Shown here: positions 1 to 64,000 of the stretch, piece after piece
Position numbering within the stretch: the stretch's first letter is position 1
Layout: each line of letters opens with the position of its first letter
Assembly: GCA_951406725.2 (NCBI GenBank)
Contig: OX597815.1
Span: 117,180,001 to 117,244,000, forward strand
DNA: 64,000 bases
Source of the DNA: Octopus vulgaris
Taxonomy: Eukaryota
Direction of reading: 5' to 3'
Position numbers and translations under genes: made by a program
The notes under the pieces: generated by a model
Seen by the model: the letters and a program-made list of their open reading frames with translations, nothing else
Told to the model about the DNA's origin: nothing
Database searches by the model: none

Positions 1-108
1 TTATAGGTATAAATTTTCCCATTTTCTTATGAATTTAACATACAATTACTGGTTTCTGAGAAAGTAAACATAACTTTAATACAATTAAGCACAAAGTGTC
101 CCCTTGTG

Positions 109-428
109 CAGTGCTTCTCAAACTATCTGCTGTGGTGTATCAGCAGTTTTTTTTCCAATGTGTCAGAGACCGATAATATTTCTCAGTAGTATTAATTTAT
201 ACTGGAAATAGTATATATAATGAATATAATAAAAGTTGAGAATTTTTTAAATCTTATATTTATTTTGCAAACAAATAATTCTATATTACATAAGCGTTTT
301 ATAATCTTAATCTTTACTAATGTGAAAGGTGAGCCTGCTTCTTCTTTGTCAGTTTATCTGCTATTGCTTCTTTCTTTTCTGGAAACTCACCGCATACTGG
401 CAGCATACTACCACTTTGAGTAGCACTG
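109..428. mobile_element. hAT-like MITE
   Basis: TIRs CAGTGCTTCTCAAA / TTTGAGTAGCACTG; degenerate 8-bp flanks cccttgtg / ccttagtg. Confidence 0.7.
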
Positions 429-853
429 CCTTAGTGGACAGTTAATACAAGGGAGATAATAATTTCTTCATAATATTTGGTGGGATTAGAAGTTTGAATT
501 TGAAATTAAGGAATAAGGTAAAAGATGCAGAGAATACACACTGCTTCATTCTTTTTAGAAGTTATCAGTGTGACATAACCTGAGATTAATATTAAAAAAA
601 CTTTTAATAATTAAGATGCCCACTTTAATAAAACCACTTCCTTATATCCCTCTGTCAACAGAAGCTAGGCACTATGGAGTATAGGTATTTTATGCAGAAG
701 GATATTCAGCTGGAAGCCAGGATATGTATAAGATCAAATTTTTAGGCAAGATAAGTTCTTGCTAGCCCAGAATAAATAATGCTTAAATAAAAAATTTAGT
801 CTATATATATATAATGCAACATTAGACAAATGTAATATATTCATCTGTTGCAT

Positions 854-981
854 ATGGATGAGAACAGCTGTGTGAGGAAGGGTCACACCCTTGCAATAGA
901 AGGAACCTGTGGAAGAGGTAGACCCAGGAAGACCTGGGATGAGGTGGTGAAGCACGACCTTCGAACATTGGGCCTCACCGA
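854..981 (+). mobile_element. Fragment of the RTE LINE C-terminal coding region
   Basis: Closely similar to 12812-12940 (MDENSCV...GTCGRGRPRKTWDEVV). Confidence 0.85.
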
Positions 982-1574
982 TAATATTACAAAGACACAT
1001 AAATTCATCTGGCATAAGATTTGAAACCTTTGTAAACAAATATGTACAGTTAAAGAATTTAGTGTTTATAAACTGTATTCTTGGTAAATATACTTGAATT
1101 TCAAGGCCTACCCCATCCATCTTTAAGTAGGTTCCATGCTGAAATAAAGTTTATGGCTTTATGCATTAAGACACTTTATTTAACCTTCTGTATCAGCTCA
1201 GATCTTCCAACAAATATTTGAAGGCAGATAGTCTTCATGGAATTGTCATGTTTTATTACATATTTTATTAACAAGACATAAAATATATATTAAATTTTAT
1301 GTTAACCAGAAATAGATATATAGATACACAAGCTGTTTCTTTTTACTATTGTTGCTCTTTACCCCTGATCACCTTTCCAGCTGTATTCATTCTATCTTTC
1401 CTTTTCAAACATTGTGTCTCTAGGATTGTATTGTCCAATGCTTCAGAGCTCTTTTAAGATGGTAGGATATTTTGGCTGCTATTTCTTGTAAGTTGAGCAG
1501 TCATATAATGACTCTCTTGTTGGCCCTTAGTTTGATGATTTTTTTATGTAATGAGGAAATCATTTTTATTTTAG

Positions 1575-1777
1575 GGAAACTACACCGTCAAATTGTGCAA
1601 CTTCAAGTCAGTGAAGGAACAGCGGTTCAGAAACTTGAAAATGAGATGCGTAAAATTAACAAACTTGAAGCCCATATTCTTCAGCTGGAGCAACAGATCG
1701 ATGCTAAAAACCAAACCATTTATCACACTCGGATTGACTCTCAGAATAAAATCAAACAGTTAAAGAAGAATTTATCT
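1575..1777 (+). CDS. CEP290: CEP290 exon (first in window), GKLHRQ...KKNLS
   Basis: ttag acceptor, gtgagt donor; starts in phase 1. Confidence 0.92.
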
Positions 1778-4700
1778 GTGAGTTTTTATCTTTGCCTTTC
1801 AAATTTATTCAAAAATTTTTTAGTTTCTTTTTAAAATATTAATGAAATGGTAGTTTTTAGAACTGAATAGATAGATATCTTAATTAATATAATTTAATAC
1901 TGCTACAAGATAATGAGTTTCCATAATGTTAATAGTATTGTTGAACATCAGTTTCTGTTCACAAGTCAACATATTCTTTTATTTATTTTAGTCAAATAAA
2001 TTGACCCCCCAGGACTTATTCTTTGTAAGCCTAGTATTTATTCTATCAGTCTCTTTTGCTGAACCACTAATTTACGGGAACGTAAACACACCAACATCAG
2101 TTATCAAGCAATGGTGGAGGACAAACATGTACATATACATATGTATATATATACAACGGGCTTCTTTCAGTTTCTGTCTACCAAGTACACTCACAAGGCT
2201 TTGGTCAGCCCAGTACTATAGTAGAAGAGACTTACCCAAGGTGCCACACAGTGGGACTGAATCCAGAACCATGTGATTAGTAAGCAAGCTACTTACCACA
2301 CAGCTACTCCTACGTCTATAAAAATTTTTATCTAGATCTCATGTAATTTCTGGAAGAGATTTGAAACCATCACCTATGAGTTGTATTACTACTTCTCAAC
2401 ACCCATGCCTACTGGGCCACCAAAGGATTCTTATGTAACAATGTTTGGGTTTCTTGAGCAGTGATTTGAGATTTCCAGCATTTTCTCTCTCTCTCTTCTG
2501 ACACTAATTTTCTATTTCTCCCGCTAACTCTTGATACCTAGTGCTTTCCTCTTTGTCCTGTACCCTTGTACTCGCATCATCTTTTGTGACATTTGTTTTG
2601 TCTCTCCTCTGAAACATATGATGAAAATGCTTTGATTCCTTCAAAATCATATTGTCATATTGTTCTTTCATATCATACAGAAGATTTTCCCAAATGTTGC
2701 CTACAGTGCTAGTCTTCAATGCCTTGCTGTTACTATATGTTCATTATCCTCATGTGACTTCTTTGAGGTTGTTCTCTTAAATTTTAAATATCTTGATCCA
2801 TTTGGCTGAATCCTGGAAATGGCACAGGGTTGCAAGAATGAGCACTTTATTTTACCATCATTTTATCTGCATTACCATTTAATATATATATTTGATAACC
2901 AGTATTATTCATTATCAGTTGTAAGGTGGCAAGCTGGCAGAACCAGTAGCATGGTGGATGAAATGCCTAGTGGTATTTGGTCTTTTTTGTTAAACTTAAA
3001 TCAGTTTACAGCAAGGTTTTAGATTTCAGTCTTTTAGTGTTGTGCCAGTGGCACGTAAAAAGCACCATGCGAATTGTGGCCGTTGCCAGCCTCGCCTGAC
3101 ACCTGTGTGCAGGCGGCACGTAAAAAACACCCACTACATTCACGGAGTGGTTGGCATTAGGAAGGGCATCCAGCTGTAGACACACTGCCAGATCAGACTG
3201 GAGCCTGGTGTAGCCTCTGGCTTCCCAGATCCCCGGTCGAACCGTCCAACCCATGCTAGCATGGAGAACAGACGTTAAACGATGATGATGATGATGATGA
3301 AAGACTGTTTATATAATAATTTCTATCAACTGTTGTCATGGTAACAGTTTGTTAAACTCAGAGGTATATACCACTCTGAGTATGTATATATGTGTGTGTG
3401 TGAGTGAGAGAGAGGCTGATTATGCTTGTGAGTTATGAGAAGTAAAGATATTGCTCAAGAGAAACCTTCAACTCTGAATTTATACTTTATTGCATTATTC
3501 TAAGATTATTTTCAGATATGTATACAAATTTTGGTAACTATTCACAAACAAATTGTAGAAATATTTTAAGACAAACAAATAAACATCATTGCTCATCCTT
3601 CATTTCTTATCCTTTACTTGTTTCCATTACTGGAAGGCAGCCATGCTGGAGCACCACCTTGAAGGGTTTAGTTGAACAAATTAAACCCAGTACTTATTTT
3701 TTTAAAGTCTGGTACTTATTCTATGGGTCCCTTTTACTGAACCAAAAATGTTATAAGGACATAAACAAACCACAAAGACAAAGGCACACACACACACACA
3801 CACATATATGATGGGCTTCTACACCGTTTCTGTTTACCAAATTCTCTCACAAGGCATTAGTCATTCTGGGGCTGTAGTAGAAGATACTTGTCCAAGGTAC
3901 TATGCAGTGGAGCTGAACCTGAAACGATGTAATTGCAAGCAAACATCTTGATCACATAGCCATTTTACAAAACTTTGCTCATATAGCTTACATGACCATC
4001 CCTCCTCATAACCTCTAAATCATCATCATCATCATATGTCTGTTTTCTATTAAATGAAATGGAATTGTAGTTGTGATACATGTGCCGGTGGCACGTAAAA
4101 AACACCATCTGAACATGGTCAATGCCAGCACCGCTGGACTGGTGTCCGTGCTGATGGCACGTAAAAAGCACCATCCAATTATGGATGTTGCCAGCCTCTT
4201 CAGGCCCTTGCACTGGTGACACATAAAAAGCACCTACTACACACACGGAGTGGTTGGCGTTAGGAAGGGCATACAGCTGTAGAAACACTGCCAGATCAGA
4301 ATGGAGCCTGGTGCAGCCTCCTGGCTTCCCAGACCCCAGTCGAACAGTCCAACCCATGCTAGCATGGAAAACAGACGTTAAACGATGATGATGATGATGA
4401 TGATAATGATGAGGATAATGATGAGGATGAGGATTTTATATAATGAACAATCATGAGATGATGCACAGGGATTGTTATGATGATAGATAATTATTTTTTT
4501 TGACTCGGTATATATTTCATTTTTCTTTTTGTTATAGAAAGAGTTATTACTGATTAAATCATTATTTTATTGTGTTGTTTTCAATTTCAGGAAGTACATC
4601 GACAATATGCAGGAGCTATTCCACTTTCCAAACAGGAGAAATTTGCAAATAATATGATTCAGCTGCAAGAAGATAAGTCCAAAATTGAAAGAGAATTAGT

Positions 4701-7334
4701 GGAGGTGACCCATTTTTCTCTCCTATCAGACATGACACCATGTATTTACCTGAATTTGTCTTGCTGAAAATTCTAGACATGCCCTTAATATTTTCAAACT
4801 ACAAAATACTCTAAGTAATGAGCCTATATCAATTTTCTAAAGGATTAAATAAGTATACAAGGTTTGAAAGAAATAAAGAATACTTTTAAATCCTGAAAAT
4901 GGCTCAAATTATTATTTAATAGTTGGTTGATTCTTACTTAGTTTATTCTCCTCATTTTTAGATATGAAAAGAATTTTTACAGTATTTACATCTACACTGT
5001 GATTATGTCTGAGTGTCATCAGGTATCTTATTCCTGGATGTGTACATAGTCCCAGACGAGATTTGAACTAGGACCCTTTATATTGAAACTAGTGGTAATA
5101 ATATGATTATAATTTTTCAGAAAGATAGACTCATCTTCAGGTTGCTCTCTTGGATTTGTATATAATACTGAACTAGATCTGAAACAGGAAGCTTTATTTT
5201 TAAATGAATGGCAGCATTGCTCTTATCCTGATATCTCTCCTCTCCATATGCATGCACACATGTATATCATGACTCATACACTGTTCACTTTCCTAACTTT
5301 TGTACATAATTCTATGTAGTATATGGGCATCTTTGATGAGTTGTAGTGTACCTGAGCACTATACACGATAATTTCATTATTATTATTGAGTGAAAGAGCA
5401 GTGCATGCCATCAAAGTGACACCGGGGTAAAATATACGAAGCCCTATATACTCATCATGACTACCCGTCTGATAAGGGTACACCAGGCACATGCATCACA
5501 ACCATGTGTGCGTGATATGGTGATCTCATATCAAGATAACCTGCACATGATCTTGCAGGTGGGGCCCAGTTAGAATTTTCTTCTGGTCGAGTAGCCCATC
5601 CCGCTCAAAAGGTCCCTGAATAAGGGTTGTTTAAGGATGTTGAATGAAACACCCATGTTTCCAGAGGTGAATTATTCAAACCCTAAAGAATCCCTCTCAA
5701 CATATGTCTATGATGCTCCCCCACTACTTCTGCTCGTGATCAGAGATGCACATATCATCAGCCACTAAGGGACATGCTCAACTGGTTAAGGTCAAACAAC
5801 TGACAAGCAAATCTGTGGTATTGAGCAGAATATTTGCTGTAGCCCATCTTTTATACCAAGACAAAACAATGTACATGATAACACTTCCAATCAGTTAAGA
5901 TCAGAAGCCATGAGAGCCACTGCCTGGTACTGCATCAGGGCATTTATTGTTATTGTTATTATCGTTATCATTATTATTAAAGGCGGCAGCTGGCAGAATT
6001 GTTAGCATGCCAGGCGAAATGCTTAGTGATATTTTGTCTGCTGCTATGTTCTGAGTTCAAATTCTGCCGAGGTTGACTTTGCCTTTCATCCTTTCGGGGT
6101 TGATAAATTAAGTACCAGTGAAACACTGGGGTTGATGTAACCAACTATCCCCCTCGCCCAAATTTCAGGCCTTGTGCATATAGTAGAAAGGATTATTGTT
6201 ATTATTATTATCCACTTGGTCAGTATTCTGATCGTTTATTTGTCAGATTCACAGTGAATAACTGCGATTAGTTTAGAAATAAAGGTTCAGAAAAATTATA
6301 ATCATATTAACTCACTGACATTTAGATAATTAATGTTCTTACCCACTTATTCTAGTGATGAATGTGGTCAATAAATATTGCAGTTTGCTACCACTGTCAC
6401 TGTCATTGTCTCCAGCACCAGTACCACCACCAATAGCACCAACATCACCACTGCTGCCACCCTCCCACTGCCACTGCAACTTCCCACCCACTGCTAACAC
6501 CACTACTACTACCAGCACCACCACCATCATGATTTAATACCTACCCTACCATGTTCAGATCATTCACTGACCTGGAGGTGAATGAATGCTCTTAGCCAAG
6601 AACTGTCCCTGTAGTTATTTCACTACAAAGAGAGAATTTTGAGGTACCTTATCCTGGTGCAAAACCAAATTTCATCTCACCACCCACCCCATTCCTTTAT
6701 CTCTCTCCCCAACATGTTTTTTCATATTGCCACCTCTCATATCCCTTCATCGCATCACCACCCACTGACTCTGTACCTCCCTACCCTCCTTGTTTCTTCA
6801 TCTTACCATCTGCCATGTTTATTTATCTTCTGACCACTTATATTCCTTTCTCTCACCATGTGTCATGTCCATTCCTCTCATGCAACCCCCATTACATTCC
6901 TCCATTTTATTCAAGGTCTTAGCAGCATTATAAGCCCTGGGGAATTATCAGTGCACAGGGTCCTTATAGTGTTTGCCTATTGATGGCAAGACACATTGTA
7001 CATAGATCAGAATTGAGCCCCTAGACCCATGAGCTACTATACCCAGACCCACTGCCTAGTGTGCCCAAGTCTTAAGACAAGATAGCAATGATCTTACCAT
7101 CCACCATATCTCGGCATCTCACCCCTGTAAAATTCCTTTATCTCACCGCTTGTCATGTTTCTTCATTTCACTACCTGTTGCAGTCTTTCATCTTTCATCT
7201 TTCACAGCCCTTCAATGTCTGGCACTAACAACAGAAAATAAGAGAAAAAAAACTAGTCAAATGTTTTGTTATGTGAAGCAGGTTTTTGCAATTGGATACC
7301 TTTTCTACCGTCAATCACTTTTAACAACAACAAC

Positions 7335-7372
<38 letters not shown>

Positions 7373-10300
7373 TAATAATAATAATGATAATTCCTTTCAT
7401 AGGCACAAGGCTAGAAATTTATTGAGCTTAGGGAAACAATCAGTTATATCAGATTCAGTATTTAACTGGCACATTATTTTATTGACCTTGGGAAGATGAA
7501 GGGTAAAGTCAACTTTAGAGAAATTAGTACTCAGAATGTAACTAAATACCACAAAACACTCTTTCTGACTCATACAGATGTAGATATGATGATGATGATG
7601 ATGATTTTGTTGTTGATGGTGATGATGATGATAATGATGATGAAATGTCTATGATAGCTCTAAATTACTACCAGCACTAAGACATGCCTCTCTCTCTCAG
7701 CTTGGGCATTTAAATGAAAACTGACCAGTCTGAAAGAACTTGTCACACTCCATGTGATGTGTTTGCTATTGTTGACAGTTTTACAGAATTTATATATTTA
7801 CAATTTATGTATTTACAACTTATATATTTACAATTAAATTGTTCTGCTAGAGTAACATGGAATTTTAAAAATTGTTCTACTGTTCTATTTTCACTTAGTA
7901 ATATAATTAAATTACAATAATATTGATCTCTGTAATTATAAATTTCCTTATAATCACATTCACCTACAGATTGAACTATAAGTTCTCAAGTTTGGTAATT
8001 ATGGAAACAATATACGTTATTATAACACATGTTTTAAGGGGTGGAGGATTGGCAGAATTGTTAAAGCATCAGAAAAATGCTTTATGATATTTATTCTCAT
8101 TCTTTATGTTCTAAGTTCAAATCCCAGCAAGGTTGACTTTGCCTTTTGTCCTTGTGGGACCAATAAATTAGAGTACTAGTCAAGTACTAGGGTTGATTTC
8201 ATTCATTTATCCCACTCCTAAATTCCAGATTTTGTGTCTTAGAAACAATTATTATCAACATACTTATAATAAAACCTTTCTTTTATACACTGACAGGAGT
8301 TAATACTTGCTGTTTCAAAATTGTCCTATTTCTAATCTATTTTTCTTGTAGAATTAGTTTTGTTTATCAAATAATTATTACTATCTTATCAATCGTTGTA
8401 GTTCTCTTAGATTTACCACTTTTCCTTTATGAACACAGTTTCTTTGTGTATTTCTCATTGTTCATTTCTAATTCTAACCAAGAACATCGAATTTCCACTT
8501 GATTTTATCTCTACTGGTTTGACATAGATTTACATAACACATTTACTCTTCTTTAAGCCTTTCGTTACTGTATTTCTGTCAGAATATATTACTTTTGTCT
8601 TAATTTTAAAAATAATAAAAAAATGTATTAAAATACATGCCATTTTTAAGCTGGTGTTTGGAACATAAATTAACATGAAATTTTGATGGAAGTTTTAATT
8701 TAGATCACCTTAAAATTGAGAATTCATATCATAAAACTAGGGGTGGTCTCAGGTGTGTTGGTATCAAAAGGGTTAAACTTGTTATGTCAAGTTTTATTAC
8801 TACACATATACCACCACCACCAGATACATACACATCAGATACATACACATCAGATACATACACATCAGATACATACACATCATACATCACATTCACACAC
8901 CCACACACAAACACATACTCACACATACACATATCTTTACTATCAGCAGTAAAGATATATGTTCCCTAAACATTTCTTTGTAACCACATAATTGTCATCA
9001 GGTTCACCTTCATAAGTTTTCAAATTAGCAATATCCTTAGTTGTTTTGGGCAGTGGGCTGGCAGAATCGTTAGCATGCCGGGCAGAATGCCCAGCGGTAT
9101 TTCGTTTGCCTTTACTTTCTGAGTTAAAATTCTGCGAAGGTTGACTTTGCCTTTCATCCATTTGGGGTTAATTAAATAAGTACCAGTGTAATCAACTTAA
9201 TTCATTTGTCTATCCTTGTTTGCCCCCTCTATGTTTAGCCATCTATGGGCAATAAAGAAATAAATATCCTTAGTAGTTTAACAGAATGTACATTTTCTGT
9301 TTCAGTGCTCTTTGCGCACTTGAAAGACATGTAAAATATTCCAAGTGATTCTATAGTATGCTCTTTGGTTATATTATCTCTATATCATATGCTGGCTTCA
9401 TGCCAAAATTTGAAACTGTTATCTGTATATTATATATTTTTTCATTCACAACTTACTCAAGTATAACATTTTTTCTATGCTACAAAATGCAATACAAACA
9501 TCTGATAAAAATTAACTCAAGATGAAGTTGATAATACAATGAGGAAAATATGCATATCTTTAACGAGGTAAATCTTAATGTAATAAGAAGAAATTGATTC
9601 ATGTCTACAACAAAGAAAATAAATACCAAATGGTTATTTAAAATATCTAAAATATAGTGTTAAAAATCATGTTTATGGTTGTAATTTTACACATGCTGTT
9701 AGATCTATATATATTGTATTTTAAAATTTGGTAATATATCTTCATTACAGGTTAAGGAACAACGCAGGCAAGTGGAGGATAAATTGGCAGAGTTAGAACT
9801 TCTCCAGTTGGGGAAGGAAGAGATGAAAGAGATAACAATTAAGGGAGGTCATGAAGGGGTTAAGAAGGTGGCAGAATGGCATTCAAAGATGGAAACCTTA
9901 CGATTGAGTCAAATGAAACAAACCCGTCAAATATCAAGATTACAAGAACAGGTAATACGTCTTATCTTCAGCATCATTGTTTTAATGTTTACTTCTCCAT
10001 GTTTGTATGAATCATTTACAAAACTTGTTGAGGCAAATTTTCTATGGCTCAATGCTCTTTCTGCTGCCAAACCTCACCTCTTTCTAAGTAAGGTAATGTT
10101 TTCCTTAGTCCTTCAAACAACAAACAACTGAAAGGCTGGATGTGTTTTCATTAAGCCAACTGATGTTGATGTTTTAACCATTTAGCTTATGCTTTCAAAG
10201 AGGTCTGGAATCAAAGAAGAAAATCTTTTATCACTTGGAAACAAGTAAAGGTTCATTACACAGAATAATGTTATTTCCTTGAAATTTTTAACATCTGAAA

Positions 10301-13300
10301 ATGCGCTTGCTCAATCCAACATGTTATATGATAGAAAAATTATGGGTTATTTTAAAAAATGAAATTGGTTGTATGGAAAATAAAATAAAATTAAAATATG
10401 TTTACACTCACTGATCCACAGCAATAATGTTTCCTTCACATATTGATGACTATAATAGTTAGTAGAGCAAAATGGCTACTAACTATTATAGCCATCAATT
10501 CTTTTACTTGTTTCAGTCATCTGACTTCAGCCATGCTGGAGCACTGCCTTTAGTCGAGCAAATTGACCCCAGGACTTATTCTTTGTAAGCCTAGTACTTA
10601 TTCTATTTGTCTCCTTTGCTGAACCACTAAATTACAGGGACGTAAACACACCAGCATCGGTTATCAAGCAATGTTGGAGACAAACACAGACACACAAACA
10701 CATGCATGCACACACACACACACACACACATGATAGGCTTCTTTCGGTTTCCGTCTACCAAATCCACTCACTAGGCTCTGGTCGGCCCTATTCTATTGTA
10801 GAAGACACTTTGCCCAAGGTGCCATGTAGTGGGACTGAACCTGGAACCATGTGGTTGGTAAGCAAGCTACTTAGCACACAGCCACTCACTGGTCATAACC
10901 TGTTATGTATTTAATATGTAACAGAATAGGATGCAGTGGACATTGTGTATGTAACTTGGTGCTCATTATTCTATCTCTCAATTTTAAGTATGATAATTAT
11001 CAAGGGCATTGTTAGATAAATGCTCAAGGACATTCTTAGATAAATGCTCAGCTTGATAAGCAAAAGAGAAATACCAACTTCTTATGGTTACTGAAGCTAC
11101 TGTTGCAACAGATTTTCATTTCTTTTTTTCTTTTTTCTTTTTGACTGGCTAAAAAGAAGTCTATTTGTATATTTCATATAATATTGATGTCTCCAAACCT
11201 CTCTCTTTGCATCCTTGCATCCTAAATAAGGATGCAAAGAGAGAGGTTTGGAGACATCATTATGAGAGGCTGCTAAATAAGGAAAATGAATGGGATAAAG
11301 AGAGTTTGCCGAATGTCGACCCAACAGAGGGACTAGCTATCCGAGTTGACAGTACCTTAGTAGTTAAGGCAATTAGTAGCATGAAGACAGGGAAAACCCC
11401 AGGCTCATCAGGAATTACTGCAGAGATGCTTAAAATATCTGGTAGTGTCGGCTATAGCCTAGTCACCCGTATAGTTAACCAGGTGATACATGAAGGAGTC
11501 ATACCCAATGACTGGTGTAGCAGCATAATAGTCAACTGTTACAAAGGTAAGGGTGACGCTTTAGATACAAATAATTACAGAGGTATCAAACTGTTGGATC
11601 AGGTAATGAAGGTTACGGAGAGGGTCATAGCCCAACTGATTAGGGAGAGAGTCAGCTTGGATGAGATGCAGTTTGGTTTCGTGCCAGGAAAAAGCACCAC
11701 TGATGCCATATTTCTGGTGAGACAGCTGCAGGAGAAATACCTAGCCAAGGATAAGCCCTTTTTCTTGGCTTTCGTTGACATGGAGAAAGCCTTTGACAGA
11801 GTCCCCCGATCCCTTATCTGGTGGTCAATGAGGAAACTAGGGATAGATGAATGGTTAGTGAGAGCTGTGCAAGCCGTGTACAGAGACACTGTAAGTAAGG
11901 TGAGGGTTGGCAATGAGTACACTAAAGAATTCAAAGTAGAGGTAGGGGTCCACCAAGGTTCAGTCCTCAGTCCCCTCCTATTTATCATAGTCCTCCAGGC
12001 AATAACGGAGGAATTCAAGACAGGATGCCCCTGGAAGCTCCTATACGCTGATGACCTTGCTCTAATTGCTGAGTCACTATCAGAACTAGAAGCAAAGTTT
12101 CAAGTGTGGAGACAAGGATTAGAATCGAAGGGCCTTAAAATCAACCTGGCTAAAACCAAAGTCTTAATATGTAGGAAGGCAGGCAAATCACAAACTCCTT
12201 CAGGTAGATGGCCCTGCTCGATCTGTAGAAAAGGCGTAGGTAGAAACTCCTATAAGATGCACCAAGTGTAAGCTATGGACACATAAGAGGTGCAGCAATG
12301 TCAAAGGAAGGCTAACTGGGAAGATAGTCTTTGTATGTGGCAGATGCTCAGGAGCAATAAACACTGAAAATGCTCAGAGACCAACTTTCACCACATTCCA
12401 GGGAGAAAAACTAGAAGTAGTTGATAGCTTCCGTTACCTAGGTGACCAAGTCAGTAGCGGGGGGTGGGGGTGGGTGCTGAAAGTGTAACTGCTAGAGTAA
12501 GAATAGCCTGGGCAAAGTTCAGAGAGCTCTTACCTCTGCTGGTGACAAAAGGCCTCTCGCTCAGAGCAAAAGGCAGACTGTATGACGCGTGTGTACGAAC
12601 AGCCATGCTACATGGCAGTGAAACATGGGCCGTGACTGCTGAGGATATGCGTAAGCTCGCAAGAAATGAAGCCAGTATGCTCCGATGGATGTGTAATGTC
12701 AGTGTTCATACTCGACAGAGTGTAAGTACCCTGAGAGAAATGTTGGACCTAAGAAGCATCAGTTGTGGTGTGCAAGAGAGACGTTTGCGCTGGTATGGTC
12801 ATGTAGCGAGAATGGATGAAGATAGTTGTGTGAAAAAGTGCCACACCCTGGTGGTTGAGGGAACCTGTGGAAGAGGTAAACCCAGGAAAACCTGGGATGA
12901 GGTGGTGAAGAACGACCTTTGAACTTTTGGTCTCACCGAGGAAATGACCAGAGACCGAGACCTTTGGAAGTATGCTGTGCGTGGGAAGACCCGGCAGGAC
13001 AAGTGAGACCATACCCGTGGCCGCTACCTGGGACGTAGCCAGCCCACTTATGCATACCGTTCCTTCTTGTGACACAAACCCTACTTGTGAAGACCTGTTG
13101 AGGCAAGTGAAAATGAAAATCAAAATGAAAATCAAAATTGAAATCAAAATCTCTCAACATCAATGGAAATTGTAGCTGAGATACCAGTGCCGGTGGCACA
13201 TAAGAGAACCGTCCGAACGTAGTCGTTGCCAGCGCCGCCCCGACTGGCCTCCGTGCTGGTGGCACGTAAAAAACACCATCCGATTGTGGCCGTTGCCAGC

Positions 13301-13550
13301 CTCGTCTGGCCCCTGTGCCGGTGGCACGTTAAAAGAACCATCCGATCGTGGCCGTTTGCCAGCCTCGTCTGGCACCTGTGCAGGTGGCACATAAAAAGCA
13401 CCCACTACACTCTTGGAGTGGTTGGCGTTAGGAAGGGCATCCAGCTGTAGAAACACTGCCAGATCAGACTGGGCCTGGCGCAGCCTCCTGGCTTCCCAGA
13501 CCCCAGTTGAACCGTCCAACCCATGCTAGCATGGAAAACGGACGTTAAAC

Positions 13551-13583
<33 letters not shown>

Positions 13584-16500
13584 TACTCTCAGATATTTCT
13601 TTGTTTCCCTTTTAGATATCACTCTATGAAAAAACCATAAAAAATCAAGAAGTGGCTATAGCTGATTTAGAACGTAAAAATGTAAAGTTATCTAAAGAAT
13701 TTGAAAAGCATCAACTTGACTGGGAATTCCGAGAACAAGAGTTAGAGAGGACAATAAGTAATTTGGAAAAACAAGCTTCAGATTTTACTTCTGCAACTGC
13801 ACAGGTAAGTATAGTAACTTATTAGTTTTCTTTGAATAAATTTCCATTGTTTGGTTATCAATTTGTTTCCTCTGGTCATTTTCCTAAATGGAAAGTTATT
13901 GCTTTAATAAGTTAACTTTAGATATTAAACAATAAAACATTAGTTCTTTAGTTTGTTTTAACGTTCACTGCTAAGGCCATACTGGAACATAGGCTGAAAA
14001 TGGTCCTAATAACTGATGCATTCTGGTCATGGGTTTCATTATCAACATATTTTGCAGTTTATAAACACATGTATTGTAAAATGGATATTTTGCATTATAA
14101 ACTCTGTATATAAATTTCAATGTGTTTTGATGCCCACACTTGTAGCATATATGGACAACTGAAAACAGTCTTGACATAAAACTTCTAAAAGTGCCTCTAA
14201 TTAGTCTACATGTCTATTATTTAGCACAATATGAAAATAATGTTTAGGTGCAAACTTCAAATATTTAAGAAAAGAATGGAAGAGGCAAAATGAATGATTT
14301 TATCACTACTTCTCCATCAAAATTTGCTATTGACTGAATACATGATTCTAACAGTAATTCCAACCAATTCTAATAACTTCCAGAGTATTAACATTCTTGA
14401 CTTTCCTGAATCTAATTTAACCTTTATTTTCACTGCAAAACAGTACTTTACAGATACTGTTTTTTTATTATTATTATTATTTTTTTTTTAGCAAGGCCTA
14501 GTATATGAGGTGTATCAGTATGGTTCTTATAATTGGAAAGTGAACCCATACAAAATGTTTCTGATCTATATTGCTCCATCTACTTTGTTCATTTCATAAG
14601 GCTGACAGTTCTGAAACTGTTAATGAATCTTATCAGTCAGTAAATGATTGGAAAACAGAATCTCATTTTCAATTACATCAGTTTCATACTTGTCAATCTC
14701 TAACTGTATCAGTATCTGGTCCTGGAGTTTTACCTTTTCTTGTTATCTTGATGGTATGTTCCACCTCAGATTTTAAATTTTTTGGTCCATTAAGGTTTGA
14801 TGGTGAGGGCCTTTCAGGTTTTTCATCCTCAAACAAATCTGTCCATCTGGAGAGTCCTGGCAGTCTCACCCCGGAACACAGGGAAGGCAAGCAACATAAT
14901 AGTTTGGAGATAAACTATTTTTTATGAAAAAGTGATTCAGTTTATGTTATATATATTTAGTTGAAAGATGTAATCCTGATAGATTCTTTTTTTTTTATTT
15001 TTAACTTTTAGTTTAATAAAAACTTTGGTAAACTGCCAGATACTTCCCAACCTGTGGCTGTTCAACTTGAAAATGCTATTGTTACTATAAAACAGAACAT
15101 GAAAGAAATATCTGACACCAAAGCCCAATCTCAAGTTCTTAAAAAGGTAAGAATGGTTTAGAAATGAACATTCAGTTCAAAATTCTTGATAAATTCACAT
15201 TCTTGATTATTATATTTTTCTTTCCTAAATATTATGAAATAACTCCCTTTAGGAGTCTTTATGAGGTTCTTCTCCATCATATATCATACACAGCACTCAC
15301 CTGCTTTCTCTCTACCATTTAACACAATCTTTCAAGACTTATCTTTCATCATGAAAACATTGATAATGGAAGTCATACAATTTTCATTTGACAAGAGGAC
15401 CAAAAGTTTTGGTAAAGGGTGGGATTATTTGAAACTTGTTTTGAAAATAAGGGTATTGATGGTGTAATAGTTTGATGACAGTCAAGGGATGTTCACACTT
15501 TTCATCATACTAATGTCTGTAGCCCTTTGTTTTTGCATTGATTTGACAATCAAGTTTTGATGTCTTTTTTTTACAGCTTGATATCCCTGCTATTACCAAC
15601 CACTTCATAGTGCAATTTTTTATGCCATACGTTCTAGAGAGCCTGTCTGCTGGGATTAAAGAATCCCTTCTACACTCTGTTAGTTATTATTCAGAGTGAG
15701 GGTTCTCTTCAATGGATTGTCATAGCTGCAGCTTACAAACTCCACATCTCTTCCTTGTGATTTTGAACAGTGTTAGTTTTGCTCTAAGTGCCCACCCTAC
15801 TAGACAGATTAACTTCACTGTGGGTGGTGTAAAAAGGGAAAGTATTGCTACTAGTGTAGCAATGTAACACATATGTGGCTGTATGAGTGGCATAACTCTG
15901 TATAAAGGAGAATGTTGAGCTTTTGAGAAGTTATCGTATTTAATGGGAGAGATATATTCTTCCAGGCAATAAACAATTTTTAGGCTTTTATCACTAAACT
16001 AAAAGAATTTTTATTGGTAATTTCTTATGGAGATAAGGAAGCAAAGATTTTGTCTTTGTTATGGGAAGAGGGAGGCCTAACAGTGATAGTCTTGGTTTGT
16101 TACCATGCTACTAGGTGTAGGTACATTTGTCTACCAAAGAGGGACTTATTGTTAGGGCAAATGGACCTAAGTAGAGCTAATAGCAAGAATGCCTGTGCTG
16201 TTAGGACATGTGAATATGTTAACATGATATATCTTATGTTGTGCCTTCAATCTTCAGTTAAAAAGATATTCCAAAGAAATGACTGCAGTCATGGTGCCAG
16301 CTTGGTTATTAAGGGAAAGTGCTTCATTCAAGACATCTAAGTCAGTATAATTTTAGATGTTCAACTCACCAATTTCAGCAACTGCCGTTTGATGTTTGTA
16401 ACATATACATGGCTAATGTTTATATAAAAATATAATGTAATTTCTAAGGGTAGGATATAATAGGAATGGCCTCATATCATAGCTTGTCTTCAATCTTCAC

Positions 16501-19500
16501 TAAATAGATATTCCAGTTAGTGGCAAATGTGAATAGTAATGGAAAACATATATTAGCTTGATCTCCAGTTAAGGAGAGGGGTGGGTGCATAACTGTTACC
16601 GAGACTGTTTATATGGTGTTAGGCAGTAGGAGAATGTAGGTAGTAAATGAGGCTTTTTTTCATGATATTAAATGAGGTGGGATGAAGATTTAGTTATGAA
16701 GCTATTAAATACTAATTGACTAAAATTAGCTGGTCACATTTGTCAGTATTGGGGATGCGTGTATAGATAAAATGCTACTTTTTGATTTCTCAAATGATAA
16801 TGAATGAATTATCCTCTTCTAAAGGTCAATAGGGCTGAGGAATCATGTCTTCCCATAGTGGTGGTAAAGGTTTTCAATAAGTGGTAGTGAGAGAAGGGTG
16901 AGTTCACTAAAGCAGCTAAGGTTGTGAGCATGACAGTAGATTGTGCTGTCAAGTGTACTGATGGGGATAGAAGGTTTTGCATATCATCTGCTTGATGTGT
17001 GCTATGTTGTTATTTATTTTAAAACAGTTTGTTGGTTAGATATACATGAGATCATCTCATGCAAAATTTAACTCAGAGATGTTTGCCAGTTGAGGTTATA
17101 GACATGTCTGTGTCTAACATGCATGTATCACTAATAGAACTGGAACTGAGAGAGAAGGTTGGATAAAAAAAGAATTAATGTAATGCTGAAAGAAGAACAG
17201 TCTAAAAACAGGTTTTATTAAAATTAGAATATTATTAAAATTACTAATAGAAATTATTTCTTACTTTTAAATTTATAATCTTTCATCTCAGTAAACAGTA
17301 AAAATATTACCTTTGTGTTTCATTGTTCATGAACAATTTCGATGTTGATGGTGATTTATTTGTCTTTGAACTAAAAATTATTCAATTATTTTAATACTAA
17401 TTTAGAGAGTTGAACAACTGCAAGCTGTAGCTCAGGAGGCTGAAGCAAATCTCATTGCTAAAGACAAACTAATTGCTGAGATACGGCTTCAGATGCCAGC
17501 TACCGTGGATCGTAATATTTTCCTTAAAAATCTCAGTGTATCAAAGAATAAGAAGGAAGAATCCAATGAAGGTCATTTTGAAACCCAGCAAGCTATTAAA
17601 GTTGCACATTGTGCTGTTTCAAGTCTTAAGGTTAGCAACATTCATATTTTCAATTGAATTAAAAACTGAGTATAGCTTACAACACTAAAACTATTGACAA
17701 CAGACATTTACAGTTGCTATTAACATATTCTTTGTAAGCATCATCTAATGACATAATCTAACTAATTGATAATGAAAACATTCCATATTTTTAATCTGGT
17801 TTCTATTTTTAGGCAAGGATCCAGCTGAAAGAAGAATCTATAAAGAATCTTCAAGAGCTTTTGAAAACTGCCCATGAGGATATGGAAAAAATGACCCAAA
17901 AACATTTTGAAGAATTGCAGTCTATGCAGTTAAAAATGCAAGAGAATGCTGATAGATCTTATATGAAGTTTAAAGAAGCAGCTACAGAACTGGTTAATAA
18001 ATCTAGCAAAGATGAAGCTTTCAAAAAGCAGGTAAATATTTTGTAAATAAGATATTTTAAAGAAGACTCATATATAAATCCTGCCAACAGCAAATATGCC
18101 ATTACTGATATCTGCATTTTGCCTGTTATCAGCTAATTAATATAGTCTTCTTTCTAGTCAAATAACTTAATGAATTAACTTCATATATTATTATTGTATA
18201 TAAAGAGTACAGTAAAAATTGTGAAGTACTCAATAACTTAAACCAATGATTATCGAAATCAAATTCGATGACTGGCATCCGTGCTAGTGGCGCACTAAGA
18301 GCACCATCCGAGTGTGATTGTTGCCAGAGCAGCTAAACTGGCTTCCGTGCCGATGGCACGTAAAAAGCACCATTTGAGTGTGATCATTACTAGCATCACC
18401 TTATTGGCACTTGTGCTGGTGGCATGTGAAAAAATATTCGAGCGAGGTCATTGCCAGTGCTGCTGGACTAGCTCCTGTGCAGGTGGCACGTAAAGAACAC
18501 CATTTGAGTGTGGCTGTTGCCAGTACTGCCTGACTGGCCCTCATGCTGGTGGCACGTAAAAGCACCCACTACACTCTTGGAGTGGTTGGTGTTAGGAAGG
18601 ACATTCAGCTGTAGAAACTCTGCCAGATCAGATTGGAGCCTGGTGCAGCCATCTGGTTCGCCAGTCCTCAGTCAAATCGTCCAACCCATGCTAGCATGGA
18701 AAGTGGATGTTAAATTATATATCAAATTGCACCAAAGAAATATTTAGGAGACTAAAACTAATTCAGCATTAAACTATTCCACTTCAATTGTTTCTCTCTG
18801 TGTTTAGACTTCACACACTAATAAACCATGAGTAGTAACAATTACCTTACATTGATCGTATCTATCTTGTATACTTTGTTATAACAACTGGCAAGTCTTT
18901 GAAATGTATAAAAATATATTCCATGATAAATTCAGCATGGCCACAGCTCATTAGCTGAAACTGGAAAAATCAAAATCATACAATATGCTTTGGCTGTATA
19001 AGGAACAGTAGGGTTTCAACTCTTGGTGAAAAATACATGTAATGTATTAGTGACTTCCAAACATAAATCTATAAATCTATTGGACTTTCTGATTATAAAT
19101 TCTGTAGTGAGTGTATTATGTAATATAAATATAGTTTTGATTATCAAACCAAAAATTATAACTAAAAAGTATTATATCTGACATTGAATTGTAAATTATA
19201 TTTTAATGAAATTAATTGTTGGTTTCTCTTTTCCTTCACTTCAGATGATACATATGTCTGCCCTTGAAGATTTAATTGCTGAGCGAGATGAAGCTATGTC
19301 TGGTCTAGTAATTCAGATTAAAACTAAAAATGAAGAAATCCTGGCTCTACGTGTTAAACTACAACAGATAATTGGAGAGAAAGACCAAGCTAAGGAAGAG
19401 TGCGTATAATTGGTTAAAGTTTTTGCAAATTTCTTGTATATTATTTAATGAAGCTTAAAATAATTTGGAAGTTGTATTTACTTGACAAGGGACTTGATCT

Positions 19501-22500
19501 GAGATTGTGTGTTGAAACTGAAACAACTACACAACGGAAGAGACCTGTTAGCTGTTTTAAAACACATATCATCATCATCATTATCATTTAATGTTCATTT
19601 TCCATGGGCTAATGTTCATGGCATGGGTTGACTTGTTTGACAGGATTTGATGCATTCTTTGAACTGCTTCATGCTCCAATGCCTGTTTTGGCATGGTTTC
19701 TACAGCTTGATGCCCTTCCTAATACCAACCACTTTACAACATGTACTAGGTGCTTTTCACATTCCACTGCACAGACCATTATATTTATTTCTGTTTCATT
19801 TCTTGATAATATTGTTTCTTAAAAAAAAGGTGGCGAGCTGGCCAAAGCATTAGCACACCAGGCGAAATGTTTAGCAGTATTTCGTCTGTCTTTACATTCT
19901 GAGTTCAAATTCCACCAAGTTTGACTTGGCCTTTCATCCTTTCCGGGCTGATAAATTAAGTACCAGTTGCGTACTCGGGTCGATCTAATCGAATGCCCCC
20001 CCCCACCAATTTTGGGCCTTGTACCTAGAGTAGAAAAGAATATTGTTTCAAAAAGTTTCATCATACATTTACAATCTTATCAATGACTTAATTCCACACT
20101 ACATTTATAGGTTAGTCAGCTACTGGCTTCTTGTATGAATCTTGTTGGATGTTTATTTGCCTATGTTTTCATTTACTTGTAGTTGCAAAGTGAACTTCTT
20201 AACCACACAGCCATGTCTGTGCTTTTATGACTCCCATTTAAGTGCAGTCATAGCTAAGTGATTAAAAAGTCTGGTTTACAACTACATAGTTTTGGGTTCA
20301 GTCTCATTGCACAGTACCTTGGGAAAGTTTCTTCTACTCTGGACCAACCAAAGTCTTTTGAATAAGTTTGATAGGTGGAAACTATAAAGAAGCCTATCAT
20401 GTGTGTGTGTAAGGGTGTTTCTGTTTCCTTGTTTTGACATTCTGTGCTAATTGTGTACAAACATTGCCATCATGCAAACGATGTTGTTTATTTGCAATTC
20501 CCCACGAAACCCTGTCTGAACCTGGACAAATATTAATTTGCTTGGAAACAACTGGTGATAAGAATTATCTGGCCTTAAAAAATTTACCTCAATGACTCAT
20601 GTCTGACCCATACAAGTATGGAAAAGTAGACATTAAAGTCAATAGTGATTTATTTATTTCATCATTTCCAGTTAATTTATTTCATTTTTAACATCATAGA
20701 TGTGACAGACAAGTAAAATGTAAGACAGAAATTGTGAGATATGTAACATCATACAGCAGAGAAATTGTTTGTAAACTTTCAGCTAGTGTTCTAAATAATG
20801 TTTCCATTGTGTGATTTTGCTTAGAGGTGGTAGATTGCTAGAATTGTTAGGCAATATTTATTCTGGCTCTTTATATTTTCTGAATTAAAAAAAAATCCCT
20901 TCAAGGTCAGTTTTACTTCTCATTTTTCTGACTAATCCGTCCTTGCGTCCTTGTTACCTTCCTTCCTGTTGCTTACCTTCACCTCTTTCCAAATAAGGTA
21001 ATATTTCCCCATGGCCAGACACATTTTCACTGAATGTTAGAGATGAAGGACATTCATTTATAACATTCATGAGATGATGTCAAGAGAAAGAGACACAAAT
21101 ACACACACACACATATGTATATATATACACACATCTACCAAATCTGCTCACAAGGGTTTGGTTAGTCCAGGGCTATAATAGCTTGCTCAAGGTGCCATGC
21201 ATTGTGGGACTGAACATAAAACCATGTGGTTTTGAAGCAAACTTCTTCACCACATAGCTACATCTGCACCAATTTTACTAGATTTATATTTTTTCTGTAT
21301 TTTAAGGTAGGAATATGTTACACTTTAATTTATTAGGTTAGTGCCACGTTGGTTTACACTTCATTTAAATAAACAATTGCTGAGTTTTATTGAAAATGAT
21401 TAACTTTAATGTGTTGTAGGTTGTTAAGAAAACATGATGCAGAATTATCAGAGAAGAGTAAAGAACAAAATATGTTATCCCAACAAGTTAGAGAGCAAGA
21501 AAAAGAAATTCAGATATTGAAAGAAGAAATTTCCTGTGTAAAAGAAGCCAACAGCCGAGCATCTTATGCCAATGTGGCAAAACTGACTGAACAATTAAGG
21601 AATCAGTTATTGCAGAAAGAAAACCAAATTCAGGTTAGAATCTATATTTATCAAATTTGAAAAAAAAATGGAAGATGAGTTAAGGATTCATTGTTTGAAG
21701 AATTGAAGACTATTGTTAAGTAAAAAAAAAAAAAAAGCTTTGAATATAATCCACTGTTTATATAGCTAACACTGTACCTCTTTTGATAGTTTCTTTTTAT
21801 TTTCAAACAAAATCTGTTTGATAATGTGTTGTTTTGTGAAGGCAACGAGCTGGCAGAAACGTTAGCATGCTGGGTGAAATGCTTAGCAGTATTTCGTTGT
21901 CTTTACATTCTGAGTTCAAATTCTTCTGAAGTTGACTTTGCCTTTCATCCTTTTGGGGTCAATTAATTAAGTACCAGTTGCATACTGGTGTTGATCTAAT
22001 TGACTGCCCCCCCACTCCCCCAAAATTTCGGGCCTTGTGCCTAGAGTAGAAAGGAATATGTTGTTTTGTGTATAGTCTTGATTAATATTGTTTTCCTGAT
22101 CACTCAACAGTAAACTTTCCCTCCATTATAACTAAATTTAAAGCTGGTCATTAGTTCTTTGAGTCAAGTTACATATGGTATAATTGTTAGAGTTGTTAGA
22201 ACATTGGATAGAATGCCTTACTGTATTTGTTCTGACTTGCTGTACTTGGTCTTTCTTTTGGAGTCAGTGAAAATGTACTAATGTAGGACAATTGGCAGAA
22301 GTGTTGGAATGTCAGACGAGATGCTTTGTGGTAGCTGTTCTGGCTCTTTGTGTCCTGACAGCAACACTTGCAGTGACAATGGTGCTGAGCTATATCAGCA
22401 GCTGTAAGGCAATGATCTGTTCTTCGGACAACATTGTGGCCTGAAGAGAGGAGTTTTGCATGCTTGGGAAACTGCCAGACTTATAGAATCCTTGACCATG

Positions 22501-23637
22501 CTTGCAAGTACATGTGCAGATACATGATCAGTGTTGACCAATAGAGGCTCTAGTAGAATTAAAATAGCCAAGTAGCTGAGATAAGTTATTAATAAATATA
22601 TAATTTATGCTGTTAACTCCATCTTAAGATATGAAGGGATCTTTGCGTGTAGATGTAAATATCGAAAAGGTCACCATTTTTAAAGATGAAGTTATTATAG
22701 TCTGAGAAATTATAATTTCAGTTTTTTAATGTTTTCTTATTTGAGTAAAATTTTTCCTTTTGTTAGGCCTTGAACAAAGCATTGTCTAAAATTCGCACTG
22801 ATTTGCTGGAACAAACAGAACTAACTACACAAATACAGCAAGCAGGGAAGCAACAAGAGGCACAAATAAAAAAGAAAATTGATAAGCAAACAGAAAATTT
22901 GTCTGTGAGTATCATATTTTAATTTATGGTTCCATGGGTCTGACAAAGTTTAATGGGGTAGATTTTCTAAAACCACATGTCCTTCCTGTTGCCAACCCTT
23001 GCATGTATTTTAGCAGAATATTTGAAATGAATGACACTGCTTGTATGACAGTGACATTCATTTACAACTATTATGTGATGTCAAGCAAGGAAACAAATAT
23101 ACTCTCCCTCTCTCACACACACACAATGTGCTTCTTTCAATTTCCATCTACCAGATCCACTCACAACGCTTTGGTTGGCCTGTGTCTGTAGTAGGCACTT
23201 GCCTCAGTTGCCATGCTGTGGGACTGAACCTGACACTATCTGGTTGAGAAGCAAACGTCGTAACCACACAGCCATGTCAATGCCTCATCTAATTCAATTA
23301 TAAAAATGTGAAATATTAATGTGAAGACATGGTCATTAGTTTGTTTCATCCATCACAGTCAAAGACAAGAAATGGAAACAAAATTGAAAGAAGAAGGAAA
23401 ATACAAATACTAACACTAATAAAAATATTTCTTTATTTTGTTTCAGTCATTTAACTGTGGCCATGCTGAAGCACTACCTTTAGTTGAGCAATTTGACCCC
23501 AAGACTTATTCTTTGTAAGCCTGGTACTTATTCTATCGGTCTCTCTTGCCGAACCGCTAAGTGACGGGGATGTAAACACACCAGCATCGGTTGTCAAGCA
23601 ATGTTGGAGGGATAAACCCAGACACACAAACATATAC

Positions 23638-23683
<46 letters not shown>

Positions 23684-26600
23684 CAGGCTTCTTTCAGTTT
23701 CCGTCTACCAAATCCACTCACAAGGCTTTGGTTGGCCTGAGGCTATAGTAGAAGACACTTACCCAAGGTGCCACGCAATGGGACTGAACCCGGAACCATG
23801 TGGTTGGTAAGCAAGCTACTTACCACACAGCCACTCCTGTGCCTACATTAATAATAAAAATATTAATAATAATAATAATATTAATAATAAAAATAATTAT
23901 TTGAAAATATTTCAGAGTGAAATCGAAGAAATTCGAAGCCAAAATGAAAAAATGAAAACAGACTTGAAGAAAAAGCATGAGCGAGAAACAAATTTACAGT
24001 CTGAATTGGGAGAATTGCAGGAGAAACTTGGTAAGGTTTAATTTAATAAATTTTTAGAAAAATACTAGCTTTAGCTCTGAGTTGTTTATGCTGTTGTCTT
24101 GCATCTGACCAGCTCTAAAAGAGTAGAGCTATAATCAAAAACATTTGAACCATAGTCATTCTGTTTTTTATGAGAGCTATCTAAGGACTATAATATCTAA
24201 TGTGTCCCTCTTTATTTAGGACAGTGAAATGTGATTTAAGGGAGATTTGGCTGTTGTTTCTAGCAAACTGAGCAACCATGTACAGGTTCCCTCCTTGATG
24301 CATCTTGTTCTAAATAGGCATTGGAAGTTGTGACATTGAGGAATTGATAAATATTTTGTTGACTTACTGTAGAGAGTTGAATTCTTTCAAGAAAGTCTCT
24401 CTCTTCACCAAACATACCTCCTGTCTCTATTGTCATCAAATTAATGCTTCTGAAAACTGATATAAGCATTGGTTATATGAATCTCTAATTTATGCACAAA
24501 TATTAATTTATAGATTTGCTAACTTTATTGTTATAAAATCTCTTCTTTATCTGTATGTACATAGTGTGTGTGTGTGTGTAGGCTGACAACAGAAGTGTCT
24601 TCTTTTTTTAAGCCTGTTTATAGAATATTATTATAATCATTAATGTAGTTGATTGAAGTAAATACTGTACTGCAGATCATTATAACCATAACTGTACTAC
24701 TGAACAGTCACCAAACTATTTTTGTACCATGGACTAGTTTTATGCAAGACAATTTTCCCACAGATCAGGGAATCACATACGTAACAAAACAACAATAAAA
24801 TGCATAATATATAATTTAATTATTACATTTATAATACACTAGTAGTATCGCCTGGCGTTGCTCGGGTTTGTTTCGACCCTTTAGAATTGGAATTTTTGAA
24901 AAGTAAAAATTTTGCACTATGTAGCTTGTTATTCTCTTTAAGTGAACAATTTTCTAGTTGAAATACACCGAAAAATGGCGACACAGCAGTAAAAAAATCG
25001 TAAAAAAGAGGGATTTTCATAAAAAGAAGCTCCTTTTTGATGTAAATAATTTTTGGTGTTAACGTGGTCCGATTTGAATTTTTTCTTCTACGGAAGGAAG
25101 AGCAAGCCTTCTATCATATTCTCAATTTTGGTCAACTTGCACCGCAGGATTTCGGAGGATATAGTGTTAGTTGAAGGCTACCAAACCTGCCATACACAGT
25201 CAACTTCAGCTTTATATATAGAGAGATATATATAATGTAAAAACGCCCTGCTAATTGTGATAGTCAATAAAATAGAAGTAAAATTTAAAATCAGGTGCTG
25301 ATCCATGCCCTGGTGAGTAGGGACCCCTGTTGTGGAGTACTTCTAAGAATTACTATGCTGTAGACAATTGGTTCTCAACCATTTTTAACCTATGGACCCC
25401 TTCAATTCCTATTTTACTTGGGTGGACTCTCATAGCCATTTGATGCTTTAAAAAATCTCATATTTTTAGAATTAAGTAGTATTAGGAATTGCATAAAAAA
25501 ACTGTAAAGATATTTGACATATTGAAGAAGTATAAGCAATTTGGACCTCACTCTTACTCTCACTACTACTCCTTCACTGAATTACTATTTTCTCTCCTCT
25601 CCCTTAACCATTTCACTCTTGCATGATTTTGGACAAATATATATTTATGTACAAATACATAAAAACACTATGCTCATTATTATATTAGAAGATAATTATT
25701 GTATGTAGGCAGCTTTCACATCCTGGATATTCGGTTGAGTCAAAGGCAGAAGCTGTCAGGAGGATGTCTGTGTTTGCTTGTGATTACATGGCACACCTAA
25801 AACAATAATTGAAAGCATGGTAGACATTGGTTTCAAATTTTGACACAAGGCCAGCAATTGCAGGGGAGAGTGCAAGTCAATTATATTGATCTCAAATGGT
25901 ACTTATTTTACTGACCCCAAAAAGATGAAAAGCAAAGTTGACCCCTGTGGCATTTGAACTCAGAATGTGAAGTTATAAGAAATGTTGCTTAGCATTTTTT
26001 CCAGTACACTAACAATTCTATCAGCTTGCCACCCTAAGCATGGTATATATTATTCAGTGAAACTTGATTGTGAAAGATAGCCACAGGCTATTATAACTAT
26101 TACTGTACTGTAGACTGCTAATTATCATTATTGTATGATAGACTGCTGTATCTCTGGTAGTCATCATCATCGTCGTTTAACGTCCGCTTTCCATGCTAGC
26201 ATGGGTTGGACGGTTCAACTGGGGTCTGGGGAGCCCGAAGGCTGCACCAGGCCAGTCAGATCTGGCAGTGTTTCTACAGCTGGATGCCCTTCCTAACGCC
26301 AACCACTCTGAGAGTGTAGTGGGTGATTTTATGTGCCACCGACACAGGTGCCAGACGAGGCTGGCGAACGGCCACGCTCGGATGGTGTTTTTATGTGCCA
26401 CCGACACAGGTGCCAGATGAGGCTGGCAGACGGCCACGCTCGGATGGTGTTTTTATGTGCCACCGACACAGGTGCCAGACGAGGCTGGCAGATGGCCACG
26501 CTCGGATGGTGTTTTTATGTGCCACCGACACAGGTGCCAGACGAGGCTGGCAGACGTAGTAATTGTTTTAAACTGTTATCATTCACAGAAAAGAAAAATT

Positions 26601-29600
26601 CCTTAATTCAGAAGCTAAAACAAGAAAAGCAGCAAAACAATCATCAGATTACTGAACTGGAGAAGAAAATTGAAAGAATGAAAGCAAGTTCACAGGTATC
26701 TACAAGTCAACTTTTTTTAATACAGAGTTAAGTATGTTCTTATATCAAAATGCAGTAGTTACAGTGCAAAGAAAAACATAAAAAAAAAAAATGAAGACAT
26801 GGTAACCCCCCCGCCACCAAAAACAAACAGAATGCATTAGGTTTACACTCAGAAAAAACTTGAAGGAAAAGTTTTATATGTTTTTGTGAACAGTCTTATG
26901 CTCCTCTAAAGAAAGAATAGATGAGGAGAGAAAAATGGAAAGAGAAAGGAACAAATGTGTTTCAATTTAACAATCACTGTATGCTGAAAGATTTGACTAT
27001 GATAATGATGGTGGTGACAGAGGCAGCGACAACTCTGCCATCCATCATCATCATCATCATCATTGTTGTCATCATCAGTTTTATGTCTGTCTTGTCCATG
27101 TTGGCATATGCTAGATGAAATCTACTGCCCTGAGAGAATAAAATACAAAGTTGACCTTGGTAGGATTTGAACTTAGATTACTGAGAACTGGAACAAATAC
27201 TGCAAGGCAGGCCATGCTATCCAATGTTCTAACAAACTTGCCTGCCACATAGAGAGGTTCTCAGATTAAAGAGTGGAGCTGGTGGGTGAAGCTGGTGTGT
27301 TATTTAGATATTTGAAAAGGTGTCAAAGTATTAAATAAACATATGAAAGAGGGAAAAATTCCATGAAGTGGAAGTCCATTAGAATGAAAGACTGTATATG
27401 GTGTTTGCTTGATGGGTGGGCTGTTAGGAAAAAAGAACATAGGTGTCCAGAAGCACAGTGGTAGGTGCAACATATGGGCCAAGTATAGATGAAAGATGTA
27501 AGATATAGAGTCCTTTAATGTAGTAAATGAAGAGACAGGTAGGGGGATAATAAAAGAATTGGAATTTTCTTTTGAAGGAGGGTTTATTGAATGAAATGAA
27601 TTAGGAAATGCATAATGTAAACAATACAAATGTTTGAAATTATTATTTAATCAAATTTTTATTGTAATAGAAGTTGCAAGAAAGTGAAGGCCAAGAATTA
27701 AGTGAAATGCGTAGAAAAGTTTTGTTCCTAGAAGAAGAATCAAAGGCCCGTCAACAACAAGCTGAGAAACCTTATGAACAAATGAAAACAGAGAAACCAA
27801 AGGTGATAAATCTTATGATGTAATATTTAAATTTGTATTTCGTACATCTGTCATGTTGATGTAATTTACTTTTGTTCTACATTTCTTTATGTAGAATGTT
27901 GAAATTATAAAATGGGAAGAAAAGAAAAAATGGGAAAAAACTGTGGAAAAAATGAAAGTTAAAATTAAAGATTATGAATCAGAAAATGAAAGATTACAGA
28001 AGGAAGTAAAACGACTTAAGATTGCATTGGACAGGTATTTATTTATTATTATTAATGATTTTATCGTTTATTGAAATTCAGATGCTGAGTTTTGCTAATT
28101 ATTGAAGGATTATTCTTTCCTTCTTGTTAGTGAACTTTCATTCAGTTTAACCCTTTTGATACCAGTCCATTCAAGACTGGCCTTTGTTCTATGATATGTC
28201 ATGTTGAAAGTGATCTAAATTAAAACCTTCCATCAAAATTTAGTGTTAATTTATGTTCCAAACATCAGCTTAACCCTTTAGCATTCAGAGTAGCCTGTCA
28301 AATGTAATGCATATTTATTCACATTGTTCTGAATTAATCATGCATTATCTTGTAGCTTTGAGATTTCAATGATGTGATTATTTTTAGAACGTCATTGTGG
28401 GGTAGGTGTGAGGGGCCACATTTGACCAGTTTGAACATAAAATAGGTAGGACATTTAGGCTAAATATGGCTTGTTTAAATGCTAAAGGCTTGATAATGAC
28501 AAAGCTATTTTACTAAATTCTTCATTATTTTCATAATTGAAACAAAGAGTGTATTTCAACAGAAATTTGGTAACAAAAGGGTTAATGCATCAAAATTCCA
28601 TATTATTTCAGATTATTTGTTTAAATTTAATTGTACAATCTGTTCTGATTATCTGCTAATAAAATCTGTTAATAATGCTTTCTTTTTTTAACCAGATATC
28701 TTTACTCTGATTTAACACATCTAAATTTATTTTATCATTTTCCTCTCTTATTACAGATCAAACAGAGAAAAAGAAATCCATGAAAATAAAACGAAAAGTG
28801 TTCCTAGAGCCAAGCCTTTCTCTGCTTCAAGTTCTGCTGTTGATGATCTGAAGCATATTTATGAACTGGAAGAACTAAAAGAATTAAATTATAAACAATC
28901 AGAAGAAGTTAGTTTTTGCTTTTAATGTTTTACCTGAAGAATTCTCCATATTTTGAACAGTCAAAAGTACCATTTAATAGATTTAGTGATTCTTAGAGAA
29001 ATATCTTACAGACACAGTTGATTACAGCTGATTTTATAAGATTTAAAGGAAAGGGTGTTAAAATATGAAATTATGAAAATTAAAAAAAAGAATCTTTTAT
29101 AAAAATCTTATTTGTTGTTTCTGGTGTTTACAGATTTCAAAACTGAATCGAAAATTATCAAAACATGAAGATCAAATGGTTAAAGAAGTTGCTGAAGAAA
29201 ATAAACATCTTTTGAAACAAGTTGAAGAATTAAAAAAGGCACTTGATTCTAAATTCGTGGAAGGAAAGGTTTGTTTCAAAGAAAAAAGTTTATACTTTGA
29301 TAAAGATCTTCCAAAAAAAAAAAAAATGTAATCTTTAGGAACTGATTACTTCAATAATAAGTCACCAAGAAAGTAAGCATTTCATCATCATCATCATTTA
29401 GCAATTAAATATTGTAGAGTAGCTGATATATGCTAGTTTCAAATAATTATCAGTATCTTAACCTTTATTTGTTAACCCTTATCCCAGTCTTGGAATTTTG
29501 TCTGCAGTTGTATCCTTTACATAATAAACCTTGGTTTAATTATGCAAAGGAAACAATTGCAGACATGACTGCTTTTCACATTTTAAATTTCACTTAGAGG

Positions 29601-32600
29601 AGAACACTTAAAGTTAAGGATGCTCAAATGACTAGAATATATATAGTTCTGAAGCTAGGATTTATAATTTATGAATTTGAATTGTAATGTACCTCAAGTA
29701 TCCACAGAACTGCATACATACTTTGAAAGAAATTGCTTACATCACTACTGAGTATTAATTTGTCTAACCAATTGAAAAATGACCATGTGCTTGTAAAAAA
29801 ACATTTTAAAAATGTAGAAAACATTGAAATCTTTTTAAAGAGGATTGAATAATATTTATGTAAAATTTAAATAAAATTTATTGCATATTTTCTCTGTTAT
29901 CAACCATCCCCTTTATTATGTTAAGTATATTTATGTAACACACTGTAGAAAATGTGAATTAATCTTACATGAGAAAGTTTTTTTGCATTTGATCTGAAAT
30001 AATTGTAGGATTATGAGCTGAAGGTCTTACAACTGAAGACTTTTCATTAACTTAGGTGCAGTTAAAATATTGTATGCTAACTCTCAATAAAACTGTTTAG
30101 AAAACATTCTGTGTCTAACAATTAAAATCACAGCTCATCATTTGTTAGATTTGCATGTTCTCTCTAGGAGTTATTGTCACAAAATTCTTTTACAACTAAA
30201 TTAGAAATATTTTCTTAATCAAAATCAAATCAAGATTGAAATCAAAATGGAAATTGTAGTCATGGCCGATGCCAGTGCCACCTGACTGGCACCCATGCTG
30301 GTGGCACATAATAAGCATCATTCAAGTGTGGGTCGATGCCAGTGTCACCTGACTGGCTCCCCATGCTGGTGACACATAAAAAGCACCATCTGAACATGGT
30401 CGATGCCAGTGCTGCCTGACTGGCTCCCATGCTTGTGGCATGTAAAAAGCATACACTACACTTTCAGAGTGGTTGGTGCTAGGAAGGGTATCCAGCTGTA
30501 GAAACCTTGCCAGATCAGATTGGAGCTTGGTGCAGTCCGCTGGCTTGCCAGTCCCCAGTCAAACCATCCAATCCTTGCCAGCATGGGGTCAATACAATCA
30601 ACTTATCCCCTCTTCTGAAATTGCTGGCCTTGTGTCAAAATTTGAAACCAATATTTCTTCTCTTTCAAATTTGATATTATTTTATTCATCCTTATTTAAA
30701 CATGTTTTGTTTTTTCAGGACAACATAAACTGTAAGGAATATCAGACATTGTTTGAGAAAAACCATGATCTACAGAAACAACTGTTGCAGTTATCAAAAG
30801 AAAACATTGAAATTCATTTTGAAATGGAAGAAGCCAAAAAAGATGTACCTCGTTTAAAGGTAAATTTTAACTATTATCTACTTTAACAATTAAATCAATG
30901 TGTCTTTTAATGTTCTCAGCTGACAATTTATTTTTAATGAAAACATAAAATGGGGAAGCAGAGGTTTGGACTTAGAGAATTCTAGTTAGATGATTTGTGG
31001 AGACACATGGCCTAGTGGTTAGAGCAGCGGACTCGCGGTCGAGGGATCGTGGGTTCGAATCTCTGACCGGGCAATGTGTGTGTTTATGAGCGAAACACCT
31101 ATACTCCACGCGGCTCTGGCAGACGGTAATGGAGAAACTTCTGCTGATTCTTTCGCCACAACTTTCTCTCACTCTTTCCTCCTGCATCTTGCAGCTCACC
31201 TGCGATGGACCGGCGTCCCGTCCAGGTGGGGAACCTATATGCCAAGAAACCGGGAAACCGGCCCTTATGAGCCAGGCATGGCTTGAGAAGGAACAAACAA
31301 CAACAAGTTAGATGATTTAACAATACTTCTTTTTTTATTTGCTAGAATGTTGCTTTCTTTTATAGGCATAAGTCTTCAGATTTATTAGATGGGGAACATA
31401 ATAAGATTACTGTTGATAACTTTTGCAGGACATCAGTAATAGGTCTTTCTATGTTAAGGTGCTTACCTCTTCAAATAATTTTGATAATATTTTAGCCTTA
31501 GATATTTCCTTTCTGTTTTGACAGAAATATGTGTGTGTGAGAGAGTGTGTATAACAAATATTAAGAAGGCAATATAGTAATGGGCAGAGAAACAAAGATG
31601 GTAGAAAATTGGGTAAAGATACACAAATAATATAGTGAGAGCTGAATTAATTATAGGAATTAGGAAGATTGTATTAATGTTATTATGTTCTATTAAGATA
31701 ATGTTCATTTTTGATATTTAAAAACATTAATGGTTATATATGGATGCAGTGTAATGGATGTGAGTTTGAACAGACAGCTTTTGCAGTTAGCTAAGGATGC
31801 TAGTAGTGCTAATAGAGGTTAAAACAGACTATATAGTTGTATCTTTTATGAAATTTGTGGAGAGACTCATAGGCTTGGAGACAGGGTGTGCAGGAAGTGT
31901 AAGCATATTTTAAATTTTTTTGGTGGTGGTCATGGGTCCTAAAGTTTTTTTGGGGCCAGTGAAAATACTTTGAACATCCTGAGTTGGACCTAGTTGTGCA
32001 ACTACTAAACAAATTTTGTTCCTGCACTTATGGAGAGACTATATTTGAACTCAATTTTTAGAGATAAAAATTTTCACATGATTCATTGTCGATTCTTATA
32101 TAATTTCCTTTACTTCCATACTTTAATAAAGGCTCGTGTTGATGATTTGCAAACATATATTGAAGCATTAAGAGCAGAAAACAAGCGTTTAAGTGGGGAC
32201 AAATCAGAGGTTACAAAGGTAAGATATAATTTCTTTAAATTTATTTCTGAAATTATTACAAACTATGTGAAAAGCACCATTTGAGCGTGATCGTTGCCAG
32301 CGTTGCTTTACCAGCACATGTGCTGGTGGAACAGGAAAAACAACATTCGAAGGTGATCATTGCCAGCGCCTTTTGAGTGTGGTTGTTGCCAGAACCGCCT
32401 AACTGTCCCCTCGTACCAGTGGCATGTAAAAGCACCTACTACACTTTCGGAGTGGTTGGCATTAGGAAGGGCATCCAGCCGTAGAAACTTTGCCAGATCA
32501 GACTGAGCCTGGTGCAGCCTCTGGCTCACCAGTCCTCAGTCAAACCATCCAACCCATGCCAGCATGGAAAGCGGATGTAAAATGATGATGATGATGATAT

Positions 32601-35600
32601 GTTAGAATTTTGCTGTTAATCAATTATTAATTGCTTGTCTTTAATAAACATTAGACTTGTCAAGATAAAGAAAGTTATGGAGATAACGTCACCTAATTAC
32701 TTGCAGAATTCAGTTTTATTAGCATTGTACCTTAACAAAGATAGTGTAAAGTGAATTGAGTTGGTTTTTGTTATAGAGGAGCTACATGGTCGATCACATT
32801 GAGGAGAGAGAATGAGAAAGAATTATTGGTATGTCTAAAGAGATAGATAATGGTGCCACTTGCACACCTCAGGTAGGCAGTGTATTAGTGGCTTGAGGTT
32901 TGCAAGAGTGTGTGGCAGAAGAGATAGGGGAAGTGGGAGAAAGCGAAGTAGATAGGCAGTATCTGGAAAGGTTGGGAAGGGTGGAGGGGAGGAGTGCAAG
33001 AGTTGGGGAGGTTAGAAGGATGCGAGTGGTAGGGTAGTAATGATGATAATGCTGACTGGGGGAAGGAGAGAGATGATGTACTTGGGTAGGTGCAGGAGCA
33101 GAGTAAAGAAACAAACAGGTGAAGTGCATGTAGAGCAATAACTTGGTGATCCAATGCATATTTGTCTGTGTGTGTGTGAATGTTTACAGAGCTATGGTGA
33201 GTTACAATTACAAATGGTGACATTTCTTGATATTTCCTGTCAACAAATCATCAGCTAGTTCTGCACTTTTGAATTCCTCTGGGTTAAAAGAATTCCCCTT
33301 CTTACTTGAAAACAGGTAAGGATTGGTGACAGAGAAAGTATCTGCTATAAAAATCCTGCTTCAGTCCCCCCCCACACACACCTATGCCATGCCAGCATGG
33401 AAAAACAGATGTTAGACAAATGAACAGTTAGGTTGTTGGCTGGTGAGAGATTGAAAGTGTTAAGGGGTTTACTTATCAAATAGATCTTTTATCTTTAATC
33501 CTTTACTTGTTTCAGTCATAAGACTGTGACCATGCTGGGGCACTGCCTTCCACACAATGGGACTGAACCTCGAACCATGTGGTTTGGAAGTAAACTTCTT
33601 CCCACACAGCTACACCTATGCCTGATGGAAAGTGTTTTTGCATACATCTTACAATGTGTGTTTGTGTGTATTTTGGAGATACTCTTTCCAAAGTATATGA
33701 CTAGTGCTCTCATGTAGGGTACCATAATGCCTTACTATAGAATGCATTCTATGTGAATTCTGTTTTGTTGTTCTTGGGTAATGGTGACTATCCAAAGTTG
33801 GCTTTTAAGATAACACACATGGTAAGATGTTCTACTAACAGACCTGTCTAAAACCATGTCAATATAGAAAAGCAAATAAGCTAAAATATTTTGTTTTCGT
33901 ATTAGGTTTACAAGATTCTTGATATGAACTCATGTGTTGAAACAGATTTTGTTGTATCTCAGGAGGGTCATTATGCCCATAATGAGCATATACATTGGTT
34001 CTATTTTCACTTATTTAATATTTGTTAATTGGTTAACTACTTAAAAATTAACTAATTGATTGTTTGGTTATGTTTGTGAAAGTTTTTTTGTTGCCATTTG
34101 CAACTTTTTCAATGATTTGCCCTCTGTACTCCAGGTCAGAATAACTGAAAGAGTAATCAAACGATTTATTAATTGGTTAAATAGTTAACCAATTGATGAA
34201 TAAAGAAGAAGTGAAATAAAACCAGTGCATGCGTTTATTATTGGCATACATCAAAAGCCTAAACATATATCTACATTTATAATAATTATTATAAGCCTAA
34301 TGTGAGTAAAAATAACAAATAATTTGATTTAATTATATTCTTTCATGGGTTACAGGTTGGTGAAAGTGGTAAAAGTCCAAAGGAGCTGGAGAAAATAATT
34401 GCATTGCTTAAAAAAGTAGTTGACCGTGTGCAGTCAGAGAATGAACAATTGAAGAAGACAACTGGAACAGCTTCTCTGAAACAAGAAAATCTTGATTTGG
34501 TTGTGAGTTTCTCTCTACTTTTACTGTTTAACATTTGAACTGGCCATGTCTGGCTCAAATAGTCTTCCTGTTTTATGCTCAAACTGGTCAGATCCAGCCT
34601 CTCTCGCCTTCCCTACAATGTCATTCTAAAAATATGCAAGTACATCATTGAAACTTTGAAGCTATGAGATAATGCAGGATTAATTCAAAATGATGTGAAT
34701 AAATAAGCATTACATTTGACAGAGTAATCTGAATGTTAAAGGGTTAATGTTGGGCAATGACCATGAGTGTATATGAAACCTTGCTACTGCTATTCCTAAT
34801 GTTATCTGGTCAAAGCATACTGTTTGTTTCAATTTGCTTGAAAAATAGACACAGATAGATGGCCCTGCTCGGCCTGTAGGAAAGGCATAAGCAGAAACTC
34901 CATAAGATGTACCCTGTGTGAGCTATGAACACATAAGAGGTACAGCAATATCAAAAGAAGGTTAACAGGGAAGATAGTTTTTGTGTGTGGCAGATGCGCA
35001 GAGGCACTAAACACCAAAGATGTACAGAAAACATATTCCATCACATGCTGGGGAAAAAAAACTAGAAGTGGATTATAGCTTCTGTTACCTAGGTGACCAA
35101 GTCTGTAGCAGGGGTGGATGCTATGATTAATTCAAAACAATGTGAATTAATATGAATTACATTTGACAGAGTAATCTGAATGCCAAAGAGTTAATGCTAT
35201 CATTGTTTCTTTTGCAAATGTAATTGAAAAATCTTAACTGTTTAGTTACAATAATTGTTTCAATAGATTCCGTATAATCACAAATTACAAATATGTAGGT
35301 GCAAGCATGGCTTTATAGGTACAGGCATGACCATGTAGTTAAGAAGCTTCCTTTGCAGTTACATTGTTTTGGGTTCAATCCCACTGCACGTATCCTCTAT
35401 TGTACTCTTGGGCCAACCAATGTCTTCTCAGTGAATTTGGTTGGTGGAAATTTTGTGGAAGTCAGTTATATGTGTATAATGAGTGGTGTGTGTCGTGAGT
35501 CTGTGTGTGTGACTTTGTGTTTGTCTCCACCACTGTTACACAACTAGTGTTGATTTGTTTATAGCTCACTAACTTAGAGGTTCGACAAAAGAGACCAATA

Positions 35601-38600
35601 GAATAAGTACCAAACTTTGAAAATAAGTACCGGGGCTGATCTGTTCAATTAAACTCTTTTAGGTGGTGTTGCAGCATGGCTGCAATCCAATGAACGAAAC
35701 AAGTAAAAAATAAAAGGAAGGTATAGATGGTCTGTATAATTATAGATATATTTTCATAGTGGTGCTCCAGCAGGACCACAGCAACATGGCAGAGATGTAT
35801 ATAAATCAATAAAAGAATATAATTATAAAAGCAGATAGTTTTTTTGCTTAAAAAAAAATTAATATTTTGAAAATTTAATTTTAAATATTTTAAGTTTCTT
35901 TTTTTTATGTTTTATGTTTTTTGTGTTTTCTTTTTTCATCAGCAAAAAGTTAGAGATCTTGAAAAGAAATTGGGACAGTCCTCTACAGATAAACATCTTA
36001 CAAAAGAGAAAGGAATGACAAAATTAATGGCTGATTATGAGAAACTTAGAAAAGATTTATTAAAAGTGAGTGACTCCCAAATATTGCTCCTTCTATTTTG
36101 GATACCAGTAGAAACACAGCCCGGAGGGCAGTGTTTCTGCTTGTATATATTGAGCTGAGAAATTGTTATATAAATAGCACAATATATATGTTGTTTGATT
36201 GTCTTGCAATTAGTATGTTAAATGAAGTCAATATCTTACTTAACTATATACACGAAGTTGACATAGATACAGAAAATAAACAAGGCTTTTGTTATTCAAA
36301 GGGTTAGGGTTCATACTTTTGTGTGCAAGTGAATAAAACTTTAAACAAAAATTTCCTTTGCAATCTTGATATGATAAATATAGTGTTAAAGCTTTTGCAA
36401 ATGTTCTCAAAGTATCTCTTAGAAAAACTTGTACTAACTTATCTTCAATGAAAACAATAGAGGCAGCTGAAAAAGAGAGAGAGAAATAGAGAGAGGAAGA
36501 GAGGGGGAGGAGGGAGAGAGAGCATTGCAAAGAAATAATCTGGGGTTGAGAGTGAAAGGAAAAGTTATAAGGCTACAGGAAACAAATAAGAGATGGAAAG
36601 AGAGAAGGACATAAGAAGTTAAAAAATGTTATGATGAGAGGCAGTAAACAAAAAAAAGATGAAAAGAGAAAGAATGGAGTAACACATTAAAAAAAAAACA
36701 CTATTTTGCAGTGTGATATTTAAAAAAGTGCTCCTATGGTGATTAAAATCAATCATTTATTTGAAATCTTCAAAATAGAAACATCTTGAAAACCACATTT
36801 TAATAAAAAGTATATTAATATTGTAATTTTTAAGAATTTTCTTAACAATGTAGACTTTACTAATTACCGTATTTGACAGCATATTAGACGCACCCTCATT
36901 TCAGCAGGTCAAATTCAGGAAAAAAAGTTTTAAGTGTATTTAAGCATATATTGTTGAAAGCAGTCTAGCAGCACATTACAAAAGCAGAAAACATTGCTGT
37001 ATAAAAGCAAGCATACAAAAGGAAAGCATACAAATTGCAATAGTAATCATCTTTAATTATCTTTTTAACCAGAAAACTGATATTAGATAACGTGTGTCAT
37101 GGATTGCAGCCTAACAATTTACGGTAGATTGCTTTGATTTTTACGATAATTCGTATTTTAAAGTAATAATACTGGTAATAATAATAATAATAATACTAGC
37201 GATAAAATAATGATGCATGAGTATGGAAAATATTATTAAGGTGTTAGCGTAGGTAGAAATACTTATCATAAGCTAGGTTAGTGAGCGTCTGGGAGAAGAT
37301 TAGCCTACGGGAGGGTCTTGACTTCGCATATTAGACGCAGGGCGATTTTTTGAGCCAAATTTTTTGGAAAAAAGTGCGTCCTATATGCCGTCAAATACGG
37401 TACTTACTTTTACTAAAAGTTACATACTCAGAACTAATTAATAAGCAGCTTTCTTCTCTATAGCATTGATAATTGCTCAAAATTTAGTTGTTAGAGTTGG
37501 AGAATAATTATAATCTCAATGCAAAGAAAAGTTACTGAACAATGGTACATAATATTTTCATGATTACACATGAAGAATGATGGGATAAAAGTAATAGTAA
37601 TGGGATAATAGTAATAGTAGTAATAGTACACTATCATTTTAGAATTTTCATAAGTATTTTACGTAAGTATTTCAACTAATTCCCTTCCAGTAGAATTGGA
37701 AACTATTTTACAGCATAGTAGACTAATATATTTTGGGATTTTTTAAAAATCTTTTGGCCAGGTGGGAAGAGAGCACTCATAGCCAATATAAGACTTTTGA
37801 GACTGGTGGAAGGGAAGGAGGAAAATATCCTCAAACCAGAAACTTGGTTCAAATGCTAAGGATATCCAAAATGCAGGGTGGTGATGTTAAACTAGGCAAC
37901 AGGTTATAAAGTCTACCAACCAAGTAGGCAATGGCAAAATTTGAACTCAGAATGTAAAGCGCTAGAAAAAAAATACTACGTCATCCAGATCAATGTTCTT
38001 ACAATTCCATCTTGGACATGGGTACATCTATTTCTAGTTTCAAAATTTGTTTCAAATATATTTTACTAGTGTAATTTTTATTATGGTTTCATTATATGGT
38101 TTCAACTGTCTTGCAGGAGACTGATCTCAAAATGAAACTTCAAAACCAAGTTGAGAACCTACAAGAGGAACAACGAATTTTGAAACACACAGTAGAGGGA
38201 GGTGGCATAAAGTTTGTTAAAGGTAACAACACATTGCAATCTTCTGAATCCAAAATTGATACAATAAAGAAACTGGAAGAAGATCTTGAAAATAAGGTAA
38301 TGATTTCTATTTTTATTTTTATTCAAATGGTTTTTTTTTTCTTTTGAGAGTCTGTAGTAGCTTAAAAACTATTAAGTATAACAGTGGTTTTGTATTAGAT
38401 TGTAATGTGAAATATTACTATCCATTGTAAATATAATGCTGAAAAGGAAATTTTTTGTCGAGTTTTGTAATTTGCTCATTTCATAAGCACTGGAATAGAA
38501 ACAAAAACCAAATCACCATAAACTGCGAATTTCTATCTCACTGATAGAATGTATGAGAGTGGATGACAACATCAACCGTGATCCATTAGCATTGGAATCA

Positions 38601-41600
38601 ATTGTGTGTCTGTTTATTTTAATCACAATGTATATAAAGAAAAATATTGATGAGTCCACATAAAACTCATACATACCATGTGACTGGTGGTTTTTAATTA
38701 TTTAAACTAATACACAGCATTTATTATCTATTCATTAGGAGTTTAATACACAACATTTTTCTTGAATTATTTGTTTTTATTTTGTCTGTTATACTTCTAA
38801 ACAATTTTATTCCTTATTTGATATCTCTAGATAGCTCTTATTAAGTAAATTTCTTTTATGGGGAAAGTCAGTAAAGCCTTTAACAGACTTTCATGCTTTT
38901 CTCTTCAAATGTAATTCAACTTTTGTATACATACATATATTTATTGGTTTTGAATTTTAGCACATTTGGGGGAAGGGGTAAGTTGATTATATTGACCCCC
39001 AGAGCTCAACTGGTACTGTTACATCGACCCTGAAAGGATAAAAGGCAAAGTTGACCTTGGCACAATTTGAACTCAGAACATAAAGATGGACAAAATGCTG
39101 CTAAGCTCTTTCCCCAGTGTGTTAACGGTTCTGCCAGCTTGCTGCCTTATAATTACTCTAAAATATTACTGGTAATTGTTTGATACAATCCAGAGATAAT
39201 CAAAGTTTTTTTTTCTATGGTTTGAAGTAGGAATTATACTCTACTGAGCAGCACAGCTTAAAAATCAGCATTCTAAATTAAACTTTCACCCATCTTTCAA
39301 ATCTCGACTAATGAGTTTCTGTTGTTTTTTTCTCAAATGTAATCCTTCAGTTCTATCTGTAATTGTATGTTGAACTTACTTGACTTTGGGATTAATAATC
39401 TGATTCATGTGTTCTCACCACTCAGCATAGTTGGTACTTCAAGCATGATTTGCTTGCTGTAATAATCAATAAATTTATATTGAACTTTGATAATTGCTTA
39501 ATCAATGTATGATATTAAAATAAAGGATTACATTGTTTGTAATACATTTAATTTGTTGTAATATCACAAATACATCATCATCATGATCATCATCGTTTAA
39601 CATCTGCTTTCCATGCTAGCATGGGTTGGACGATTTGACTGAGGTTTGGCAAACCAGATGGCTGCACCAGACTCCAATCTGATCTGGCTGAGTTTCTACA
39701 GCTTGATGTCCTTCCTAACGTCAACCACACCGAGAGTGTAGTGGGTGCTTTTATGTGCCACCGGCACGAGGGCCATTCAGGTGGTACTGGCAATGGCCAC
39801 GTTCAGATGGTGCTTTTTATGTGTCACCTGCACAGGAGCCAGTCCAGTGGCACTGGCAACGACCTCGCTCGAATGTTTTTGTCACTTGTCACCAGCACAA
39901 GTGCTAATAAGGTGACGCAGGTAACGATCACGCTTGAATGGTGTCAACATGCCACCAGCATGGAGGCCAGCTTGTTGCTCTAGCAACTATGATATACCAC
40001 TTGTATGGTACTCTTAGTACTATTAGCTTTATTAGTTTTGAACTTTTTAAGCATGGGAATTACTAGGTTTGGAGCAGTCATAGCTGTGTTGTTAAGATGC
40101 TTGCTTCTCAGTGATGTGATCTCTGGTTCAGTCTCACTGTGCAGCTCCTTAGTCAAGTGTCTTCTACTATAGCCTTTGGCTAACCAAAGCCTTGTGAGGG
40201 GATCTGGTAGACAGAAACTGAAAGAAGCCCATCGTACATGTGTGTATGTAACCTTGCCTTAACATCATGTGATGGGCGTAAACAAGCATCACCATCATCA
40301 TACAAGTGAGAATGTTAATTTTCAGTCACCCATTAAAAATATATCTAACTGTGGGGTAATATTAATTGGTATGGGTTGGTGACAGAAGGGCAGATGGCCA
40401 TAGAAAAATGTACCTCAACAAATTCCGTTTGACCTGTGTAAGCATGAAAAGTGGAGATTACATAATGATGATAATGATGATTAGATTTATTCAATATATT
40501 TTTATTTATGATACATTTATGATAAGTTTTTATTTATTTTGTAGCGTAAAACAATGGCAGATATGAAAATTCTTTTACGAGAATCTGCTGAGAGAGAACA
40601 AGATTTGCTTCAAGAAAAACAAGAATTATTAAGAAAGGTAACACTAATTATTGGTCCTTATATTATCATTGTTTCTCTCTGTGAATGTTGCTCTGAAAGT
40701 TTCGGGAATTTCCTGGTTTTCTTGACCATCTTTATAATTTCAGTTGGCCTCCAGTTGTTAATATTCCACATATAGATCCTACATGTTATTGTTGGTGTAG
40801 CTATTTAATTGCTAGTGGAGGCGCAATGGCCCAGTGGTTAGGGCAGCGGACTCGCGGTCATAGGATCGCGGTTTCGATTCCCCGACCGGGCGTTGTGAGT
40901 GTTTATTGAGCGAAAACACCTAAAGCTCCACGAGGCTCCGGCAGGGGATGGTGGTGATCCCTGCTGTACTCTTTCACCACAACTTTCTCTCACTCTTACT
41001 TCCTGTTTCTGTTGTACCTGTATTTCAAAGGGCTGGCCTTGTCACTCTCTGTGTCACGCTGAATATCCCCGAGAACTACGTTAAGGGTACACGTGTCTGT
41101 GGAGTGCTCAGCCACTTACACGTCAATTTCATGAGCAGGCTGTTCTGTTGATTCGGATCAACCGGAACCCTTGTCGTCGTAACCGACGGAGTGCTTCCAA
41201 ATTTAATTGCTTCTATATTTTTGTATTAAGCACACTTTTTAGCACTAGGTTGCCTACTAGATGTACATTTTTAATGTAATTCCTCAGACCTCTGTGAACA
41301 TAGGAAGTATGAATTATTGATAATCATAAAACAAGGTGTTTGTTTGAATCAAGATGTCAGGTGAAGTGTATTTGAGATGGTATTGATGTATCTTTTTGCA
41401 GTGAGAGAGAAAAGAAAAACAATTCTGAAATGCCTCAATATTTTGTGAGAGCCTAAGAAAGCCAGTGGATCAAATAGTCGAGATAGTTAGCCAAAAGGTT
41501 TATTACAAGCATTGTTAGAATATAAAGAGAGAAGAAGGCATTGGTTTATCAGAGTTAAATGTGGAAATGTTTAAAGCATCATGGTATGTTGGTACTGTAC

Positions 41601-42742
41601 TCATTATGCAAAGGAATAATTACAGACATTTCAAGCTGATAGACCAATTCTTAGAAGTAGTTGTGATAACCTTTCAATTCAAGACTATTCTTCTGGGTTT
41701 GACACTTTTTCTACTGTTCTTTCACAAAGAAAAGGATCAATAAGAACCAGGTCCTCAAAATATAAAAGTTACTAAGGATATGTGTAAGTAAAGATTAAAT
41801 AGGTAGTTGATAACAAAGAAGATACATCTCTTGTTTATCATTGGGGTTTGGTTTCCCAAAACAATACAGTGATAATTGAATCGGTGATAAATGAATCACC
41901 CCCATGTACTTTGTAAATAGAATGAATGATAGATTCATTGATACTAGATTCATGGCCCACAGCTTCAAAGCTTCTGCCATCATGTATTTTCTCAATCAAC
42001 TCTATCTTTTCCTTTAGAGAATACACTCATTTGCATCATTTGTTAGGATCAGGCGTCTTCATATTTTTTTCTTTTCACTGGTTCCATGTTGATGGGTGCT
42101 AGTACATAAATCCATGAAATAGATATGAATCCTTGCAGCATGGTGATGTAAACAAGTGACAACCAGTGTATTCTGGGTAGCTGAGCATTGTGGGGTGGTT
42201 GCTGGGGTATATTTTTTTACAATACAAGTAGAATCTTCAACTGGTTACCAACCTGTGTTATTTACACAACAACCTGTAATAAGGTTAACATGGTTTCTAA
42301 TTGAATGTACCATGTTATCTCAGATGACTACTGACTGAATCAGTGATAAACAAGGCTACATGTATTAGCAATAATGGTGATAATTAGTGTTACAGTGATA
42401 ATCATTGTTATTATTGTTTTTGGCCTGATTATGTTTTTCTGATATCGTTATTTTTTAATGAAATGAACCTTTTATTTTCTCTTGCAAACAACCCTAATTG
42501 TTGTATAGAGACTGTTATTAGTGAAAAGTAGAACTCAAAATGTCTTTGATGATTGACAATTTGGTTTTATTATGTATATGGTGCAGGCATGGTTGTGTTG
42601 TTAAGAAGTTTGCCTCCCAACCATATAATTACAGGTTCATTCCCCTTGTGTGACACTTTGGGTAAGCATCTTCTTCTATAGCCCCAAGCTGACCAAGGCC
42701 TTGTGAATGGATCTGGTAGATGAAAGCTAAAAGAAGCCCATC

Positions 42743-42778
<36 letters not shown>

Positions 42779-45044
42779 GTGTGTATGTATGTGTGTGTGT
42801 GTGTATGTGTGTGTGGGTGTGCATGTGGCAGTGGGGTGGGAGATGTGCATATTTGTATATTTTTGCCTTGATATCGCATGCTAATTGCAAACAAGTGTCG
42901 CCATCATATGAACAATGTCATTTGTTTGCAATCTTCTGGAAAAGCATGTCTGGCCTTGGAGAAATATTATCTTTGGCTTGAGGAAAGGCATCCAGCTGTA
43001 GAAAATTTGCCTCAGCAAACTCTCTCTGAGACATGTGACCCATGCAAGCATGCAAAATAGATTTTAAAATGACAATGATGGTGGTAACGGTGGTAGCGAC
43101 AGAAGGGGTGGTGGTAGTTGTGGTGGAGGTAGTAGCAGTGCCTGAATAAGAAAAAAATAATTTCAGGTTTTTTTTGATGTCTTAAAACTTGCATATTTGA
43201 ACTTTTCAAAATAAAATTAAAAAAAAATTTTTTGGGATGCCAATTTCCAGATTCATCTGTTAGAAAGTATTCCAAATGAATCTATCAATTCAGATGCTGC
43301 ATTAAACCATGCTTACAGAAAAGCCAAGTAAGTAGTCTTGAACTGAATTCTTCCACAATGTTTTCATATTTATTATGTTTGTTTTAAAATGACATGTAAA
43401 AACATGAAATAAAATACCTTACTTGAAAATCAAATAAGGATTGACATCAGGAAGAGCATCCCACCATTAGAATATAATCTCAAAATGTCTCATCCAACCC
43501 ATGCCAGCATGGAAAAACCAAGCATAAAAATATTCTTTTCTACTCTAGGCACGAGGCCTGAAATTTTTTGGGAGGGGGCCAGTCGATTAGATTGACCCCA
43601 GTACACAACTGGTACTTAATTTATCGACCCTGAAAAGATGAAAGGCAAAGTTGATCTTGGCAGAATTTGAACTCAGAACGTAAAGACAGATGAAATACAG
43701 CTAAGCATTTCACCTGGTGTGCTAATGTTTCTGCCAGCTTGCTGCGTTCCAAGCATAAAAATATCAAATACAGGAGTGCTTCTGCTTGGCATTGGCGGCT
43801 CCAGCTCATATCCGAGCATTGGAGTTGTCAGTTTTTTTACAGTCTCCTCGGCAAATGTTTGTGCTGAATGTGACTTTGGAGTCCAAGTCGGTGGTTAAAG
43901 AGTCATGGACAGAATTCACACAGGATGGTCGGTGTGGGTCAAGGATGTTGAAGATGCTCTTTTCTTCTGTGTTTTACCTCCTCGTTCTGTTGTCTATTCT
44001 GCTTGAAGGAGCTGGTTCCATTGTGGATAGCAGTCCTCCTGGCTGTCCTATCCATGGAAATCTGTTTCCATGAGGATGGCTGGATGTTGGTTTGAGTCAG
44101 TGTCCGTTTGAGCTGGTTTTTGAAACAGAATTTTGAACCTCCTCTGGGTCTTGTTCCCATTGCAAGTTCTCCATAGAGCATGATCCATATGCTGGATGTG
44201 ACCTTCTCAGTGTAAACGATGGCAAAGAATGGTGACTTCGAGACTTGGTAGTGAGGATTGGCAAAGAACCTCATTGTTGGTAATGTGATCTTCCCAATGA
44301 ATATTGAGGATCCGTTGTAGCTTGGATTGCTGGAAGCATTCAAGGCCCTTGAAGTCATGGCAGTACAGTGTCCAAGTCTCACAAGCATAGAGAAGAGTTG
44401 ACAGGACAATGGCATGGACGACCATGAGCTTTGTCCGGATGGTCAGCATGTGATTGAAGAATAAACATCAATCATAGAATATACAATAAACTATATAAAG
44501 TACATATTTGGGTTGACACAGTCTTGGTCAAGAACTTTGCTTCTCAACAAAATGGTTTCGGGTTCAGTTGCACTGCATGGCACTCTAGGTAAGTTTCTTC
44601 TCTGACAGCCCCAGGTCAAGCAAAGCCTTCTGTGTGGTTTTGGTTGATGGAAACTGAAGGAAAGCCAGCTTATATATGTATGTATATCATCATCATCATC
44701 ATCATTTAATGTCCTTTGTTTTTTGATGCTGGCATGGGATGGTTGGTTTGACAAATATAGAAGAGCCAATGAGTTCTGCCTGGTTCTCTGTCTGCTTTGG
44801 CATAGTTTCTACAGCTGAATGCCCTTCCTAATGCCAACCACTTGACTGTGTACTGGGTGCTTTTTATGTGCCACCAGCATGAGGGCCAGTCAGGCGGTTA
44901 TGGCAACGACCACGCTCACGCTCAAAAGGTGTTTTTACTTGCTACCTGCACGGGAGCCAGTCTGGCAGCACTGACAACGACCACACTCGAACGTTACTTT
45001 TCACGTGCCATCGGCACATGTGCCGGTAAGGCGACGCTGGCTTG

Positions 45045-45087
<43 letters not shown>

Positions 45088-46090
45088 ATTAATAATTAAG
45101 GGTACTATCAAGCAGTACCAGTGTACTCACATAGCAGTCAAACTGACCAAACCATAAGTTTAGTGACAATTTGTGGTTTGGTCAGTTTGACTGTTATGTC
45201 AGCATGCTGGTACTTCTTGCTAGTACCCTTAATTTTAAATTGATATTTTATACCATTATAGGTTTTTTTATGCTTGCTAAACCAATGATAATATACTAAA
45301 TAATAATATCATAGGCGCAGGAATGGCTGTGTGGTAAGTAGCTTGCTTACCAACCACATTGTTCTGGATTCAGTCCCACTGCATGGCACCTTGGGCAAGT
45401 GTCTTCTACTATAGCCTTGGGCCGACCAAAGACTTGTAAGTGGATTTGGTAGACGGAAACTGAAAGAAGCCCATTGTATATATGTATATGTGTGTATATG
45501 TTTGTGTTTCTGTGTTTGTACCCCCCAACATCGCTTGACAACCGATGCTGGTGTGTTTGTGTCCCCGTAACTTAGCGGTTCGGCAAAAGAGACCGATAGA
45601 ATAAGTCCTGAGGTCGATTTGCTTGACTAAAGGCGGTGCTCCAGCATGGCCATAGTCAAATGACTGAAACAAGTAAAAGAGTAAAGTGTAAAGGGTATCC
45701 TCACATATACTTATATATATACATATATACACACACACACTAATATATACATGGGTGGGCTGTTTGAGTGATTGAATCAACTAGGACACTTGTTGTAACT
45801 GATGGAGAGCCAGACCATCTATAACAAATGATGTGAAAAGTTTTTCTTTTTTTTGTATTTACTCTGCATTGTATCTTCCGAGAAGAATATTCAATACATC
45901 CTTGTATTTTGCATCCCATGAGTGAAATGGTGCAGCAATGAATATGGATAGATCCAGCTGCCAGCTTTCTTTGAAGAGTTAAAGAGTCATGAACAAACAT
46001 GGCATCTTTGGATGGTGCAACAAAGGATTCAATCAATATATGAAAGATATTTCACAGTGATGATGCAATTATTCAGTTGTTATCAGAATG

Positions 46091-46122
<32 letters not shown>

Positions 46123-46802
46123 TAAACACACACATTCATAAACAGTCTGTTATTCTCTCTCTCTCTCCCCCTCTCTCTCTTTTTCTCTGTCCCTTTTGTT
46201 CTCTCTTACTCTTTCTCTTTCTCCCTTTTTGGCTGTTTGCCTGTCTGCCCTCCTACTTTCTTTCTCTCTCCCCCTCTCCCCCTCCTTCTTTAGCCTCTCT
46301 CTAGGCTATCTATCTGAGCTGAAAGAATACTTTGAATCAATAGTTATTGTCATTTAGCCAAGGTCAGTTCTGATCAAGTTGACCTATGATCAAAAAATGG
46401 CATCCAAGCCATGAACATGCCTTCCTATCCACTTTTTTCTTTAGAGTGTACTCTGGACTACATTGGTTGAGAAGATGGTTGTGTGTGTTTTGAGAAAGGA
46501 TAAGCTGCTATTTCTAGCAAGTTTAGTAGCCATATTGACACATCCTTATTGGTTCATTGAACCAATAGTTATTTGTCCATTAATAAAAATAGAATTACAG
46601 AAGTTATCCTCATTTCTTTCGATAAATATAAATGGATTATGAAGCAATATGGATTGGTGTCTTTCTACAATTCAACTTGGAATTATTATTGGACTGAAAA
46701 TGTATGATTTATTTCTAATTAACTTATAAAAACATCAATAAATTTTGTATAAGAATGTGTAATCAACTTAAGTTGTCTTTTTTAATTTTTATTGTGTGTG
46801 TA

Positions 46803-46833
<31 letters not shown>

Positions 46834-47435
46834 TTTAATAATTATATACATAATTATAACAAAGGATTGGCTATAATCCTCTCCACATGCTAGAAAAATA
46901 TATGCCTAAAGATGCTATTACCACCTTAAAAACTCCAAAAAATAAAACACAGGTTGTAGCTGAGCAAAAGAAAGATAATGAATTAAACTTTTAGTTAACC
47001 ATGTACAAGATCCTGTTTCAAGCTTAAGGTAAAAAAATGATATCTACTGTTCTCATCAGCAACGATATTCCATAGAATAAATTGACAAGTATCTACACAT
47101 ACATATACAAGCAACGGCTTCATACAGCAATACACACTTGTAGAAATGTAGTGCCTGGAGAGGCTTATAGCCAATCCCTTGTTATAATTATGTATGTAAT
47201 TATTAAAATATTTGTAAAATTTACCTATAAGGTTTTTAAATCCATGCTGATGCCATGATAGATCTTTAGCCACTACACACATTTTTTTTTCTCTACTTGT
47301 TTTTTCTGTGTCCCTTTCTGTAGAAGAGTGTAGGCTCGAAATGTAAAAGACTTTTTCTATTCCTGAGCATTATACTAATACATCTGTTTGTTTTGTACAC
47401 CACCTGTGTCGTCTTTTGTTTTTTTCATAAACTCT

Positions 47436-47489
<54 letters not shown>

Positions 47490-50400
47490 AAAAGCAAGAA
47501 AAAATATTTCTCCTGGTGTAGGCACAGCTGTGTTGTAAGAAGTTTGCTTCTTAACCATATAGCTTGGGTTCATTCCCACTGTGTGGCACCTTGGGCAACT
47601 GAATTCTATCGCAGGCCTTGGCTGACCAAAGCTTTGTGAGTTTACCAGAAGACAAGTGATGTTAAGTGATAGGAAGAGCATTTGTCAATATGAACTCTGT
47701 CTCAATAAATTCTGTCTAACCTATACAAGCATAGAAAAGTGAATGTTAAAATTAAAGGAAGCAATTGTTATTGGCTGTTGTTTGTTAAATATATTTCATC
47801 AATTATACTTGAACATAGTTATGTCAAGGAGGGAACCATATACTATCAAAATTCTTTGAAACAACTCACAGACCCTGTACTTTAGAAATAATGTATAATC
47901 CGTTTGAGTATTGGGCCTCATGGAGGCAAAGTGGCTGAGTTCCTTTCGAGTATTGGGCATCATGGAGGCAATGACTGAGACCTTTGGCATTATGTCATGC
48001 TTGAGAAGAAGACCCATCAAGCCAAGCAAGATCGCAGTTGTGGCAGATACCAGTGTCATGCAAATGGTACTCATGCTGGTGGCATGTAGAAGTACCCATT
48101 ACACTCTCGGAGTGGTTGGTGTTAGGAAGGGCATCCAGCTGTAGAAAACCATGCTGAACCAGACTGGAATCTGGGGCAGCCTTCCAGCTTACCAGTCATG
48201 GTCAAACTGTCCAACCCATGTCAGTGTGGACAATGGATGTTAAATGATGATAATGTTGATGAAACGTTACCAAGTGGAGGTGCATGGCTTAGTGGTTAGG
48301 TTATTGGACTCATGATCATAAGGTTGCAGTTTCAATTCCTGGACCAAGCAGTGTGTTGTGTTCTTGAGCAAAAACACTTCATTTCATGCTGCTCCAGTCC
48401 ACTCAACTGGTAAAAATGAGTCATCCTGTGATGGACCAGTTCCCTATCAAGAGAGGAAATATTTACCAGAGAAACCAGCAAACTGACCCTATATTGCTTA
48501 TGGGGTAATGTGGACCAACTAATAGTTACCAAATGCAATTTAAAACAAACTTCAAGATTTGATCAGTTTTCTAACTATAGCCATTCCTAGTTTGTTTTAG
48601 CCATTTAAAAATTTTTAATCCAAGAGAGAAGGGCAGCCTTTGAAACTGATGAGCAGGAGGAGTGTTTAGGAGTAAAATAGAAAAGGAAAATAGAGAAACA
48701 TTTTCCTTTCCAGACTCATTCCTTGTAAGTCATAGGATTTAGAAGAAGAAATAGTTCTCAGTTTTTTTATGAATGTTTATTGTTTATACAGATGAGTCAC
48801 TTTAGATTTGTGGAAAAATCCCAAGCAGTTATTAGCTTCAATAGGTAGATTTCCTTTTCAATGTAAAGAACTGGAAGAATCAATAACAGACAAATGCTTA
48901 TTCACTTGGAAATTGCTAATTTGTCCAGGAAATCATTTGTAGGAAATTTGTAGGAAACTGAACAATTGTGTTCCATCAATGGTTAGTTTAAATAAATCAA
49001 TTTACTATTTGTTATAAAATATTAGCCAAGAAAGGAAATTCTGTTGTTACAACAAGCAGCCTTATGAAATATTGATTGCACTGAACCTATCGACATATTA
49101 AACAAAAGAGCAGAAATTGTGTTCAACATGAAAAATATGCAGCTTAAATCATGCCTCTTTGAGTAGCTTGTTGAATAAACTGGGGCAACACATGTAAATC
49201 TACACACATATGTAAGATGCTTTTCAAGAGACAAGTGTATTAGCTAACTTTAAACAGTTACCAATATAACAGTTACAAGTATATTAACTGACTTAACCCT
49301 TTGACATTTAAACTGGCCATATCCGGCCCAAGTATTCTACTTTTCTATATGTTCAAACCTGCCAGATCCAGCTTCCCACATCTCTTCTACAATGTCATTT
49401 TAAGAATAAACAATGACATCATTGAAATCTTGAAGCTATGAGATAATGCATGATTTACTTGAAGTAATGTGAGTAAATAAGCTTTACATTTGACAGAGTA
49501 ATCTGAATGATAATGGGTTAAGCCCTTTATTCTCTAAGGAGCAGAGGCCATTGATGATTTTTCTTCATTATTCTTGGCTCTGGGCTGTTATGGCAACTCC
49601 CTCAGTATGGGATAAGTACTGTTATCAGTGGTCTGGAATTCTCGAAGGAAGGCCTTCCTCACTTAGTGTTGGATTTTAGAATTTGACTCAAACTGAACAC
49701 TTACTGTACATACCTATTATCTTGTGTCATTTGACATCTTAGTATCCTCTCTCATATATATGTATGTGTATGAGTTTATATATATATATATATAATTTTT
49801 TTTTTAACTGAGAAGCATTCATGTCTGGCTGTTTGTTTGTCTTCCTCAAGCTCTTTAAATTTGCATCATCCACCCTTTTCATTCAACTTTCATTCTGTGT
49901 GCTTAACATTACACTCTTCTCTCTTTGTACACTACAGCAAACACTTCTGATATCCAGTTTTTCTTTCGGTGTACTTGTGTGCTCTGTCATTCATACTTGC
50001 TAGTATCACATATGCTGTAGAGTATGCTGGTCTCATTTCTTTTCAGCCTTTACTTATCCTCTATATTCAGTAATCATGTCTCACTACTAATGTGTGTGTG
50101 TGTGTGTATATATCACAGTCACTGATTTACAGGCTTGTACTTCAGAGGTACTGGTCTACATAAGATGCACTCAAGCCAGTACTGTGTAAGCACATCTGTG
50201 CTGGTGGCGCTTAAAAAACAGCCAGCACACTCTTTAAAGTGGTTGGCATTAGGAAGGGCATCCAACTGTAGAAATCATACCACAACACACAATCAAGTTG
50301 TGTCTGGAGTCCAATTGAAGGCTGGACAGCTCCTTGGCTAGCCAGCACCTGTCAAAGTGTCCAACCCATGCTAGCATGGAAAATGGACATTAAAGGACGA

Positions 50401-50795
50401 CGATGATGTCCTCTATGTGTATGTAACTATTATGACTTTGTCATATTTATAATATCATTATTAAGGTGAAGGTGGTGAGTTGGTGGAATTGTTAGCATGT
50501 TGGGCAAAGTGCTTAGCAGCATTTCATCAGTCTTTACATTTTGAGTTTGTACTCCACTGAGGTTGATTTTGCCTTTCATCCTTTTGGGGTCAATAAAATA
50601 AATACCAGTTGAGTACTGGAGTGAATATTAATCAACTTAACCTGTTCCCTGAAATTGGTGGTCTTGTGCCAAAATTTGAAATCGATATTATTATTATTAT
50701 ACTTAATGATAATATTTATATTATAAAGTATTTCCTATGCTGTAATAAAACATATGTAACATGGAATTAAAAATATATCAAATTTTCCAGTCATT

Positions 50796-50838
<43 letters not shown>

Positions 50839-51661
50839 CAAGGAAAAATTGTAAAAATGCAGAATGCTCAAATGAAAGAAAATTTTAATGAAATGAGAAA
50901 TTGATAAAATATATAAATATATATTTATTCAAACCGGTTTTCGTCATTGTGTGACTTGTCAAGAATATGTACATATCTATTATTATTCTTTTGCAAAAAA
51001 CAATGCAATTTTCTTTTTTCCCCTTTCTAATTTTTAAAAAACTTTTTAACCTAAATATTCTTGACAAGTCACACAATGACGAAAACCGGTTTGAATAAAT
51101 ATATATTTATATATTTTATCAATTTCTCATTTCATTAAAATTTTCTTTCATTTGAGCATTCTGCATTTTTACAATTTTTCCTTGCTTATCATTTCTCCAT
51201 GTGCAGTCAACACAACCCCACCATTTATTGATCTATAAATATATATATATATTTATACTAGCAGTATAACCCGGCCTTGCCTGGGATTAAGTTACGATTA
51301 TTAAGCTAATCAAGTTCTTTATTTCAAACCAAACTAAGTAATATTAACGTCAAATTTGGGAAAAATCCGTTGAAATTGGTTTATATATATATATTATATA
51401 TCACAATCAAGGAACGGCCATAATAGGCCATTCACCCACTAGAAATAACAGAACTCAAAATAACATATTCCATTAAAATTTTTAATTTTCTCCTGGTTTC
51501 GGATATATATTTCTAGTGGGTGAATGGCCTATTATGCCGTTCCTTGATTGTGATGTTGAACTTATAAATGGTCTATGACTATTTAATTTTTTCCCACTAG
51601 GCCGTGGTGGCAAAAAATTCTACAAAATTTTTTTGCCACCATATATTGATTAATTATATAT

Positions 51662-51708
<47 letters not shown>

Positions 51709-52847
51709 ATATAATATAATATAATATAATATAAATATATATGGGCAACACACACGTACGTACGTACACCTATTGCATGTTTTGTGCATGCATACATGTT
51801 CATAAACAGAAATGAATGGAAAAAATGTTGGTAAATTTGTAGATTAACACTTGCACAATTTTCACTAAGAAAAAAATCGTTTTTTTTGTGTGGAAGCAAC
51901 TACTCTGGCCTCCGAATATGCTACAAAACTCTTTTTTTGGTCCGTGAAATGGAGTGGGCTGTGGTGGAAGCCTCGGAAATTGTACCCATTTATATTGTGT
52001 AATTCACTGACAAACTGTTACCTACCTCTTTGTTTCTTTGTTGTTAAATAAATGGATTCTCAACAAAACACCTTTTTACTCAGCGTAAAATAAAAACAAA
52101 ACTCTTTCGCACTCAGAGTAATGTGTGTGTGAGAGGGAGTGGGGAGAAAGATGAACGATTTAAAATAAATGTATTGTAAATGTTGTGTGAGAAAGTATAT
52201 TTACTATGATCATAAAATATAGTGTCTTTCAAAAACATCCTAAATTTGAACACCATATCTCGTGTTTAAGAAAAAACAAAACATTTTACATTATATTTTT
52301 TATGAACGTCGTCACTTACTCTCTCTCTCACTTTGTCTTTCCCTTCTTTTTTGTTTAGACGCTGTGAAACTCTCTGCCTCTCTTCCACTTTTCTTTACCT
52401 TGTTTTTTTGTTAGCCACTCGGCAAACTATCTCCCACTCTTCCTTACACTTACTTTTTCTTTACTATTTTTGTTAGACGTTGCAAAACACTCTCTCACAC
52501 ACACACACACATACATCAACACACAACTTCTCTCTCTCTCCCTCACACACACACTTTCGCTTGGCTATGGCTAGAAGAGACTTAACACATGTCATCAACC
52601 TTCAAAATAGGTAAAAGCTATGGTTGAAAATAAATTTTTACTGCTAAAAGCTATGGCTGAAAATAGATTTTTACCCCCCCCCCCGCTATCCACGGGTGCC
52701 TGGGGGCGGGGAATAAGTTGACAAAACCCAGATAGGATGTTGACGAATGTCCTCCTAAAATTGGAGCGACATGCGTGCTAATTTGTGGACGTGTATAAAT
52801 TACAATCACGTACACACACGCACAGACATCATGCCTTTTATAGATCC

Positions 52848-52933
<86 letters not shown>

Positions 52934-53146
52934 GTAAAATATATAGGGTAGTGATTTTTTTTTAGAAATTTCACTACCAGCGGCCTAGCATGTATAAAAA
53001 AGAAAAGTCAATAGACAACATATTCTCAATATAAAATAGTGTACATTTAAACATAAGAGTTTTGGTTGTTTTGACTGCTTCTTCTAATGTGTAAAGCTGC
53101 TTGTTAAAGGCAGCTTCTCTTGTGTTTAAATGTACGCTATTATATA

Positions 53147-53184
<38 letters not shown>

Positions 53185-56100
53185 CATAGATTTGTACGAG
53201 GAGGTACTGAAAAGTTCCTCGCTTTGGGTAAAAGAAGATACAGGAGAATCAGTTAATTATGATTTTATTCAACATATTCTCCTCTCAGATTCACACACAC
53301 TTATTGCAGTGCTCCTGTAAAAGAGCTCAGAAGGTTGGGCCTCCAGTCGGGCCTTTCATGATATCCTTAAGGCCAAGAACTTTACAGCACTCCCTTGTAT
53401 ATATGTATGTATGTATGTGTACCACACACATTCATTTTCACACATAAACAAAACCATATACGCATATATACACATGTCAAGTATTTATAGGGTAACAAAA
53501 ATGATTCTAGAAGTGCTATTACCAGCTTGTATATTATCTTATTCGGAAAGTATTCATAAAATTGCCAGAAATGCCATTGACCAATTTGTCTTTGAGAAAA
53601 AGATTAGACTATATTGAGATAGACTAAAGATTAAAGTTCAGAGGTTATTTATGTTTTACTTGACATTTGGGCTGTTTTGTGTAAATAATGAGAACAACTA
53701 TATTTTGTTAGAGATCGTTAAGTTTATGTCTACTAGTTGAAATGTTAGTAATATCAGATCAACTACAAATTTATTTGTTTATTTCATTATCCATACTGTT
53801 TTAAAGGTATTAAATTTAATATTTCAAAATCTATTTAATTTTGCAATGAAGGAATTTTTGTACTAATGGTCTTAAAGTTAAAATACATTAAAAGATTATA
53901 ATTTCAGCTCTAATAATGCCAGGTATCGTTCACTCTCTGATTTAAGCATAAATTTCTACTTTGTAAAAACTTAGCCTTTTGGAATGTTCTTTCAATGTGA
54001 GAGTAAATGTATTTACTTATATTGAAATTATCAATATGTTGTATGGTGTTATCTGTAATTGTTGACTCATCTTTTTTGTTGAGCCCATATCATGATAGTA
54101 GTAATTCTGTTATCTGTAACAAAGTATATTTCTAGAAGAAATTGTGACTTATGTTGCATCAGACTGCTGAATTATTCTTACACTAATCCAAATCACTATT
54201 CTTTAATTGTGGCTCACATCTGTCTTTAAAATGTATTTTTAACCTGCAGAATATATAGCTTTCTTATTTTGTTACTTATTTTAGGCTTTTTTCTTTTCTA
54301 TGAAAATTTCTCTCTTATAATGTTCATTTGATATTTGTGTTCTGATTAATGTAAAAATGTATCTTGAAAGTTTAGTTGATCTCTCTTATCAAGCTGAAAT
54401 TAAAAAAAGAAATTGATTTCAGGTTAACAATAAGTGAACTGCAAAGCGAGAAAAATGAACTTTTCAAAGAAGTGAAACTTCTACAACAAAAGCTCCATGG
54501 GGAAGTACCAAAAGTAAGTAAAATATTCCCAGTCTTCTATGAAAAACATGTTTGGGGCATGGGAAATATTAGCTTGCTTGGAAAAAGATGAGGGTTTGTG
54601 ACAGGAAGGGCAGCTGGCTGTTGAAAATCTGCCTCAAATTCCATCTGATCCAGCAAACATGCAAAAGTGGATGCTAAAAATGGTGATAATCATTATGATG
54701 ATACATTGTCTATTTATTGTTTCAGATGACTGAAGACATGTTACAGAAAGCTAGAAGCTATGATTCTTTAATATCTAAAAACACAGAGCTTACAGTACAA
54801 CTGAAAACATTGAAACTTGAAAAAGATAAACAATCCTCAGAAATTTTCCAGGTAAGATATTCTTTTATTCTTTTACTTGTTTCAGCCATTTGATTGCGAC
54901 CATGCTGGAGCACTGTCTTTAGTCAAACAATTTGACTTCAGGACTTATTCTTTGTAAGCCTAGTACTTATTCTATTGGTCTCTTTTGCTGAACCGCTAAG
55001 TTACAGGAATGTAAACACAACATAGGTTGTCAAGCAATGGTGGGAGGACAAACACAGACATGCAAGCACAACATAGGTTGTCAAGCAATGGTGGGAGGAC
55101 AAACACAGACATGCAAGCACACACACGACGGGCTTCTTTCAATTTCCATCTACCAAATCCACTCACGAGGCTTTAGTCGGCCCGAGGCTGTAGTAGGAGA
55201 CACTTGCCCAAAGTGCCACACAGTGGGACTGAACCTGGAACCATGTGGTTGGGAAGCAAGCTTCTTACCTCACAGCCATTCCTATGCCTCATAAAAAAAC
55301 CCTAATAGAATGGTGTTTCGAAACTGTAAGATCAAAGATTTTCAATTTATGCTTCCCTTGGTCATTAAAATTGCCAAATTATAATTGTTCACAATGAATC
55401 AGTCATTTGATACTTTCTGTCATTGAATTGCGAGCTGGCAGAATTGCTATCATGTCAGACAATATGCTTACTGACATTTCTTCTCGTACTTTATGCTCTG
55501 AGTTCAAATATGGCCAAGATCAACTTTGACTTTCATCCTGTTGGAGTTGATAAAATAAACAGCAGGGGGATCTAGGATTTTTTTTGGGGGGTGTTGCTCA
55601 AAAGTTTCTGAAAAAATACTATATATGGTGGGAATTCATAACAAATGGGACACATTTTTATGTATTCTTTGTTGTAGCAGACCATAAGCATATGAAACAG
55701 TAATGCTGTGAAACTGCCGGAAATAAAATAACAATGTTATTATTTTTGTAACAGTGCAGCTAGAAAGGATGTTGCCCGGGCAACTAGGGCAACACCCCTG
55801 TATCCACCACTGATAAGTACCAGCTGAGCATTGGGGTCAGTGTCATTGACTTCTCTTTCCCCTAAAATTGCTGGCCTTGTGCCAAAGTTTAAAACCATTA
55901 TTATGATTAAGTAGTGAACTAACAGAGTCATTAACACTTTAGACAAAGTGCTAAGTGGCATTTCTTTCATCTCTTTATAGTCTGATTCAAGCATGGCCAA
56001 GTTCAACTTTATTTTTCCTCCTGTTGGGGTCAATAAAATAACTACCAACCAAATACTGGGACCAATGGCATTGACTCACTCCCTTCCTTAAATTTCAGGC

Positions 56101-56606
56101 CTTGCACCTATATTTGAAATGATTATTAACATGGTCATAATTATTATGATAATGTCACTGATCAATTCTGAACAGTAAAGTTGTATATTAATAATTCTCA
56201 GATAAATTTCTAATTATATATATTTTAATCAGCTTGTTATAAAGTAGTCTTTAATAATTTTTTATTGAACTTAATTCTTAATTTGATGGTGCTTTGTAAA
56301 GAAAAGCATAGTATTTAATATAATATATAATTAAATATTATAATATATGATTTAACCCAGCCTATGTATGGATAGAAAAATAGGCATAAAACAAATGATC
56401 AATGGAAAAAATGATTAATGTGAGTATTAAAGTGAAAGTAAGTAATGCTGCATCTATTTATATAATCTGTTACATGTGACTTGTTATCATTACAGCTAAA
56501 AGATGAACTGAAGAATTTTAGACCAGAATTCTTTGAAGAGATTGAAGATTTGAAGTACAATTATAGAGAAGCTATGAAAAAACTTGCACTTTATGAAAAT
56601 AAATGA
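1575..56606 (+). CDS. CEP290: CEP290 (centrosomal protein 290 kDa) orthologue, 3' portion; 26 exons, 5' part lies upstream of the window
   Basis: Manually spliced GT-AG exons with consistent phases total 3749 nt (2 nt + 1249 codons including stop). The coiled-coil product matches recalled human CEP290 motifs in colinear order: GKLHRQIVQLQVSE, RQYAGAIPLSKQEKF, WEEKKKWE, KDVPRLK, SGKSPKELEK, FFEEIEDLKYNY. Confidence 0.95.
1990..2317 (-). mobile_element. tRNA-derived SINE with CORE-like domain (octopus OR/OK-like family)
   Basis: Same family as 10502-10890, 23437-23843, 45314-45680 and 54868-55288; tRNA-like head, caccttgggcaagtg motif, internal CA/TA microsatellite. Confidence 0.75.
2400..2800 (-). 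mobile_element. Decayed R4/Dong-like (restriction-like endonuclease) non-LTR retrotransposon 3' relic
   Basis: Minus-strand peptide ENLLYDMKEQYDNMI...RVQDKEESTRYQELAGEIE resembles the R4-clade ILWD..IQ.D..I and RV..KE.EK..KY..LA.EI motifs. Confidence 0.45.
3040..3299 (+). mobile_element. 5'-truncated copy of the RTE LINE 3'UTR with (GAT)n tail
   Basis: Homologous to 13250-13581. Confidence 0.88.
4060..4430 (+). mobile_element. 5'-truncated copy of the RTE LINE 3'UTR with (GAT)n tail
   Basis: Homologous to 13160-13581. Confidence 0.88.
4591..4704 (+). CDS. CEP290: CEP290 exon, EVHRQYAGAIPLSKQEKF...ELVE
   Basis: tttcag / gtgacc; 114 nt; resembles human RRQFSGALPLAQQEKF. Confidence 0.92.
5225..5386 (+). 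mobile_element. CR1-like LINE 3'UTR fragment with (ATT)n tail
   Basis: Homologous to 61493-61656. Confidence 0.8.
5387..5945. repeat. Unclassified GC-richer insertion flanked by (ATT)n tracts
   Basis: Composition shift between two ATT microsatellites; single copy in the window, so repeat status is inferred. Confidence 0.4.
5981..6192 (+). mobile_element. tRNA-derived SINE with conserved central domain (gactttgcctttcatcctttcggggtcgataaa-type)
   Basis: A/B-box-like head; further copies near 8040, 9053, 19829, 21841, 25830(-), 38950(-), 43535(-), 50471, 55430, 58765(-) and 62140(-). Confidence 0.8.
8553..8776. mobile_element. piggyBac-like TTAA MITE
   Basis: ttaa-gcctttcgttac ... gtatcaaaaggg-ttaa; same family as 28147-28585, in opposite orientation. 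Confidence 0.65.
8821..8880. repeat. 15-bp minisatellite (CAGATACATACACAT)x4
   Basis: Four perfect tandem units. Confidence 0.95.
9751..9951 (+). CDS. CEP290: CEP290 exon, VKEQRR...WHSKMETLRL...LQEQ
   Basis: tacag / gtaata; 201 nt; resembles human WHMKIEELRL. Confidence 0.92.
10502..10890 (-). mobile_element. CORE-like tRNA SINE
   Basis: Near full-length copy of the family at 23437-23843. Confidence 0.8.
11185..13581 (+). mobile_element. 5'-truncated RTE-clade LINE: RT, PHD finger, structured 3'UTR and (GAT)n tail; disabled
   Basis: RT motifs NYRGIKLL, QFGF, FVDMEKAFD, GVHQGSVLSP, YADD; RTE-type C-terminus LHGSETW and RRLRWYGHV; frameshifts near 12251 and 12460; CGA>TGA at 12920 (the copy at 960 has CGA); natural stop at 13004-13006. 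Confidence 0.93.
13616..13804 (+). CDS. CEP290: CEP290 exon, ISLYEK...DWEFREQELER...ATAQ
   Basis: tttag / gtaagt; 189 nt; resembles human AWDQREVDLER; absent from the ORF track. Confidence 0.92.
14300..14860 (-). mobile_element. Decayed RTE-like LINE RT fragment from a different family
   Basis: Peptide WTDLFEDEKPE...GPKNLKSEVEHTIKITRKGKTPGPD resembles the RT N-terminal EV..AI...K.GKAPGPD motif. Confidence 0.65.
15012..15146 (+). CDS. CEP290: CEP290 exon, FNKNFGKLPDTSQPVAVQLE...VLKK
   Basis: ttttag / gtaaga; 135 nt; resembles human GSIPDPSLPLPNQLE. Confidence 0.9.
17406..17630 (+). CDS. CEP290: CEP290 exon, RVEQL...KDKLIAEIRLQMPAT...SSLK
   Basis: tttag / gttagc; 225 nt; resembles human RDKVINELRLRLPAT. 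Confidence 0.92.
17813..18031 (+). CDS. CEP290: CEP290 exon, ARIQLKEE...FKKQ
   Basis: tttag / gtaaat; 219 nt. Confidence 0.92.
18255..18712 (+). mobile_element. RTE LINE 3'UTR copy with about 5 diverged repeat units
   Basis: Repeated gtgctggtggcacgtaaaa units followed by the conserved terminal segment. Confidence 0.85.
19245..19399 (+). CDS. CEP290: CEP290 exon, MIHMSALEDLIAERD...AKE
   Basis: ttcag / gtgcgt; ends in phase 2, matching the next exon. Confidence 0.88.
19829..20040 (+). mobile_element. tRNA-derived SINE (central-domain family)
   Basis: Full-length copy, as at 5981. Confidence 0.8.
21420..21633 (+). CDS. CEP290: CEP290 exon, LLRKH...KEANSRA...NQIQ
   Basis: tgtag / gttaga; KEANSRA identical to the recalled human motif. 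Confidence 0.92.
21841..22055 (+). mobile_element. tRNA-derived SINE (central-domain family)
   Basis: Full-length copy, as at 5981 and 19829. Confidence 0.8.
22767..22904 (+). CDS. CEP290: CEP290 exon, ALNKALSKIRTDL...ENLS
   Basis: gttag / gtgagt; 138 nt. Confidence 0.9.
23437..23843 (-). mobile_element. CORE-like tRNA SINE, well preserved
   Basis: Minus-strand head ggcacaggagtggctgtgtggtaag...gggttcagtccc; internal (TA)n. Confidence 0.85.
23916..24030 (+). CDS. CEP290: CEP290 exon, SEIEEIRSQNEK...QEKL
   Basis: ttcag / gtaagg; ends in phase 1. Confidence 0.9.
24839..25226 (-). mobile_element. Non-autonomous Helitron
   Basis: Minus strand starts TCTCTCTATATATAAAG and ends with a GC hairpin (cccgagcaacgccagg) plus CTAG; inserted between A and T with no TSD. 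Confidence 0.88.
26161..26556 (-). mobile_element. RTE LINE 3'UTR copy with four near-identical 62-bp tandem units
   Basis: atgtgccacc recurs at 26331, 26393, 26455 and 26517; (CAT)n tail at the left end. Confidence 0.9.
26589..26695 (+). CDS. CEP290: CEP290 exon, (E)KKNSLIQKLK...ASSQ
   Basis: cacag / gtatct; phase-1 start is consistent with the previous exon. Confidence 0.88.
27671..27802 (+). CDS. CEP290: CEP290 exon, KLQESE...EKPK
   Basis: aatag / gtgata; 132 nt; tandem TAG-AAG acceptor. Confidence 0.86.
27895..28034 (+). CDS. CEP290: CEP290 exon, NVEIIKWEEKKKWEK...ALD
   Basis: gtag / gtattt; follows a 92-nt intron; resembles human IRWEEGKKWQ. Confidence 0.92.
28147..28585. mobile_element. 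piggyBac-like MITE with a second TTAA MITE (28270-28493) nested inside
   Basis: TTAA-CCCTTTTGATACC ... GGTAACAAAAGGG-TTAA; inner element TTAA-CCCTTTAGCATT ... AATGCTAAAGGC; inner family also at 34530-34746, 49293-49521 and 60277-60495. Confidence 0.8.
28757..28907 (+). CDS. CEP290: CEP290 exon, (R)SNREKE...QSEE
   Basis: ttacag / gttagt; phase-2 start is consistent. Confidence 0.88.
29134..29268 (+). CDS. CEP290: CEP290 exon, ISKLNRK...VEGK
   Basis: tacag / gtttgt; 135 nt open frame. Confidence 0.86.
30220..30585 (+). mobile_element. RTE LINE 3'UTR copy
   Basis: aaaatc repeats, three structured units and the terminal segment. Confidence 0.82.
30719..30859 (+). CDS. CEP290: CEP290 exon, DNINC...ENIEIHFEMEEAKKDVPRLK
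   Basis: tttcag / gtaaat; resembles human ENIELKFQLEQANKDLPRLK. Confidence 0.93.
30997..31305 (+). mobile_element. Young tRNA-derived SINE (head A, tail X) with 13-bp TSD
   Basis: A box tggcctagtgg, B box ggttcgaatc, (CAA)n tail; TSD agttagatgattt at 30984-30996 and 31306-31318. Confidence 0.92.
32132..32218 (+). CDS. CEP290: CEP290 exon, ARVDDLQTYIEAL...EVTK
   Basis: aaag acceptor / gtaaga; 87 nt. Confidence 0.86.
32268..32598 (+). mobile_element. RTE LINE 3'UTR copy
   Basis: Terminal segment plus (GAT)n. Confidence 0.82.
34356..34502 (+). CDS. CEP290: CEP290 exon, VGESGKSPKELEKIIALLKKVVDRVQSENEQLKK...LV
   Basis: tacag / gtgagt; resembles human SGKTIPELEKTIGLMKKVVEKVQRENEQLKK. Confidence 0.93.
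34855..35123 (+). mobile_element. Internal RTE LINE fragment (PHD region)
   Basis: Homologous to 12205-12470; lacks the extra T seen at about 12251. Confidence 0.85.
35943..36065 (+). CDS. CEP290: CEP290 exon, QKVRDLEKKLG...YEKLRKDLLK
   Basis: catcag / gtgagt; 123 nt. Confidence 0.9.
36867..37400. mobile_element. Tc1/mariner (pogo-type) MITE
   Basis: TIRs CCGTATTTGACAGCATATTAGACGCAC / GTGCGTCCTATATGCCGTCAAATACGG; TA duplication on both sides; internal copy of gcatattagacgca. Confidence 0.9.
38117..38296 (+). CDS. CEP290: CEP290 exon, ETDLKMKL...LENK
   Basis: ttgcag / gtaatg; 180 nt. Confidence 0.88.
39575..40020 (-). mobile_element. RTE LINE 3'UTR copy
   Basis: Reverse complement of the 18255-18712 type. 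Confidence 0.85.
40545..40637 (+). CDS. CEP290: CEP290 exon, RKTMADMKILLRESAEREQ...LRK
   Basis: tgtag / gtaaca; resembles human DLKQLVKEATEREQ. Confidence 0.9.
40815..41200 (+). mobile_element. Young tRNA-derived SINE (head A, tail Y) with 11-bp TSD
   Basis: A box tggcccagtgg, B box gtttcgattcc; TSD atttaattgct at 40803-40813 and 41201-41211. Confidence 0.92.
41850..42090 (-). mobile_element. Tigger/pogo transposase relic (N-terminal HTH-psq/CENP-B-like domain)
   Basis: YSLKEKIELIEKIHDGRSFEAVGHESSINESIIHSIYK with upstream stops. Confidence 0.7.
43251..43327 (+). CDS. CEP290: CEP290 exon, IHLLESIPNES...RKA
   Basis: ttccag / gtaagt; phase-2 end matches the exon at 54423; resembles human IKILKHVPEG. 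Confidence 0.85.
43780..44465 (-). mobile_element. RTE-BovB-like LINE 3' relic
   Basis: TKLMVVHAIVLSTLLYACETWTLY, RILNIHWEDHITNNEVL and LYGEL..G.RPRG motifs across frameshifts. Confidence 0.85.
44687..45042 (-). mobile_element. RTE LINE 3'UTR copy
   Basis: (CAT)n tail, terminal segment and repeat units. Confidence 0.8.
45082..45247. repeat. Imperfect long inverted repeat (fold-back) abutting (TA)n
   Basis: aattaagggtactatcaagcagtaccag...cagtcaaactgaccaaacca pairs with tggtttggtcagtttgactg...ctggtacttcttgctagtacccttaatt. Confidence 0.9.
45314..45680 (+). mobile_element. CORE-like tRNA SINE
   Basis: Plus-strand full-length copy of the 23437 family. Confidence 0.85.
47314..47349 (+). ncRNA. 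Degenerate minimal hammerhead-like motif in a (TA)n-tailed element
   Basis: CTTT-CTGTAGA-A-GAG(tgtagg)CTC-GAAA-TG-TA-AAAG; core has A6U, so probably inactive. Confidence 0.45.
47900..48260 (+). mobile_element. 3' end of a related RTE subfamily
   Basis: ORF-end-like segment joined to a short 3'UTR and the same terminal segment. Confidence 0.7.
48274..48500 (+). mobile_element. tRNA SINE (head B, tail X)
   Basis: tggcttagtggttagg head, cttgagcaaaaacacttcatttc body, cctgtgatggacc tail. Confidence 0.75.
50926..50967 (-). ncRNA. Second, antisense copy of the same hammerhead motif
   Basis: Reverse complement of 51056-51097. Confidence 0.7.
51056..51097 (+). ncRNA. Minimal type-I hammerhead ribozyme motif (U3-A8 variant)
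   Basis: Stem I TATTC/GAATA; core TTGACAA; stem II GTCA-cacaa-TGAC; GAAA; palindromic stem III AACCGGTT; predicted cleavage after U51092. Confidence 0.72.
51258..52850 (-). mobile_element. Non-autonomous Helitron (about 1.6 kb) with nested insertions
   Basis: Minus strand starts TCTGGATCTATAAAAGGC and ends with hairpin cccaggcaaggccggg plus CTAG; A|T insertion site. Confidence 0.78.
51400..51554. repeat. Inverted repeat of about 47 bp within a (TA)n-flanked insertion
   Basis: atcacaatcaaggaacggccataataggccattcacccactagaaata versus its reverse complement at 51508-51554 (1-nt indel). Confidence 0.9.
52851..52930. repeat. (TA)n microsatellite, about 40 units
   Basis: Seen directly; other TA tracts near 23650, 45045, 47439, 50798, 51655 and 53140. 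Confidence 0.95.
53195..53399. mobile_element. Mariner-like MITE
   Basis: Imperfect TIRs TACGAGGAGGTACTGAAAAGTTC / GAACTTTACAGCACTCCCTTGTA. Confidence 0.65.
54423..54513 (+). CDS. CEP290: CEP290 exon, (K)LTISELQSEKNEL...EVPK
   Basis: ttcag / gtaagt; follows an intron of about 11.1 kb. Confidence 0.88.
54726..54851 (+). CDS. CEP290: CEP290 exon, MTEDML...EIFQ
   Basis: ttcag / gtaaga; 126 nt. Confidence 0.88.
54868..55288 (-). mobile_element. CORE-like tRNA SINE with an internal 51-bp tandem duplication
   Basis: 55016-55066 is repeated at 55067-55117. Confidence 0.85.
55560..55812. mobile_element. MITE nested within a SINE (55430-55895)
   Basis: Degenerate TIRs CAGCAGGGGGATCTAGG / CCTGTATCCACCACTG interrupt the SINE at gataaaataa|...|ataagtaccag. 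Confidence 0.6.
56496..56606 (+). CDS. CEP290: CEP290 terminal coding exon, LKDELKNFRPEFFEEIEDLKYNY...ENK*
   Basis: tacag acceptor; matches human LKKELENFDPSFFEEIEDLKYNY; TGA at 56604-56606. Confidence 0.94.
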   Translation, partial: LKDELKNFRPEFFEEIEDLKYNYREAMKKLALYENK

Positions 56607-58344
56607 CAACAAGAGAAAAAGTAGTCCTTTGGTAACACTTTTCCCATAATTTTCTTCAATCACCACAGAGATTCACCCATCCATCTTTCCTTCTTATTTC
56701 ATTGTGGAATTATTTAAATATCTTAGAGGATCGATACCACTATAATAGTGGAGGAAGAAACTGAAAGGGGACAAAAGCTGGTGAGCTAGTAGATGTTCAT
56801 AAATGCAGGCTTACCTATCAAGTAAGCTAATTTTCCATGAGAGGAGGTATTCTAGTATGTGTGTATGATGATGTGCATCTCTCACAGCATTTCCCTTAAT
56901 CAATCTGCATCCTGTCAAATTCTCTGTATCATTTCTCTTCTATTAATGTTCCAGTAACTTGAAGGTATGTCCAGATACATCTTCACCATCTACTCTCTTT
57001 TTTCCATCTGGAGTAGCCATTATTTCCTCTGCAGTAAGACGTTCCTGTCTATCATACTTTAACCTCCCATCAACTGGTATAAAGCCATCTCCCTCAATAC
57101 TACACATCCCCAGTTAAAGGGTTTTGTGTTGCAAGTTACTTAGTGATCTCACTGGTGCTGGTATGTGTCACGAAAAAAGCACCCAGTACACTCTGTAAAG
57201 TGGTTGGCATCAGGAAGGGTACCCAGCCATAAAAACCAAGTTAAAGCAGACACTAAAGCATGGTGCAGTCTTCTGACTTACCAATTCCAGTCAAACCATC
57301 CAACCCATGCCAGCATGGAAAACAGACATTAAATGATGATGATATGCAACAGTTTTGTGTTTTGTAGTAGGTTATTAGTTACTCAGAGCTATTATTTATT
57401 GTTTTCTCTCTCAGAAACCAGAGTTCATTGTTTGTTGTGAGGCAATTTTGGTTGTGGAAAATAGCTAAGGTTTCCATTAAAAGTCATTTGACATTATTAA
57501 ATCTTCTAAGAGGATTATTTTGTATGGTTTTCATTTCTTTTCAATGTGGGTCACTGAATTTAACAATAGTAATCGATAACAAACATGTTAAGATAAATAT
57601 TTCATGTATTATGTGTAAAGTTATTCATATATTCTTTTTAGTGTGCTTCCTTATGGCAGCACCACCACTGATGTCTTCAAACAATTTGAAAAGCCAGATG
57701 ATAAGTGCAGCCGGAATGAGAAGATTGGGTGCAGCCTTATTATTTGGTATGGCTGACTGGACATTCAACCTGTTTTGACACTGGAGGCATGCACAAGAGT
57801 ATACAAAAATATGTACACACAGAGAGAAAGGGAGGGAGAGGGAAAGAGAGAAAGAGAGAGAGAGAGGGAGAGAGAGTACAATTTATTAACTGAACATCTT
57901 TGACATGAACATTTTCCCTCTCCTCATACACATAAAGAGAAATATATTTGCATAAATAAACAGAGAGAGAGAGAGAGAAAGAGACAGAAACATTAAAACA
58001 TCTAATGTCAAATAGGCCAGCATTGAATCAATAATGCCAAATAGGTGGCACCAAAATGCTGTGTCAAAGCATCTCATACCTGGCACAACAGTCATTGATT
58101 GCTGCTGTGCCTCTTTGTGTAGAGATGTTAAAGTGTGCAACAGGATTGTAGCACAGATTAAAGAACAGCATATCCAAGGTGCAAACTCTACTGCACTAAT
58201 TTCCAATCTTTTAAGGCACTAAAACTGTAATGGTACTCTGTCACCTTTAAAAGTTTTCCATACTAAGAAACCGGCATTAAAATTATTTAAAAATAGATGG
58301 GTGCTTGGACTTTGCCACATTGAAATTACTATACACTGATATTA

Positions 58345-58670
58345 ACTGGCACTTTGCTGGTTACTACAAGTGTTTCCATTGAGCTGATCTATGGAACAGC
58401 CTGCTTGTAAAAATTAACACGCAAGTAGCTGAGCACTCCACAAACATGCATTCCCTTAATGTAGTTCTCAGAGAGATTCTGTGTGATGCAGTGTGTGGCA
58501 TGGCTGGCCCTTTGAATTTACAAGTACAATTGTTTTTTGTCAGCTGAGTGAACTGGAGCTATATGAAATAAAGCATCTTGCTCAAAGGCACAATGTGTTG
58601 CTGGAAATTGAACTCACAACCTTATGATTGTGAGCTGAATACCGTAACCACTAAGCCCTGCACCTTCACA
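58345..58670 (-). mobile_element. tRNA SINE (head B, tail Y)
   Basis: Head as at 48274 and 59967; tail homologous to 41010-41199. Confidence 0.78.
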
Positions 58671-59964
58671 TACATTGGTATAGTGCTGTAAAAAAACACT
58701 CAAGTTTTTCTTCATATTGTGATCTTTTTGACTCACCTTTAAAACTAATATTAATCTTTTTTACTATAGGCACAAGGCCTGAAATTTGGGGAAGGGGGAT
58801 AGTCGATTACATCAACCCCAGTGTTTCACTGGTACTTAATTTATCAACCCCAAAAGGATGAAAGGTGAAGTTGACTTTGGTGGAATTTGAACTTAGAACA
58901 CAAAAATAGCTGAAATACTGCTAAGCATTTTGTCTGTCATGCTAACAACTCTACCAGCTCACTGACTTAATAATAATGATAATAATAATAATAATAACAA
59001 CTACAACAATAACAATAACAACAACATCAACAACAACAATCATTGTTGTTATCATCATCATCATCATCATTATCATTATGACCATTGTCTTCTTCTATCA
59101 GTGAAGTAACGACAAAGGTCAATTTAAGAGTAGCCTCGTTATTGTTGTTCTTATTAACTCCTACTCAACTCTGACTGAACAGTTGTTCTAGCCATGGCTA
59201 TCTTATTTTCTCTCAGGTATTGTATATCTAGAGCTACATTGTCTTTCCATTTTTAAGATGGTAGGGTATAATTTTGAAGGAAATTTAGCTGTTATTTCTA
59301 GCAGGTCGCATTATCATTTAATAGCTATCTTGGCTTGTGATTAGTCACTAATGTAGATATTTTCTGCTGTGTTAGCTTTTGTTAAAAAACTCTGTTAAAG
59401 CTACTCTTTAGATATAATTTATTGCAAAAATTACCCCTTTAATCATAATCATCATCATCATCATTTTAATGCCCAGAATTCACTTAGGTAGATTTTCTGC
59501 AGCTGGATGCTCTTCCTGTGTCTAATCTTCACCTGTTTTCAAGTAAGGTAATATTTCCCTATGGCCAAACATGTTTTGATGGCAGATTGGAAACAAGGGA
59601 TTCCACATATAAAACAATGATGCTCATTTATAACTGCCCCACTGATGTCCAAACAAGGAGACAAACACACACAAATATGGCAGGCCTGTTTTAGTTTCCA
59701 TATACTAAATCCACTTACAAGGCTTTACTTATTTACATATTTTAGCCTCTCAGCATCTCACATAAAACCAGCTCCCTCTTTCAGATAATTCCCATCCCAA
59801 TAACTAGTTGTTAGGGGCAAGTTATTTGATGATGTCACGCGTGCCAGTGGCATGAAAAGTGCACCCAGTGCGCACAGTTAAGTAGTTGGTGTTAAGAAAG
59901 GCATCCAGCTGTAGAAATCATGCCAAAGCTGACACTGGAGCTTGAGACAACCCTGCGGCTTGCC

Positions 59965-60217
59965 TACTGAAGGTGCGTGGCTTAGTGGTTAGGGTGTTGG
60001 AATTATGATCTTAAGATTGTGGTTTCGATTCCTGGACTAGGCAGCACATTGTGTTCTTGAGCAAAACACTTCATTTCACGTTGCTCCAGTCCACTCAGCT
60101 GGCAAAAATAAGTAATTCTGTGATGGAGTGGCATCCTATCCAGATGGAGAATTTATATGTTATGAAACTGGGAAACCAGCCCTTTGTGAGTCGGCAAGGC
60201 TTGAAAAAGTAACTTTA
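59965..60217 (+). mobile_element. tRNA SINE (head B, tail X) inserted into a LINE 3'UTR copy (59840-60265)
   Basis: TSD cttgcc at 59959-59964 and 60218-60223; host terminal segment resumes afterwards. Confidence 0.82.
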
Positions 60218-61169
60218 CTTGCCAGATCCTGTCAAACCATCCAACCCATACTGGCATGGTAAAAGGATATCGACTCTTAACCCTTTAAACCAACCATGTC
60301 TGTCCCAAATATTCTACCTCTTTTATGATCAAACCAACCAGATCTGACCTCTCACACCTACCTTATAATGTCATTCTAAAAGTAAACAATCACATCATTG
60401 AATTCTCAAAGTTATGAGATAAAGCATGATTAATTCAAATTAGTGTGAATAAATAAGCATTACATTTAACAGAGTAATGTGAATGCTAATGGGTTGATGC
60501 TGATGATGTTCTCTTTGAAGGTCTCTTGATACTGTCACATAACTTAGCTGTATTTACAACTCTTCCATATTGATGGAATTTCAAAATTAACAAGAACATT
60601 TCTGAAGATTCTAGAACGAAATAATTTTTTGATGAAAATACCTTTTTTATTAAAAAGGTACTTAGTCTGTTGAGGCACAGTTACTCAAAGAATCAAGTGA
60701 TACAAGGTTGAGTGTGAAAACCTTACTACGTCCAAGATATTACATTTCTCACTTCAGTTTGTCTTGTTGAATAGACGCTGCATTAACTTCTGATGTATGG
60801 TACTCTGCATTTTCATCAACAATTCAAATACTTATTATACTTCAATTTGTGGACCCTTCCCACATATAAAAAGCATGATAAAATAAATATATATAAAAAA
60901 TAGTCAATAATATTTATATATGTGCTTTAAATTAAACATTAAAAAAACAATTTGTTTTTGTATTTTTGTATTTAATTTCTGTTTTTAGACTATATTTTTT
61001 TATAATTATAAAAAACTCTAATATATGTTTTGCAATGTATAAATCATAAATAAAATTATATTTCATTTTTATACTTGTTTTCATTTTGTTATTTTTCAAA
61101 ATTTCATTTTAATGAACTTTTAAATGTTTCAGAAAAACAAAACAAAATAGAAAAATAATCCATTAAGCA

Positions 61170-61656
61170 TCTACCATACTCTGAATTCCTTGTTTCTCTG
61201 GGTATAGATACATTGAAGCTCTGACATCTGGCAACTGGCTTGGTAAACACCCACAAAATTATTAACCATTGTGCCAACAACCACCTTGAGCACCTTTTTG
61301 AACTCCATGTGTATAACACATGTGGGCATGCCTACAAAGTCAGAAAACAGCACAGCTCCCATGACTTTCGGATATATTTTTTCACACTAAGAGTTGCTGA
61401 AGCATGGAACAAAATACCTGCATCAGTTGTTAGTTGCTGAGACATTGCATCCTTTAAAACCTCCATGTTTCTTGAAATTCACCAACACTACACCTGATAT
61501 CCCCTCCCTCCATACACATGCACACATGTATATCATGATTCATACACTGTTCACTTTCCTGACTTTTGTAAATAATTCTATGTATTGTACATGCACCTTG
61601 AATGAGTTGTAGTGCACCTGAGCACTATACACAATAATCTCATTATTATTATTATT
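61170..61656 (+). mobile_element. CR1-clade LINE 3' end
   Basis: TCGHAYKV...FFTLRVAEAWNKIPASVV...FK motif typical of CR1 ORF2 C-termini; (ATT)n tail. Confidence 0.85.
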
Positions 61657-64000
61657 TTAAGAAACAAACTATAATTGTTTTGTTGTTAGTATTGTTGTTG
61701 TTTAATCTATGGTCTGAGATATCCCAGCTATTGACCATCCTGTCTTTATTGCAGTATATCTAGAACCACATTATTCAATGTATCATTCTTTATTTTATGA
61801 TGGGAGAGTGTCACTTAGTGGAAATTTGACTGCCATTTCTAGCATATTGATAGATTTCATAGAGGCTGTTTGTTGACTTACTGTTTTGATCTCCCTTTGT
61901 GATATTGGATAAGTTTGTATTTAAAGTTACTGATAAGAAGCAGCACAAAATATAGATACAGAAAAGGAAAAACAAGCATTCCAAGAAATCAGTAAATTAA
62001 CCTTTTTAATGCCAACCTGCCCGAGACATCCCTAGTTCTGTAAAGCAAGCTTCTTGTAAAGAGATCTAGATTAAAAACTTCCACTAGAATTTTATGTAAA
62101 TTCAAATTACAAATATGAACTTATTAATAGTTTCAGATTTTGGCACAGGGCCAGATGTTTTTGAGGGGAGGGGTAAGAGTCGACTATATTGACCTCAGTA
62201 CTTGACTGGTACTTATTTTATTGGCCCTGAAAGGATGAAAGGTAAAGTCAACCTTGGTGGAATTTGAACTCGGAACATAAAGAACAAAATGCTGCTAGTC
62301 ATTTTTGCCCATCTTTATAACTTGCATGCTAATGCTTTTACCAGTGCAGTGTAATGGTGACACACTTGTCACTTAAACATAGCAGTGTGGGTTTAAGTCC
62401 TACGTGTATGGAAAGCCTTACTTTTTTTGGTGTTAGGAAGGGCATCCAGCTGTAGAAACTATGCCAAAACAGAGTGGAACCTGGTGCAGCTCTATAGTTT
62501 ACCAGTTCCAGTCAAACCGTCTAACCCATGCGAGGGTAGAAAGTGGACATTAAATGATATGATGATGAGGAGGATGACTGCCTTATAAGAAACTTAATGA
62601 CAAAATCATTTTAGTAAATTCTTCATTATTTTTGAGATTGTTACTTGAAGTGGCTATGTGAATATTTTGCTGGCTATGTGAATAAAAACTGAGGCCACCA
62701 AAATATGTATTACCAGATATAAATATATTGGATGTTGACTATTTACAATGGATGACATACATGTTTGCTGACTGTGAGAGATGGATTGCTCTGAAATTAT
62801 AGAAAGCTTTCTGTGTGATAACATGTGGTCAGCCCCAAAATATACCAAGTCCACTATGTAAATTTCTGTGATGACAGAGTTCTTTTGCTATCTGTCCTTG
62901 GCCATCTGCTGACTGAGATAATGAAAAAACTGTGCCATGTCTGTAGAAGTTAACTTATGAGACACCATGTGAATGTTCAAAACAGAAGGGGCCTGTCCAA
63001 GAACCTGGAACTGTTTGCAGAAATGTCTGGAAATGTCATCATGGCAAAAATGGAAGCATGTGTTGTTCAGCTGTCTAATTGAGCAGCAAAAAAGTGTTTT
63101 ATAAGATACAAGAAAGAACATTCTAGAAAAACAACTTCACACTGTTTGATTGCTTAACAGACCTGTAGTGGTTCACTCAAAGTGTCTGGTAGATGAAGTT
63201 TTGAATCACCACTACAAGATTAGCTGAAAGAAATGTGTAGTTTAGCAGAGATATAGCAATAAAATGGATTTAATAGAAATAAGTCTTCTTGGAGCCTACA
63301 TGTTCAGAAGCTTATCCAGATTTTTAAAGCATCTTACCTCGCTCTGGCCAGGTAACCTTATACTTCTTCTACAGCAAGACACCTGTATTTCTCACTATAA
63401 CTTTTTCATCATCCAACAGAAGATCACCTTGGGTTGAGAGTGCATGACACCCTGTTAAATGGACAGCAGTATGTTATAAGTTAATCATCAGCGGTCATTG
63501 TTACTTTTAGTCAGGTGGACTGGAACAGTGTGAAATGAAGTGTTTTGCTCAAGAACTCTACAAGGTGCCTGGCTTGAGAATTGAAGCCATGATCTAATGA
63601 TTGTGAGTCCAACACTCTAAACACAAGGCCAGATATTTTCAAAAATTAAATAGAAATGAGGGCAAATTAATCAGCATTGTTATGTTTGTTGTAAAGAAGA
63701 GCATCAGTTGTAGAAACCATATCAAAGCAGACATTTGAACTCATTGCAGTTCTCTAGCTTGATCCATCCAACCGAAACCAGCATGGAAAACAGGTATTAA
63801 ACAAATATGATGATAGTGGTGGCGATGGTGTTGGTGATAAAGATAATGATGTTAACAATAGTTTGTAGCTAATTTGTTATGTCCCAATAATTATGATAAT
63901 AGCCATTGCATGAGTAATAATTCTGCAGCTATTCTAGGCTTACAACACTAAGTAGAAAGTTAATATTGGGAGATTCAGTTGTTAAATAAGACTGGGAATT

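Follow-up and report, generated by a model that had tools for sequence, protein, structure and literature searches.

Penelope-Like Elements and Their Hammerhead Ribozymes

The closest described relatives of the octopus insertion considered here are canonical endonuclease-positive Penelope-like elements (PLEs) of the Neptune and Nematis type. In the parts of PMC8557442 drawn on here, these elements carry a hammerhead ribozyme in a pseudo-LTR, occur as 5'-truncated copies, and are accompanied by an adjacent inverted copy that is itself 5' truncated. They insert into (TA)n targets and bear a tail of 30–40 bp at one end. Their protein places a reverse transcriptase (RT) first, then a CX2-5CXXC linker motif, and then a GIY-YIG endonuclease with a CCHH motif. 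These features recur in the octopus family, where the tail is 45–48 nt long compared with the 30–40 bp given in that account.

The ribozyme also has precedents. The part of PMC4209133 (2014) used here describes hammerheads with a U3–A8 core, minimal motifs with a palindromic helix III in metazoan PLEs, and pairs of motifs on opposite strands, 100–700 bp apart, that were attributed to truncated PLEs. Palindromic helix III and opposite-strand pairs are likewise found in octopus, and the hammerheads of that account, with the U3–A8 Cercyon variant of Schistosoma mansoni among them, further share with the octopus motif the U3–A8 core, a G10.1–C11.1 pair, and a short stem I.

The anole element PAc belongs to another clade, Poseidon. 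The portions of PMC11167929 relied on here describe an AT-rich target, an AC-rich tail between two fixed ends, and a hammerhead in the pseudo-LTR, as in octopus. In PAc the open reading frame (ORF) begins inside the hammerhead, whereas the ATG of the octopus element lies about 170 nt past the predicted cut, after the tail. In vitro, both strands of AT-rich DNA were cleaved and extended with the anole element, with starts at two sites flanking the tail, and protein-assisted hammerhead cleavage was also found. A further comparison is with non-LTR retrozymes (10.64898/2026.07.22.740005, in part), which are noncoding, use a type I hammerhead, and are related to PLEs, like the octopus copy. Retrozymes are defined there by tandem units; they consist of tandem direct monomers, whereas the octopus sequences form an inverted pair within a truncation series. 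Literature searches on Penelope with hammerheads in octopus and on Neptune in cephalopods found no description of the present family, although Repbase or Dfam may hold it.

An Inverted Pair in a CEP290 Intron

The window is a 64-kb stretch of the Octopus vulgaris genome (contig OX597815.1, positions 117,180,001 to 117,244,000). A PF16574 domain (E 1.9e-13) identifies the host gene as CEP290, and 16 matches to a 1426-aa protein with this domain lie colinear on the plus strand, spanning 1568–56603. The insertion sits between two of these exon matches, as an earlier note on this DNA had proposed in placing it in a CEP290 intron. Another probable exon was recognized by inspection at about 54423–54513, roughly 3.2 kb downstream of the fold-back. 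For the last exon, the ESM Atlas yielded nothing useful. The features of the locus are as follows.

40545–40649, plus strand: nearest upstream CEP290 exon (homologue aa 1237–1271, E 5e-4)
50799–50833, no strand: (TA)n microsatellite, presumed left half of the target; family loci terminate at TA or TC microsatellites
50834–50968, minus strand: arm 1, an inverted, tail-less, 5'-truncated pseudo-LTR copy, −38 to +96 from the predicted cut
50926–50967, minus strand: second minimal hammerhead with a U3–A8 core, within arm 1 (descriptor match)
50969–51234, plus strand: main 5'-truncated copy, the final 266 bp of a pseudo-LTR from an RT-GIY-YIG Penelope-like element
51056–51097, plus strand: minimal type I hammerhead motif with a U3–A8 core (stem I 5 bp, stem II 4 bp, 8-nt palindrome at helix III)
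51190–51234, plus strand: PLE tail, 45 nt, AC-rich, at one end only
51235–51257, no strand: interrupted short TA run, presumed right half of the target
54729–54857, plus strand: nearest downstream CEP290-matching exon (homologue aa 1331–1373, E 3e-5)

The arms at 50834–50968 and 51055–51189 are perfect reverse complements over 135 bp, as the earlier note had stated. Any further extension brings a mismatch, and a match of 138 nt at 99% is the same pairing once one mismatch is tolerated. The 86 bp between the arms, taken at first for a spacer, are Penelope-like sequence, and the main copy comprises this stretch together with arm 2 and the tail. Flanking (TA)n had been described on both sides; it is present on the left at 50799–50833, while the right side has only the short, interrupted run.

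The proposed type I layout could be placed in full. On the plus strand, stem I (51056–60/51093–97) encloses the core from U3 to A9 (51061–67), stem II (51068–71/51077–80), G12 to A15.1 (51081–84), the palindrome (51084–91), and U17 (51092), with the predicted cut at 51092|51093. The core boxes and all three helices of a type I hammerhead are thus present, helix III having 2 bp in the monomer and 8 bp in a dimer, and the core carries the published U3–A8 variant, as had been claimed. A relaxed descriptor accepting C3–G8 or U3–A8, run on both strands of the 64-kb window, matched the two arms and nothing else, so the window has no second sense copy by this descriptor. An Rfam scan gave no hammerhead among its 17 hits at E ≤ 10, and the isolated 81-mer has a folding energy like that of its shuffles (z −0.31); both results are expected of a minimal, A/U-rich motif.

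Other repeats lie in the same gene. One begins directly after the PLE (51256–52860), has 2326 candidates genome-wide, and contains a perfect 29-bp inverted repeat (51419–47/51508–36); at other loci it includes a tandem unit of about 490 bp, and its ends presumably mark it as resembling Helentron/DINE-1-like elements. Another CEP290 intron holds the remnant of a LINE-type reverse transcriptase at 11153–12919 on the plus strand, with frames of 372 and 154 aa.

The Parent Element

The repeat is abundant in the octopus genome. A search for copies returned 1721 candidates, and the 40 that were scored gave 43 matches at 93–100% identity; a strict hammerhead pattern had 909 exact matches genome-wide compared with 0 for the reversed control. 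Thirty family loci were fetched, two of which resemble a segmental duplicate. All 30 share the same 3' terminal base, followed by a TA or TC microsatellite, and their 5' ends are ragged.

The same segment that forms the 3' end also precedes the coding region. A query with the 5' part of the ORF retrieved 25 loci, and in 20 of them the segment sits 29 nt before the ATG, which makes 50969–51234 part of a pseudo-LTR; in tandem copies, the tail likewise reads on and reaches the start of the ORF after 29 nt. Family members encode an RT together with a GIY-YIG domain at the C terminus in one frame (RVT_1 above the cut-off; GIY-YIG, at E 0.0015, below it), and the parent protein has the CX2-5CXXC linker ahead of the C-terminal GIY-YIG with CCHH. 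The truncation series is continuous from short copies up to elements coding for RT and endonuclease (EN). Judged from its sequence, 50969–51234 closes the pseudo-LTR of an autonomous Penelope-like element whose motifs are of the Neptune/Nematis type. The linker, the CCHH-bearing GIY-YIG, and the (TA)n target fit Neptune and are equally traits of Nematis. The traits of the Naiad clade, an N-terminal endonuclease and the lack of a canonical hammerhead, were not found in the family.

These results uphold the link to Penelope-like pseudo-LTRs that the earlier note had drawn, and the copy-number and linkage check that it had called for ties a high-copy repeat to an RT-GIY-YIG parent. Its view of the insertion as a nonautonomous, retrozyme-like element is not supported: the insertion is a 5'-truncated copy of the autonomous element, and the fold junction differs from locus to locus.

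Other observations concern the coding region and its surroundings. About 1450 nt after the ATG of the parent, an ORF1-like frame and the RT frame, which lies in −1, share a T TTT TTA heptamer where they overlap; the heptamer is unchanged in 24 of 25 loci, and the conserved RT N-terminal motif has no preceding ATG. This arrangement is likely to be a programmed −1 frameshift, as read from the sequence; a 74-nt fold gave no sign of a stimulatory structure. According to the legend of Figure 1 in PMC8557442, the part of that source relevant here, a frameshift can set ORF1 apart in some PLEs. Close homologues of the PLE protein carry the labels of bivalve bacterial symbionts in six entries, probably reflecting host contamination of those assemblies. 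Upstream of one PLE copy lies a 292-aa transposase frame (locus L031, 4260–5135), which we take to be mariner-like.

Fold-Backs Across the Family

The fold-back is the usual product of this Penelope-like family. Among 30 loci found with a query that omitted the hammerhead, 18 have an inverted piece upstream. Counted from the predicted cut, it stops at +93 or +96 in 11 of these, the window included; the end of arm 1 thus recurs in 10 of the 29 other loci. Main copies end at +141 rather than at +93/+96, giving two fixed right-hand end points 45–48 nt apart. Near-perfect arms are frequent elsewhere (69/69, 187/188, 137/138, and 185/189 positions), and longer arms reach 827 bp at 99.3% and 3144 bp at 99.4%. 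These values leave aside the arm alignments at L123, L129, L131, L132, L141, and L143, which cross the fold or match another copy.

The order of the arms is also constant. On contig C1, 90 hammerhead motif matches fall into 69 clusters, 19 of which contain an opposite-strand pair, and all 19 run minus then plus, with none in the reverse order. With this geometry, the antisense arm comes first in a transcript of either strand. The claim that the antisense arm is transcribed first in CEP290 is therefore correct, but the order results from the geometry of insertion, and nothing about it is particular to CEP290.

The window copy is young, as had been proposed on the identity of its arms. Its two private substitutions, at 51200 and 51205, are CpG-type transitions that lie in the tail; the 270 bp of the arms have none. 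The restriction of private changes to the tail slightly favors homogenization of the arms or selection on them, at very small numbers.

Conservation and Predicted Activity of the Ribozyme

Across 29 other copies, departures from the column majority amount to 3 of 287 cells in the core, compared with 22 of 114 in loop II and 12 of 23 at N7. The flanks depart in 47 of 512 cells upstream and 12 of 590 downstream, so that the downstream flank, at 98%, is conserved as well. One stem I pair is changed on both sides in a single subfamily (7 of 101 contexts), probably as one event, an observation that comes partly from ten hand-picked rows. Covariation within the motif amounts to this one pair. The pattern of variation offers thin evidence, from sequence comparison, for selection on the hammerhead in source elements. 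Against strict selection, one U is missing behind the helix III palindrome in 48 of the 101 hammerhead contexts, the longest young copies included, with the register shifted by an extra A or the pair 15.2–16.2 broken. The canonical C3–G8 pattern has 3 matches genome-wide compared with 1 in the control, none aligning to the element or its protein, so the family shows no covariation between C3–G8 and U3–A8.

Folding predictions suggest that the single sense hammerhead in the window is inactive on its own. The monomer ribozyme fold is at +2.1 kcal/mol compared with a minimum of −3.9 kcal/mol, and the computed energies of the palindrome self-duplex and the arm–arm duplex are −10.1 and about −205 kcal/mol. 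By analogy with the anole hammerhead, which cleaved when protein-bound in the experiments taken from PMC11167929, activity in vivo may be possible despite this folding energy.

Genomic 5' ends have no peak at the predicted cut. One of 48 lies within 5 nt of it, where about 2 would be expected, by hand count, from an even spread of the 32 ends that fall between −125 and +30; the query for this count starts 27 nt past the cut, and two short inverted matches at −2 to +28, an internal A/T palindrome, were dropped. Seven of the 32 near-motif 5' ends fall at −53 to −62, in an A/T run directly upstream of the hammerhead, a cluster that may be due to microhomology or alignment-end bias. Contigs presumed to derive from RNA have the parent's upstream sequence at 50968 and hence come from other copies; 1 A>G row was seen among 17.

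Origin of the Fold-Back

The best explanation for the locus, with a probability of about 0.93, is that the 5'-truncated end of an autonomous PLE lies head to head with a tail-less inverted copy of itself, both likely resulting from one insertion event in a (TA)n tract, and that the hammerhead was inherited with them and is predicted to be inactive. The mechanism can be sketched by analogy with the anole PLE, a member of another clade (PMC11167929, in part). The GIY-YIG endonuclease would nick both strands of the TA repeat, and reverse transcription would start from the tail end at one nick and from an internal site at the other. Both cDNAs would terminate early, and their ends would be fused head to head with an overlap of about one base. 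In CEP290 pre-mRNA, the arms would form the predicted 135-bp duplex, which would be spliced out together with the intron and could be a passive substrate for ADAR. ADAR in animals acts chiefly on young repeats, as reported in the portion of PMC9989829 used here, and editing of the duplex is plausible for that reason. The CEP290 hairpin is probably a commonplace dead insertion rather than a host switch.

Two other readings assign the fold-back a different source. A separate nonautonomous, retrozyme-like fold-back element, mobilized as a unit, would be short and of high copy number with a type I hammerhead, as observed, and PLE pseudo-LTRs have been argued to be a source of retrozymes (10.64898/2026.07.22.740005, in the part drawn on here). 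The absence of tandem direct monomers from the window, the variation of fold junction and arm length between loci, and a truncation series that reaches RT-EN elements largely refute this reading, which is extremely improbable. The inverted arm might also be an artefact of assembly or of a library fold-back; the arms are identical, and public DNA contigs break at repeats, with none crossing the arm junction. Arm 1 nevertheless has the internal end point (+96) that is fixed in the family and seen at other loci, the locus is asymmetric, with the 86 bp and a tail on one side only, the flanks are unrelated, and other fold-backs have differences between their arms. An artefact is likewise exceedingly unlikely.

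The remaining alternative concerns function. The earlier note suggested that the fold-back explains tolerance of the ribozyme in an essential gene and could form an ADAR-sensitive switch. On such a reading, an active ribozyme in CEP290 pre-mRNA would be held shut by the antisense arm, and ADAR editing would either free it or abolish its activity. The predicted stability of the duplex (about −205 kcal/mol), formed with the antisense arm first, the concentration of ADAR editing on young repeats, and arms free of private changes compared with two in the tail are compatible with such a host-co-opted device. Editing of core adenosines is expected to destroy a hammerhead rather than free it, which counts against the switch. 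So do the antisense-first order of all 19 C1 pairs and on both strands, and the youth of a copy with two private changes. No lock is needed for tolerance, since the monomer fold is unfavorable and the window has no second sense copy to act as a partner in cis; in the part of PMC4209133 consulted for this point, cleavage was undetectable for single minimal PLE hammerheads. A co-opted switch is therefore very unlikely. A broader version, in which head-to-head PLEs silence their own hammerheads and the CEP290 copy is one of hundreds of latent cleavage switches dependent on ADAR or on element protein, is similarly a very long shot. The head-to-head insertion of a truncated PLE remains the preferred reading.

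Implications

The CEP290 insertion is one of several hundred hammerhead-bearing young PLE copies, with a layout that is already in print. If cleavage or editing were to alter CEP290 output, its importance would be much greater. Across the family, the fold-backs are expected to supply long double-stranded RNA in introns. The family also makes a usable young data set, with near-intact RT-EN frames and arms that reach 3 kb at identities above 99%, that bears on the origin of the inverted copies and tails of Penelope-like elements.
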